From contig NC_086097.1 in NCBI RefSeq assembly GCF_963921235.1, positions 84,818,001 through 84,882,000 of the forward strand: DNA of 64,000 bases. The letters run 5' to 3'. This document shows positions 1 through 64,000 of this stretch, one piece after another. The notes beneath the pieces are model-generated. The model did not search any database, was not told where the DNA came from, and saw nothing but the letters and a program-made list of their open reading frames with translations. The position numbers were made by a program, and so were the translations under genes. The DNA comes from Mobula hypostoma (lineage: Eukaryota). Each line of letters begins with the position of its first letter. Position 1 is the stretch's first letter.

Positions 1-245
1 CACCAATCCATCCCCATTGTTTCCTCATGGTGATTGCAGCCATGTCCTCTTGATGACACTGGAGGAGTAGGGCACTTTTGGAGATCATTCTAATGGAGGC
101 TCGTGGTGTGGAATGACAACAGCTTGGCAAGGTGGCTCTCTGTCATGCGGCAGCAGTCTGACCTGTACAAGAGTGTGGACGGAACACAGCTCTGGCCCAG
201 CTTCCCGTTGGTGCGGGTGCATCAGGACACACTGCATCATAAAGA
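1..245 (-). mobile_element. RTE-clade LINE, ORF C-terminal fragment (decayed)
   Basis: Minus-strand translation across frameshifts gives LYRSDC.RMTESHLAKLLSFHTTSL...LLLQCHQEDMAAI.MRKQWGWIG, the RTE ORF C-terminal region (LxxFH...CLR/SLR...RWIGH). The element runs off the window start; the right boundary is approximate. Confidence 0.75.
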
Positions 246-935
246 GCGGATGTGAGAGTCACAAGGTTCCCTGAGGTGGCTTTCTGTCGCTCCCTAATAT
301 GTGTGTGTCTGTCTTGGTATTTATCAAGTGCAATAACGATGTCTTCTCACGTTGCTGTTTATTGATTGGTACAGGGAGCTGTCCTGTATACGTCATATGA
401 AGTAATTACTCTTGTCTTTTAAATTAAGTTAGGAATTGTAATAAGGGTAGGGAAGAACAAATGAGTTCACATATAACTTGTCACATCCAAGTCATTGGGC
501 TCCCCTGATAGGGTGAAGTGACTAATCTCACAGTCCTCATGAATAACTGAACATGAAATTTATTGTCCTTGACCTATTTGAGGACAGTTTGCATTCAGCT
601 TCAACAGGAGCTTGTCTAGACTGTAGCTGGGGTCCCGTCATTTCACAGACGTTTGTGTGGCCACGTCCCCGGCTCCTTGCGTGCTTGTGCTTCTCTATCC
701 TGTAGAGAATCCAGTCTTTTTCATTCTGCTTCTGCTGCACCTATGGTTATGATGACAATGTTGGAGCCTTGGAGAGCTGAGGTATCCCCGTGGTAGATCG
801 GCGGATCCTGCAGGCACTCAAAGCATCAGAGGGAACTTACCTGTCAGCAGCTCGGCAGTGGGTCCTCAGTTAGAGTTGAGCAATAGTCTTGTGTTCCAAT
901 GAAGGACCCTCGCCTGAGACATCAACTTGCCTGAC

Positions 936-1453
936 TGTTACGGGGAAACAGACTCCCAGATTGAGTAGACATTGACAGCAAGTAAGCACGTTTACACAAA
1001 CTTTGTATTTACAAACAAATAAACACTCAACCAAAGATCTAATTCAAACAAGTACTTACTCAAGCCCCCAAGTTACAAAACAGCAAAGCTAAACATTCAG
1101 TAACGCTTCTACTGTAAGTCAAACTTATTTTGTTAAGTCCCCCATTACACAACTGCAGCATTAAACATTCAGCCAACAGGTACTTCTCCAAGTAAGGGGG
1201 CCTTCCTTTCTGCAACACTTTCCCAATGGTCCTTCGGTATTGGTCGTGACCCACTCTGCAGGTGAGCCCCTAGTCCGAGGCTTTCACACGCACCATTCTT
1301 ATACCCCTGGGGTGCCCAGAATCAGAAGACGGTGCTGTGGCTTGAAAACCAGCCAATGGGGAAGTGCTGCAGCATCCTTCGCACGGGCCAATCAGTAACT
1401 GGCAGGGTGGAAGTAGCTTTCAACCGGCAGGTAAGTTAACCCTTCACGTTACA
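936..1453 (-). mobile_element. 3' LTR of endogenous retrovirus (518 bp)
   Basis: On the minus strand it starts TGTAAC (1453) and ends GTAACA (936), an imperfect terminal inverted repeat. It is preceded by a purine-rich PPT-like tract (GAGGGGTGACT, 1454-1464) and lies directly downstream of env. It contains two ATTGG/CCAAT boxes, TATAAG (1303-1298) and a poly(A)-signal variant AATACA (1009-1004). Confidence 0.85.
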
Positions 1454-1519
1454 AGTCACCCCTCGAAAATTGAGACACCGTGACATTCGGACACCAGGCA
1501 GGGATAACCCTTGCGAATG

Positions 1520-2730
1520 CCCCACTAAACTACATATAAAACGCAAAACCTGAATACTAGTACTATCAGCCCAATGGTCACTACCCAGTCCATCAACCTC
1601 CTAATGCCCCCAAAAGCTGCCACCTTCCTTCCGGAGTGTAATAGCCATAGAACTGGTCCCCCACTTGATCTTATTCTTTAACTATTGGGTTAATCAGCCA
1701 GGTGGTGGTGGTCCCTGACACATCAGGTATGTAGGTGCAAGATCCTTGACAAATGACACCTTTCTCTGCAAGCAGGTAGCCTAAGGCTATTTGACTCTGT
1801 AAGGCAACCATTCAAATAGCCGATACTCGGATCAGCGCATACTCTGTGTGCTTGAGAGCTAGTTAGGCAGCGTCTCCAGCACAGGGGTCATACATATCAG
1901 TTCCTGGGTCTGTCTGGCTGCACCATACTGGAAGAGCTATTATCCAAAGCCTTTCTGCCTCTGTGATAGCCCTCTTCCTACACTGACCATCAGGGGCAGG
2001 GCGCTCATCCAGTGCACTGAAGTGGTATATGTACGACACCCCATAGCAGCAATCGTATCCCCCCCACCCCCACGGGGAGCCCTGGGTAGGCCCGGGAGAT
2101 CCATATCCAGTAGGTGCCATTCAGTGTCCAGGGAGTGTCCACCTTCACAGCACCGTTCCGCGTAGACACAGTCATCGCAGGATACTGCTCCTGCTCACCT
2201 TCACTGTGCTCCCCTGACAGGTTGGATCTGTGGTTACCATGCCGTCTGCATCAAATGTACCTTTCCCTTCCTGGTCGGCTGGGCAGTCACTTTCAGAGTT
2301 GGGACCTTTGGGTTAAACAAGTCATAAGTAGGGATACACCAGCCCTTAAAGCACTCACTCCACCGGGGGTCACTAGGCCTCAAGTACTTTAAGGCCGTTA
2401 CTACACGACAGGGTGAGGATGACTGGAGTGAACTATCCCCTCCCTGCTTCCCCCAAAACAAAATACCAAAGTCAGTGGAGATGGACAAGTTGCTGCAACA
2501 GTCTTTTACCTTGTCATCGAAGGGGACCGGTATTGATGGTAACCCGTCTGCAGCGTGGGCTGGAGTCCTCGTACAGACCCAGCAATCGGACATGTTACTC
2601 CTGTTTGCATATCCTTTGCGTATCCACAGGAACGTGTTATAGGACCTGCCACTGCAGCTCAGCGTCATCACCACTGCCGTTGGCGCCTGCCGCTTCACCA
2701 TTCTGCAGTGTAGGGAGATGCACACTTACT
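1520..2730 (-). pseudogene. env: ERV env, gamma-type, decayed
   Basis: SU: NTFLW..YAN.SN.SDCWVC (CXXC at 2573-2584) and NGTYWI..AY.GLP. A furin-like site (C)RKR at 1971-1979 is followed by AITEAERLWIIALP. An immunosuppressive-domain-like LQSQIALGYLLAEKGVIC lies at 1749-1802, then a shortened cysteine loop and CTYIPD. The hydrophobic anchor reads DWVVTIGLIVLVFRFCVLYVV. Multiple stops and frameshifts. Confidence 0.9.
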
Positions 2731-3300
2731 CCCTCCGGTTAATCATTAGATATGTCATTCCCAGTTCCCGCGGTAACACTACCCACAGACTATTTCCTGG
2801 TCCACTTGCCACAGTCTTCCCCTGTCCCACTGGCTGCACCCAAACCTTCCCCAGTTCCTCTTCCAACTCCACCTCCTCGAGCTCCGGAGGGTCTGACACT
2901 GCTAAATGCCGGGACACTGGGCACCCACCCAGTCTCGACAGCTGGGAGCTTAGGTGGCCCACTGCTTGCTGCAGCACACCCAGCTACTCCTGGAGGATCA
3001 GAGAAGGGGTCAAAAGCTTAATTTGTTGCTGCAGCAACCAATTCATGCATTCATGTGTTGGATCAGCCCCACTACCTGCAGCTAATATGGGATGTGAAAC
3101 ACGCACAAGATGGCAGATCCTGGGCCCAGTCCTGGACCTTTGCTCCCACAAAATGCGAGCCATTGTCTGATTGAATCTCCTAGGGGATCCCTTACATGGA
3201 TGACAAGTGCTATAACCCTTTTATTGTGTTTTCCTAGTCAGCCTGGTCAGTCGCATGGTCCCGCCACCAGGACTCCGGAATACGGCCAACATTTAGCCTT
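2726..3300 (-). pseudogene. pol: ERV pol, integrase core and C-terminal remnant
   Basis: Minus-strand frames give YSGVLVAGP...NTIKGL*HL...GSPREIQSDNGSHFVGAKVQDWAQ (SDNGSHF at 3150-3170), then HIPY*LQVVGLIQH..NWLLQQQIK, then KVWVQP...VASGPG. No RT, gag or 5' LTR is recognisable upstream. Confidence 0.85.
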
Positions 3301-4759
3301 GAGTGGGTCTCAGGCCAGATCAGAGAACCTCATAACTTCTGCAAATTTGTGTCTACTATTTCTTTTTCTTTATGACAGGACCTCTTCATCCTGTGTATTT
3401 GATCACGTTAACTAAAACAGAGTAAAGATTTGTTGATGAGGTCTTAAAATAGATAGCAATACATAACAACGTTAACTGTCATTCTCAAAGGTAATTCATC
3501 ACCTTAAACACTTTAAGGTGTTTCTCTTTAAAACTTGCAAAGCAAGGACAATTATTTACATTAAGCTATTTTTAAATATTCTAAAGTGCTGATCAGGATG
3601 GGTAATTTACATAATCATCAGAAGCATTTTGACATGTACTTCTGACGGATGAATTTAATGACATGGCTGTCTATTGAGTTAACTCAAAGCTGCAGCTATT
3701 TTTAGTTGTTTCAGCAACAGAACAGTCTCCTAATGACCAACATCCCATCATTCCTTGCTAGACACATCAAATTCTGTGAATAATCCAACCAAGACTGTCT
3801 CGTTGTTGAAATATTGCCCTCAGAAAAAGGCTCCTTGCGTCAAAACTGGAGCAAGAGACTAAAATACTTATTCTTGAGTTAGTGTAAATATCTAGCAATA
3901 TCCTGAGGAATGTTTAAGTATTATTTTATCTGCCATTTCATTGAATTAGTGTATCAAATGTTAGAAATTCTTCCTGTGGCTGCTTTTTTTTGTGCATTCG
4001 TGAATTGTGAAAGGGTACCCTGGATTGTGAGCATCACTTGAGGTATCATGATTGGCTTTAGAACCTGGTCAAAGAGAAAATGACCTGAGATTGTTATAAT
4101 CTTGAGCAGAATCCTGTGTTTCCTGCTGCAGTCTCCGTTCCTGTGAAATGTTCATAATCTGAACAGTATGCAAGTCAAAAATGTAGCCCTGCACCGAGTT
4201 CCCACAAAGCAAAAGATACCTGTGGCCCTGTAGCAGCTGGCAAATCCACCCTGCCAGTCTCCCACATACGCATTTGTATGTATGGGTCGTACATAAACAG
4301 GGGAGGTCCTGTATACTGCCCCTTGTTTCCTGCTAATTTGTCACGTGTTTCATGCTACCCTCTCCTATGTTTCTGCTGCACAACAGCACAAGAAAATAGG
4401 AACAGGAATACTCACCCAGTCCCTCGAGCTTGCCCCTCTATTCAATATGATGATGACTGACTTGTGCTGGACCCAAATCTCCTGCCACAATCTTTCAAAT
4501 ATTATTCCATCTCCACTTGAAACCTGTCTGATGACCGGGCCTCGAACATGCTCTGGGACAGAGAATCCTCGGATTCACTATCCTCGTGGGTGTCCGTGCA
4601 TATGAGCAGCCATACACACAGTGCAGTAACCTGCAAGCTGAGCGCACGCCCTGTTCACTGATCTTAAGGGTGAGGACTGAATCCATTTCAAAGATGCATA
4701 GAGTAGTGTGTCAGAGAGATTGGTTTTTCAGCCCAACATGACCATGCTGGCCCATTGAA

Positions 4760-4950
4760 ACCTTGGTGGTGCTTCTGGGATGGGGGGGGGGGGGATGGTG
4801 TTCACACTTCTGCTGTGTGAAGGTTCAAGGCTTTGATATTTTCATTATTCATTCTGTAGGGTTTCTTGTTTTGTGGACGTCTGTGAAGAGTATGAATTTC
4901 AGGTTGTATCCTGTATACATTCTCCGATATTAAATGAACCCTTGAACCTT
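4760..4950 (+). mobile_element. 3' tail of a non-autonomous non-LTR element (same family as 7990-8770)
   Basis: 4865-4945 matches the reverse complement of 7992-8070 (GTGGAYGTCTGTGAAGAGTA.GAATTTCAGGTTG...CATTCTC.GATA.TAAATG.ACC). Confidence 0.65.
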
Positions 4951-5106
4951 TCATTTTTACTAATCCCATTTGCCCATATTAAGCCCCTTTCATTCTATGC
5001 CCTTGCCCAATTAAGAGCCCATCTAAATGCTGCTTAGATGTTGTCATTGGTTTAGATGCAACCACCTTTTCTCACAGCATGTTCCAGATATCAGCCACAT
5101 TCTGTG

Positions 5107-6285
5107 TAAACTGTATTTACTTGGATTATCAGAAAGCCTTTGACAAGGCACCACACATGAGGCTGCTAAAGAAGATAAGAGCCCTTGGTATTAAAGGAAA
5201 GATACCAGTATGGATAAGAATGGGCTGACTTGCAGGAGGCAGAGAGTTGGAATAGAGAAGATCTTTTCTGGCTGGCTGCTGGTGACTAGTGGTGTTCTGC
5301 AGACCGCTCCTTTTGACGTTATATGTCAATGATGTGGATGACAGAATTGATGGCTTTGTGGCCAAGTTTGCGAATGATATGAAGATAGCTGGAGGGGCAG
5401 GTAGTGCTGAGGAAGCAAGGAGTCTGCAGAAGAACTTAGATGGATTAGGAGAGTGAGCAAAGATGTGGAAGATGGAATACAGTGTAGGGAAGTGTACGGT
5501 CATGCGGTTTGGTGGAAGGAATAAAGGCATATTTTCTAAACGGTGAGAATTTGGAAATCTGAGGTACAAAGAGACTTGGAAATGCTTGTGCGGGATTCCC
5601 TAAAGGTTAATTTGCAGGTTGAATCGGTGGTAAGGAAGGCAAATGCAATGTTAGCAATCATTTTGAGAGGACTAGAATATAAAAGCAAGGATGTAATACT
5701 GAGACTTTATAAGGTATTGGTCAAACCGAGCTTGGAGTATTGTCTGCAGTTTTGTGCCCCTTAGCTAAGAAGAGACGTTCTGGCATAAGAGAGGGTCCAG
5801 GTTCTCGAGAAATATTCTGGGAACGAAACAGTTAATGTATGAGGAGCATTAGATTGGTCTGGGCCGTTCTCACTGGAGTTTAGAAAAATGAAAGGAAGAT
5901 CTGATTGAAACCTATTGAATATTGAAAAGCCAAGATACAGTGGATGTGGAGAGGATATTTCACATAGTGGGAGAGTGTGAGACCAGAGGGTGCAGCCTCA
6001 GAATCGAGAGACATCCATTTCGCACAGAGGTGAGGAAAAATTTCCTCAGCCAGAGGGAGATGAATCTGTAGAATTCTTTGCCACAGATGGATGTGCAGGT
6101 GTACTCACTGGGTATATTTAAGGCAGAGGTTGATAGATTCTTGATTAATCAGGGCATCAAAGGTTACAGGGAGATGGCAGGAGAATGGGGTTGGGAAGAA
6201 TAATAAATCAGGCAAGATGGAATGACGGAGCAGACTCAATGAGCTGAATGGGCTATTTCTGCTCCTTGGTCTTATAGTCTAAAGA
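5107..6285 (+). mobile_element. CR1-clade LINE (HER1-like), 5'-truncated
   Basis: RT motifs YLDYQKAFDKAPH and AKFAND(FADD-like), then KANAMLA.I.RGLEYKSKDVILRLYKVLVKP.LEYC. It ends in a typical CR1 3' UTR (GGCTATTTCTGCTCC...TCTTATAGTCT). Confidence 0.92.
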
Positions 6286-6949
6286 TAAAACCTAGCTCTG
6301 TGGTTCCATCACAACTCTCTCCTTTCACCTTAAGTGCTGTCTTGCTTTTGATACCCTACCATGAGGAAAAAGGTTTTTGACTGTCTATATTTTCAGGCTA
6401 ACGTTTCAGTGCAGTGCCAAGGTGGCACTGCTCAGTCAGCAGTACCTTCTTTTTGCTTGAGATGTTAAACTGAGAGGGGTTGCCCTGTTAGCTAACATAA
6501 ACGTGAAATCACATGACTCCATTTGAGAAAATACTGAGTTCGTAGTGAGATCAATTCGGGATAAAGGCTTGCATTTATCCTTTGTTAATATCTCAAAAAG
6601 AGATTAATCTGTCATTTATTACATTACGTCAGTGAACAAATTGACATGTGAATTTTCCTATAAGGGTAATTATATTTCACAAGTACTTGCTTGACTGGGA
6701 ATACTTTGATCCATTCCAGGAATATTAGAGGCAATACATAAACAGTTACCGGCCCTTCTTTTCATAATGTAATTATCACTGAGCTAAGTAGACTTGTTAG
6801 CGAAGATATCAAGCAATGGTAATAGAGTCATGTGCCTTCTGTTGATAAACGCCTCTCACTTAACAAAATGGCAAAAGGTACCAAAGGCTATTGTGAGTGT
6901 TGGTGTACCCATATAAATAATAGTATCAGCAATAATGTGGTTTCTGACA

Positions 6950-7060
6950 AATAGTTTTGACCTGAGATGTTAATTCTTTTTCTCACTCCACATACATTAC
7001 CTGAATGCTGAGTGTTTCCAGGATTTTCTAGATATATTTTGGATTTCTAGCATATGCAGT
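6950..7060 (+). mobile_element. Penelope-like element terminal (pseudo-LTR) fragment, old
   Basis: Degenerate copy of the recurring GCTGCCTGACCTGCTGAGT..TCCAGCATTTT...ATTTCCAGCATCTGCAG terminus seen attached to GIY-YIG remnants at 37680 and 63925. Confidence 0.55.
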
Positions 7061-7989
7061 TTCTTTTTCATTTTAATTTCTTGTTGCTCATGGTGTCCCG
7101 TTTTGAACAGTATTCTGCTCAGCTAAATGGGTTAGACAACTATAAACATGTCATGACCTTCCAACAAGACTATATGTTAACAGAATTCCTGTCAAGCCTT
7201 ATAGGAGAATATGCAGAATAACAAAAAGTTAAAGGAAATCATTTGGTGAAGATTCATCAGGAGGATCTTTCCAAGGCTCTGGCCTCTTTGTTACTGAAGT
7301 GAGACAAAACTGAAATTGTTTTTCATTGGAGAATAAAAGATTAACAGTTATAAGTGGCATATGTATTAACAGCTGTGAAGGCAGGCCAATTATTTAACTG
7401 CTGTGGAGACTCGTCATAGCCACACCAGAAGAAGGCAATATTTCCCTGCCCACCACTCCATCATTCCTCCAAGACTTAACTTTTGACCTACAGTGTCGAG
7501 AACAGTAAAAGTGTGATTAATTCTTTAGGAACAAGGATCGATAAATATCCATTGGACAGGTTTGAATCCTGTGCAGATGAGTAGATGGTTTCTGTGGCTG
7601 CTTCATTTTGTGCGATTATACTTATGGCCTTGAGTGTTGATTGTAAATACTGTATGATGTGGTGAATAAATGTGAGATTGCTTCGCTTTGTGAGAAATTT
7701 CACAGCCTTGTCATCCTTCAGCTTGTGGCTGTGGCTCCTGCCATTGATTGAAAGAGGTAGCACGAGTCTGTTTTCAGTTGTTGGAGAGAAATTTGACAGG
7801 ACCAGTGATCTTTACTGTTCCACGTTTTGATCTTGTGGTGAAAAGGGCCATTCTTCTTTTGAACAGGTGCAGGTCAGTCTGGTCAGGTGGTTGGTATTTC
7901 TTACTTACTCGTGCATTTTTTATGCTTACCCACTCAAAGTCACTTGCAGTATTTGAATAGCCACGGAATAGCCAAAGATGGAATATACA

Positions 7990-8770
7990 AATGGTTCCAT
8001 TTATTATCAGAGAATGAGTACAATATTCAACCTGAAATTCTTACTCTTCACAGACATCCACGAAACAGAAAAAAAAATGCAAAGAATGAATGACAGAAAA
8101 ACGTTTGGACCCCAAAGCCCCTCCCCTGCGTAAGCAGCAGCGAAGCATTAACCTCCTCCACCCTACCACCACCCATTTTGTGCTTTAGTTCCCACCACTC
8201 ATCAAGCAACAACAAGGCCCCCAAAGAGAGACCATAATCTGAAGTCAACAAAAACTGTTGTTTACCCGACAGTCGGACATGCAACAGTAAAAGTAGAGAT
8301 TAATAAACAGTCACTGTTATGGTGTTGCAATCTGCTGCGGCACTTTTTTCCCAAGTTCTCTGGCTCAAGAATCATCAGCAAGCTCTCCCCACGATCAAGA
8401 CAAAAGAAGGAGCAGTCGCCCTCTCCACAGCATCTCGCCACCACAAAATCCGGCATGTTCCTTCTCCTGTGATGCCGCAGTCGGTGGCAGCAGCCTGGAA
8501 TTGGTCATCCACAGGGCCACGCCCTGGAGGTGCCATCTTCCATGCCACGCCTGCAGAATGTCGGAAAATGGCCGGTCGGTCAGTGAGCTCCTAGGGCGGG
8601 AACTCATTGCTGTGCAAAAACACAGTTTGAGTGCTGTTGCAGACCAGGAACCTTGATAGAACCCCAGCCACCTTGAAAAGGAAAAAGAGACATTAAAGAC
8701 AAGAATTTAAGCTGTTTCCACGGATGAGCTCGAAGAGGCAGCCATTTGGCGCCATCTTAACTCTGCCCAT
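7990..8770 (-). mobile_element. Non-autonomous non-LTR retroelement (non-coding body, LINE-like ends)
   Basis: The 5' end begins AAGATGGCGCC, like the AAGATGGCATC start of the Rex1-type LINE at 26040. The body is GC-rich and non-coding. The 3' tail with AATAAA is shared with 4865-4945. Confidence 0.6.
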
Positions 8771-10664
8771 TGAGCACTCTGTGAATCCAGTTCAAAGATT
8801 TCCTCTAAATATTCAACCAATGAAATATTACCGTAACAGAAACGTAACCAAATAAGAAAAGGTCATTCCTTTGGAGGGCTCGACTTGGAATTGAGTGAAC
8901 AACTTGTGTAGCCTTGGCAACACACACATCCGCAGAAGTTCTCATGTTTGTGTTTTTGTAGCCTGGGTTTACCCTGGTGGGTTTGGGGAATGTCATTTTG
9001 GTAAACACATCCAAATGTTAATGACAGGCACAGTAAATGTACTCCTGACAGGTTCGTGCAGTAAATAGAGCAAAAAAAATATTTTATCCACTGGGAAACA
9101 GCAGCTCATTACATTCATGGCATCTGACAGAGAATGAATTGTGTCTTATGACATTCCGATGAGAGCAACACAGCGTTTTGCATCTATTTATGAAAGAGCT
9201 ATGAATGAAATGTATGTTTCATTTCCTTCTTCCCTGTTTTAGTTGTAACCATAAATAGTGGAGTTATGATCTATTGACACCTCTTCAAAGAGTAGTTTTA
9301 CAATGAGGGTCTGTGTCATCAACATTGACATAATACTGGTTTCTTTGGATTTATCCATTCCTAATGTTTTAGGAGAGAATTATTTCTGCTTTAACAAGTG
9401 TAACAATGAATTGTTTGTGAAAGCAGGCTGGGAGGTGTAGTTGAGGCTGTGAGAGGATCGAATGATGCTCGGAGGCAGTGAAGAAGTGAGAGAGAGGGAG
9501 AGAAAGTGATTAATCAGTGTGCTTTAGCTTTAAGTGGGTGTGCTGTCCTGGAAGTATCCCAAAATTCAGTCCACCCTAATCCATAGTTCTGCACTGGTGA
9601 TGACACTCGTTATTCCTACCAATAGCATGAGAAACGATTTGAGACCATAAGATATTTTGTTCTGGAATGTTTTGAAAAATAAATGATGTGTGCCATTATT
9701 AATGTGAAGTTACTCAACAACTTGTACGGGGAAAAGAACTCCCATGAATCATGACATCCCCTTTGTCGATGAAAAGTTTGCCCACCATGGTGTAAACCTC
9801 CATTAAATGGCAAATCAACCATGACCTTGTAAATTTTGTGAAGCAGCTGCCTTTGCGCATTAATCAACCATTAAAGTCACCACCGAGAGTCAAATCTGAC
9901 AATTAGTATTGAAGTGCTATTTAAATGTTGTTATAATTGTCAATGACTGCCAGTCAGCCTCTCCTGCTCAGAAGTTGAAAGATTGGAGGCACGGAGACAG
10001 TTTTAATTGTCAACTTCTGACATATGTCTATAACCTTTTATTTTGTTTTTCTGCATTTTTTGTCGATCCAATCTTTAGATCCTCTCTTTACTTCTCTTTC
10101 TGTGTCTGACTCTACCCTCTTTGGTCTCCCTCTATTTATGTAAATTTGTGCATCCAGCAATCTTGTAAACACCAAAATGATTTGAGCTATAGTGTGCAGG
10201 ATATGTTAAGACTCTCTGCTCCTGCAAAATCTGGCCAATTAGCAGTATGGCATATCGGAGCTCAAACGAATACGTTGTTTTGAAACTAAATGAGCCTTTT
10301 AGTTTTATACACCGAGTGTGAAGGATTCCTCTGCTGGCATCCCCAGTCCATCTGTCTTTATATTATAGCAACAGAAGTGTTTGGGTAACAAGAGGTAGAC
10401 GGAACTCGGATGCCTTTGTAGGTTTTGTAAAAAATCAAATGGCTGCAATTGATTTTGGAAGTTCACTGCTGTAACAACTTTAAAGAAGAAATTAATTTAA
10501 TTCTTTTGCTCGGTTTCAATGATGGATGTAGAGAGTGCCTGAGTTGCTGTTAACAACATAGACTAACTAACCCTTGTTAGTAGGTATTGAATAAACATGA
10601 GTGATTGTGCCTGGGAATCGCACTGTGCATGAAACTGGGCACTATCTCAAGACAGTGCTGAAGA

Positions 10665-10762
10665 AGTCCTGATGAAGAAACTTGGTCCAAAATCCCAGTT
10701 GTTTATTCCCCTCCATAGGTGCTGGCTGATCTGCTGAGTTCTTCCAGCATTTTGTGTGTGTT
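10665..10762 (+). mobile_element. Penelope-like terminal fragment
   Basis: AGTCCTGATGAAG...GCTGGCTGATCTGCTGAGTTCTTCCAGCATTTTGTGTGTG, the family terminus with a decayed hammerhead core. Confidence 0.7.
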
Positions 10763-10823
10763 ACTATCTAAAGACAGTGTGTTCCAGAATGAAACCATCC
10801 TTTAGGTGAAAATTCTTCCCCAG

Positions 10824-11297
10824 TGTTAGGGTGTATTCTGGAGTTATGGTATATAGCAAATATCTATTTCAGCACCAACCAGTTTTCAGACCCGAATGTG
10901 AATTGGAGATTGAGTTTAAAATGCAGCTTTCAACAATGATTGGAAACCAAGAGACACCTAATCGATGAGATATCTGCATGCAGCATGAATGCATGCAGCT
11001 CAGAGTCAGTGGTGAATAACATTCATTTTGGGTGTCTAGAGTGTGGGTGAGAAGATCTAGGTGTTTGCAAACTGCATGTAATTCAAAGGAAGCATTGTAG
11101 ATACATTGTAACTATAGAATTGTCTTTCCATTACCTTTGATCTTTAGCATATGCAGTGAAGTGTCATGTAATGTTGGGTCAGGAGGCCTCTTCTTTTCAA
11201 GAGTGTCTCGAGTATGATGCCTGCTTGTTTTGCTGAATAAAGACTTCTATATCCTCCAGCTTCAGTGTTCCTGGTGACCTCATTCCCAGTCACAACA
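10824..11297 (+). mobile_element. Solo LTR (474 bp)
   Basis: TGTT...AACA termini, AATAAA at 11236-11241, and a perfect 5-bp TSD CCCAG at 10819-10823 and 11298-11302. It interrupts an old minus-strand CR1 3' fragment. Confidence 0.85.
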
Positions 11298-14200
11298 CCC
11301 AGCTCCTCTCAAAAACTTACTCATCAACTAAACTTGTTCCCTCTGGTCGTGGAACCTCTGCATTGGGAAACATTTCTTACTACTATCCCTATCTACGGAT
11401 CTCATAATTTTGTATATCTCTATCAAATCCTCCTTCCCCTCCTCTTTCCAGCATGATCTACTCCATGGAAAAGAAACACAGACTATCTAGCCCCTCAATG
11501 TAACTGAAACATCCTCCCCTTGTGCAAACTACTTGTGTAGTCCTCAGTGTGTAGGTGAATAGTGGAATTGCGATAGGTTAATTGGAATGTGAGGAAAATA
11601 AAAAATGGGATGAGTGTAATTGGCTGCTTCATTGTTGGTGGGGTCTCCCTGGACTGGAGACCCTGTTTTCATGTGTCACTACTCTGTGTTTGAGTGTTGT
11701 TCGTGCCTTCTAGCTGCACAACAGTGATTCTCAGTGCTATTCACTGCTCAGAAGTGACATTCCCACTATGGGAGTGTGTCTGGGAGATGAAGCCCCCCTT
11801 CTCCCATGCTGGAATGGGCATTGTGATTCAGAAGCTGACACTCAAGAGTGGATTAGTGGTTCAGGTTAAGACCCCTCTGTTCCACCCCCCTCTTTGTTGC
11901 TGTGTAGTGTTAAAAGGAAGGTCTTGAAGCAAAATGCTGCAAGGTTAGGTCTGCTGATGCATTGGAGATCTATCCATTACTGACTTACATGCACACTAGT
12001 CATTTGTGTTCTATATAAGGTCTGTCCCTTTGAGGAGTACTAGAAAGGCCCCTTTCCATTTTGTTAAGACTTGTTTCCCTGCTTGAAGATCTCTCTGCTT
12101 TGTTGTCCACAATTTGTATTTGTGCTTAATTTTTGCAACTCATTTGATAGTTGCATGCTGACTGGTGTCATCAGTGTATGTAAATTAGCCTCATGGAAAT
12201 GTGTGATTCAGATTGCTGTTATATGCCAAGTACACAAGGAAAGATCGGCTCTACTAGATTTTGATTTTGGCTTCGATTCAGTCATGAAATGCTTAATAGG
12301 CAAGAACCACCCGATTGCATTTTCAGACCAATTTATTTTAGGTCCTTCCGAATACGTTCATAAAGGGTAGAAGCTGAATTTCAAAGGGCAAGTCAATAAG
12401 AGAAAGTATGTGAGAATCAGATAAATCAACTTCATGGTTAGTTATTGCTAGTCACAGAACAGCCAAAGCCTGAGGCTGCAGAAATTGAGTCAGAAGGAAA
12501 AACTGGAACATAAAAGAAAACAACCAACTTGTCAGAAGTGTTGAAGTTACTACCCTCTCTATATGGCATAAACCAGGAGAATCTGGAGAACTATATCAAG
12601 GTTACATTTGGAGACTAAAGCAAGAAGCCATAGATTGAAAATGATGAAAGCAAATTAAAGACAGATGTTAACAGGTTCTTTTATTTTTCAGACAGAAGCC
12701 TAGAAAGTTATCTGGTGTAGGCAGCACACTGTATAATTTTGTTGGTATGTTGTATTCTGATTCTGATACTGGGCTCCAGTGAGTGGGATAGTTTCAGAGG
12801 CAGGAAATAATGTAATGTGCTGTTATGATATAAAATGTGTTTAGGCACTAATAACTGGGGAAAATTTTCTAGCCAGTAAGTTATCACATGAAATGGCCTT
12901 CTCAAAGGAACAATGAAGACAAATACTTGAAACTTGTTTTAGATGTCCTTCAATGACACAGTGGAAGATTTTCAATTTGTTGTTATTCTGGATTCATCAA
13001 GTTGGTCATCTATAGTTGAAAATGGAAGTAGCTATGAAAGAAGATTTTAGTCTGACCTTTGCTTTAGGAGGAGGTTATCAGGTGGACGAAGAAAAATATT
13101 CAAAAATTTACTCCAAGTTCTAATATGCCCACCGACTGAATGACTCCTACATGTCTCCAGCCTACAACGCCTCAAAGTGGAGATGGAATATTCAGCATGA
13201 GAACCAGTCTAAACTTCAGCAGACAGAAGACCCAGTGTCAGTGCAGAAAGAGTGAAACACTTCACAAGCTACTACTCCTTGACGTACTTCATTCATTTTT
13301 CATTGGCTGTGGCTCATAACTCTCTAAACGCTTCTTTTAAACTTACGGGACACATGTTACGAACTGCGCAGAAGAGGACCTTTGCTCCTTGGAATTCAGT
13401 ATCCTGGAGAGTTCTGGATACTTGCTGTTTACATATTCAAGTATGAGTGGAGATGTTTGGATTCAAAGTGAATCAAAGAATTTTGGGGGAGGAAGCTGAA
13501 GTGAATTTGAGATGTAGCCATAATTGTGTTGGGTGCAGAGAAGATCTGAGGAGTTGTACATCATATTCTTGTGTTATCATATCACAATATCTCCTGCTTC
13601 AAGATCTTTTATTTTAATGTGTGAGAAGACAAGGATCAGCCAACCAACAGAATAGACAAGTTGACAGTCTAAAGTAAGTCAATGACTCAGCAGTAGCCCT
13701 GAATAAAAGCCACAAGATATACGAGGATTGAAGTGTTTATATAAAAAAGCAGATATGCAGGCAGGTTTTAAATTAACACACTCAATATTTGATGATTTCT
13801 ATTGGATGAGTTATCTTAGAAGTTACTGAATTATAAGGGGATAGACTGTAGGGGAAACAGCACTGAAGAACTGTTTCGAAATAGTGATGGGATTCCAGAC
13901 TTTCATGTTTGTCAATATTTGGGGATTCCATCCTGAGGATTTTAACTTCATTGATACCCACTCTGGCCCCTCACCATCCACAATTCTATTCTAGTCTGGG
14001 CACACAGCACTTGCCCCAACTTTGGGTGTCCCTGTCTGCTAAGTTTATGTAGAAGCCCTGAATTAACTTATTTTTAAAAATCCAGCCAAGCCCTATCCAA
14101 ATAGTCAGGTTTTTTTTGATACCTGACCTCACATGACACATAAAGTCTATTGGGCTTGACGCAAGTTGACAGCGTATTAAAAACATGAAAATGAATATAG

Positions 14201-15199
14201 TTGTCCCATCTGAAAAATGATACAGACATTAAAATCATACATATGAACTAAAGTAATCTGACATATTCACCCACAGTTATTTCTGGCAAAGAGATGGAGC
14301 TCATATAATGGACCAAGTGGCCTCCTTTTGTGCTCTACAATGGCGTGTTTCTAATTGGCCACTGTAAACTTTCCCTAATATGTAGATAAATAGTGGAATC
14401 TTGGAGAAGTTGATGGGAATGTGGAGAGAATAAAATAGGATTGGTGTGGGAATGGTGTTAGATAGCTGCTGGGAAATCTTTTTCTGCTATGTGACATCAT
14501 GACTCAAAAAAACAACTTTTAATTATTAGAATAGTTTTTATATTCCTTAGCATGTTTCCTTCTCTACTGTAAGTTCAGTTATTTTTTTCCTAAGCTTTCC
14601 AAGGGATCTGAGGGATGTCTGCAGATTGAAACATTATGGGACTCTGCAGTTTCCATACAAAGTAGCCAATTCTCTCTCAAGCTCTGGAATTTTTACCTAA
14701 TGTGTGTAAGGCACATCTCATCTACCCAGTTGACTTCTCAAACCACTGTGGTGATGAGGCAGATTCATGCATCAGAGTATTGTCAGCAAGTTTGGGAGCG
14801 CTTATATTTGCCAAGAAGATTTGGCCCATTGCATCACTAGACTCCAGTATGTATCTTTGGAAACACAGGTGGTATTAAAAGTTACAGATAACATCTTAGC
14901 ACATAAATAAGAAAAAGTCTTTTGGATACAAAGTGCCCTTGTAACAACAGTTCTCAGAATCCATCCAGCCAATCCTTCTGATGCTGATTGAAACCAAGTT
15001 GGCCAATAAAATGGGCCCTGACAAACCCCCGTAGGGTCTTCTGCCTGAGGAGGTTGGCTGAAGTTGACAGTCTCTAACCACCAGTGAGAGAATCTCTTTG
15101 TGAGAAACTGATAAATAGGTTGAAATTCTGCCCATCACGGTAAAAAGTTGGGGGTTTGCATGCATTTCAAGACGATGGATATGGACTGCTGTGTTATGA

Positions 15200-15600
15200 A
15201 AGCTATTTGTTTCTAGTCTTGAGGCACTGGGCTAGATTGAAAAGGTCAAGGTGTTGGGGCCAGAGAGGAGGGACGAGGTGGTGTTCAGTTTGCTGCTCCA
15301 CGAGGTTTACTCATCTCTGTACTGAACTGAGGATGTGGCCTGTAACTGTTGGACTCCTGGATTGGCTGCAGTGATGACTGGTTTTGTGGCTGGGGACGCA
15401 CTTTTGTAACTTCAGTTCTGAATGTTAGTTACTTACTTTTATTGTTCTCATTTCTTTTTCTTCTGTGCATCTTCTTTTGACTGTCTTTTTTTAATGGGTT
15501 CATTTGGGTTTCTTTGTTTTGTGGCTACCTGTAAGGAGATGAATCTCAAGGTTGTATAAAGTATCCATACTTTGATAATAAATGTACTTTGAACTTTGAT
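15200..15600 (+). mobile_element. Non-autonomous / 3'-tail fragment of a Rex1-type non-LTR element
   Basis: It ends GAATCTCAAGGTTGTATA...ACTTTGATAATAAATGTACTTTGAACTTTGA, the reverse complement of the tail at ~27705-27780 that is joined to Rex1 RT remnants. Confidence 0.6.
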
Positions 15601-15789
15601 AGAGATTAGCATGTAGTGCAAAATCAAAGGGTGTCCAGGGATCAAACCTCAATTTACTGATATTTCTTAATCAAGAGTATTTACAGTGGACAAACATAGA
15701 TGATATATCACATGCTTGAAGGGAAGTTAACCCTGCCCAAGAGGGCAAGTTTTGTGTCTTTCACATTGTTTTCTTTAGTAAATTTAGTG

Positions 15790-16352
15790 GTGAGTTAAAG
15801 AAAGATGAGATAATGTTGCAGCTCTATAAAACCCTTGGGCCACACTTGGAATACTGTATTTTGTCCTGGTTGCCTCATTATAGGAAGGATGTGGAAGCTT
15901 TAGCGAGGGTGCAAAGGAGATTTGCCAGGATGCTGCCTGCACTAGGGAGCATGTCTTTTGAGGAAAGGTTGAATGAGCTAGGGCTTTTCTCTTTAGAACA
16001 CAGAAGGATGAGAGAAGACTTGATAGAAGTGTACAAGATGTTAAAAGACATGTACTGAGCAGGTAGCCAGAGTGAAAATGGCTAAAATGAGGGGGAATAA
16101 TTTTAAGGTGATTGGGGGAAGTATAGGAGGATGACAGAAGTATTTTTTTTTACACAGAGAGAGGTTGGTGTATGAAACACCTTGCAGGGTGGTGGTAGAG
16201 GCAGATACATTAGGGGCATTTAAGAAACTCTTGGATGTGCACATGGATGATAGGGAAATGAGAGGGAAAGGTTAGATTGATTTGAGAGTAGGTTAAAAGG
16301 GTGAGCATTGTGGTCAAGGGGCTGAAGGGGCAGTAGTTTGCTGTAGTGTTCT
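15790..16352 (+). mobile_element. CR1-clade LINE 3' fragment
   Basis: ORF 15813-16058 reads MLQLYKTLGPHLEYC...RVQRRFARMLP...GLFSLE.RRMREDLIEVYKML, followed by a CR1 3' UTR. Confidence 0.9.
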
Positions 16353-18253
16353 GTGACAGTCTTGGCTTGCTAGTAAAAGGGTAGGTTGATCAAATGGGAT
16401 CATGTGGGGAATTATGTGTGGATCACCAGAGCAGAAGAGAGTTGAAAGTAAATTTCCCTATGCCTAGGCCAAGTGACTGGGCCAAATCGGTAGACTCAGT
16501 TTTTTCTTTAATGTTTATTTTATTATATCTTTAAACATCACCTCTAGAGATGCAGTGACGGCATTTTGATGTGGAGCACTGAGCTACAGCCGCTTGTCCT
16601 CACTCTGCTGACATCACAGTCTCATCTTTGGTGGATGAAAAGGTTTGTTAGGAGTGGTGTTGTAAGTAACCAACATTTGAGTCACTGCCAGCAGCTCGCT
16701 CAGAGAAACCCTGGGACTCACGTCCCCAAGTCGCCTCAGTCAGAAGCGTAGGACACCTTGTGCTTAAGAAGGGGATGGCTCAGGCCAGTTTTGTCCTTTG
16801 TGATTAATGACCCTTTTAGCAAGAACATCAGACCGATTACTTTGCATCCAGATGGGAGAATGGTCCAATCGTGATTTGTTTTATGAGGAAGACCCAATTT
16901 CAGCTTTTTCATCTCCATGCAGGCATCCAGCAGTGCAGTCTACGCTGTTGAACAAGCGACAACAAGCATACTGCACTTCCAATTTTGGATGCACATATAC
17001 AGGTTTCCCCCGCCATCCGAAGGTAGAGCGTTCCTATGAAACGGTTCGTAAGCCGAAATGTCATAAAGCGAAGAAGCAATTACCATTTATTTATATGGGA
17101 AAACTTTGTGAGCGTTCGCAGACCCAAAAATAACCTACCAAATCATGCCAAATAACACATAAAACCTAAAATAACAGTAAAACTTAGTAAAAGCAGGAAT
17201 GATATGATAAATACACAGCCTATATAAAGTAGAAATACTTTTCCACAATCATTACTGCACTGTTCTCTGTAGCGAAAATCTCACGCAAGCGCCGTAAGCA
17301 GAAAATCTCACACAAGCGCTGTCGGCAAAAACACGGCGCAAGCGCTCTCCAGTAACCTTTAAGCTATGAAGCTGCCAAATCATACCAAATAACACGTAAA
17401 AATACACAGCCTATATAAAGTAGAAATAATGTATGTACAGTGTAGTATCACTTACCGGAATCGGGAAGACAGCGCAGAGCACACTGATGATGGTGTGTTA
17501 GGCTGAGTCGGAGTTTGGGTGGTGCAGTGGCCCCCACCCTCCAGGCCGCTGAGTGATACATTGCAGCGAAGCATGCAGGGGTGCAGCGGTATCTGGGAGG
17601 CACACAGCACATCTTTAAGAAAAAAGCCGAAACAAACATGCTAATTAATTAGGTGCCACCCGGCACGTAATTGTCGGCCCAGATCAGTGCCGATTTCCGA
17701 TCGCGTCGTCTCTGATCTGGGCCAACAACTATGTGTCGGCGGCACCTAATTAATTAACGTGTTTATTTCGGCTTTTTTCTTAAAGATGCTGTGTGCCTCC
17801 CGGCTACCATTGCATTCTCCGCGAATCGGTATCTGACTGTGGCCTGGGGGTTGGGGTGGTGGGACACTGGGGTGTCATCTCATCATCGTCTGTTTCCATT
17901 AGAGCAGGCAGCTCATCTTCTTCTATCTCTGCCCGCCTCGATATCGAAGGTCAAGGTTCGTCCTTTGCTGTGGCTGATGTGGAAGGCTTGCTTGACTGCT
18001 GAGCCTCACGCATTTTTTAATCACACAGTTCTTTGTAAGGACTCAAACCATCCTGCAAATATCCCCTAAACCGACGTACCCTTTCAAAATTAAAGTCGTA
18101 CTTTATCATTACTCATTTGGTATCGATTGTTATCTTTTTTTCTTCCAATTGCATCAGCTCTTCATCTATTAGATCTTGGTCATGGGATGCCAAAACCTCT
18201 TCAACATCATGTTCGTCAGCTTCCACAAGCCAAACTCACTTTGTCCTTACTTC

Positions 18254-18469
18254 AAACAACAGGAATTCTGCAGATGCTGGAAATTCAAGCAACACACATA
18301 AAAGTTGCTGGTGAACGCAGCAGGCTAGGCAGCATCTCTAGGAAGAGGTGCAGTCGACGTTTCAGGCCTTCGTCCTGACGAAGGGTCTCGGCCTGAAACG
18401 TCGACTGCACCTCTTCCTAGAGATGCTGCCTGGCCTGCTGCGTTCACCAGCAACTTTTATGTGTGTTGC
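18254..18469. mobile_element. Palindromic Penelope-derived insertion nested in the Tigger element
   Basis: Two inverted ~80-bp copies of the Penelope-like terminus with one mismatch, flanked by a 13-bp duplication TTGTCCTTACTTC (18241-18253, 18470-18482). Confidence 0.88.
18372..18405 (+). ncRNA. Minimal type I hammerhead ribozyme motif (Penelope-associated)
   Basis: GTC-CTGACGA-AGG(GTCTCGG)CCT-GAAA-CG-TC/GAC: CUGANGA and GAAA cores, stem II, stem I GTC/GAC, and a palindromic ACGT in place of stem III. Predicted cleavage is after 18402. Confidence 0.7.
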
Positions 18470-19521
18470 TTGTCCTTACTTCGTTCACCACGATCGAAAC
18501 GCTTAATTATGTCTAGTTTTACGCTAAGTGTAACACCCTTACGAGCTCTTTTAGGCTTTTCCAATACCATAGAACTCATCTTTCAAACGACTGCTCACAG
18601 GCATGTGTTTAAGCAATGCTGGTGAGAATGCCGTTCCAAATCCGGGGGAGAGCGGCTGCTTGGGGCGCGCGCTGCTTTTTTTTCGTAACAGTGAAAACAC
18701 CTTCTGAAAGCGAAAACAGGGTACTAATGTAGCTCTTTCGTAACAGCGAGGTTTCGTAAAGCGAATGTTTGAAAAGCGGGGGACACCTGTATTAAGTTAT
18801 AGGCTTGAATTCTGTTCCGTGGATTCAGTCTGTGGATTTTTGTTGCATTCCCGCTGTTATCCCTTACTCAGGAATACTCTGCTGTACATAATTTGAGGTG
18901 CAGTCTCACCAAGGTCCTATTTAATTTCTTGTAATATGTCATTTCTCTTATGCTCACACTGTTTGCCATTTTGCTTGCATTCCGTTATTGCTGTTTTCAA
19001 AGCTGGCACTTCCTAAGCCGTTTCCTCTTGGTTCCAGTTTTGGATATAATCTATGCTCTCTCAATCAGCCATTTGGGATGAGGTGTTTCATTCAATGTCA
19101 TGGTACTTGATCATTAAATGAACAAAGGAAGAAAAGGGGAAGGTAAACAGAAGTAAAGCAGAAAATACGGGAAATATTCAGCTCAGGCAGCATCAGTAGA
19201 GAGAGAAGCAGTTAATAATGCCATAGTTGTGTCTTTATTTTGAGGCTATTGTCTTTCCATCTCATTCAAGAGAATAGAGCAATGTGACAAAGCTTGAGAT
19301 ATTTACGTAGTCTAGAATATTTTAAGACTATTTTCTAAAATATTATTTTAATTTATACAATATGAAGTAACTCAGAATGCAGATAATCCATTTATTCTGT
19401 AAATTGCTCTTGATTTTTTCTTTGCCCTACTTGGTAAAGTACCAGCTGTGAATTTGCATATAGAAAGACAGAACTTGCATTTACGTTGTGCTATATCTCT
19501 TTCCAGCTCATCCTAACCTTT

Positions 19522-19600
19522 ACGGGATTCCCAACCTGGGGTCCGGGACCCCTTGCTTAATGGTATTGGTCCATGGCATAAAAACGGTTGGGAACCCCTG
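19522..19600. mobile_element. Short hAT/Charlie-like MITE remnant
   Basis: Ends ..GGGATTCCCAAC and GTTGGGAACCCCTG are inverted (consensus CAGGGGTTCCCAAC). The TSD is unclear. Confidence 0.55.
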
Positions 19601-20129
19601 TCCTTAAGTAATGACAGATTAATTTTGGAGCTCAGTAACTGACATGATGTAGCAAACACAGGAATCATTTTGCACAAGCAGCAGATGGAGTAAACCAATA
19701 GTGTGGGCCAGGGAAGGATATTAAGAGAGAAATGGGTGAAGTGCTTGTTATTCAAATGGTGTGCCTCTGGGGTAGGACATCTTTGTATAAAGCCTCTTCT
19801 GATCATGCAGCTTTCTTTCAGTAGTGCCCTGTTGAGATCATTTTGCCATCTCTGCAGTGGGACTTCAACTCTCAATCTTCTCTTCTGAGGTAAATTCTAC
19901 CAAATGGGCCAAGCTGAAATCTGTACAAGATCGGTCACCTTTAGGTTTTGATATCCTTGGTTGTCTTTAGTGATGTGAAGTAATTGAAAAGCAGCAATCT
20001 TATCCCATGTTTGGTTGTATATTCCTTCCACAAATAGTGGTGGGAAGCACTGAGCTAGATCTCTGTCTCCTGATTGGTGGGGGATGCTTACTGTACAGAG
20101 TGTTACTGTGTTTACCTTAACACCGCATC

Positions 20130-20580
20130 TCAATGATAATTTATTGTGTTTTAAGTAGACTGTACCTGGAATGGGAAGGTTGTCTTTTGAGGAAAGATTA
20201 GGTAAGCGAGACATGTTTTGACAAGAGGAGTTAGAGGTGACTTGATGAAACATATATGGTTCTGAGGGTCTTTTCATTGTGAAGGTGGGGAGGACATTTC
20301 CTCTGGCAGGAAAATCTTGGGGTCATTGTTAAAGGATTTCCAAGGAGGGTACAGATGAAGTGAAATTCTTTCTCTTTGAATGTGAGCCTTTGAAATTCTC
20401 TTCCTCAAGAGGCAGTGGAAGCTTTTTATAGAGATTAATGTAATTTTTCTAAGCAAATGGAGGAGAAGTTACTGGAAATAGATGGGAATGTGGAAATGAG
20501 GTTTCAATCAGATCAGCTATGATTAAATAGTAGAACTGTTTCAAGGAGCTGGGGGTGGTCCATTCCTGTTCCTAATTTGT
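20130..20580 (+). mobile_element. Old CR1 3' fragment
   Basis: Decayed PGM.GLS.EERL...RGDL.ETY region followed by a CR1-like 3' UTR. Confidence 0.7.
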
Positions 20581-22319
20581 ATGTTCATATGGACATTTGA
20601 ATGTACACACTTGGACATATGTGGATGAGATAATGTGCTATGAATCCTGTATTTCTTGTGATTCATGTATCTGCTGTGTTTCTAATGGATTGCATTTAAA
20701 AAAAATCATAACCCTGTTGAGTCTTGCTCATCTGTATTTACCTTTTGGAGAAAAAATAATTGCTCATGGAGTCACATTAATGTATTGTTGAGATTCTTGT
20801 GGATACAAAATTCTATATAAATGCAACAGGATAAATTTGTAAAAATGATCTCTCTAAACTCACCTGTTATTTCTAATGTGAGCAATATTTTAATCTTAAC
20901 TAGTTAGCTTACCAAGTAGGAATAACAGGTTGGTTCTACATAATTTGTTCTAATTGTAGAGGCTAGAATCTTCATTTAATCAACCACACATCCGTGCAAA
21001 CAATTAAAAGATGAATTGTAAGATTGGATTCCTTGACTCCTCCAAGTAATGTGTAAATGTTGTCTCATCTGGACTTGGTTGCTGCTCTGTGAGTTAACCC
21101 ATTATGCTAGAATATCTTATTTGAAAGCTGGTATTGGATCTCTGCTTGACACAATTGTCGATTTGATGTGTGTGAGCAGATGTTCCATCTGATATGTGCA
21201 GAAAGTCATGGCGATGTTGTTTTATGGCATTAATAACTAAGTGTAATGCTAGGTATTCTACTTTGGTTCAATGCCTTTTGCTGAGTGAGGACTCTAAGCT
21301 GGAATGTGTTGTTATGTGTTGTTAAATCAAAGAAGCCACGTGGATCGAATAAAGCACATAGCCCATTACAAATGCTGAGTCTAGCCTTGCCTAACATAGT
21401 GCAAGATATAATCAGCTTGTGACTTGATGGTAAATACTACCTTACTTTTGACTGCCCATTCTTACCGATGTGGCACTTCCATTATGTCGAATTGAAAATG
21501 CTGGTGCAAGCACATCTGAGTGTAAGAAGACCCAAGGACTCAGGTCCAAGGCCAGTATTATTAGTTGAACTCAAGAGTTCCATCAGTTATCAATTTGTTG
21601 GGACTTGTCTTTCCCAGCTGTATCAGTATCAGCCTGGATATATCTGGGTCAGGGGTATCAGGGTGAATTCTAGGAGTACAAGCCTTTGTGATGTAAAAAC
21701 TTACGGCCTCATTACCTACAGAAAGTAAACTGCTGGAGGAAAAGCAAATGTACAGACCCTTAAATATGAGAACTGTGGCTTCACTTTACAACCATCCAAT
21801 AGCTAATGTACCTTGGTGAAATAACTCTCCAGTTAGCACTGGCATCCCAAGAGAGAGCAGTGTGTTAAATGATTTAAAAGGTTGCCAACTCATATTATAG
21901 ATGTGAGGTAACGATGAAAGAATGCTCCCAAGTCCTCCAAAAAGATACTTTTTTATTTTTGAACTTGGATGAAAGGGTCCTTTTGAAAAGCTGATAGTCT
22001 CAGAAACTGTTGATCTCTTGTAACTTACACGAGGCCTCCTCAGCATCCTCCCTCAAACTGGCTGTTTGGACAAGCAATTCATTTTTTTTTTAGAAAATAG
22101 AGCCGGACAGAAGAGTCAAAACTAAACAAATGGATCTGAATTTTTAAAAGAAAAACCTCAGCAGTTGGCTGCAGGAAAATCATCATCTCACATCTACAAA
22201 TAGAGCTCAAACATTCATGGCAGTCTTTACAAGGAGTTCGTCTCCTTCCAAACCGTTTGACCTGAATTGAGCCACTGATCCTTCTGGAGGGCTCCACGCT
22301 TAGTTTCGGCTTTCAGGTT

Positions 22320-22510
22320 TTTTTTTATTGAGATACATTGCAGAATAGACCCTTCCAGCCCTTCAAGTCGCACCACCCACAAATCCCCTGGTTTAATCCC
22401 AATCACGGGACAATTTACAGTGACCAATAAAGAGCATATAAGCTTCTTACAGGCAGCGGCTGGAATTGAATCTGGGTCACAGGTACTGTAAAGTGTTGTG
22501 CTACCATGCT
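22320..22510 (-). mobile_element. tRNA-derived SINE
   Basis: Minus-strand head with a B-box-like GATTCAATTCC and a CR1-like tail. Same family as 32240-32523 and 43935-44440. Confidence 0.6.
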
Positions 22511-22549
22511 ATCCCAGATTTTATTTGACTTGGGAGAGGGATCAGAAAG

Positions 22550-23185
22550 TAAGGTGTCCAAGTTTTTGCCAATGACTTGGAAATAGATGGCAGGACATGC
22601 TGCAGTGGAGATATTGTGACTATTGATAGATTGAGTGAAGACTTGGGAAATGTGGTAAAGGGTAAGATCATGCAGTCAGTCAGAAGACTCAAAAGTCAGA
22701 ATATTGTCTAAATGGGAAAAAAAAAATTACCAAATGACTGAAGTACCAAGGGATCTGGGGATGTTCTTTTGCATTAATTAGAAAAAATAGCAAGCAGCTG
22801 CAAGCAATAGTTAAGAAAGCAAATGACGTATTGCCTTTCATTGTAAAGGGGTTGGAATTTAGAAATTGGGAAGTATTGTTACAATTATACGGTGCATGGG
22901 TTTTGCTCCTTTGTTGTAAAAGAGCACACTGGTATTAGAGGCAACCTAAAAGAGTTTACTAGGCTAATTCCTTGAATGAGCAGTTTGCCTGATTTGGGGA
23001 GGCTAAACAGGTAACGTCTGTTTTCTTTGGTATTTTGAAGAATAAGGAGTGATCTCATTGAAACATATAAGATTCCAATGGGGCTTGACGGGGTGGATGT
23101 GGAGGTGTACGTGAATCTCAATCAAGAGCGACAGACTTTCAACATAAGTAGCAGGCTGTTTAAAACAAAGGTATGTAACCAAAGT
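22550..23185 (+). mobile_element. Old CR1 LINE, interrupted (continues at ~26040-26280)
   Basis: KANDVLPFI.KGLEFRNWEVLLQLY...RSDLIETYKI.MGLDGVDVE. The missing 3' part resumes right after the Rex1 element. Confidence 0.8.
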
Positions 23186-23189
23186 GTAA

Positions 23190-26040
23190 ATCAGAATCAG
23201 GTTTAATATCACTGGCATATGCCATGAAATTTGTTGTTTTGCAGCAGCAATACAGTGCAGTACATAATGATAGAGAAAACTGTACATTGCAATAAGAAAT
23301 ATGTATAAAAATTAAATTAATAAGTAGTGCAAAAAGAGAACAACAAAAAGAAAAAAATAGCAAAGCATTGTGCATTCAGAAATCTGATGGCAGAAGGGAA
23401 GAAGCTGTTCCTGAAATATTGAGTGTGTGTCTTCAGGCTCCTGTACCCTCTACTTGATGGTAGCAGTGAGAAGAGGGCAGATCCTGGGCGGTGATGGATG
23501 CAGCTTTATTGGGGCGTCAGATTTTGAAGATGTCCTGGATGCTGGGGTGGCTAGTGCCCATGATGGAGCTGGCAGTATACAACTTTGTACAGCTTTTTCT
23601 GATTTTGTGCAGTAGTGCCTGCATACCAGATGGTGATGCAACCAGTTAGAATGTTCTCCATGGTACATATGTAGAAATTTGTGAGTATTTGGTGATGATA
23701 TACCCAGTTGCTTCATACGCCTAATGAAATATAGCTGCTGTTGTGCCTTCTTTCTAATTGCATCAATATATCGGGCCCAGGATAAATCTTCAGAGATATT
23801 GACAGTCAGGAACTTGAAACCGCTCACCCTTTCCATTACTGATTCCTTGATGAGGACTGGTGTGCATTCCCTTGACTTGCCTTTCCTGAAGTTCACAATC
23901 AATTCCTTGGTCTTACTGACGGTGAGTGCAAAGTAGTTGTTGTGACAACACTCTTCAGCTGATCTATCTTGAGAACGCCTCCTCATCGCTTTCTGAGATA
24001 CTACCAACATAGTTTTCTCATCGGCAAGTTTATAGATGGCGTCTGAGTTATGCTTGTAGAGCAGTGGGCTAAGCACATCTCCTTGAGATGCGCCAGTGCT
24101 GATTGTCAGTGAGGAGATATTACTGCCAATCTGCAGCAACTGTGGTTTCAAGGAAGTCAGGGATCCAGTTGCAGAGGGAGGTACAGACACCCAGGTTTTG
24201 GACCTTATTGATTAGAACAGAGGATATTATTGAGTTGAACGCTAATCTGTAATCAATAAACAGCAGACATGACCAACCTCTGCAGATCCAGGTCCTTGCT
24301 TAGGCAGGAGTTGATTCTGGCAATGACCAACCTCTGAAAGCACTTCTTCACAGTAGATGTGAGTGCCGTTGGGCGATAGTTGTTGAGGCAGCTACCTCCT
24401 GCTCTACTTGGGCACTGATATGATTGTCGCCCTTTTGAAACAGGTGGCTACCTCCGACTGTAGCAGTGAGAGATTGAAGGTTGGCACAGAATTTCAGTAT
24501 CCTACCAGGTACATCATCAGGCCTGACGCCTTGCGAGTGTTCATCCTCTTGAAAGATGTTCTGATGTCGGCCTCTGAGATAAAGAGTACAGGGTCACCAG
24601 ATGCTGCAGGGATTTGCACAGGTGTGGTTTTATTCTCCCTTTCAAAGCGTGCATAAAAGGTGTTGAGCTCATCTGGGAGTGAAGATTCACAGCTATTCAT
24701 GATGTTAGATTTCACCTTATGGAAAATAATGGCCTACAAACCCTGTCAGGGCTGACATGCATTGGATTCTGTTTCTAACTTCAACTGGAATTGTTGTTTC
24801 ACTCTTAAAATAGCCTTCTGTAGGTCGGACCTGGACTTGTATAGTTTTGCATCACTGGTCTTGAATGTCACAGATCTAGTCATCAGCAGACAATGAATCT
24901 CCTGGTTTATCCAAGGCTTTTGGTTTGGGGATGTCCAGTATGTTCTTGAAGGCACACACACATCAACACAGGTCTTGATGAAGTCAGTGACAACTGTGGC
25001 ATATTCATTCTGAATCAAAGATGAATCTCTGAATGCTGTCCAGTGCACCAACTCAAAAACAGTCCTGTAAGATGTTAAGTCCTGTAAGTGCTCCTCTGCC
25101 TCGCTTGGTTCTCACCACTGGTGCTGTGGTCTTCAGTTTCTGTCTGTAGGTTGGGAGTAGAAGTACAGCCAGGTGATGAGACTTTCCAAAGTGTGGGTGT
25201 GGGATGGCACGGTAAACATTCTCGATGCTGGTATAACAGTAGTCAAGTGTGCTGGCTCCTCTGGTTCCACAGGTGATATGTTGTTGGTGGTTGTTGTTCG
25301 GAGACTTCTTCAAGTTGGTCTGGTTGAAATCCCATGCAATGATAAGGAGGGATCAGGGTGAGCAGTTTCATGACTGCTGGTCATGGTGGTCAGCTTCTCC
25401 AGTGCCTGCCTGATGTTGACCAGAGGTAGAATGTACTCCGCTACCATTATAATGGTGGAAAACTCCCTTGACAGATAAAAAGGATGACACTTGACTGCTA
25501 GATTGTTCAGGTTGCATGAGGAGGATTGAGATAGAACTGGCACATCTGTGCACCATGACGAGTTAATCATAAAGCCTACTCCACCTCTACCTTTAACAGA
25601 CTGAACTGTCCTGTCTTTTTGGTGGATAGTGAAGTCCTTGGGCTGCATCTAAAATGGCGGGGAATAGCCATGTTTCCGTGAAGCAAAGTACTCAGCAGTC
25701 CCTTATGTGCCTCTGGTGCAGCAATCTTGCTTTGAGGTCTTCAGTTTTATCTTCTGGAGGTTGTAGATTCACCAGCAGGATAGTCAGGCATGGGGGTCCA
25801 AGGTCTCTGTGGTTCAACTGTACCTGTTACCCAACGCGGTTTCCCCAGTTCCTCTTTCTTAAAGAAACTGCCAGTTTTGAGGATACATAGATTTTTAAAA
25901 ATCGTCTTAAAGTAATGTGGTTTACTGAAGTACCCAACGCTGTGACTGGATTTCAGCTCTTGTAGTCCTAAGCAGAAATATTTGATGATTCCTATTGGAG
26001 GTGTACACAAAGCATCGCCACTTGTCGATGCCATCTTGCA
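23190..26040 (-). mobile_element. Rex1/Babar-clade LINE, both ends present, decayed
   Basis: 5' end CAAGATGGCATC. APE endonuclease motifs VLCFTETWL, GGVGFMINSSWC, TLDYCY and FGKSHH. RT motifs TGASQGDVLSPLLY, KLADEKT and KTKELIVNFRK. The 3' tail is (ATTCTG)n, i.e. AATCAGAATCAG on the plus strand. Confidence 0.92.
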
Positions 26041-27299
26041 AGGAAAACAAGAGGTTGGTGAAACTCTGCAGTTCTCTGCCTGAGACAGTAGTGGAGGCTA
26101 GATCATTAGTGGCATTGAAAGTGAAGTTAGGTCTGTTTCTGACTGATCAAGGGATTATGAGCTATTGGGATCTAGTGCAGAGAAGGTATTGAATCCATGG
26201 GTTGGTCATTCATGATCATACTGAATGCCAGGGCAAACATGAGGGGTCAAGTGGTCTACTCCTGCTCATATTTTTGCAGGCTCTTGTATTCTTGTTCTTG
26301 AATGTCCTCCCTTTCACAAAGGCCACCTTCTAACATTTCACTAGCACTGCTCGACTCCCATCACCGCCTCATCCCTCCTACTATTAAAACTGTGGACATC
26401 ACCCCGATACCTCCAGACTTGATCATTCCAGCAATAGCCTGCCTGCCTTCATATCTTCCACCAGCTATCAACAGCAACATCTTCCAATGCAATCAAATCA
26501 CTTCAAGGCAGTTCACAAGACCTTCACCAAATGCAATGTGATGATGAGCCATAAAAGAAAACATGAGGGCAGGTGACTCATTAATGGCAGGCCTTCAATA
26601 ACGTTTTAAAGGACGAAAGACAGAGCTCAGGGCAGAAATACCTGATCTTGGCAAATGTTGGCCAATCAACCTGATTAAGTTCAAGGAAATTCAACCTGCC
26701 TTAAGTAGAGGCGAGCAGAAAAACCTCAGTGCACTGAAAGAGATTACAGAGGTAGGTGAAGCAAAAGCATGGAGGATTTTAAAATAATTCTGAGATTTAT
26801 ATAAAAAAAAATGGAAACATGTCTTAACCAGGAGCAGGGGTGGTGAGTGAATGGTGTGCATTAGGGCAGTTAAGATTTCGGGTGACCTTGAGCTTATGGA
26901 AAGTGGAAAGGGAAAGCAATGAAGTTGTCACGTCTGAAAGTGAGAAAGCCATGCTTTGGGGTTCAACAGCATGTCCCTGAAGAAATGGTACAGGATATTA
27001 TGGAGGTGAAAATGATGTGTGGGTTGGTGTGGACATGGGGTCCAAAGTTTCACCAAGGCCATGAACAGTCTAGTTCAGTTGTACACCAGAGTGAGTCCAC
27101 ACTCCAGAGAAGATAAATCCAATTTCTTCAGCCACTCAGGACCAGACAACGCTTTCATCCCAGGAATCAGCATAATGAATCTTTCTTTTGGACTGCCACA
27201 GGTGCCAATATGCCTTTCTTAAAAAGAATAAACAATCAAAATATGAAAATATGCACAGTACTTCAGGTGGGGGGGGGGCCATCAACAACAATTGTAATG

Positions 27300-30250
27300 T
27301 TATAAAATTAAAAGTAACATATATGTTACTATGCGCTATCTTGAGATTCATTTTCTTGCAGGCATTTGCAGGAAAAATAAAGAAGTGCAATAGAATCTAT
27401 GAAAAATCATACATAAACAAAGACTGACAAGTAAAGGAGGACAAACTGCTAATAAAAAATATTACTGTGGCCAGAGTTGTAGAGTCCTTGACAATGTGTT
27501 TGTAGGTCATAGAATCAGGTCAGAGTTAAGGTGAGTGAAGTTATCCACGGCAGTTCAGGAGCCTGGTGGTAGAAGGATAATGACTGTTCCTGAACCTGGT
27601 GCTGTGGGACCTGAGGCTTCTGTACCTCCTTCTCAATCTTAGAAGTGAGAAGAGAGCATGACCTGGATGGTGGGTGTCTATGATGATGGAGGCTGCTTTC
27701 AAAGTTTTAAGTTTGAAGTAAATTTATTATCAAAGTACATATTTGTCATCATATGCAACCCTGAGATTAATTTTCTTGCGGGCATTCACAATAAATACAA
27801 GGAAGCATGATAGAATCAAAGAAAGACCACACACATTAAGATGGACAAACAACCAATGTGCAAAAATCAACAAACTGTGCAAATATAAAATGAAAAAGGA
27901 GAAGTAAGCAAAAATCTATCAAGAGCATGAGATGAAGTGTCTTTGGAAGTGAAAGTGAAAGTTTTGGGGTGAGTCAAGTTGAGTGAAGTTATCCACTCTG
28001 GTTCAAGATCCTGATGGTTGAGGGGTAATAACTGTTCCTGAACCTACTGGTGTGGGTCCTGAGACTCCTATACCTTCTTTCTGATGGCAGCAGCAAGAAG
28101 AGAGCATAGCCTGGATGGTGGAGGTCCTTGATGATGGATGTTGCTTTCCTGTGAAAGCATCCCATGTCCATGTGGAGAGGGCTTTACTGTGCTGGACTGA
28201 ACTGTATCTACTATTTTTTGTTGGCGTGTCCATTCAAGGGCGTTCGTGTTTCCATACCAGGCTGTCATGCAACCAGTGAATATACTCTCAAATGCGCATC
28301 TATCGAAGTTTGTCAAAGTTTCAGATGACATGTCGAATCTACACAAACCTCTATGAAAGTAGCCATGCTGCCAAGCTTTCTTTGTAATAGTATTTACGTA
28401 CTGGACCCAGGACAGATCGTCTGAAATGATAACACCGAGGAAGTTAAAGTTGCTGACCCTCTCCACCTCTGATCCCCCAATGAGAACTGGTTCATGGATC
28501 TCCAGTTTCTTCCTCATGTCGTCAATAATCAGCTCCTTGGTCTTGTTGACATAGAGTAAGGTTGTTGTCGTAGCACCACTCAGCCAGATTTTCAATCTTC
28601 CTCCTATATGCTGATTCATCACCATCTTTGATTCGGGCAATAAAAGTCAGTAAACTTGAATGTGGCATTGGAGTTGAACTTAGCTTCACAGTCATAAGTG
28701 TAAAGTGAGCATAAAAGGCATTGAACTCATCCGGGAGTGAAACCTTGTTGTCACCTATGTTGTTTGGGAGGAGGTGATCGCATTCAAGCCTTGACACTGC
28801 TGTCGAGCATCCTTCACTGATCCAAATTTCTTTTGGGAGTCCTGCATGTACATGTCCTCAGTGGTGGGGAGGGCTTTACCTGTGATGGACTTGGCTCTAT
28901 CCACCATATCTCGGACATTAGAGGCACCTTTGTGCTTTCTTTGTGTTGGCATATGCTGGTCCCAGGGCAAATCCTCTGATATGTTAACGCCAAGGAACTT
29001 AAAGCTACTAACCCTCTCCACCTCCTGTCCCCTAATGAGGACTGGCTTACGGATCTCCAGTTTCTTCCTCCTGTAGTTGATCATCAGCTCTTCGGTTTTG
29101 CTGACATTGAGTGAAAGGTCTTTGTTGTAGCACCATTCAATCAGATCTTCAGTCTCTCTCCTATATGTTGATTCATCTCCACCTTTGATTTGGCCAACAA
29201 CAGTGAGTCATCAGCAAACTTAAATATGCCACTGGAGCTACACAATCATAGCTGTAAAGTGAGTAGAGCAGGGGTGCCCCTATGCTGAGTATGAAGGAAA
29301 TGTTGCTGCCAATCCATACTAGCTGGAATCTGCCTCTGAGGAAATTGCAAATACAGTTACACAAGGAGGTGTGGGTCCCCTGTTTGTCACGCTTAGTGAT
29401 GTGTTTTGATGGGGTGATAGTGTTGAATGCCGAGCTGTAGTCAATGAAGAGCATCTTGACATATGCATCTTCACAGTCCAGATGTTCCAGAACTGAGTGA
29501 AGATCCAATGAAATGGTGCCTGCAGTTAACCTGATGTTCGGTAGGGAAATTGCAGCAGATCTGGGTCTTTGATGTGCTTCAAGGTCAACCACTGAAAGCA
29601 CTTCATCACAGTGGGTATAAGTGCTACTGTATGATAGGTATTAAGGCAGGTTACCATGTCCTTCTTGGGCACCAGTATGATTGAAGACTGCTTGAAGCAT
29701 TTGGGTACCTCAGATTGCCGAAGTAAGATGCTGTACACTCCAGCCAGTTGATTATCACAGATCTTCTGTACTTGTCCATCTGGGCCAGGTGCTGTCTGTG
29801 GATTCACTATCCTGAAGGATGCTCTCACATTGCCCTCAGAGACGGAGATCACAGGATCGCCAGGGGCTGTCCGGGTTGGTGAAGGAGCCTTCATGTTCTT
29901 TCGGTCCAAGCATTGGGTTCATCTGGGTGTGAAACCTGGTTGTCATTCACGTTGCTCGCTTTTGCTTAGTCGGGAGGTGATGGCATTCAAACACTTTCAC
30001 AGTGGTTGATCATCCCCCAGTGGTTGAAATTTAGTCTAGAACTGCCACTTTGCAGGTGAGAAGGCCTTCCAGAGGTCATACCTGGACGTCTTGGTATTTT
30101 CCTAGACCACTAGACCTGAACATCTCCAGTCTAGTTGTCAGAAGACTTTCAATCTCTTGGTTCATCCAGGGCTTCGGGTTGGGGAAGTCTGAATAATCTT
30201 GTGGGAGCCCACCTCTCCATAATTGTCTTTATATTCTGTGACAACCATGG
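27300..30250 (-). mobile_element. Cluster of Rex1/Babar LINE fragments (at least three copies)
   Basis: RT frames YVKMLFIDYSSAFNTITP, PKCFKQSSIILVPKK, NKTKELIID and FKFLGVNISEDL recur. Separate 3' tails occur at ~27300-27700 and ~27705-28100. Confidence 0.88.
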
Positions 30251-31233
30251 CGCACTCCCCTATTTCTAAGCTCCATCCCGCTTGCAATGAAAATCAATCT
30301 GTCATTTGCCTTTCAAAAAATGCTGCATCTCCCTGTTAATTTTTTGCAGTTAACTTAACTTCTGTTTTCGACTGGCAATCTCCTGACAGGCCCATCCTGC
30401 CCAGCTCTGCTTTCTACTTCTGCCCCACCTGTAGCCTTCTGTTTGTAGGGTCTTTGGTGCCTTTTTACCTGTCTCCACTCTATCTTTGACCTTGCAGCCT
30501 GTTGACACTTTGACCTTATTCCTTCAAACGTTCCATTCCCAAACATCTACAGGGTATTCTCTTGCTCTTTGCCTTCTTCTCCATACGTCTCTTCAAACAA
30601 GATTATAGTTGTTTCCCTACTTTCCTGAAAAGATTCTAATTGTTTGATATAGTTTTCTCCAATGGAGATAATGCATAAACTACCAAACAGCAGTTGTTAT
30701 TGTAGTTATACCTGTGGCAAAATGTAAAACTGGGTACTTTTTGATTGAACTTATACAAAACTTAGGTGTGTATCTGACTCTGTGAATCATATCGCCAGGT
30801 AATCCATTCCCTCGAGAATGTTTTGTTTTCCTCTGGACTTTTCTGCGCTGTCTTCATTTCAGCACTTCATGCTGCACCTAGTTCTGGCCAAAGAGTTTAA
30901 ATCTTTAAACTTCTAATTTAGGGGCTACGATTTGTGGTGTCAATACAGATTCCAGACTGAACTCTCTCTATGTTATCCCTCTGTTGTTTGAGGCAGTTTT
31001 ACAGAGCATTAAAGTTTGCGTTATCCATTCCTTTAAGAATTATTTATCATTGACTCCATCTCCTGTGGGCTTTCTTTTCTCTACAAGAAACAATCCTAGA
31101 CTCTTAAACTTGGCAGAGCTCTTATCTTCTAAATAGACATCCGTTTATTACCTCTTACTCGGGTGTCCCCAATGTCTTGATGTGATCATTTTGCAGTGAC
31201 CTGCATTTTATGTAGGACTTCAGATATGGTGTT

Positions 31234-31892
31234 ATAGAAACATAGAAACATAGAAAATAGGTGCAGGAGTAGGCCATTCGGCCCTTCGAGCCTGCATCGC
31301 CATTTATTATGATCATGGCTGATCATCCAACTCAGAACCCCGCCCCAGCCTTCCCTCCATACCCCCTGACCCCCGTAGCCACAAGGGCCATATCTAACTC
31401 CCTCTTAAATATAGCCAATGAACTGGCCTCAACTGTTTCCTGTGGCAGAGAATTCCACAGATTCACCACTCTCTATGTGAAGAAGTTTTTCCTAATCTTG
31501 GTCCTAAAAGGCTTCCCCTCTATCCTCAAACTGTGGCCCCTCGTTTTGGACTTCCCCAACATCGGGAACAATCTTCCTGCATCTAGCCTGTCCAATCCCT
31601 TTAGGATCTTATACGTTTCAATCAGATCCCCCCTCAATCTTCTAAATTCCAACGAGTACAAGCCCAGTTCATCCAGTCTTTCTTCATATGAAAGTCCTGC
31701 CATCCCAGGAATCAATCTGGTGAACCTTCTTTGTACTCCCTCTATGGCAAGGATGTCTTTCCTCAGATTAGGGGACCAAAACTGCACACAATACTCCAGG
31801 TGTGGTCTCACCAAGGCCTTGTACAACTGCAGTAGTACCTCCCTGCTCCTGTACTCAAATCCTCTCGCTATAAATGCCAGCATACCATTCGC
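31234..31892 (-). mobile_element. Young CR1 (HER1-like) LINE 3' end
   Basis: ORF 31473-31883 is an uninterrupted 136-aa RT C-terminus (MLAFIARGFEYRSREVLLQLYKALVRPHLEYCVQFWSP...). The 3' UTR is intact and the tail is (CATAGAAA)n at 31234-31257. Confidence 0.95.
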
Positions 31893-32239
31893 TTACAGAC
31901 TTATTCTCACCTCTTGGGATTTGCACTCTATTCCCCCCCCCCCCAGCAATAAAACCCTTGGTCTGTTAATCTATTCTGCTGCTGGGGCTGCATGCTGTTG
32001 ATTTCAGTGGGTAGTTCAATTCCCGCACATCCTTCTCTGATCTGCCTTCTGTAACCTGGACTTGTTTAGTCTGTGCTCTCGCTGTGCTAAGGCTGTTCTT
32101 GTTCTCATTATTTTGCATTTGCTTGGACCGTAGGCCATTTGCCAGTCATTAAGCCCACTTCCCCAATTTATTCACATCTCACGGTGGTTTATTTAATCAC
32201 TTCAGCTGTGTTAAACACTTTTCTATAAAGCAATGCCAT

Positions 32240-32523
32240 GCTACAGGGAAACAGGCTGTTTGGCCCATCACCGACTGTGTGCCAATCATCCATTTATACT
32301 AATCCCTGTTTATTCTCCCCACTTTACCCTTCACTCTTCCTGGATTCTTATACTCACCAATGCACGGGGGTGGGCGGGGTAGGGTGCAATTTACAGTGGC
32401 CAATCAGCTCCCCAACCCGCACGCATTTGGTACGTGGGTGCAAACCAGAGCACCCAGAAGAAACCTATGTGGCCATGGGGAGAATCCACACAGACAGACT
32501 CGAGGTCAGGATCGAACTGAGGT
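32240..32523 (-). mobile_element. tRNA-derived SINE, split by the hAT insertion
   Basis: B-box-like GTTCGATCC on the minus strand at ~32510, with a central domain and CR1-like tail. The head continues after 34538. Confidence 0.65.
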
Positions 32524-32796
32524 CTCTAGAGTAGTGGTCGCCAACCTTTTAAAGCCCAAGATCCCCTACCTCGGCCTTAGTGAAAGGCAAGATCGACCTA
32601 CCAAATCGTTTAGAGAAAAAACAGCTCAGATTGTACTTCCAACCTGAGGCCTTTTATTTGGGCTAATTGTATTTGAATTACATAAAATGCTTTTGTCAAA
32701 CTTTCAAATTAATTCAACGAAGAAAACACTGTAACTAGCATATCAAACAGGCCTTAGCTGTCTTTCTTTAAGAATATTACAATACTTCATACTTTT

Positions 32797-33045
32797 TATA
32801 GTAACTTCTACTTTGAAAAAGGACCACTCTACAACTTCATGTCGAAAGGAACAACTTTATGTGGGACGGCAAAAGCAATGTGGCGGAGGGGTTTATACGC
32901 ACATGCGCAGAAAAGACCGGAAGTAAAACCCCGCAACCCCGGAAACAACCTCTGTTTACAAACAGCTTTCCGTAGCGGGAGCTTTGGTATATTACCATTA
33001 TCTTAATTGGTATTAACTTATCCTTATAATGCTCACATTACAACA
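32797..33045 (-). mobile_element. 249-bp LTR (Gypsy-like 3' LTR) with PPT, inside the hAT element
   Basis: On the minus strand, PPT AAGCGGGGAGAAG (33058-33046) is followed by TGTTGTAATG...GTTACTATA. It is an inverted copy of 34121-34369. Confidence 0.8.
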
Positions 33046-34120
33046 CTTCTCCCCGCTTAAATTCCAAGATTCCCCAAATGTAAAAGAACTGGGAAACAAA
33101 AAACAGTGGTGTCATTAGCTTGGGTACCCCTGAAACTTACACTAGTGTCTCAGTAACAGTTTACCAATACAAAACACCTGAAACACGTGGCATATTCAAT
33201 ATTCTGTCTAACAAAGGAAATTGTCCATTCGAATATTCATTCTGTTAGGAGATTTGCGAGGGTGCTGTGCTGCAACGGTTTTTTGACTTGCTGCCTGAGA
33301 TAAAGAAACGAGGAGCACGAGGAACTGTCAGATGATGTGTGGCTACTGGATTTAGGGTTTCTGACAGACCTAATGGCTAAATTAAACGCACTTAACAACG
33401 AGCTCGTGGGAAAAGACCGACACCTGCCCCACATGATAAGCGCAGTAAATGTGTTTAAGGCCAAGCTCGGGTGTTTGGATTTCAAATTTAAAGAACAGGA
33501 GGGTGACACACTTTCCCAACTTGGAGAAGCAGTTATAGGCCATCAAGGGAAAAAAAGAACGCTTTTCACCCTGAACAGTACTGTGCTTACCTAGACAAAC
33601 TGGCAATAGAGTTTGTTTGGCGTTTTGGGGAGATAAATGCCATGAAAGATATTACTGCATTTATTTCAAACCCATTTCTGTTGATCGATACAGAACAGGT
33701 AGGAATTCCAGCCAGTATTTGGTGTGCCAAGTGATGTAGAAAAGGAAATAATTGATTTGCAAAATGACATCGAGCTTAAAGCAAGATCAAGGGATGGTGA
33801 CTTTTGGGGCTTGTCAGCAGGGAGAAGTTTCCTCATCTCACCACACGTGCACTAAAAGTCAGTGCCTACTTCGGGTCAACTTATCTGTGTGAAATTGCAC
33901 ATTCACAGAAGAAAATTATTAAATCTAAGTACAGGAGCTGTCTTACTTTCAGACACCTCACAGACTGTCTCAGTCTGGCTGTCTGTAGTTATGAGCCAAA
34001 TTTCAGAGAACTAGCAGAAAGTATTCAGCCCCAGTCATCACACTGAGTGCAACAGTCAATTTTTATTCATTTATTTTTCGTGTCGAAATAAAATTAAATA
34101 ATGAAACTTAGAATTAAAGG

Positions 34121-34369
34121 TGTTGTAATGTGAGCATTATAAAGATAAGTTAATACTAATTAGGATAATGGTAATATAGCAATACTCCCGCTACGGAAAG
34201 CTGTTTGTAAACAGAGGTTGTTTCCTGGGTTGCGGGATTTTATTTCTGGTCTTTTCTGCGCATGTGTGTGTATGCCCCTCTGCCGCATTGGTTTTGCCAT
34301 CCCAGATAAAGTTGTTCCTTTGGACATGAAGTTGTCAAGTGGTCCTTTTTCAAAGTAGAAGTTACTACA
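34121..34369 (+). mobile_element. 249-bp LTR copy inside the hAT element
   Basis: TGTTGTAATG...GTTACTACA. I counted 23 mismatches and no gaps against the reverse complement of 32797-33045. No TSD seen. Confidence 0.8.
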
Positions 34370-34571
34370 TGTGACTCACATATGCGCTCTAGGGGTAAAA
34401 TTTGCTTTTGCATCAAAAGGTTTATCAGGCATAATGTGTTTTTGCATTTCTTTTTCTTTTTTTTCGGGATCTACTGGGAAAGTCTCAAAGATCGACCGGT
34501 CGATCGCGATCAAATGGTTGGTGACCATTACTCTAGAGCAATGAGGCACTGTCCTCTACAATCACTCTGAG

Positions 34572-35565
34572 TACCGGTGCCCCACAAGGCTGTGTACTCA
34601 GCCCCCTGCTGTACTCACTGTACACCCATGATTGTATAGCCAAGTTTCCATTGAACTCAATTTATAAGTCTGCTGATGACATAACAATTGTAGGCCATGT
34701 CTTGGTAATGTTGAGTTTGAGTACAGAGAGGAAATTAAGAACCTGGTGGCATGGTGCGCAGACAGTAACCTATCCCTCAATGTCAGCAAGATGAAGGAAT
34801 TTGTTGTCGACTTCAGAAGGAGTAGCAGACCGCACGACCCCATTTAACATCGGTGGTGCGCAAGTGGAACAGGTCAAAAGCTTTAAGTTCCTCGGGGTCA
34901 ATATCACAAATGACCTGACTTGGTCCAACCAAGCAGAGTCCACTGCCAAGAAGGCCCACTAGCGCCTTTACTTCCTGAGGAAGCTAAGGAAATTTGGCCT
35001 GTCCCCTAAAACTGTCACTAATTTTTATAGATGCACCGTAGAAAGCATTCTTCTGGGGTGCATCACAACCTGGTATGGAAGTTGTCCTGTCCAAGACCGG
35101 AAGAAGCTGCAAAAGATCTTGAACACAGCCCAGCATATCACACAAACCAATCTTCTGTCCTTGGACTCACTTTACAGTGCATGCTGTGGGAGCAGTGCTG
35201 CCAGGATAATCAAGGACACGACCCACTCAGCTAACACACTCTTTGTCCCTCTTCCCTCCAGGAGAAGGCTCAGGAGCTTGAAGACTCATACGGCCAGATT
35301 TGGGAACAGTTCCTTTCCAACTGTGATAAGACTGTTGAACAGATCCTGACCCGGATCTGGGCCATACCCTCCAAATATCCGGACCTGCCTCTCAGTTTTT
35401 TTGCACTACCTTAGTTTCCCTTTTCTATTTTCTATTTATGATTTATAATTTAAATTTTTAATATTTACTATTGACTTGTACTCCAGGGAGCACAAAGAGC
35501 AGAATCAAATATCGCTGTGATGATTGTACGCTCTAGTATCAATTGTTTGGCGACAATAAAGTATA
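34572..35565 (+). mobile_element. Rex1/Babar LINE, 5'-truncated
   Basis: TGAPQGCVLSPLLYSLYTHDC, KSADD, NFYRCTVESILLGCIT.WYG, SLKTHTARFGNSSFPTVIRLLN; the 3' UTR ends AATAAAGTATAAG. Confidence 0.92.
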
Positions 35566-36124
35566 AGGTCCCTCCCAATACCCCTTATAAATGTGTGCCA
35601 CTCTGTGGCAACTGGAAGTTTTCACTGATTTCCATCAGCTGACTACTGCTTTATGCCCTGTTGCGCTTCCTGTAGTCTGCTTCTGTTTAGTGGATTTTGT
35701 GGAAACCTGCTTTTTATCTAGGTGAATCCACATCTGGGATAACTTTCTCCAGGAGGTCACAGGAGAACGATGTGAGCAGAAGCAAAAGAGGATTAAGGTC
35801 TTGAGGTCACGGCAGGTATGTGTGGGAGCTTTGTAGTGTGGGATTTATGAGAGAAAATTCCCAGCAACTTTAATAATTTGACAGGCATATTTCCTTTCTA
35901 TAGCACTGTGAACATACCTATTGAAAGTATCTCTTTTGTTCACAGCACATGGGCATCAATGGCAACGCCAGCATTTACTGTCCATCCCTAAAAGCTCCTT
36001 AACTGAGTAGGCACTTATGAATTAATAACATTGGTGGTTTTGGAATTGTCATCCGGATAATGCTGGCAGTGAGCCAAATGCAGATTTATGAGAATCTAGT
36101 AATTACATGGTTGCCAACTTTATA

Positions 36125-36545
36125 ATTCTTACTTATTGCCTGTTATGCTGCTGGTGTTTAGGGCAGCAATGAGGTTCTCTGTTTCTGCTGGCGCTCAGGG
36201 TGTCCTTCATCATGTCAGTAGCCTCCTCTCAGTTTTCATTGTCAGTCATGTAAGTCCCGGGTGGACACTCAGGAATGCAGACACACACAGATGTAGGAGG
36301 ATTCTTCATTGCTATTTCCATAACAATTTTTGGTTTACTAGTCGGGGTTGTTAACTCTGAGCTGAACGCCTGAACCTGAAGGACCGGTGGACCATTCTTA
36401 GTCTGGCCTCTACCCTTTGATCTGTTTGACATGGGTAACCGTACCAAGAACCACAACCTAAAGCCCTGACTGCAGCCAGCATAGCTCTCTGGGTCACTGA
36501 GGCCCGCAGGCCTCCAAACCATGACAAGCTTGTGGTCCTCTTGTA
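36125..36545 (-). mobile_element. Bipartite RTE-derived non-autonomous element
   Basis: An RTE-like 5' UTR and ORF start (MTDNEN..EATDMMKDTLSA) are joined directly to an RTE-like 3' end (RTLIAALNTSSITGNK* with a TAAGTAAG tail). Confidence 0.65.
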
Positions 36546-36689
36546 GGTTTATAATTCTAGATTTACTTAATTTGTTGTATTCAAGGGGGGCTAATTACTA
36601 GAAGTTGGGATTCAATCACACTTCGCCCACTCAATAATTTAGATCTCTGCATAACGATCCAGTAACTGATCAAGAGCCCATAGGTTCTG

Positions 36690-37200
36690 TAGTCTGATGC
36701 AAAAGAAAAACTTCTGGAAGAATGCAGTAGGTTAGGCAGCATCTGTGGGGAAGGAATTGTCGATGCTTTGGGTCAAGATCTACGGACTAAGACAGGAGAG
36801 GGAAGATAGCCTTGCACTCTCCTCTTTATACCAGCTATCTTAGAATTGGAATTGGAATTGGTTTATTATTGTCACAGGTACCTAGACACAGTAAAACATT
36901 TGTTTTGCATATTGGTCATACAGATCAAACCATTACACAGCACATTGAGATGGAACAAAGTAAAACAATAACAAAATTGCAGAATAAAGTGTAACAGCTA
37001 CAGAGAAAGTGATCTGATGAACAATAAGCTGCAAGATCTAACAAGCTATATTGTGAGGTCAGGAGTCCATCTTATATTAGGGAACCATTCAATAGTACTC
37101 TTAATACCATGGTAAAAGCTGTGTTTGAGCCTTGTGGTAGGTATTTTGTATTTTCTAGTAGAGGGGAGAAAAGAGAATATCCGAGTGGGTGGGGGTCTTC
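36690..37200 (-). mobile_element. Penelope terminus plus Rex1-type 3' tail fragments
   Basis: Penelope terminus at 36700-36840. The (AATTGG)n-ended tail at 36845-37200 resembles the copies at 55500-55910 and 58210-58420. Confidence 0.6.
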
Positions 37201-37679
37201 AACTCCATTCTCAGTCCTGGTGCAGGGTCTCAACCTGAAATGTCTATACTTCTTCTCCCTCAGTAAACGTTGGCCTCCAGAGATTGCTCCAGTAACCGAT
37301 CGGTTCTGATCCTGCTCCTGCATTACACTGGGCCTACAGCAGCTCACCTCCTGCTCATCACTCCACAATTTAAAGTGAAGAGTTGCAGGAAGATTTAATT
37401 TTTAAAATCTAATTTTAGTTGTTCAGGCCAATTGGAATTGACCTGAAATTCTTCCTCTGCTTCTTTCTTCACAGATTCCACTGACCTATTTGATATAAAA
37501 TCATGCATGCAGAACCGAAGTAAACTTTGCCCCACCAAATGCACTTTCGCTGTCAAACACCCACTGACACTAATCCCATTCTATTTTCCCCAAGTTCCCA
37601 TCAATTCCTGTTAGATTCTGCCACACATCTAAATACTGAGAGCAATTTACAGTGGCCATTTAAGAAACTAATCTGCACA

Positions 37680-38590
37680 AACACCAGAAAATCTGCAGAT
37701 GCTGGAAATCTGAAGTAACACACACAAAATGCTGGAGGAACACAGCAGATCAGGCAGCATCTATGGAAAAGAGTAAACAGTTGACATTTCAGTTTGAGAC
37801 ACTTCATCAGGACTGGAAAGGAAGGGAAGAAGCGGGGAAGGGAGGAAGTACAAGGTGGCAGGTGGTAGGTGGGAGATGGGGAGGAGGTGAAGTAAAGAGC
37901 TGTGAAGTTGATTGGTGAAAGAGATAAAGGGCTGTTGGAGGGGGAATCTGACAGGAGAGGACAGAAGTCCATGGAATAAAGGGAGGGGGAGGAGCAGCAG
38001 AGGGAGGTGACGGGCAGGTAAGGAGATAAGTTGAGAGAGGGAAACAGGAGTTGGGAATGGTGAAGGGGGGCTAATTACTGGCGGTTTGAGAAATCAAGGT
38101 TCATGCCATCAGGTTGGAGACTACCCAGACAGAATATATGGTGCTGCTTCTCCAACCCGTGAGTGGCCTCATAGCAGCAGTGGAGGAAGCCATGAACTGA
38201 CGTGTTCGGGTGGGAATGGGAAATGGAATTGAAATGGGTGGCCACTGGGAGATCCTGCTTTTTCTGGTGGATGGAGCATAGGTGCTCTCTGAAGTAGTCC
38301 CCCTATGTACATCAGGTTTCACTGATAGACAGGAAGCCATGCTGGGAGCACCGGATACAGTAGATGACCCTAACAGACTCGCAGGTGAAGTGTCGCCTCA
38401 TCTGAAAGGATTGGTGGAGCCCTGCATGGTAGTGATGGAGGAAGTGCAGGTGCAAGTTTGGCACTTGTTCTGCCTGCAAGGATTAGTGCCAGGGGAGAGA
38501 TCAGTGGAGAGGGACGAGTGCGCAAGAGAGTTGCGTAGAGAGCAATCCCTGTGGAAAGCAGGAAGTGGAGGGGAGGGAAAGATGTGCTGT
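37680..38590 (-). mobile_element. Penelope-like element 3' fragment with GIY-YIG endonuclease remnant
   Basis: Minus frames give GTNPCRQNKCQTC (Cys linker), YCIRCSQ, FREHL.SI, PVATHFNS and IFCLGSLQPDGMNLDFS, followed by the pseudo-LTR terminus. Confidence 0.9.
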
Positions 38591-39349
38591 GCACCTTTGG
38601 GGTATGGGAAGAAACTGGATGCCACGTGAAGAAACTTGGTGGCAGCTCATGTCGTCATATGGAAAGCCTGCAAACTCCACACAGACAGCATCCAAGGCCA
38701 GGATAGGGCTCAGATTGCTGAAGCTGGGCCACAATGCAGCCTGCAGAATGTTCCCAGAATTTTCTTTTCAATGTAGCTGTCCAGTTTTACGTAGAGAAAA
38801 TTCATATCCCCCCGCCTAAAGGAACTTGTTGGATTCAAATTCAGAAATTTGGCCATTTGGTTTGCTAGGGCAGTCCAAATGAGCATTAACACTGTCCGCA
38901 CTTGTTGCTTGGGATGGAAACACAGGCAGTAATCTACAGTTTACTGAAAGCTGCACAACTCACATTGGTGCATGCCCACAACCACGCACGATCAGAGCTG
39001 TGTTCACTCACAGCCACCTACACACCTTTAGGCCCTGAGTCAGGTACCCTGTGGTAAGAGTAAAGTTTGCTCATTTCCTCTATTTCTGCACAAGCAAGGT
39101 CAAGCAAAGATGTATTCCCTGAGAGGACGATGATCTGCATGATTTCCCCGATCATGCCTGGAGCCCACTTGATGTGTTGACCCACATGGTTCAGCAAATG
39201 AGGCACTCTATGCAGCAGGGGAATGAAGATTCCACTCCACGTGTTTATTTGCTCTCAGCAGGCTCTCTGCTGTCATGAGGCTTCTTTGGAGTTCTACGAA
39301 ACGCCATTATGACAAACTCCTGTGCAAGGCACTAGCCCCACACATTTAA

Positions 39350-39842
39350 ACGGAGAGGGTCCAAAGGAGGTTCATGAGAATAATCCCAAGAATGAAAGGT
39401 TAATGTATGAAGAGCGTTTGGTGGTTCTGGTCCTGTACTCACTGGAGTTTAAAAGAATGAGCGAGAATCTCATTGAAACCTATCAAATACGGAAAGGCCT
39501 AGATAAAGTGGATGTGGAGAGGATGTTTCTTATTGTGGGAAGGTCTAGGACCAGAGGGCCAGCCTCAGAATAGAAGGATGTTCCTTTAAAACAAAATTTC
39601 TTTGGCCAGACAAAGGTGAATCTTCGGAATTCATTGCCACAGACAGCTGTGGAGGCCAAGTCATTGGGTACATTTAAAGCAGTGGTTGATAGATTCTTGA
39701 TCAGTAGGGGTGTCAAAGGCTATGGGGAGAAGGTAACAAAATGGGTTTGAGAGGGATAATAAATCAGTCATGATTGAAAGGCAGAGGAGAGTAGATGGGC
39801 TGAATGGCCCAATTAACTCCTAAGTCTTCTGGTCTTATGGAT
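39350..39842 (+). mobile_element. CR1 LINE 3' fragment
   Basis: LMYEERL...LYSLEFKRMSENLIETYQIRKGLDKVDVERMF plus a CR1 3' UTR. Confidence 0.9.
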
Positions 39843-41737
39843 ACTATGATTTGTTGGAATGTATTTTTAGGCTTTTGTAAAACTTTTTATTGGAATGAAG
39901 ACCTGCATTTAATTTGTATCTTGCAATGCCTGGGGATATCCCAAAGCACACTACAGTCAGTGAAGTCATTTAAACATGTAATTCCTGTGGTAATGTGAAA
40001 ATGTGGCAGCTAATTTTCACACTTTACGCAGAATGAGACAAGTTTGCTAAAAGCTTTAACTGCAGTAGTAACAGCATCTGCTGTTTTGTCGGCACACCTT
40101 ACCAGCCTATTTGCTGGATAGTCATTGCCTCTTTTTAAAGCCATGCTTTCTAGAGCTATTATCCGTCTGCCTTTACAACAGGGAGCCTGGGGATTTCCGA
40201 AGAAGCAGCCTGGGTACATCATATTGACCTATTTTTCCAAGTAAATGTTTTGTTTGAAAATGCTTTGTGAACTTTAGATGAGGAAGAAGCAACTGTCATT
40301 GACTCTGAAGTGTGCACCTTCTCCCTGGGATGGGAGGAGTTGCTGGAAATGTGGGAAGAACAAGTTACAGGGGCAAGTAGTAGGGGAATGAGATTGTTGT
40401 GTGAGCCAGTATTGACTGACTGCACACTGTCCCCCAATCCCAACCTTTCCACCAAGTCTGGATAAAGCCAGGATCTGCAATAATTCAGGGACAGAGGCAA
40501 CTGCAGGGCTTCCTTGAGGTTCCCAAAGGTGTTCCCTTGCTCAGCGTTCTGCTTGGAGGAACCTCCTGGAACTCTGTTGTTGGACAGCTGATGACAAGTA
40601 GGTGAAGCCTGGGATTAAAAAGGCTTTGGGTAAATTGCTCCTTGTCTCACTAATTTCTGGGGTTGCTATTTAATGCACACTCTGTTGAGCCAACCATGTT
40701 TCTACCCTGACGTGGTATTTCCAGACAGCTGAATGTGTAATGACCACGTTTGCAGAGCAAATGCACAAATGCTTTGAGAATGAAGTCTCGATAACAACGT
40801 TTAATTATCAGTGGGAGAACAAATCCACACCTTGCATAGAGGGATCCCTTTTGCTTGTTCCAGTAGTCTGTGACATGCTGCGATAATCTTCATGTATGTC
40901 TGAATTTTATGCTCGTTAAGAAATAATTGGTGCTTTTTGTCATACCTCTGGGACCCAGTGTCAGCTCTGTGGGTGGTGGTGTGGTACAGATTAGTACTGC
41001 GCCCCATCAAATCACCACGGCCCTAATCCCCAAAAGACTGCTCCCTGCTGTTAACTTGGCATCTACAGCATCCACCTGGCCATTCTGGTGCATTGCTGAG
41101 ACTGCAGACTCAAGACAATGACTTAAAGTTTACCAGCTGGTGGACTATAAAGCAAAAACTATATTTGGAAAGCAGAAGGATTTTCACTACAAAAAATAGA
41201 CCATTGCTTTTGTGGATCTCAGGTTTTATTTTAGAAAATAAATTGATCAAAATGGTGAAGTGTGGCAGCAAACATTTAGTTGATGCTTTGAGTTTCTATT
41301 TTCTGGGCATCTGTCATTTTATTTGTTGTGATTTGCTTTTGCTGTCAGTTTCTAAGCAGTTTCAGAAATGATACTCTCATCTGCTGACATATCCTCAACG
41401 ACCACGATAAGGATTCCTAATTAAAATATCATTTCTATAGCTGATACCTTTCAGCATTCCTAACATGCTCCATGTGGGTAGATGTTATCCTGTCTGGCCT
41501 GTGGATTATCACCCTATCTCTGAGCAACATGAAGAATCGACACGTTTGAACCTTGCTCTGTCACTGAAGTGACACAATTCAGACACTCATGTGAAAGGTC
41601 TTTGAGGTATGGATTTTCATTAAAGCAAATGTCTAGTTCCATAGGATGGCAGTTCTCCACATTAGTTTGGGTCTCAGGAATGAAAGCATAAGTCCAAATC
41701 CCATTCATCAGTTCTGCTTGGTGGTTTGTCTGTAATG

Positions 41738-42310
41738 CAGACATCCCACCCTGCAAAAACTCATTTCAGGGAGGTAGCACCATCAATTTGCGGGAGGCTT
41801 CCAGGAGATGTGGGATGTCTGCAATCGAGTAGCTCCTGAGCAGCTAGCCAGCTAGTTTAAATAACGTTAGCTATGCTAATGAACGAATGACACCTGTTAA
41901 ACTCACCTCAACATGTCTTTAACAGTCTTAACCCACCATGGACAATAGAAAAGTCACTTGCAAACAGTGCAGTGAGCAACACTGTCATTATTTTTGACCC
42001 CTATTAGGCAGGGGTACACATTAGCGTAGTCTGGGGTGATATATGTTTTATATTTTCTTTTTTTTTTGGAACACTCTGCTATGGCACGCTCTCTCTCTCT
42101 CTCTCTCTCTCTCTCATGGTCGCTCACGCGCTCACGCGCTCTCGCGCTCTCTCGCTCTCTCACTTGCTTGCTCTCGCGCTCTCTCTTGCTTTCTCTCGCT
42201 CGCTCGCAAAAAATTGATTTCCATGATATTGTATATAATTTGCGGGCATCAGGGAGCCACTATCAATATGCGGGAGACTCCTGGAACTTCCGGGAGAGGT
42301 GGGATGTCTG
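41738..42310 (-). mobile_element. hAT-type MITE with transposase N-terminal zinc-finger remnant
   Basis: TIRs CAGACATCCCACC / GGTGGGATGTCTG. Minus frames give SKKKRKYKTY...YPCL..VKNNDSVAHCTVC.SDFSIVHGG....RHVE ending at a GTGAGT donor (41906). No clear TSD. Confidence 0.7.
42089..42207. repeat. (CT)n / (CTCG)n simple repeat
   Basis: Direct reading of the sequence. Confidence 0.9.
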
Positions 42311-42567
42311 TGAACCTGAGTGTGGTTAGACTTGAGCAAGTTCAGTCGCTTCATTCTTTTCAATGGACAAGATCAATCATGAGGAAGAGGGATTGAATTA
42401 ATTATACTGGTCTAATGATATTTAATTGTTTTAAGAGAATTTGGATCACTGGCTCCTCGGCCTAGCATATACGTAGACAATTATATGAACCTAAGGTTCC
42501 TGTTGCACTGAGCAAGGTTACTGTTGTAACAACACCTCATCAGAAGGGTAAAACTAACTGACTTACC

Positions 42568-42870
42568 GGGTGACTCAGTTAGTAGAGCCGCTGCCTCACA
42601 ACTCCAGAGAGCTGGATTCAGTTCCGACCTTCGGCATGTTCTGAGTGGAGTCTGCATGTTTGCCAAATGGCTTTCCTCCCAAGTCCCAAAGTCATGGCGG
42701 TTGATAGGTTAATTGGCAGCTGTAAATTTTGGGTAGACTCTGGAAGAGTTGATGAAAATGTGAGGAGAAATTAGAAAAGGGACTAATTTGAGATTAATAT
42801 ATGTGGGTAGTTGATGATCAGTATCAACTTTGTGGGATCAAGGTCTTGTTTCTGTGCTGTTTCTTTCTGT
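42568..42870 (+). mobile_element. tRNA-derived SINE (V-SINE/HE1-like)
   Basis: A-box-like GTGACTCAGTTAG and B-box-like head, central GGAGTCTGCATGTT, and a CR1-like tail ending GTTTCTGTGCTGT. Confidence 0.65.
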
Positions 42871-42957
42871 GACTGGATGACTTTTTTAAAAGCTGTTATA
42901 TACAGTGTGGTTGTTTCTTATTAGATCACCATAAATCAACAAGCTTTTAGTTAGCAT

Positions 42958-43092
42958 TCCTGAAGAAGGGTCTTGGCCCGAAACGTCAACTGTTTATTCA
43001 TTTCTGCAGGCGCTGCCTGACCTGCTGAGTTCCTCCATCGCATTTTGTGTGCAATGCTTTGGATTTTCCAGCATCTGCAGAATTTCTTGTGT
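42958..43092 (+). mobile_element. Penelope terminus with hammerhead core
   Basis: CTGAAGA-A-GGGTCTTGGCCC-GAAACGTC followed by the family terminus. Confidence 0.75.
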
Positions 43093-43934
43093 TTGTTTAG
43101 CATTAATGGCTAGTTCATCCTGGGAATTCGGATTAATGGCCATCAACACCTATCAGTGGGGCTTGCTATCAATGACTGTTCATTCTGCTCAGGCTGGGAC
43201 TGGCTTTGTGGAGCTAGGATCTGCTGAAACAGCCACTGCAGGTGAGTGTGTGCTGAGTGAGTACCAGCAAATGTATGAGGCCTGGTATTCCCAGGAGATT
43301 TGGGGCTATTATTGTTGTTGGGTATATTGCTATTATTTATTAAATAATCAAGATATTAGCACATTGAGATTACCACCACTAACATAAATGTTAACTAAAA
43401 TCACCATTGTTCTATTAAATGGAAAAAGGTGACAAAACATCATGCTTGGTGACTCACTGCTTATGAAGGTCTGAGTAAGTTATGGTCCTACGGACTATTC
43501 ATATTTTACCTTCTCTTTCCCTGCTCTGCACCTTCTTTCAGTTTTGCATCCCAGAACTGCCTGTGTCCTAACATGCACCAAATTCTGTCAATTCAACACC
43601 CCTGCAATCACTGAATACATTGGCTTCAGAACCCTGCATCGTTGTCACATTATCATAACTTTACACGGCTTTGCTCTCTCCACATAGCTATGCCTTCCCC
43701 TAACTCTTCTACTCTGAGGACACAGGCTTCATCTAACCCGGGTGCATCTTTGGAATTCCTCATCCTACTATTAAAAATAGTTTTCTCCCTAAACCATTCC
43801 AACACCTTAAAGTATTCCCTAAGCCCGCCTCCTTTCTCAAGCTTTTGATCTGTTGAACTAGCATTCTTTTCTTGGCATGGTATTAATTTGGATTGTGCTC
43901 ACTGCAGTGGTTTACTACATTTATTTACTTAGTG

Positions 43935-44440
43935 ATACGGTGCAGAGTAGGCCTTTCCTGCTCTTCAAGCTGCGCTGCCCTGGCAACCCTCGAAAACCCC
44001 GATTTGTTATTGTTCCTTTTTGCGCCTTGTTGCACATCAGGCAGTATTTTGCTGTTTCCGTACCATTTGACTGTTTTTTTTTTAGCGAGGCCGAGTTGCT
44101 AGCTTGATGCTCAACTGGGCATGGATGGAAAGCGTGCAAGTTGCCAGCTGGATTCGAACTCAGGACCATTCGCCTCGAAGTCCGGTGCTGATGCCAGTAC
44201 GCCACCGGCTGGCTTAACCGGGATTTAACCCTAACTTAATCACAGGACAACTTACAGTAACCAATTAACCTACCCAGTAGGTCTTTGGACTTTGGGAAGA
44301 AACTGTAGGGCTCAGAGAAAATCCATGCATTCCCAGGGGAGGATATACAGAGACTCCTTACAGGGGATTCTGGGTTTGAACTCTGAACCCAGGCATCCCG
44401 AGCTGCAATAGCATCATACTAACTACTATACTACCATGGC
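43935..44440 (-). mobile_element. tRNA-derived SINE with a second SINE nested at ~44006-44213
   Basis: The outer SINE is of the 22320 family. The inner SINE has A box TGGCGTACTGG and B box GAGTTCGAATC on the minus strand; a related head occurs at 56190-56272. Confidence 0.7.
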
Positions 44441-45954
44441 GCCTATGTTTTGTATGTGCAAGGTGCACACTGTAAATGTAGATTATTTCTGGTGGTTCAT
44501 CTTCTCCAACATTAAGAATTTTATTAATGTAAAAACAGAAAGTATTGGAAAAACTCCGCAGGTTAGTCAGTGTCTGGAGGAAGAGGATCAAATGAAACAT
44601 TTCTGGTTGGAGACTGTTGTTGGAAATCTAAAGTAAAAATAGAACATGGTCTGACCTGTTTAGTTAGTCCAGCATTTTCTGTTTTTATTTTAGATTTCCA
44701 GCCCTTTTTAATCTTCATTTGCTTGTTGTATTATTTTAATCGTTCGCTCATCAGCTGGGATGAAAGAAAGAATGAATGATACTTATTTTGAAAGTACTCA
44801 TTCTAATAAGGTGTTTTCTCACCTCGGCTGCATCTAATAATGAGTGCAAGAATAACAACCCTGAACCAGTAGAGGGAAGAATGCCAAGCTTAGATAAGGC
44901 CGAGATTTGAACTCAGATAAGTTTTGTACTGAGTTGCTTGCATCAACATGGCAAATTTTCAGTCCCCTCAGGCTGGGGGAATGAAGGACCTTTGCTGCTG
45001 TTTCCATGACAACATTTCCTTGTCGAAGGATCACAGTTACCACAATTATCAGTATCTGCTATTATCCATGTGGGGATAAATACAAATGCTCCTATTTACT
45101 CTGATGTCAAAATACGCTTGGAATGTTTAAACAACTTGGTATAATTCTGTCAACTTTGCTACCCCCATTGGAATTTTCACATTTAGGTTGTAATCTGATA
45201 GTTTTGAAGAATTATGTGCAACATGTTCAAAAGATCTAGCATGGTGATTTCTTGCTGCTGTTAAAATTGGTACATTGCAACGGGTTGGTTTATGTCCTAG
45301 TTATTGGACTTTGTGCTAATTCCAATTATAATGCCCAATTTTTTAAAGTTTGACCCAAAGTGCCTGTGTCTGCTCTTTGTCGGACGTTTCTAATTAGTCC
45401 TACACTCCTTCTCTTTCTCATGAATTGGAGTTATATTTTCTAACAGTCTCGATATTGCAACTTTCACCAAGGATTCTAGCATTTTCTCAACAACCTTGAT
45501 CAAGTGAATGGGTTAGTAGTTCCCTCTCACTCCTTTCTTAAAGAGTATGGTCACATTTGCTACCCTCTAATCTGCAGGAACTCTTTAAAAGTTTGGAGAC
45601 CTAGAAAGGGTTTTCCAATCCATCAGCTCTTCTTATCAACCCGCTGCCAGCAGAAACAGATGGCACCATTTTCTACATCAAGTGACATCAAAATTTGAAT
45701 CATAATTTTTCAATTAAGCTCTTCTTCTCTAAGAAATACAACTGACCATCTTTGTCTGCCTACAAAACTGAAGTCTCTCTTGCCTTGTTTCATTTATGTA
45801 AATCTCCCTTTACATGCTTCCTAAGAGGTGGTCTTATTTTATATGAGAGTATTAATAGTTATACCTGTACAGAAGCTTGGGAACTTTACTGATACCGTTG
45901 TGCGGGGTGCAGGGACAGAAGAGGAGTGAGGTCGTGAGAAATTGGAATTAAAAG

Positions 45955-46125
45955 TAAAATTGCTGGAAGTGCTCAGCAGGCCAGGCAGTGTCTGTTGAAA
46001 GAGAGTCAGGGTTATTGCTTCAGATCACAGATCTGAACCTGAATCATGAACTCGGTTTCTCTTTCCGCAGACCTGCTGAACTTTTCCAGCATTAGTTATA
46101 TTTCAGATTTCCAGCATCTGCAGAC
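45955..46125. mobile_element. Short palindromic Penelope-terminus pair
   Basis: TGCTGGAAGTGCTCAGCAGG... is inverted against ...CCTGCTGAACTTTTCCAGCA. Confidence 0.6.
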
Positions 46126-46210
46126 CTTATTTTTGTGACGAAAGATTTAATAGAAGTAAAACTGGCCCTCTGAGTTAGGCTGTCAAAAGATTAAATGAAT
46201 GGAAGAAAGT

Positions 46211-46690
46211 TGTTGCCATGTTAGGGTTGTGGCAGTGTGACCTCTGACTGACTCGAATTCTACCTAGAGTTGTCAACTAGGGGTTGGTTTACTTGTCGGT
46301 CGAAAGCCACTTCTACTGTGCTGGTCACCAATTGGCCTGTTTGAAGTCTGTAGCAGCTCTGTCCCATTGGTTGTGTTGTGTGCCATGGCACCAATATCTG
46401 GTTTCAGGCACTTCAGGGGTATAAGAATAGCACTTGCAGGACGCGTGGCCTCTCTTTCCCTTTGTCTCCAGGGGCTCCTCTTCAGTGATCAGTGCTGAAG
46501 AACCACTGGGAAAATATGCTCCAGACGTGCACTCTTATGTATCTGTTTGTTGAATATTTAGCTTTGTAGTTTGTGTAACTCGTATTTGGTAAAATCTTTC
46601 ACTATTTGTAAATAAATGAGTAATATGCTTATTTGTAATTGGTGTCTTCTGCCTCACTCACCAAACCCGTGAACCTGCTTCTACATTACA
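46211..46690 (+). mobile_element. Solo LTR related to the ERV LTR at 936-1453
   Basis: TG...TTACA ends with flanks AAAGT/AAAGG (4/5 TSD); TATAAG at 46420 and AATAAA at 46611. 46281-46430 aligns without gaps to the reverse complement of 1293-1442 (105/150 identical). The left end could alternatively be 46219. Confidence 0.85.
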
Positions 46691-47657
46691 AAAGGGTTAA
46701 CAAAATATAGGGGTGACATTTTGTGATGGAAAAGAAATTACATTAGAATTTGTTTTGTATAAAAAAGAGGCATTGTTTAAAAAATAGATGTTAAATGACA
46801 AGCTGAAAGAGTAGTATTTTGCTGATGACCAACTTGTCATGTTGTGGACCCGCATTGTAAGCAAGACTATGCATTCATTGATACACTAGTCTCTCTGGAT
46901 TATGATACAATTTTGGTCTTTTCAGTAATGTGACTTCAGCATACCTTTTATTTGGTATGAAAAAAGCAAACCAGAAATGCCGAGATGTCTCCTGGACAAA
47001 TTCAGTTTTGTGCTATCCAACATCACCTGAAGTTTGGAAGTAAGAGTTACTAGATGAATGGCCTGCTTTAAATTGGGAATATAGCTCTCCTGAGTAACAG
47101 TCGTCTGCTTCCTGCAACTAGTGAGTAATTCCTGATCTTAGCAAATAAGATAAAAGATTTGTAGATAGAATGCCTTCAAAATCTGATTGTGTGCTGCAGC
47201 GCAGTAGTATAGGAAGATTGAATACATAATTAAGTAAAAACTATTGCATTTTCAGTTTGATGCTTTGCCATCTGGTTAGTCTTTTGCTCATTGCTACCAT
47301 TTGTTACTATCAACTTACAGAAACGGCTATCGTTCAACTAACAGGAATATTAGTAGAGTGCAGATATTATCTCTGAAGTGCTTGACTTAATGATCTCTCT
47401 AGAAAATATTTCACGTCACACCACGACAGCTGGAGAACTTAACTTAATCTAACTGAAATAAAAAAAAACACTGGTATCAGTTACGTTGGGCACAGAACTA
47501 TTGGACGGTGACTTCTTGTCTGGTCAATATGTGACTGGTCACTATGTGAATGCAGGTCCATAGCAATTAGGGTGACTGAAGGATTGAGAACCACAGAACT
47601 TTTCTATGTTCACAAGCCTGGCCCAAGAGCTGGGAAAATGAGTTAATCTAAACATGA

Positions 47658-47930
47658 GCAACACACACAAAATGCTGGATGAACTCAACAGGTCAGGCTG
47701 CATCTATGCAATTGAATAAACAGTCAACGTTTCAGGTCAAGACCTTTCTTCAGGACGACTGAATTCCTCCAGGAGTTTGTTTTTTACTCCATATTCTGCA
47801 TTTGCCGCCTCCTGTGTCTCCATTTGCCTATCTAAGCGAGTCCTGAGAAGGGTCTGCATCTGAAGCATTGGCTGTTTATTCATTTCCATAGATGCTGCCT
47901 GACCTGCTGAGTTCCTCTGGCATTTTGTAG
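47658..47930. mobile_element. Penelope terminal fragments in both orientations
   Basis: A minus copy at 47658-47760 has core GTC-CTGAAGA-AAGGTCTTGACCT-GAAA-CGTT-GAC; a plus copy lies at 47840-47930. Confidence 0.7.
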
Positions 47931-49757
47931 ATTAATCTAAAGCCCACTTTCAGCCACAATGATATGATGGGCCGAAGATTCCTTTTAGACTCGTGGAATC
48001 ATAGACTAATGCAGCAGAGAAACAGGCCCTTCGGCCCAGCTCATCTGTGCAGACCAAGATGTCTATCTAACCCAGTCGCACTTGCCCCTGTTTGACCAGT
48101 ATCCCTCTACAGTGATCCCACTTCCAATGTCTGTTAGAAATTGCATCTAAATTGGTAAGGGCAGTAATAATAACAGCAGGGAACTCAAAATTGTCCTTTA
48201 CTGCCCGTGGTTTAACTTGCAGTGTCCACCCCTGTTTATGTCATAATCACCATTGACCAGTGCAACAGGCAAAGCACTTGAGGAACTCAGCTGGTCAGAT
48301 GGACTTCATTTCCCTCCAATGATAGTGCCTGACCTGCTGAGTTCCTCCAGGGCCTTGTGTATCGCCCCGTATTCCAGCATCTGCGCTCTCCCGCGTCTCC
48401 ATTTGGTTGGTGTCACCGCTGTGATGTAACCCTTGCAGAACTGCTTCTGATGTGTGGCACGCAGGTGCTGAAGGTTGAGAGCCTCCTGTTTTTAAGACAA
48501 GCTTTGCTTCCGTCTCATCACTCTTCAGGCACAAGATTAGCCTGGAACATCTTGTGTTTTAAGACGGGACGGAGATGTACAAGTAAAGCTTACCATGTCA
48601 AGATAGCTGACACACGGCTTATACAATACCCAATAACCACTTGCCCGACCCTTTACGATAATTATTGGCACCAGAAGTGATGGAGGGCACATCTCATTAT
48701 GGAACTAAGATGCAGACTCTTTCCATTTTACAACAGTGGCACTTTGCTTCAGATCGAAGTCACATTTACACTGAACTTCACCTTGACTCTTACCTCATTG
48801 TATATGTATGGGTTCAAGAGTACTGTACAAACATTTTTTTTCCATGCATGTAATTCTGCCTGGGGAGGCTGGGGTCAATGTCATTATACAAATGAGGCCA
48901 GGATTATACTCTGTTGCAAATTATGGAGGTTCCTGGATGACAGGGGTCAGAGAATGCAAACTTAGCAATTCAGATGTCAATCTTTATGCCCGTGGTAAGG
49001 GAGGGAGAGAAATCTGTATCGAAAACAGGCCAGGTGCTTTGATTTAAAAATCAGTCAGAATACTTTTCCCAGAACTAAGCTGATTATGTCTCATCAAAGT
49101 ATTAATTGGGCAAGCAAGGCATGGATGGGATTTGAACTGTCATTCACTGGAAGGTCCCCTAGCTGAAGATGCTTCACTGCTGCTTTGAAGCCGCTTTATT
49201 GACAGCTTTGCGCTCAGAGCCCAGGGCAGGCGTTGAGAAATAGAAAACTCTTCTGAGTCGATCTGAAATCTATAATGGTGCAGGCTAGGCAGTGGCTGAC
49301 AAAACAATGGTGCTTGTCTTTGTCAGACAAGATCAAGCAGTGCCTGATGAAAGAGCATCCTGTTTTCAGATGCGGTGGCTCAACGAGCTTCTCAGTGTCT
49401 GTGATCCCAGTGGATGTGATGTCATCAGGCTGGCAGAACAGCCAATCACGTTAGAGGAGTTCTCACTGACGTGATAGCAAAATGATTTTTGAATTAACAC
49501 TTTAAATATCATATGTACCGAGGGCTAAGTAAAATGTGAGAAATGTATGCATTACTAAAGTTGATGAAATATACTGAGCTATTTATGAATTACAGTGTTA
49601 TGCTTTAGCCATAGGATCTACCAGCAGCAAGGCTGTTACAGGGATTTGCCAGAGTGGTTTGTAGAACAGCCTCTGCTCAGCTCATCAATGGCCATGGGAC
49701 ACTGATTCTGCACTTCTGCGGAATCTAATTTGACTTTCCACTGATTTCCCAGCACCT

Positions 49758-49995
49758 CAGAATCAGAATCAGGTTTAATATCACTGGCATATGTCATGAA
49801 ATTTGCTAACTTAGTGGCAGTGCAATACATGATAATATAGAGAAAATAAATCACTGTAAGTATATATATGTATATCAAACAGTTAAATTTAAAATACAGT
49901 GCAAAAGCAGAAATAATTAAGTAAAGAAGTGAGGTAGTGTTCATGGGTTCAATGTCCATTTAGGAATTGGGTGGCAGAGGGGAAGAAGCTGTTTG
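49758..49995 (-). mobile_element. Rex1-type LINE 3' tail
   Basis: CAGAATCAGAATCAGGTTTAATATCACTGGCATATG is near-identical to the tail at 23190. Confidence 0.8.
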
Positions 49996-50794
49996 ATTGG
50001 GAGATCCACCCACTGAGCCTGGCCTGGAAAACCTGGCCCCCTCCCACTTTATTTCTGACCCACTGAAGTGAACGGGTGAAGCTAACTGCTGCCACAAAGA
50101 TTTCATTTAATTAAGTTAATTTAATTAGACAGGCGTGTGTCCTTCAACTTCAATAAATCTAAAATGTTTTTTCAACAGGTCTGGGATTTTGAAGAAGTGG
50201 GAATGTCAAAGATGTTCATAAATGATCAATTTACAGTTGGTGAGCCTGGCAACTTTACATATCATCCGAAAGAACCAAATGTAACAGTGCTGGAACAGCT
50301 TGGCCAGAGGCACACTGTGCAAATTTATATATTTTTTTGCAGCAGTACAGTGCAGTACATAAAATCATTACAGTACTGTGCAGAGGTCTCAGGCACCCTA
50401 GCTGGGCATACTTTTACACAGTACTCCAGTTCTGGAGCTGGGATCTTCTGTACTACAGTGGGATGTCGTCTGCTCTTGTAGCCTTTGCTGTATCCAGTGC
50501 TGTCCTGGAATTCCCCTGAGTGAGCTGAGTGAACTGGACGCTGGTTTCTGTGACGCTGGGGATCTCAGGAGGGAGTGGAAAATGGATCATGCACTCTGCA
50601 CTTTTGGCCCGGCTTGGTTACAAATCCTTCAGCCTTGTGTTTAGCACTTACTGCCGGGCCCAGCCATTACTGAGGGTGGGAATATTCTTTGTTAGCTGCT
50701 AAATAATACATCAATATTTATGACAAAATGCGGTAGAAATACAGAGCTTTGATCTAATCTGATGGTCCTGAGATTTCACTGTCTGTTGCATACT

Positions 50795-51070
50795 GAATCA
50801 GAATCAGGTTTGTTATCACTGACACACCTGAATGTCGTGAAACGTGTTTTGCGCCAGCAGTACAGTGCGCGACATAAATAATTATTATAAGTCACAATAA
50901 CAAATATATCAATTAGTAGTGCAAAAAGTGAGGAAGTGTTCATGGTCTATTCAGAAAAACGATGGCAGAGAGGAAGAAGCTGTTCCTAAATCATTGAGTG
51001 TGTGCCTTCAGGCTCCTGTACCTCTTCCCTAATGGAGCAATGTCCTAGATGGTAAGGGTCCATAATGATG
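50795..51070 (-). mobile_element. Rex1-type LINE 3' tail
   Basis: GAATCAGAATCAGGTTT...GGCTCCTGTACCTC as at 23190-23460. Confidence 0.75.
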
Positions 51071-51459
51071 GATGGATGTTCTTACTGTTGACCAGATGCA
51101 GGTTCTGTAGAGCAGCTTCACCTCATCATTTTTAAATGTGCCTGTTGCACTTCCGAGCAAACCCTTCTCCATTGATCGATGACGCTGCACCGACCCCCAT
51201 GATAGTGACGGTACAGTGCGGAATACTCTTGAGCTGGGAGATTACAGACTGTAGTAATGTATGTCTTTTGATTTTGCTGCTGGTCCGCAGTCCCTCGTGG
51301 ACGGCCATTTCTGAGGTGCCAGACTTGTCCCATCATGCCACACAACATGATGGAAAATATAATCGGGTAATGGGATATTCTCCTCTTTGAAACTTTAGCT
51401 TAAGTTCTATGCCATTAATTACAATATTAATATAAACAAATATGCTTGACTGAAAAAAG

Positions 51460-51680
51460 CAACAAACAATCTGCTGGAAGAACTCCACAGGTTGATCAGC
51501 ATATGTGGGAGAAGGGAATTGTTGACATTTCAGGTTGAAGCCTTGCATCAAGTCATCGGATCTTGACCTAAAGTGCCAACAGTTCCTTTCCTCCAATAGA
51601 TGCTGTTCGGTCTGCTGAGGTTTTTTTTCCCCAGAAGATTGTTTGTTGCTCCACATTCTAGCATCTGCATTTTCTTGTGT
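51460..51680. mobile_element. Palindromic Penelope-terminus pair (old)
   Basis: GCAACAAACAATCTGCTGG at the left is inverted against CCAGAAGATTGTTTGTTGC at the right. Confidence 0.65.
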
Positions 51681-53324
51681 CTTCAGGTTTGAAAAAAAAA
51701 GCCTGATTCTGTGGGCCTTCATGGAATGCAGGCTAAACCATGAAGCTTTCTCACCATTATAGGAATCTAGCCATTCTCAGTGAGATTCTTGTTGACAAAT
51801 ACTCAAACTTCTTAGGAATTTAGGAATGAAGAGATAGCATTCTCCTGAAATGTTGCACTTTAATCTTAACCCAGATGTTTTGACTCTTTTGTAATGTATC
51901 ACCTTAATGGATTTGACCCAATTCCAATGTGCAAGTTTAAGCAAGCTTTCTGTAACATCCCTCTTAATAAACAGCTTTTAATTTGAGTTTTGCTTCTAGT
52001 TTATGAACCAAGTCTTAATTCTCTGCAAGTTGTCATATCAGTCTTCAGTGGTTCCATTTTACTTAAAGCAGAAAGTTTAGTTTATTAGAATAATTGAATA
52101 ATCTTGTTTGGGTTCCTCGATTAGATAAAATAGTTGAAGGTTGCTTCTCTAAGAACAAAAACCTAAAGAAAGGTTCCTTCATATCATGCATAGATCACAC
52201 ATTAAAAGCAGGTAGTGCACATTTTGGAGTGTTTCTGTTCACTTCTGCTGCAAGTCTCATCCGTCAGGAAACTGGGGCAGGCACTTCCTGTCATTTTTCA
52301 TCCTGGCACCAGTGTCATGTCCCATCTGTACTTCATGATGTCATTAATACCCACTGCACATTTCTGACCTGCCGAAAGAAACTGGTCCTACAAGGTTGCA
52401 ACCTTTGACCTTAAAAGTAAAACACACGATTTCATTGGGCCTGACTGGGAGATTGATTTTAGCGTCAACGAGTTCCTCATATTGTATGGGTGCTGCCCTT
52501 TTGTACAGAGGCAGGGCTAATAAAGGCCACAATGTGTGTCCCCCTTAGGACACACTGCTGCAATCGGTGTGGCAGCACCCAATCCTGGCAATAGTTCTGA
52601 GTTTGCCAATCCATGGCTTTGGAAGGGGGTGGTCATCACAGGCCTCTCCAACATTGCAATGCAACAAATCTGCTCCAACACTAGACTCTAGCTGTCTGTA
52701 CTCCTCTCTTTTAATGAGACAGCCACTGCATCAAACTATGGACAGACATTAATGGTTATTGATACATTGGGTGAAGGGCATGTTTTATTTACTGCAACTG
52801 CTTACAATTTTGATGATATTTCCAATAAGCGCTGATTCAGTCTTCAATCTTTGCTAAAGCCTCAGATTTTTGTTTTTTTCTGTACATGCTTTACTGACAG
52901 AATCGATAGGCTGAAAATAATTTGAGTGAATACAATCATATTGATATCAACAGTGATATCTGACCCCTGCAAAAGATTCCAGCAGGAGAGTAAAACTGGT
53001 GGTTTAATGTAAGTGTGGCACTGATGTTCATGAGCAAATCAGAGCCATTATTTAAAACGATCAATTGTCATTCAAGAGCCTTGCAGTGATTTAAAGTATT
53101 TGGCGCAGGGTGATATTCCAGTTACGGTAATTGACTGGAATCTCATTGTTGACTTATTTAGTCAGGCAGCATGCGAGGCTCAGATGGTGGCACTCTCACT
53201 TATGAGTCAGAAGATTACGATTTCCAATCCCTCTTCAAATACTTACACAAAGATCTACTCTGATGGTCCAAGTCCTGTACTGCAGGCATACTGTCCTATT
53301 CAAGGTGTCATCTTTTGTTTGAGA

Positions 53325-53755
53325 TATAAGACCATAAAATATAGGAGCAGAATTAGACCATTTGGCCCATCAAGTCTGCTCTGACATTTCATCATGGTTG
53401 ATCCATTTCCCTCTCAGGCACATTCTCCTGCCTTCTCCTGTATCCCTTCTTGCCCTGACTAATCAAGAATCTGTCAACCTCTGCCTTAAGTATATCCAAT
53501 GACTTGGCCTCCAAATCCACCTATGGCAATGAAGTCCACAGATTGACCACTCTCTGGCTGAAGAAATTCCTCCTCATCTCTTTTCTAAAGGGACACCCCT
53601 CTGTTTTGAGGCTTTGCCCTCTGGTCTTAGACGCTCCCACTGGAGGAAACATCTTCTCCACATCCACTCTATTGAAGCCTTTCATCATTTGATAGGTTTC
53701 ACTGAGGTCATCCCTTATTCTTCTGAATTCCAGTGTATACACGTCCAGAGCCATC
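53325..53755 (-). mobile_element. CR1 LINE 3' fragment
   Basis: ORF 53521-53757 reads YTLEFRRIRDDLSETY...EMRRNFFSQRVVNLWTSLP; tail ATAAGACCATAA. Confidence 0.9.
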
Positions 53756-55499
53756 AACGCTCTTTATTGAAAAGCCTTTCAATCCTGGAAACATATATAA
53801 CAACACTCATCTTCTCAGTCAGGTAACGTAAGTGATGCCTTGACCATCTCAGGGCCAACTGAGTTCTCCCTAGTCTCCCTAGCTAAAATATCCTTTGGTT
53901 CATACGGTTGAAATAAATGATCCGCTCCTCTTTATATTCACTCTTTTGGTCTACAAATCCTGGAATCTGTTCCTCTTCATATTTACCCTTTTGGTCGACA
54001 AATTGGTTGCTGTGTTTCCTATGTTATAACAGTGACTATGGTGATTAGTTCAAAGTATTCAATTTATTTTTGAATATTCATAAATATAAATAAAATTTGG
54101 CTTTTAAGTAGCTTGTGACATCTTGAACGTGTGGCATGCTTCATAATTACATCTTCTTTCCTTCTTGTATCGTTTCTCTACCTGTAATGTCTTGTGTCTT
54201 TTTATTAACATTCTTCAAAACTTGGTCTCTGGCAGCAAGGATTTGCTCACTTGCCTTTCTATGAATTGCCTCCAGGGTTTGGCAGTTTCCCATATCTTGG
54301 CAGCTCTGAATCCACAATGGCACACCACTGTGCCCAGACAAAACCAAAATGAGTTCTATTGTATGCTGCACAGTCCGATAACTGTTTTTGTTCAACAGCA
54401 GCTGACTTCAGTCTCTGAGATGCATCTAGGGGCTTTGGGTTTTAACATTAGAAAATCAGCTCTCCTGTGAACTTCAAGGCAGTCCCAAGTTGTGTATTCT
54501 CAACATCTTTCTGAAGCTTCTGCATTGCAGAGGAATAGCTGCATTACAAAAAGCCTGTCTCTGCATCATAAACACCCTCATTGCAGTCTCTCTAGTTTAG
54601 AATGTAGCCTGGCTGACACACTCTGTAAGGTTTTCAGTCTTGAAATTCACTCCTGGACAGTGTTGTGAAAGGCACCATATTACAGCACATGCATGAGAGC
54701 AAAGCATTCTACCTTCGAAATTCATTCCACTGACTTCAGTGTTCATGAATATATTTTCAAGTTCCTGTGTGATTGGGTCTTGATCTACATGGTGCGTTAG
54801 GAAGTGTTTCTTCTGAATTTTTGTTCGAAAGGCATTGGTCTGAATTGTACTTCCACTGGGTTGCTCCCGACACACCGCTGGCCTCACCGGTGTGCTCATC
54901 CCCTGAAGTGGAGGAGTCTGCAGTGGACAGTTGGCCCCCAGATGGTGAAACTAAAGTCACGCCAGCAGGCTGGTTTAGTGGCCTTTTGACAGAAGGCTGG
55001 CACTGCTTTCCAGATCTTTCCAGTGCTCACACGCTCAGAAACAGGCGAAAATCATTTGAATAATTAACAATTAGAGAACTGACAAACATTATAAAAATAT
55101 TTAAAGTACATTTAGCTGATGTAAGATAATAACACACAGATGGGGCACTGCAACTAGGAAGCAATTCTCAGTGGGTTCCAATGTAACCCAAACCCACTGG
55201 ATCCTGAATTTTCCTGAAGGAATGTTGCATTTATATTAGTTTCAGGTTCATGGAATTGGATTGGATACCAGCTCTATTTAGCAGTACCATCAGGTCCATT
55301 TTGATCTGACAATTCTTTCACCACTTTGGCTCAGCGGTATCACGGTTGCTAAACCCAACAGCATATATTGTCAGGAGAGCAGTTACAGCAACAGCCTGTG
55401 AGAAACTTCAAAAGGCCTATGGCTGGATTGACTGATGTGACTGACAATACTTCTCTGAAAAGACCCCTGTCATCTGCACTCAATTCCCCACAAGATATT

Positions 55500-56750
55500 T
55501 TGGAATTGGTATTGGTCTATCATTGTCAGATGTACTGAGGTACAGTGAAAAGCTTGCCATGCATACTTCTCAAGTCATTACACGGGGCTTTGAGGTAGAT
55601 GAAGGTAAAGCAATAAAAATGCAGGACGAAGTGTAAGAGTTACCCAGAAAGTGCAGTGCAGGTAAACAGTAAGGCACAAGGTCATAACGAGGTAAATTGT
55701 GAGCTCAAGTGTCCATTTGTCTAACTAGGGAACCATTCAGTAGTGTTATTAGGGTGGGGTAGAAGCTGCCTTAAGCCTGGTGTTACGTGTTTTGAGGCTT
55801 TTGTATCTACTGCCTGATGGAAGAGAGGACGTCCAGTGTGGGTGAGGTCTTTGACTTACTGCTTTACTGAGGCAGCAAGAAGTATAGACAGTCCATGCAG
55901 GGGAGCCTGATTTTAGAATTAGAATTGGAATTTATTTTATTTCTTACATCCATCTCACAACACGAGGGAGCAAAAAACTTTATGTTGCATCTCTGTTGCT
56001 ATGTACAAGCAATGGAAAGGAAAGATACATCGCATCCGGAGTTTCTCCGCTTAGCGGATAATTTCCCTCCACGTCTCTCTGACGTAGTGGGGAACCGCGT
56101 ATAAGGCAAGTTACAGCAGTGGTTTGCCATTGCCTTCTGCCGGGTGAGTTTCCAAAGAGATCACCAGCTCGTAACCCAGCATGGATAGAAAACGAGCAGG
56201 GGAGCCGGCTGGATTCGATCTCAGGACCTTTCGTCCTGAAGTCCGACGCTGATGCCACTATGCCACCAGCCGAGTTGTACAAGCAGTAAGGAAGGGAACT
56301 GTGGGAGGATATTGCCCAAACACTAAGATTGTATATATAATTGTTTTGTATACATGTGTACAGTCAGATATGCAATCAGATCAATGTGCATTGATAAAGC
56401 TGTCCAGGAGCCTGTTGGTCCTCGCCTTAATGCTGCAGTACCATTTATCAGATAGGAGCGGCTGAAACAGTTTGAGGTTGGGGTGTCTAGAGTCTGTGAT
56501 GATCCTTCTTATGCACCAGCTGCTGTAAATGTCCTGAATAGAGGCAAGTTCACATCCAGAGGTTCGCTGGGTTGTCCGCACCGCTCTCTGCAGTGTAGTA
56601 CAGTTCCCATACCAGGTGGTGACACAACCCGACAGGATGCTCAGGATTTCTGTGAAATGCTGAGCTGTGTCGGTGACTCTGCAGTTTCCTGCTGTCATGT
56701 GTAGAGCAGTTGTCATACCAAGCCATTATGCATTGAGATAGGACCCTATG
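55500..56750 (-). mobile_element. Nested Rex1-type tails/fragments and a tRNA-derived SINE (~56010-56272)
   Basis: ILSGCVTTWYGNCT..LQR.VR and YCSIKARTNRLLDSF (Rex1 C-terminus). The SINE head on the minus strand is TGGCATAGTGG...GAGATCGAATCC. Confidence 0.75.
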
Positions 56751-58749
56751 GTACAGTATATATAAATTACAACACTGAAACAGTCCATTCTGCACAGTTG
56801 CTGCCGAGTTGTGTTGGTGCTCTGGGTAGACATTCTTCAACCCTAGAACATCTAACCTTCATCCTAATGTAGCAAAAATATAGATGCTGGCAATCGGAAA
56901 TAAAAACACAAGATGCTGAAAGCACGCAGCGGCAGCTGTGGGAAGGGAAATTGTCATCAACCTAAGACTTCACTCTTTTTCCCTCTGCAAAGATGCTGCC
57001 TGACTTACTGAATATTTCCCACATCTTTTGCTTTGAACCTTACTGGTATTTCCTGTGGATCCTCATGCACCAATCTAAATGCTCCTTAGATCTATCAGCA
57101 CTGATTGCTTCAATGGATGCGAGCAGGCTCCATGTTCAGAGGTCTCTCCAGAATCTGTTGTTGCATTTATATAAAAGGGCTGCAGCTCAGGAACAGACCC
57201 CTTGGCCACTTTGTAATGCATCAAGCACCCTACTATTTGGATCCCATTTACAAGTTCTTGGACCATAGCCATCAAGACAATTTAAGAGCTCAAGTGATTA
57301 ATCTTCATGTTACATTTGAAGGGGCAATCAAACTACTGAGGGTGCTGGGAATGTAATTTAAAACCAGCAAATGCAGCAACAAAAACAGAGAGAGGAAGTG
57401 AATTAGCGCTTTGGGTTCCGTGACACTTCGTCAGAACTGGACGATGTTACCATGAAAGTGCAGCAGCGGAGAATAAGAAATGGGGCAGCATTTGATGAGG
57501 GGAATTCAGAAAGGTAGCACATGGAGTGGCTAATTGACCAAAGGGCTGGTGGTGGATGAAGAGAGTATTGCCAAAGGCACAGAAAATGAGGTGGAATACG
57601 TTACAGCAGCAGGTGCACTATTTGTGTCGTCTGTTGGACAATTGATGTTTACAATCTGAAGATTCTGAACTCTGTTGGGTCTGAAAAACTGTATGATGTC
57701 TAGTAGACAGGTGATGTGCTCTTCCTTAGAACTGGGCCACTTTGGAATTCCTCACCATAGCAATATCTTCTCTATGTCTATTTTACTGAATCTCACTATC
57801 TTTCAGCTTACATTTCAGTCCTTGCACCTGTTTGGTTTGGAATAAAGAGTGGTACAGGCAATGATAACCATAACATATCTGGAGTGTTGTTTAAGCATGG
57901 ATTGTTAATTGTTATCACCCCATTAGTCACTGCCTGTTGGCCTAAGAGAGACTTTTTATTGAGGCTGAAAGTTAATTAAATCATGCATGGAATTCCAGGA
58001 TAAATTGGTCAGACAGCACGGTCCAAGACAGTGGATAGGAAAGTGTGTTTGACAATAGGCTGCCATCTTGGAAAGTCAGAGAGCAGATGGAAGATTTGAA
58101 GATGTTTGGCTGTGGGCTTGCAGTGCTCAAGGAGAAAGGAAGATTACTAAGGTTAGCTAACATGGGAGCTAGGAAGGGAGATTGAGTAGGCAGCAGTTTT
58201 GTGGGAATATTGAACATTGGCATATGTACAAAGATATAGTCAAAAGCTTTTCTTGCCTACTGTTTATACAGGTCAAATCATTACATAGTGCATTGAGCTA
58301 AAATAAAGTAAAGCAATAACAATACAGTATAAAGTGTAAAAGCTACCAAACAAAGTGTAGTGCAGGTAAGCAATAAATTGCAAGATCATAATGAGGCCAA
58401 GAGTCTCATCTTATCGTACAAGAAAATGATACATGAAGTCAATAGGTGGCCCCTGGAAAACAAGATGAACGTGAAAAGGACATGATGGGAAATCAGAGTG
58501 GAAGACCAGTTCGTGGCTGAGGCAGAAGGAAGTTTTACCCGATGGATTCCAGGTAGGGAGGGAAGAGGCACGCATAGGTGTCCCCATGTTTTCATCCTGT
58601 CTGAAGTGCAGAAACTCCCTGCCTCTGTCATTGGTAGCAAGGGCGATGGGAACAGCAGAGATGGGTTTCAAAGTCTAAATTACAGTAGTGGAAAGAAAGC
58701 AAAGTTATTTTTACATTCTGGAGTTATTCTGGAAAAGTTTTAGATCATG

Positions 58750-59095
58750 TACCACAAGGTATGGCAGCAGAATTAGACCATTAAGCCCATTGAGTCTGAT
58801 CCACAATTCCATTATAGCTGATGTTTTTTCAACCACATTCACTTGCCTTCTCCCTATATTCCATACCCCTTTACCAATCAAAAATCCATCAATCTCTGCT
58901 TTAAAAAAACTCAATGACTGGGCCTCTACCCATTGTGCCAATGAATTCCACAGATTCACCACTATCTGGTGGAAGAAATTCATCCTCATCTCAATTCTAA
59001 AGGGGGATCCTTCTATTCTGAGATTATGCCCTTGAATCTTAGACTCTTCTACAAATGGAAGCATCCTCTTCACGTCCACCCTATCCAGGTCTTTC
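58750..59095 (-). mobile_element. CR1 LINE 3' fragment
   Basis: ORF 58711-59079 reads GHNLRIEGSPFRIEMRMNFFHQIVVNLWNSL...FKAEIDGFL. Confidence 0.9.
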
Positions 59096-59984
59096 AGATG
59101 ACTAGGATCCAGTCATGTTTTATTCTGGTTCAGCTAGATCAGTCACTGAATGCTTGCCTGCTTTGGACTTTAATGTGAATAAGGCTTCTCTAGGGAGAAG
59201 TGCTAGGTGGAGAGAAGATGATAGTTTCATTGCGGTTTATCACAGAGGGAGCTAAGAAAGTCGCATTTCATGCCCAGAAACATTGAAAGGGGAAAGCGAA
59301 AAGCCATACAAATAAGTCATCAGAGTGGGTATAACGAAAATATTTTGTACCTATACAGTTGGTGTCTTGTACACTTAGACCTTTACTGTATATTACAAGA
59401 AAGTGCAACCTATGGCTTTTTGGACTCAACACTGAGTTTGCCATCTTAAATCTTTATTAAGTGTCTCTTATTTTTTGATCATCAACACTTATCTATATCA
59501 AGATTCATTTTCTACGTTGAGACTGACTTTACATTTCAGGCCTGCAATGCCATTTTGTTAATGTCTTAATGCATTTGTCACAGTCCACTTGAATATCATC
59601 CAAATTCTCCCATCACCTCTGAATTTTCATAACTTACCTTTGTTTCCTGAATCCAAATCATTTATGTCAGGGAAGGACAGAAACATTGATCTCTTTGAAG
59701 CATATTTCTTTTTTTGATATTGTTTGTTACATTTAAAAATGTCAATTTTTAGGTCACTTTACGTTGACATTAAGACTATGTATGGTTATGACTGTTCAGT
59801 GTTTTGGATATGCAGATGAAGAAGACAGCTGTTCTTTATTGCCAATACAATCTCTAAATTTTCTCAATTAATCACTGATAGAAAAGTTTATGCAATCAGG
59901 ATTCACGCTGACCTGAGTAAGCATTAGTCTCTGTTTTCTCTTTTGTAGCCAATTTGGTATTATTCTACAAGAACAAGACCGCTC

Positions 59985-60215
59985 TCATCTCCTACCAGAT
60001 TCCTTCATCTCCAGCTGTTTTCCTTTCCTATCCACCTGGCTTCACCTATCACCTTCTAGCTATCCTCCTTTCCCTTCCCCCCATCTTCTTGTTATGCCAT
60101 TTTCCCCTTCCTTCCCAGTCCCGAAGAAGGATCTCGGCTCAAAACAGCGACGTTTCATTCATTTCCATTATTGCTGCCTGACTTGCTGAGTTTCTCCAGC
60201 ATTTTGGGTGTGATG
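59985..60215 (+). mobile_element. Penelope pseudo-LTR fragment
   Basis: Pyrimidine-rich 3' region followed by the family terminus, as at 63660-63925. Confidence 0.75.
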
Positions 60216-60229
60216 CTTGTCTTTACTAG

Positions 60230-60820
60230 TTGAGGCGTTGAGTTCAAGAGTCAGGGGGTTTTGTTCTAACTTTATAACATTCTAGTTAGGTTGTATCTGT
60301 AGTATTGCATTCAATTCCAGTCACCTACTTGAGGAAGGATGTGGAGGCTTTGAAGAGGTGTGGAAGAAGTTTCCCAGGATGCTACCAGTATTGGAGGGTG
60401 TGTCCAAGTTGGACAAACTTGGATTGTTTTCTCTGGAGTGATGGAGAGATCCAATAGAAGTTTATAAAATAATGAAAGGCAGAAATAGACAACCGGTATC
60501 TTTATTCCACGGTTGAAGTATCTAATACTAGAGAGCATGCATTTACATTGAAGGGGGTAAATTCAAGGGAGATGTTCAGGGCAAACTTTATACCCAGAGA
60601 GTGGTGGGCTCCTGGTGGGTTCCTCCACTGCCAGGGGCAATGGTGGAGGCAGATATGATAGAGGTGTGTGAGAGGCTCTTAGATAGGCATGCAGATATGG
60701 AGAGAATAGTGTGGGGTGCACAATGTGCAGGGCAGAAGGGATTAATTGGGCATCATTTGCTTAATTAACTTGGTAAAACATCATGGGCTGAAGGGCCTGC
60801 CTTATGCTGTACTGTCCTAT
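60230..60820 (+). mobile_element. CR1 LINE 3' fragment (same subfamily as 15790)
   Basis: VEFKSQGVLF*LYNILVRLYL*YCIQFQSPT..KDVEAL plus a CR1 3' UTR. Confidence 0.85.
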
Positions 60821-62059
60821 GTTAGCACAAGAAATTAAGAGCAGGAGCAGGCCACTGGGCCTGAGGCCTGCCCTGACATTCATTATACTATCTGATGATC
60901 TGTCCAAGGACTCAACTTGTGCTCGTTGCCAAATCTCCGTAACATGCAAACCCCTGACTGCTTGCCGCCACACAGAGTCACAAATCTGCTCTGTTCTTAA
61001 AAAAAACATTTTAAGTGCTGTGTATTTTAAGTGTCGAAGCACATTACAGCCAGTGTATTACCCTGACTTAGTCAGTAGATAATGAATCCAGCAGTTAAGG
61101 AAAGATCAAATCAAAATGAAAGATCTGCAGAAAACGACTTCAAAAAAGTAAAGCAGTAGCTGCAGGGGTTTGTTCTGTAAGCTCCATCCAGCCTCCAAAG
61201 TATTTGCTTCTTAATAATTCTTGTCGTTCATCTTTGGGATTTTCCCAGGATGTTTGAGGGAACACCACAGCACCTGGTTCAGAATGGCACATAGTGATTG
61301 AAAAATTAATTTAACAGTCTGGAGGCTCCACAGAGAATTTATCTGGAAATTACCCATCAGATGGACAAGAGAAGCAGATCTTGATAGTATATCATTTCCT
61401 TTTAAAATAATCTATTCACACCACTTGATGCATGTAAGAATCTTCATTCAGGCCTTGGAATTGCAAGGGAAAGACTCTCTTCACTGAAGGTATTGACTAG
61501 ATTCACTCAAGATTGCATTATGGAGGGGGCAGAGACCAAAGATCTTAAAACCGTGAAAGCTAGAAACCTTCAGAATACTCAAGTGATGATCACTGCACAT
61601 CAGTTAATGAATATTCAAAATAATTTAACAATATGTGGCATTATGACTCAGAATGTCATTATTGTGCCATTAGGATAAATTATTAATGAATCATAATAAT
61701 TGAACTCAGTTTATCTATGCAAATTAGCTTCATTAGAATCCATGCTTTCTGCTTTTATCTTAGAACAACAAGGACTGCTCCCGACTCATTGAATTGATTA
61801 GACAACACCACTTGCAGGGTAATGTCTCAACAAATGTTGCCTTTGCACCTAAGTCACTGATGCATATTAATGCTAAAGATGAAACAAGTGAAGATCCAGA
61901 GGTTAACTCTGCAGAATGTTCATTTGTGTTGTTCACACAATGTGTGCCTCACTGGCTACGGCCTGGCCTGTCTCTTTTTACTCTAGAACTCAATGGCTGA
62001 CCATTTCAAGGGCAATTAAGTGCTGACCACATTAGTCTCCCTAGAGTCATTTTCAGGAT

Positions 62060-62480
62060 TTAAGAATCAAGATTGTTTATTGTTGTTCTGGATCGGGAGC
62101 ATCATATAAAAAAACAACACAATAAGCATAAAGGCCACAATAAAAGGCAAGGGAACACGATAATTATAACTGTAAAAGCAATGCTATGACACAATGTACA
62201 AGTAACTGTTACATACATAGACTGATTGTATGGACATAAACTGGCGCTCGGTGATGTGTGTGTAGAGGTGATGGGGCATGGTAGGGTATTTTAATGAGTA
62301 GAGGTGTTGATCTGTCTGACAGCTTGGGGAATGTAACTGTTTTTGCGTCTAGTGGTCCTGGTGTAGATGTTACGTAGCCTTTCCCATAATGAAGGTGGGA
62401 CAAACAGTCCATAAGCAGGGTGTGTGGGATCCTTCGTGATATCGCTGGTCTTTTCTGGTACTTTTCTGTATCTATGCCCT
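62060..62480 (-). mobile_element. Rex1-type LINE 3' fragment
   Basis: Minus frames resemble IKDPTHPA.GLF..L..GKR..SI...TTRRKNSY.P.AVR.IN, followed by a 3' UTR. Confidence 0.7.
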
Positions 62481-62741
62481 TAATGGCTGATGCTGGTGAT
62501 ACGTTGATATACGTATTGGTTTGTGAAGAGTGCAGTGATAGAAGTTTGAGCAAGACCTCCTTTCTTTGATAGTGCAATGTAGATGGGTTCCTGCTGGTCA
62601 CTGGAAGATGGTGGGCTGAAGTGGCTGATTCTACACTGTATGGCTCTATAACTCTAAGGTTTCTATGGCCTTCACAAAACTATAATCTGAGGAAATATTG
62701 TTAATCTGATTTCAGCAGTGAGATAAAGGATAGCATGTAGT

Positions 62742-63925
62742 CAACACACACAAAATGCTGGAGGAACAGCAGTCCAGGCAGCATGTAGGAAAAGCGTACA
62801 GTCGATGTCTCGGGCTGAGACCCTTCAGCAGGACAGGAGAAAAAAAAGATGAAGAGCAAATTTAAAAGGTAGGGGAGTAGAGAGAGAAACACAAAGTGAT
62901 AGATGAAATGGGAAGGGGAGGGATGAAGTAAAGAGCTGGGAAGTTGATTGGTGAAAGAAATACAGGTCTGGAGAAGCGAGAGCGAACAGGAGGCCATGGA
63001 AGAAAGAAAAGTGGGGGGGGGGAGGAGCACCAGAGGGAGGCGATGGGCGGGCAAGGAGATAAGGTGAGAGAGGGAAAAGGGGGTGAGGAATGATGAAGGA
63101 GGGGTGGAGCATTATCAGAAGGTTGAGAAATCGATGTTCATGTCATCGTGTTGGAGGCTACCCAGACAGAATATAAGGTGTTGTTCCTCCAACCTGAGTG
63201 TGGCCTCACCTGTGAGTTGGTTTGGGTCATATATTGTGTTCAGTGCTCCAGGTGTGGCCTTCTGTATGTCGTCGAGACCCGGCATAGATTGGAAGCCTAC
63301 TTTGCCGAGCACCTATGCTCCGTCTGCCAGAAGAAATGGGATCTCCCAGTGGCCATCCATTTTAATTCCACTTCCCATTCCCATTCCCATTCAGATATAT
63401 CCATCCACGACCTCCTCTACTGTTGCGATAAGGCCACACTCAGGTTGGTGAACAACACCTTATATTCCGTCTGGGTAGCCTTCGACCTGATGGCACGAAC
63501 ATCGATTTTTCGAACTACCGGTAATGACGCACCCCCCCCACCCCGCCCTCAACATTCCCCATTCCCTTTTCTCTCTCATCTACTCCTTGCCTGCCTGTTG
63601 CTTCCCTCTGGTGCTCCTCCACCTTTTCTTTCTTCCATGGCCTTCTCGCCTCTCCTATTAGATTCCCCCTTCTCCAGCCCTGTATCTCTTTCACCAGTCA
63701 ACTTCCCAGCTGTTTACTTCCTCCCTTCCCCATCACCCATCATCCTGTGTTTCTGTCTCCCCTCCCCCCACCTTTTAAATTTACTCCTTAGCTTTTTCCT
63801 CTCCAGTCCTGTCGAAGGGTCTGGGCCCGAAATGCGACTGTACTTTTTTCCATAGATGCTGCCTGGCCTGCTGAGTTCCTCCAGCATTTTGTGTGTGTTG
63901 CTTGGATTTCCAGCATCTGCACATT
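62742..63925 (+). mobile_element. Penelope-like element with inverted pseudo-LTRs and GIY-YIG remnant
   Basis: A minus arm (62742-~63210) is fused to a plus arm (~63210-63925). The plus ORF reads VIYCVQCSRCGLLYVVETRHRLEAYFAEHL...PVAIHFNS (GIY-YIG). Both arms end in the same terminus. Confidence 0.92.
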
Positions 63926-64000
63926 TGCTCTTGTTCTGTGATAGCATGAAGGCTGGAGCTTAGCAGGACCGAAACTCTGGAGTTCTGAGTAGCTGTGGAT

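Follow-up and report, generated by a model that had tools for sequence, protein, structure and literature searches.

The window, the whole 64-kb (64,000-nt) stretch of DNA analyzed, carries on its minus strand, between ~3290 and 936, the 3′ end of a provirus consisting of an integrase (IN) core and tail, env, a purine tract, and an LTR (Table 1). Motif positions were taken from minus-strand translations and a motif map. All the IN motifs and all the env motifs (CWVC, RKR, the ISD-like stretch, CTYIPD, and the TM anchor) named in the initial annotation were recovered on this strand. To define the boundaries, public contigs from four runs (X1, X5, X11, and X9) were aligned over positions 300 to 4100. 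The start of the LTR at 1453 is fixed independently, since contigs depart from the window there in four of four runs; in the three runs with several such contigs, the departing sequences are unlike flanks (agreement of 0.45 to 0.49). At the other end, contig depth steps at ~935 in three DNA-type runs.

Table 1. Features of the proviral remnant (positions in the window).
Feature	Position	Strand	Remarks
3′ LTR	936..1453	-	518 bp; TGT...ACA ends; TATA-like box near 1300
PPT candidate	1454..1466	-	short purine-rich tract directly 5′ of LTR; putative function inferred from position
env TM	1528..1970	-	with fusion-peptide region, stops, one frame change
Membrane anchor	1584-1528	-	19 hydrophobic residues
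Shortened CX6CC region	1751-1722	-	CTYIPD ends at 1722
ISD-like stretch	1802-1770	-	degenerate; aligns to ISD of P0004 and P0005
Furin-like RKR	1979-1971	-	
env signal region and SU	1971..2701	-	two frame changes; shortened middle part
CWVC (CXXC of SU)	2584-2573	-	aligns with same motif in P0004, P0005, P0007
env candidate ATG	2701	-	
IN core and tail	2726..3290	-	catalytic core, beginning past first catalytic Asp region, and ERV-L/S-type C-terminal tail
IN stop	2728-2726	-	
GPGN	2803-2792	-	IN tail
KVWV	2848-2837	-	IN tail
LLQQQIK	3037-3017	-	IN motif
HIPY	3096-3085	-	IN motif
VQDWA	3137-3123	-	IN motif
EIQSDNGSHF	3179-3150	-	IN motif
TIKGL	3227-3213	-	IN motif
YSG	3282-3274	-	IN motif
Approximate 5′ breakpoint	3290..3347		homology and multi-copy depth stop

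No gag, protease, reverse transcriptase (RT), or 5′ LTR was found in the window, including the 60 kb beyond the 5′ breakpoint. With these parts missing and both IN and env broken, the copy is dead and 5′-truncated, as initially annotated, and is predicted to make no working protein. Because both ends of the LTR are complete, we discounted the idea of a 5′-truncated retrocopy of viral RNA. The 64-kb window holds no second copy of the 936-1453 LTR; the sole related LTR sequence, ~70% alike, lies at 46281-46428. It belongs to a solo-LTR candidate on the plus strand (46211-46690; a 148-nt stretch is 70% alike to the LTR of the element) with TGT...ACA ends, which were picked by eye, and 5-bp flanks that agree at four of five positions. 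A target-site duplication of 5 bp is, together with a Gag that has no zinc finger, a mark of the ERV3 branch.

Several other features of the window are recorded here. An open stretch of 53 codons at 94-252 on the plus strand, with a GT donor-like site after it, may be an exon of the host, in which case the provirus would sit antisense within an intron; the stretch has no Pfam match and no PDB match. Inverted arms of 248 nt, 91% complementary and 1073 nt apart (32799-34367), have the look of a nonautonomous DNA transposon. Two inverted repeats, both short and near-perfect, lie at 18286-18472 (83-nt arms, 99%, with a 21-nt spacer) and 17603-17795 (58-nt arms, 88%). A degraded LINE-like reverse-transcriptase remnant occupies 5100-6260, with related copies at ~39400-39800 and 53400-53750.

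When the IN pieces were aligned to relatives, six stops and three frame changes were counted. The initial motif reading stands overall with two corrections, one in env (CX6CC, see below) and one in IN, where "GSPREIQ" is a blend of two overlapping frames. The Pfam rve model gave an E value of 0.0016 in the window, which is under its cut-off and weak on its own. In tblastn comparisons, the three best of 30 Pol references, from a stingray (E of 2e-21), a dUTPase-bearing Pol (2e-17), and an electric ray (2e-15), scored above chance, as the best E in a shuffle control (n = 20) was 1e-5 and the median was 0.006. A word-index homolog search with a 69-residue IN piece returned no candidate, and matches of the IN piece to PDB were weak (best E of 0.2, to foamy and other integrases).

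The SDNGSHF peptide, initially taken as a class III sign, turned out not to be diagnostic; it is also present in class I-type fish Pols (P0026, P0027, P0075, and L042) and in Gypsy integrases. A pattern search with IQSDNGSHF found 17 loci, and among the seven listed with the exact peptide, L008 alone reads as retroviral. L008, a metagenome contig of 6340 bp, is a bird-type class III provirus; the reading frames at its env position have no Pfam env match, unlike the gamma-type env of the window element. Four further loci (L001, L004, L005, and L012) encode near-identical nonretroviral integrases that share the peptide, L001 being an IMG/VR contig with large neighboring open reading frames.

Class III relatives were collected with a profile of the window's own pieces and bird-type L008, and their sample is therefore biased. 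The profile retrieved 21 proteins from 2893 candidates, including Pols of Hemitrygon akajei and Narcine bancroftii and a Pol with a dUTPase. The IN trees were built without five of the 21 clusters (P0011, P0012, P0021, P0024, and P0025, which are partial or redundant) and without redundant virus loci, and with P0029 and P0075 in place of P0013 and P0019. Virus references were taken from IMG/VR; we take them to be gamma, epsilon, SSSV-like, SnRV-like, and delta on the basis of genome length and motifs, and the foamy label comes from a PDB match. The resulting alignment has 31 rows and 170 columns, with breaks in the window sequence read as X; the window fills 123 of these columns only, and its branch is long (0.93).

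In the IN tree, the window groups with stingray P0029 and electric-ray P0015 (support of 88/87), this ray group is joined by dUTPase-bearing P0017 (89/87), and the window lies within a class III clade of 10 rows that also includes bird and turtle elements (99/98), separate from the 13 class I rows. Without the long delta row, the same clades were obtained at 93/87, 93/88, and 100/97. Support for the ray subgroup is below 95 and the tree does not fix the sub-lineage; the class III clade is recognized by the marks of its members, the named HERV-S, HERV-L, XtERV-S, ERV4, and Ovex1 not being among the rows. A quick RT tree of the relatives agrees, placing the nearest relative with the dUTPase-bearing Pol and the bird and turtle elements (support of 99). 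Since RT is missing from the window copy, the standard RT-based classifier is inapplicable to it, and the Pol phylogeny that marks the ERV3 (ERV-L/ERV-S) branch was recovered on IN only.

The nearest Pol relatives found are those of H. akajei (XP_072898008.1 and XP_072891825.1) and N. bancroftii (XP_069782200.1), the closest sharing 53% identity over the 123 IN columns. At such distance the Pol and Env relatives in RefSeq represent distinct families, annotated as uncharacterized, Fv1-like, or PABLB-like. Fv1 is of ERV-L origin. In the stingray cluster, six of 13 members are named Fv1-like, and Fv1 is homologous to an ERV gag (PMC3948346). The P0013/P0029 cluster of H. akajei RefSeq proteins comprises several gag-pol models of 1,520 to 1,579 residues besides the six Fv1-like ones, all of one ERV-L-type family; the long open models, which are automatic predictions, suggest that this family is young. 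Relatives of the window IN show HX4HX28CX2C, YIDD, and DYRxxN, which are listed for ERV-L and XtERV-S in Table 2 of PMC8278194.

The IN tail of the window aligns to the tails of P0029 and P0017, both of which are without GPY/F. MLVIN_C, the GPY/F domain, had no match in the window and is carried by the class I control P0075. Lack of GPY/F, which the window IN shares, is a mark of the ERV3 branch (PMC4299795, Table 1). The dUTPase at the 3′ end of pol that marks ERV-L proper and XtERV-S is absent: With the P0017 domain as a query, nothing was found in the window at E ≤ 1, and only ~27 codons are present in the window where P0017 holds the domain.

The envelope was initially annotated as gamma-type, and matches to SU, TLV_coat in the relatives, and the TM alignment and tree all bear this out. 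Two marks of gamma-type Env, CXXC in SU and an ISD in TM, are present. A third, CX6CC, is not intact in the window copy, where the stretch falls four residues short of its length in relatives and shows only two cysteines, spaced three residues apart. CX6CC is intact in three full-length relatives, and we read its shortening as decay of the copy, not as family-wide absence. The region 2701-2237 has no stops, and the mean hydropathy of the anchor is 2.68, against 0.92 and 1.05 for the two alternative frames. Three stops and three frame changes were counted in the aligned env pieces, and a co-opted env was rejected on these grounds.

A HMMER scan with 3088-2234 gave four matches, all four to SU. 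The two named ones are "PABLB-like" (an automatic best-hit name) envs of Pristis pectinata and Scyliorhinus canicula, the other two are unnamed, and three of the four contain TLV_coat. The P. pectinata env (XP_051893589.1) is 38% identical over the matched SU stretch and 34% in TM; in a pairwise comparison, the window TM matched this sawfish env at E of 5e-20. The env group already figures in shark and ray annotations. In the window, no Pfam env family was matched. A word-index homolog search with the SU piece gave 224 candidates, none at E ≤ 0.001; no env relatives were found in viral or metagenome contigs, and the TM piece had no PDB match. In a TM tree of 13 rows, the window and four fish rows (relatives and an SSSV-like env) stand apart from mammalian gamma and delta envelopes (100/100); with long branches and seven of 10 inner branches open, this tree cannot name an env donor.

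Overall, the element is very probably the 3′ third of a class III provirus of the ERV-L/ERV-S (ERV3, HSERVIII) branch. It would follow the plan of HERV-S, in which a short-tailed integrase without dUTPase is followed by a PABL-like gamma-type env, a PPT, and an LTR. Grouping with HERV-S and a primer-binding site for serine tRNA are criteria for ERV-S; the window copy has lost this site. A class III Pol without dUTPase joined to a class I env, as the sequence reads here, is the ERV-S (HERV-S-like) combination (PMC4724089 and PMC8278194).

The pairing itself, initially thought to be possibly undescribed, is of a known kind, having been described in HERV-S, HERVL32, HERVL66, XtERV-S, and ERV-SA.a-Ppe. 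The envelope of HERV-S is of class I, with PRIMA41 and PABL as its relatives; HERV-S, HERVL32, and HERVL66 lack dUTPase (PMC4724089). These elements of the HSERVIII supergroup differ in having mammalian hosts, and the likeness is one of description. XtERV-S of the frog likewise joins an ERV-L-related gag-pol to a gamma-type env with CXXC near the SU N terminus, an ISD, and CX6CC (PMC8278194); however, it is intact and young with a dUTPase in the IN region, whereas the window copy is old and broken and has no dUTPase. ERV-SA.a-Ppe, from an anamniote, joins a Pol of class III to a gamma-type env of class I, and the same survey found gamma-type envs in six cartilaginous fish (bioRxiv 2021.11.23.469661). 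"Ppe", unexpanded in the text, possibly stands for P. pectinata, the sawfish. Compared by description, ERV-SA.a-Ppe could be of the window family's lineage or of another; one difference is that its authors name their class III group SnRV-related. The ERV3 and ERV4 elements of crocodilians and turtles resemble the window element by description in lacking GPY/F and having env, and some ERV3 and all ERV4 are without dUTPase; they differ in their reptile hosts (PMC4299795). SnRV-like and epsilon-like lineages are reported from cartilaginous fish (PMC4422223 and PMC4977317), and the clade that includes class III ERVs has hosts in every major vertebrate group (PMC6001957). A literature search, with most subscription journals, Repbase, and Dfam outside its scope, found no publication devoted to a ray ERV-L/S family, and the accessible parts of PMC9967133, PMC10536682, PMC12690878, PMC12386078, PMC10435555, and PMC10699275 held nothing on the family beyond XtERV-S restated. 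The particular family may be unnamed.

Where the env came from is a separate matter. That a ray or shark class III virus took the env of a co-resident class I virus in a lineage-specific capture is a serious possibility, to which we give somewhat less than an even chance; it is compatible with the class III provirus reading and concerns the origin of env only. Class III ERVs are described as having often captured an env (PMC4724089 and bioRxiv 2021.11.23.469661), every class III envelope found in PMC4724089 clustered with class I, and the closest env relatives of the window are other chondrichthyan envs whose linked pol is not visible. However, no breakpoint or donor was seen, the IN stop and the env start are collinear and 24 nt apart, and the PABL-related env of HERV-S (PMC4724089) fits an old pairing equally well.

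Assignment of Pol to another non-class I/II branch (ERV4 or SnRV/Ovex1-like) instead of ERV-L/ERV-S is improbable. ERV4, whose one defining feature is its position in the Pol phylogeny and which has an env and neither dUTPase nor GPY/F, would look similar (PMC4299795), the comparison rows included no ERV4 reference, and the anamniote survey calls its class III group "SnRV-related" (bioRxiv 2021.11.23.469661). On the other hand, the SnRV-like reference L041 falls outside the clade of the window and has GP[YF], the sister row of the ray group has a dUTPase in IN, which is a mark of ERV3 and not of ERV4 (PMC4299795), and that paper did not find ERV4 beyond crocodilians and turtles.

We regard a class I (gamma or epsilon) IN in agreement with env, that is, an ordinary class I fish ERV, as very hard to sustain, although SDNGSHF occurs in class I-type fish Pols and, in the anamniote survey, epsilon- and gamma-related Pol groups carry gamma-type env (bioRxiv 2021.11.23.469661). 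Grouping of IN with epsilon or gamma retroviruses, which would have overturned the initial class III (ERV-L/ERV-S-like) assignment, was rejected by the AU test (p = 0.00027), so that the IN trees, this test, and tblastn against shuffles all uphold that assignment. All 13 class I references gave E values of 1e-5 or weaker and are thus inside the shuffle noise. In 13 of 13, GP[YFH] is found downstream of the catalytic Asp, 156 to 166 residues on in 12 of them, whereas the IN of the window ends ~145 residues past this Asp with a different tail. Neither the Pol phylogeny nor the GPY/F tail of class I was therefore found.

That IN and env stem from separate, unrelated insertions brought together by chance or by misassembly is scarcely credible. 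While none of the contigs covers the stretch from end to end and the linkage was not seen in paralogous copies, contigs of organisms A (2464-2916), B (2531-4100), and C (2451-2984) each cross the IN-env junction, the genes are ordered and spaced as in a single provirus, and IN ends like P0029 and P0017.

The same contigs bear on the number and age of the copies. In runs X1, which may come from the source sample, and X5, depth was 8 to 9 in both flanks versus ~18 to 255 between 935 and 3347. The numbers of aligned contigs were 302 (X1), 327 (X5), and 287 (X11), most of them less than 95% alike. The depth pattern marks a multi-copy, diverged family; depth is not a copy number. Run X9, which is RNA only by guess, covers flank and element alike.

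Contigs of organism B cross both junctions, with 16 differences and 14 gap letters in 1231 positions over 300-1542 and 25 differences in about 1570 over 2531-4100; both the insertion and the truncation are therefore shared. A contig of organism C crosses the LTR junction (507-992) and shows 31 differences in 486; contigs of this organism from inside the element diverge to a like extent, 6 to 7% (16/266, 24/372, 39/547, and 14/225), as expected of an orthologous copy decaying along with its flank; 3348-4100 had no cover in this organism. The insertion site is common to the window organism and two others.

A possible history of the element can be outlined from these observations. The source would have been an enveloped retrovirus with SU and TM tied by the CXXC-CX6CC disulfide and cleavage at RKR. 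Viruses with this Env build can spread by reinfection. For gamma-type Env, PMC8278194 describes cleavage of the precursor at a furin site and a link between SU and TM through that disulfide. Judging from the named nearest relatives, the host would be a cartilaginous fish; such a virus would have spread, presumably by infection, in an ancestral ray or shark and multiplied to many copies in its germ line. The copy in the window probably integrated normally, as its complete LTR suggests, before the three sampled organisms split. All sequence 5′ of the integrase core would have been lost before the split of organisms A and B, presumably by deletion, and what remained would have decayed since, probably neutrally.

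The locus would stand as a record of the ERV-L/ERV-S branch with a gamma-type env reaching cartilaginous fish. Accounts of ERVs in these hosts stress SnRV-like, epsilon-like, and foamy-like lineages (PMC4422223, PMC4977317, and PMC10699275). The finding also bears on a question posed in PMC4724089: Did class III ERVs possess their own envelope, or did they repeatedly capture class I envelopes? One truncated copy is too little to decide between the two. A bolder proposal, which we consider unlikely but worth stating, is that rays harbor an ERV-L/S lineage that bears env, is long-lived, and has so far gone undescribed; old shared insertions such as the one in the window and the long open gag-pol models of the red stingray would both belong to it. 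If, in addition, Pol and the PABL-like env follow one another from cartilaginous fish through amphibians to HERV-S, the pairing would be ancestral, as old as jawed vertebrates, and no product of repeated env capture, and ERV-L without env would represent loss.
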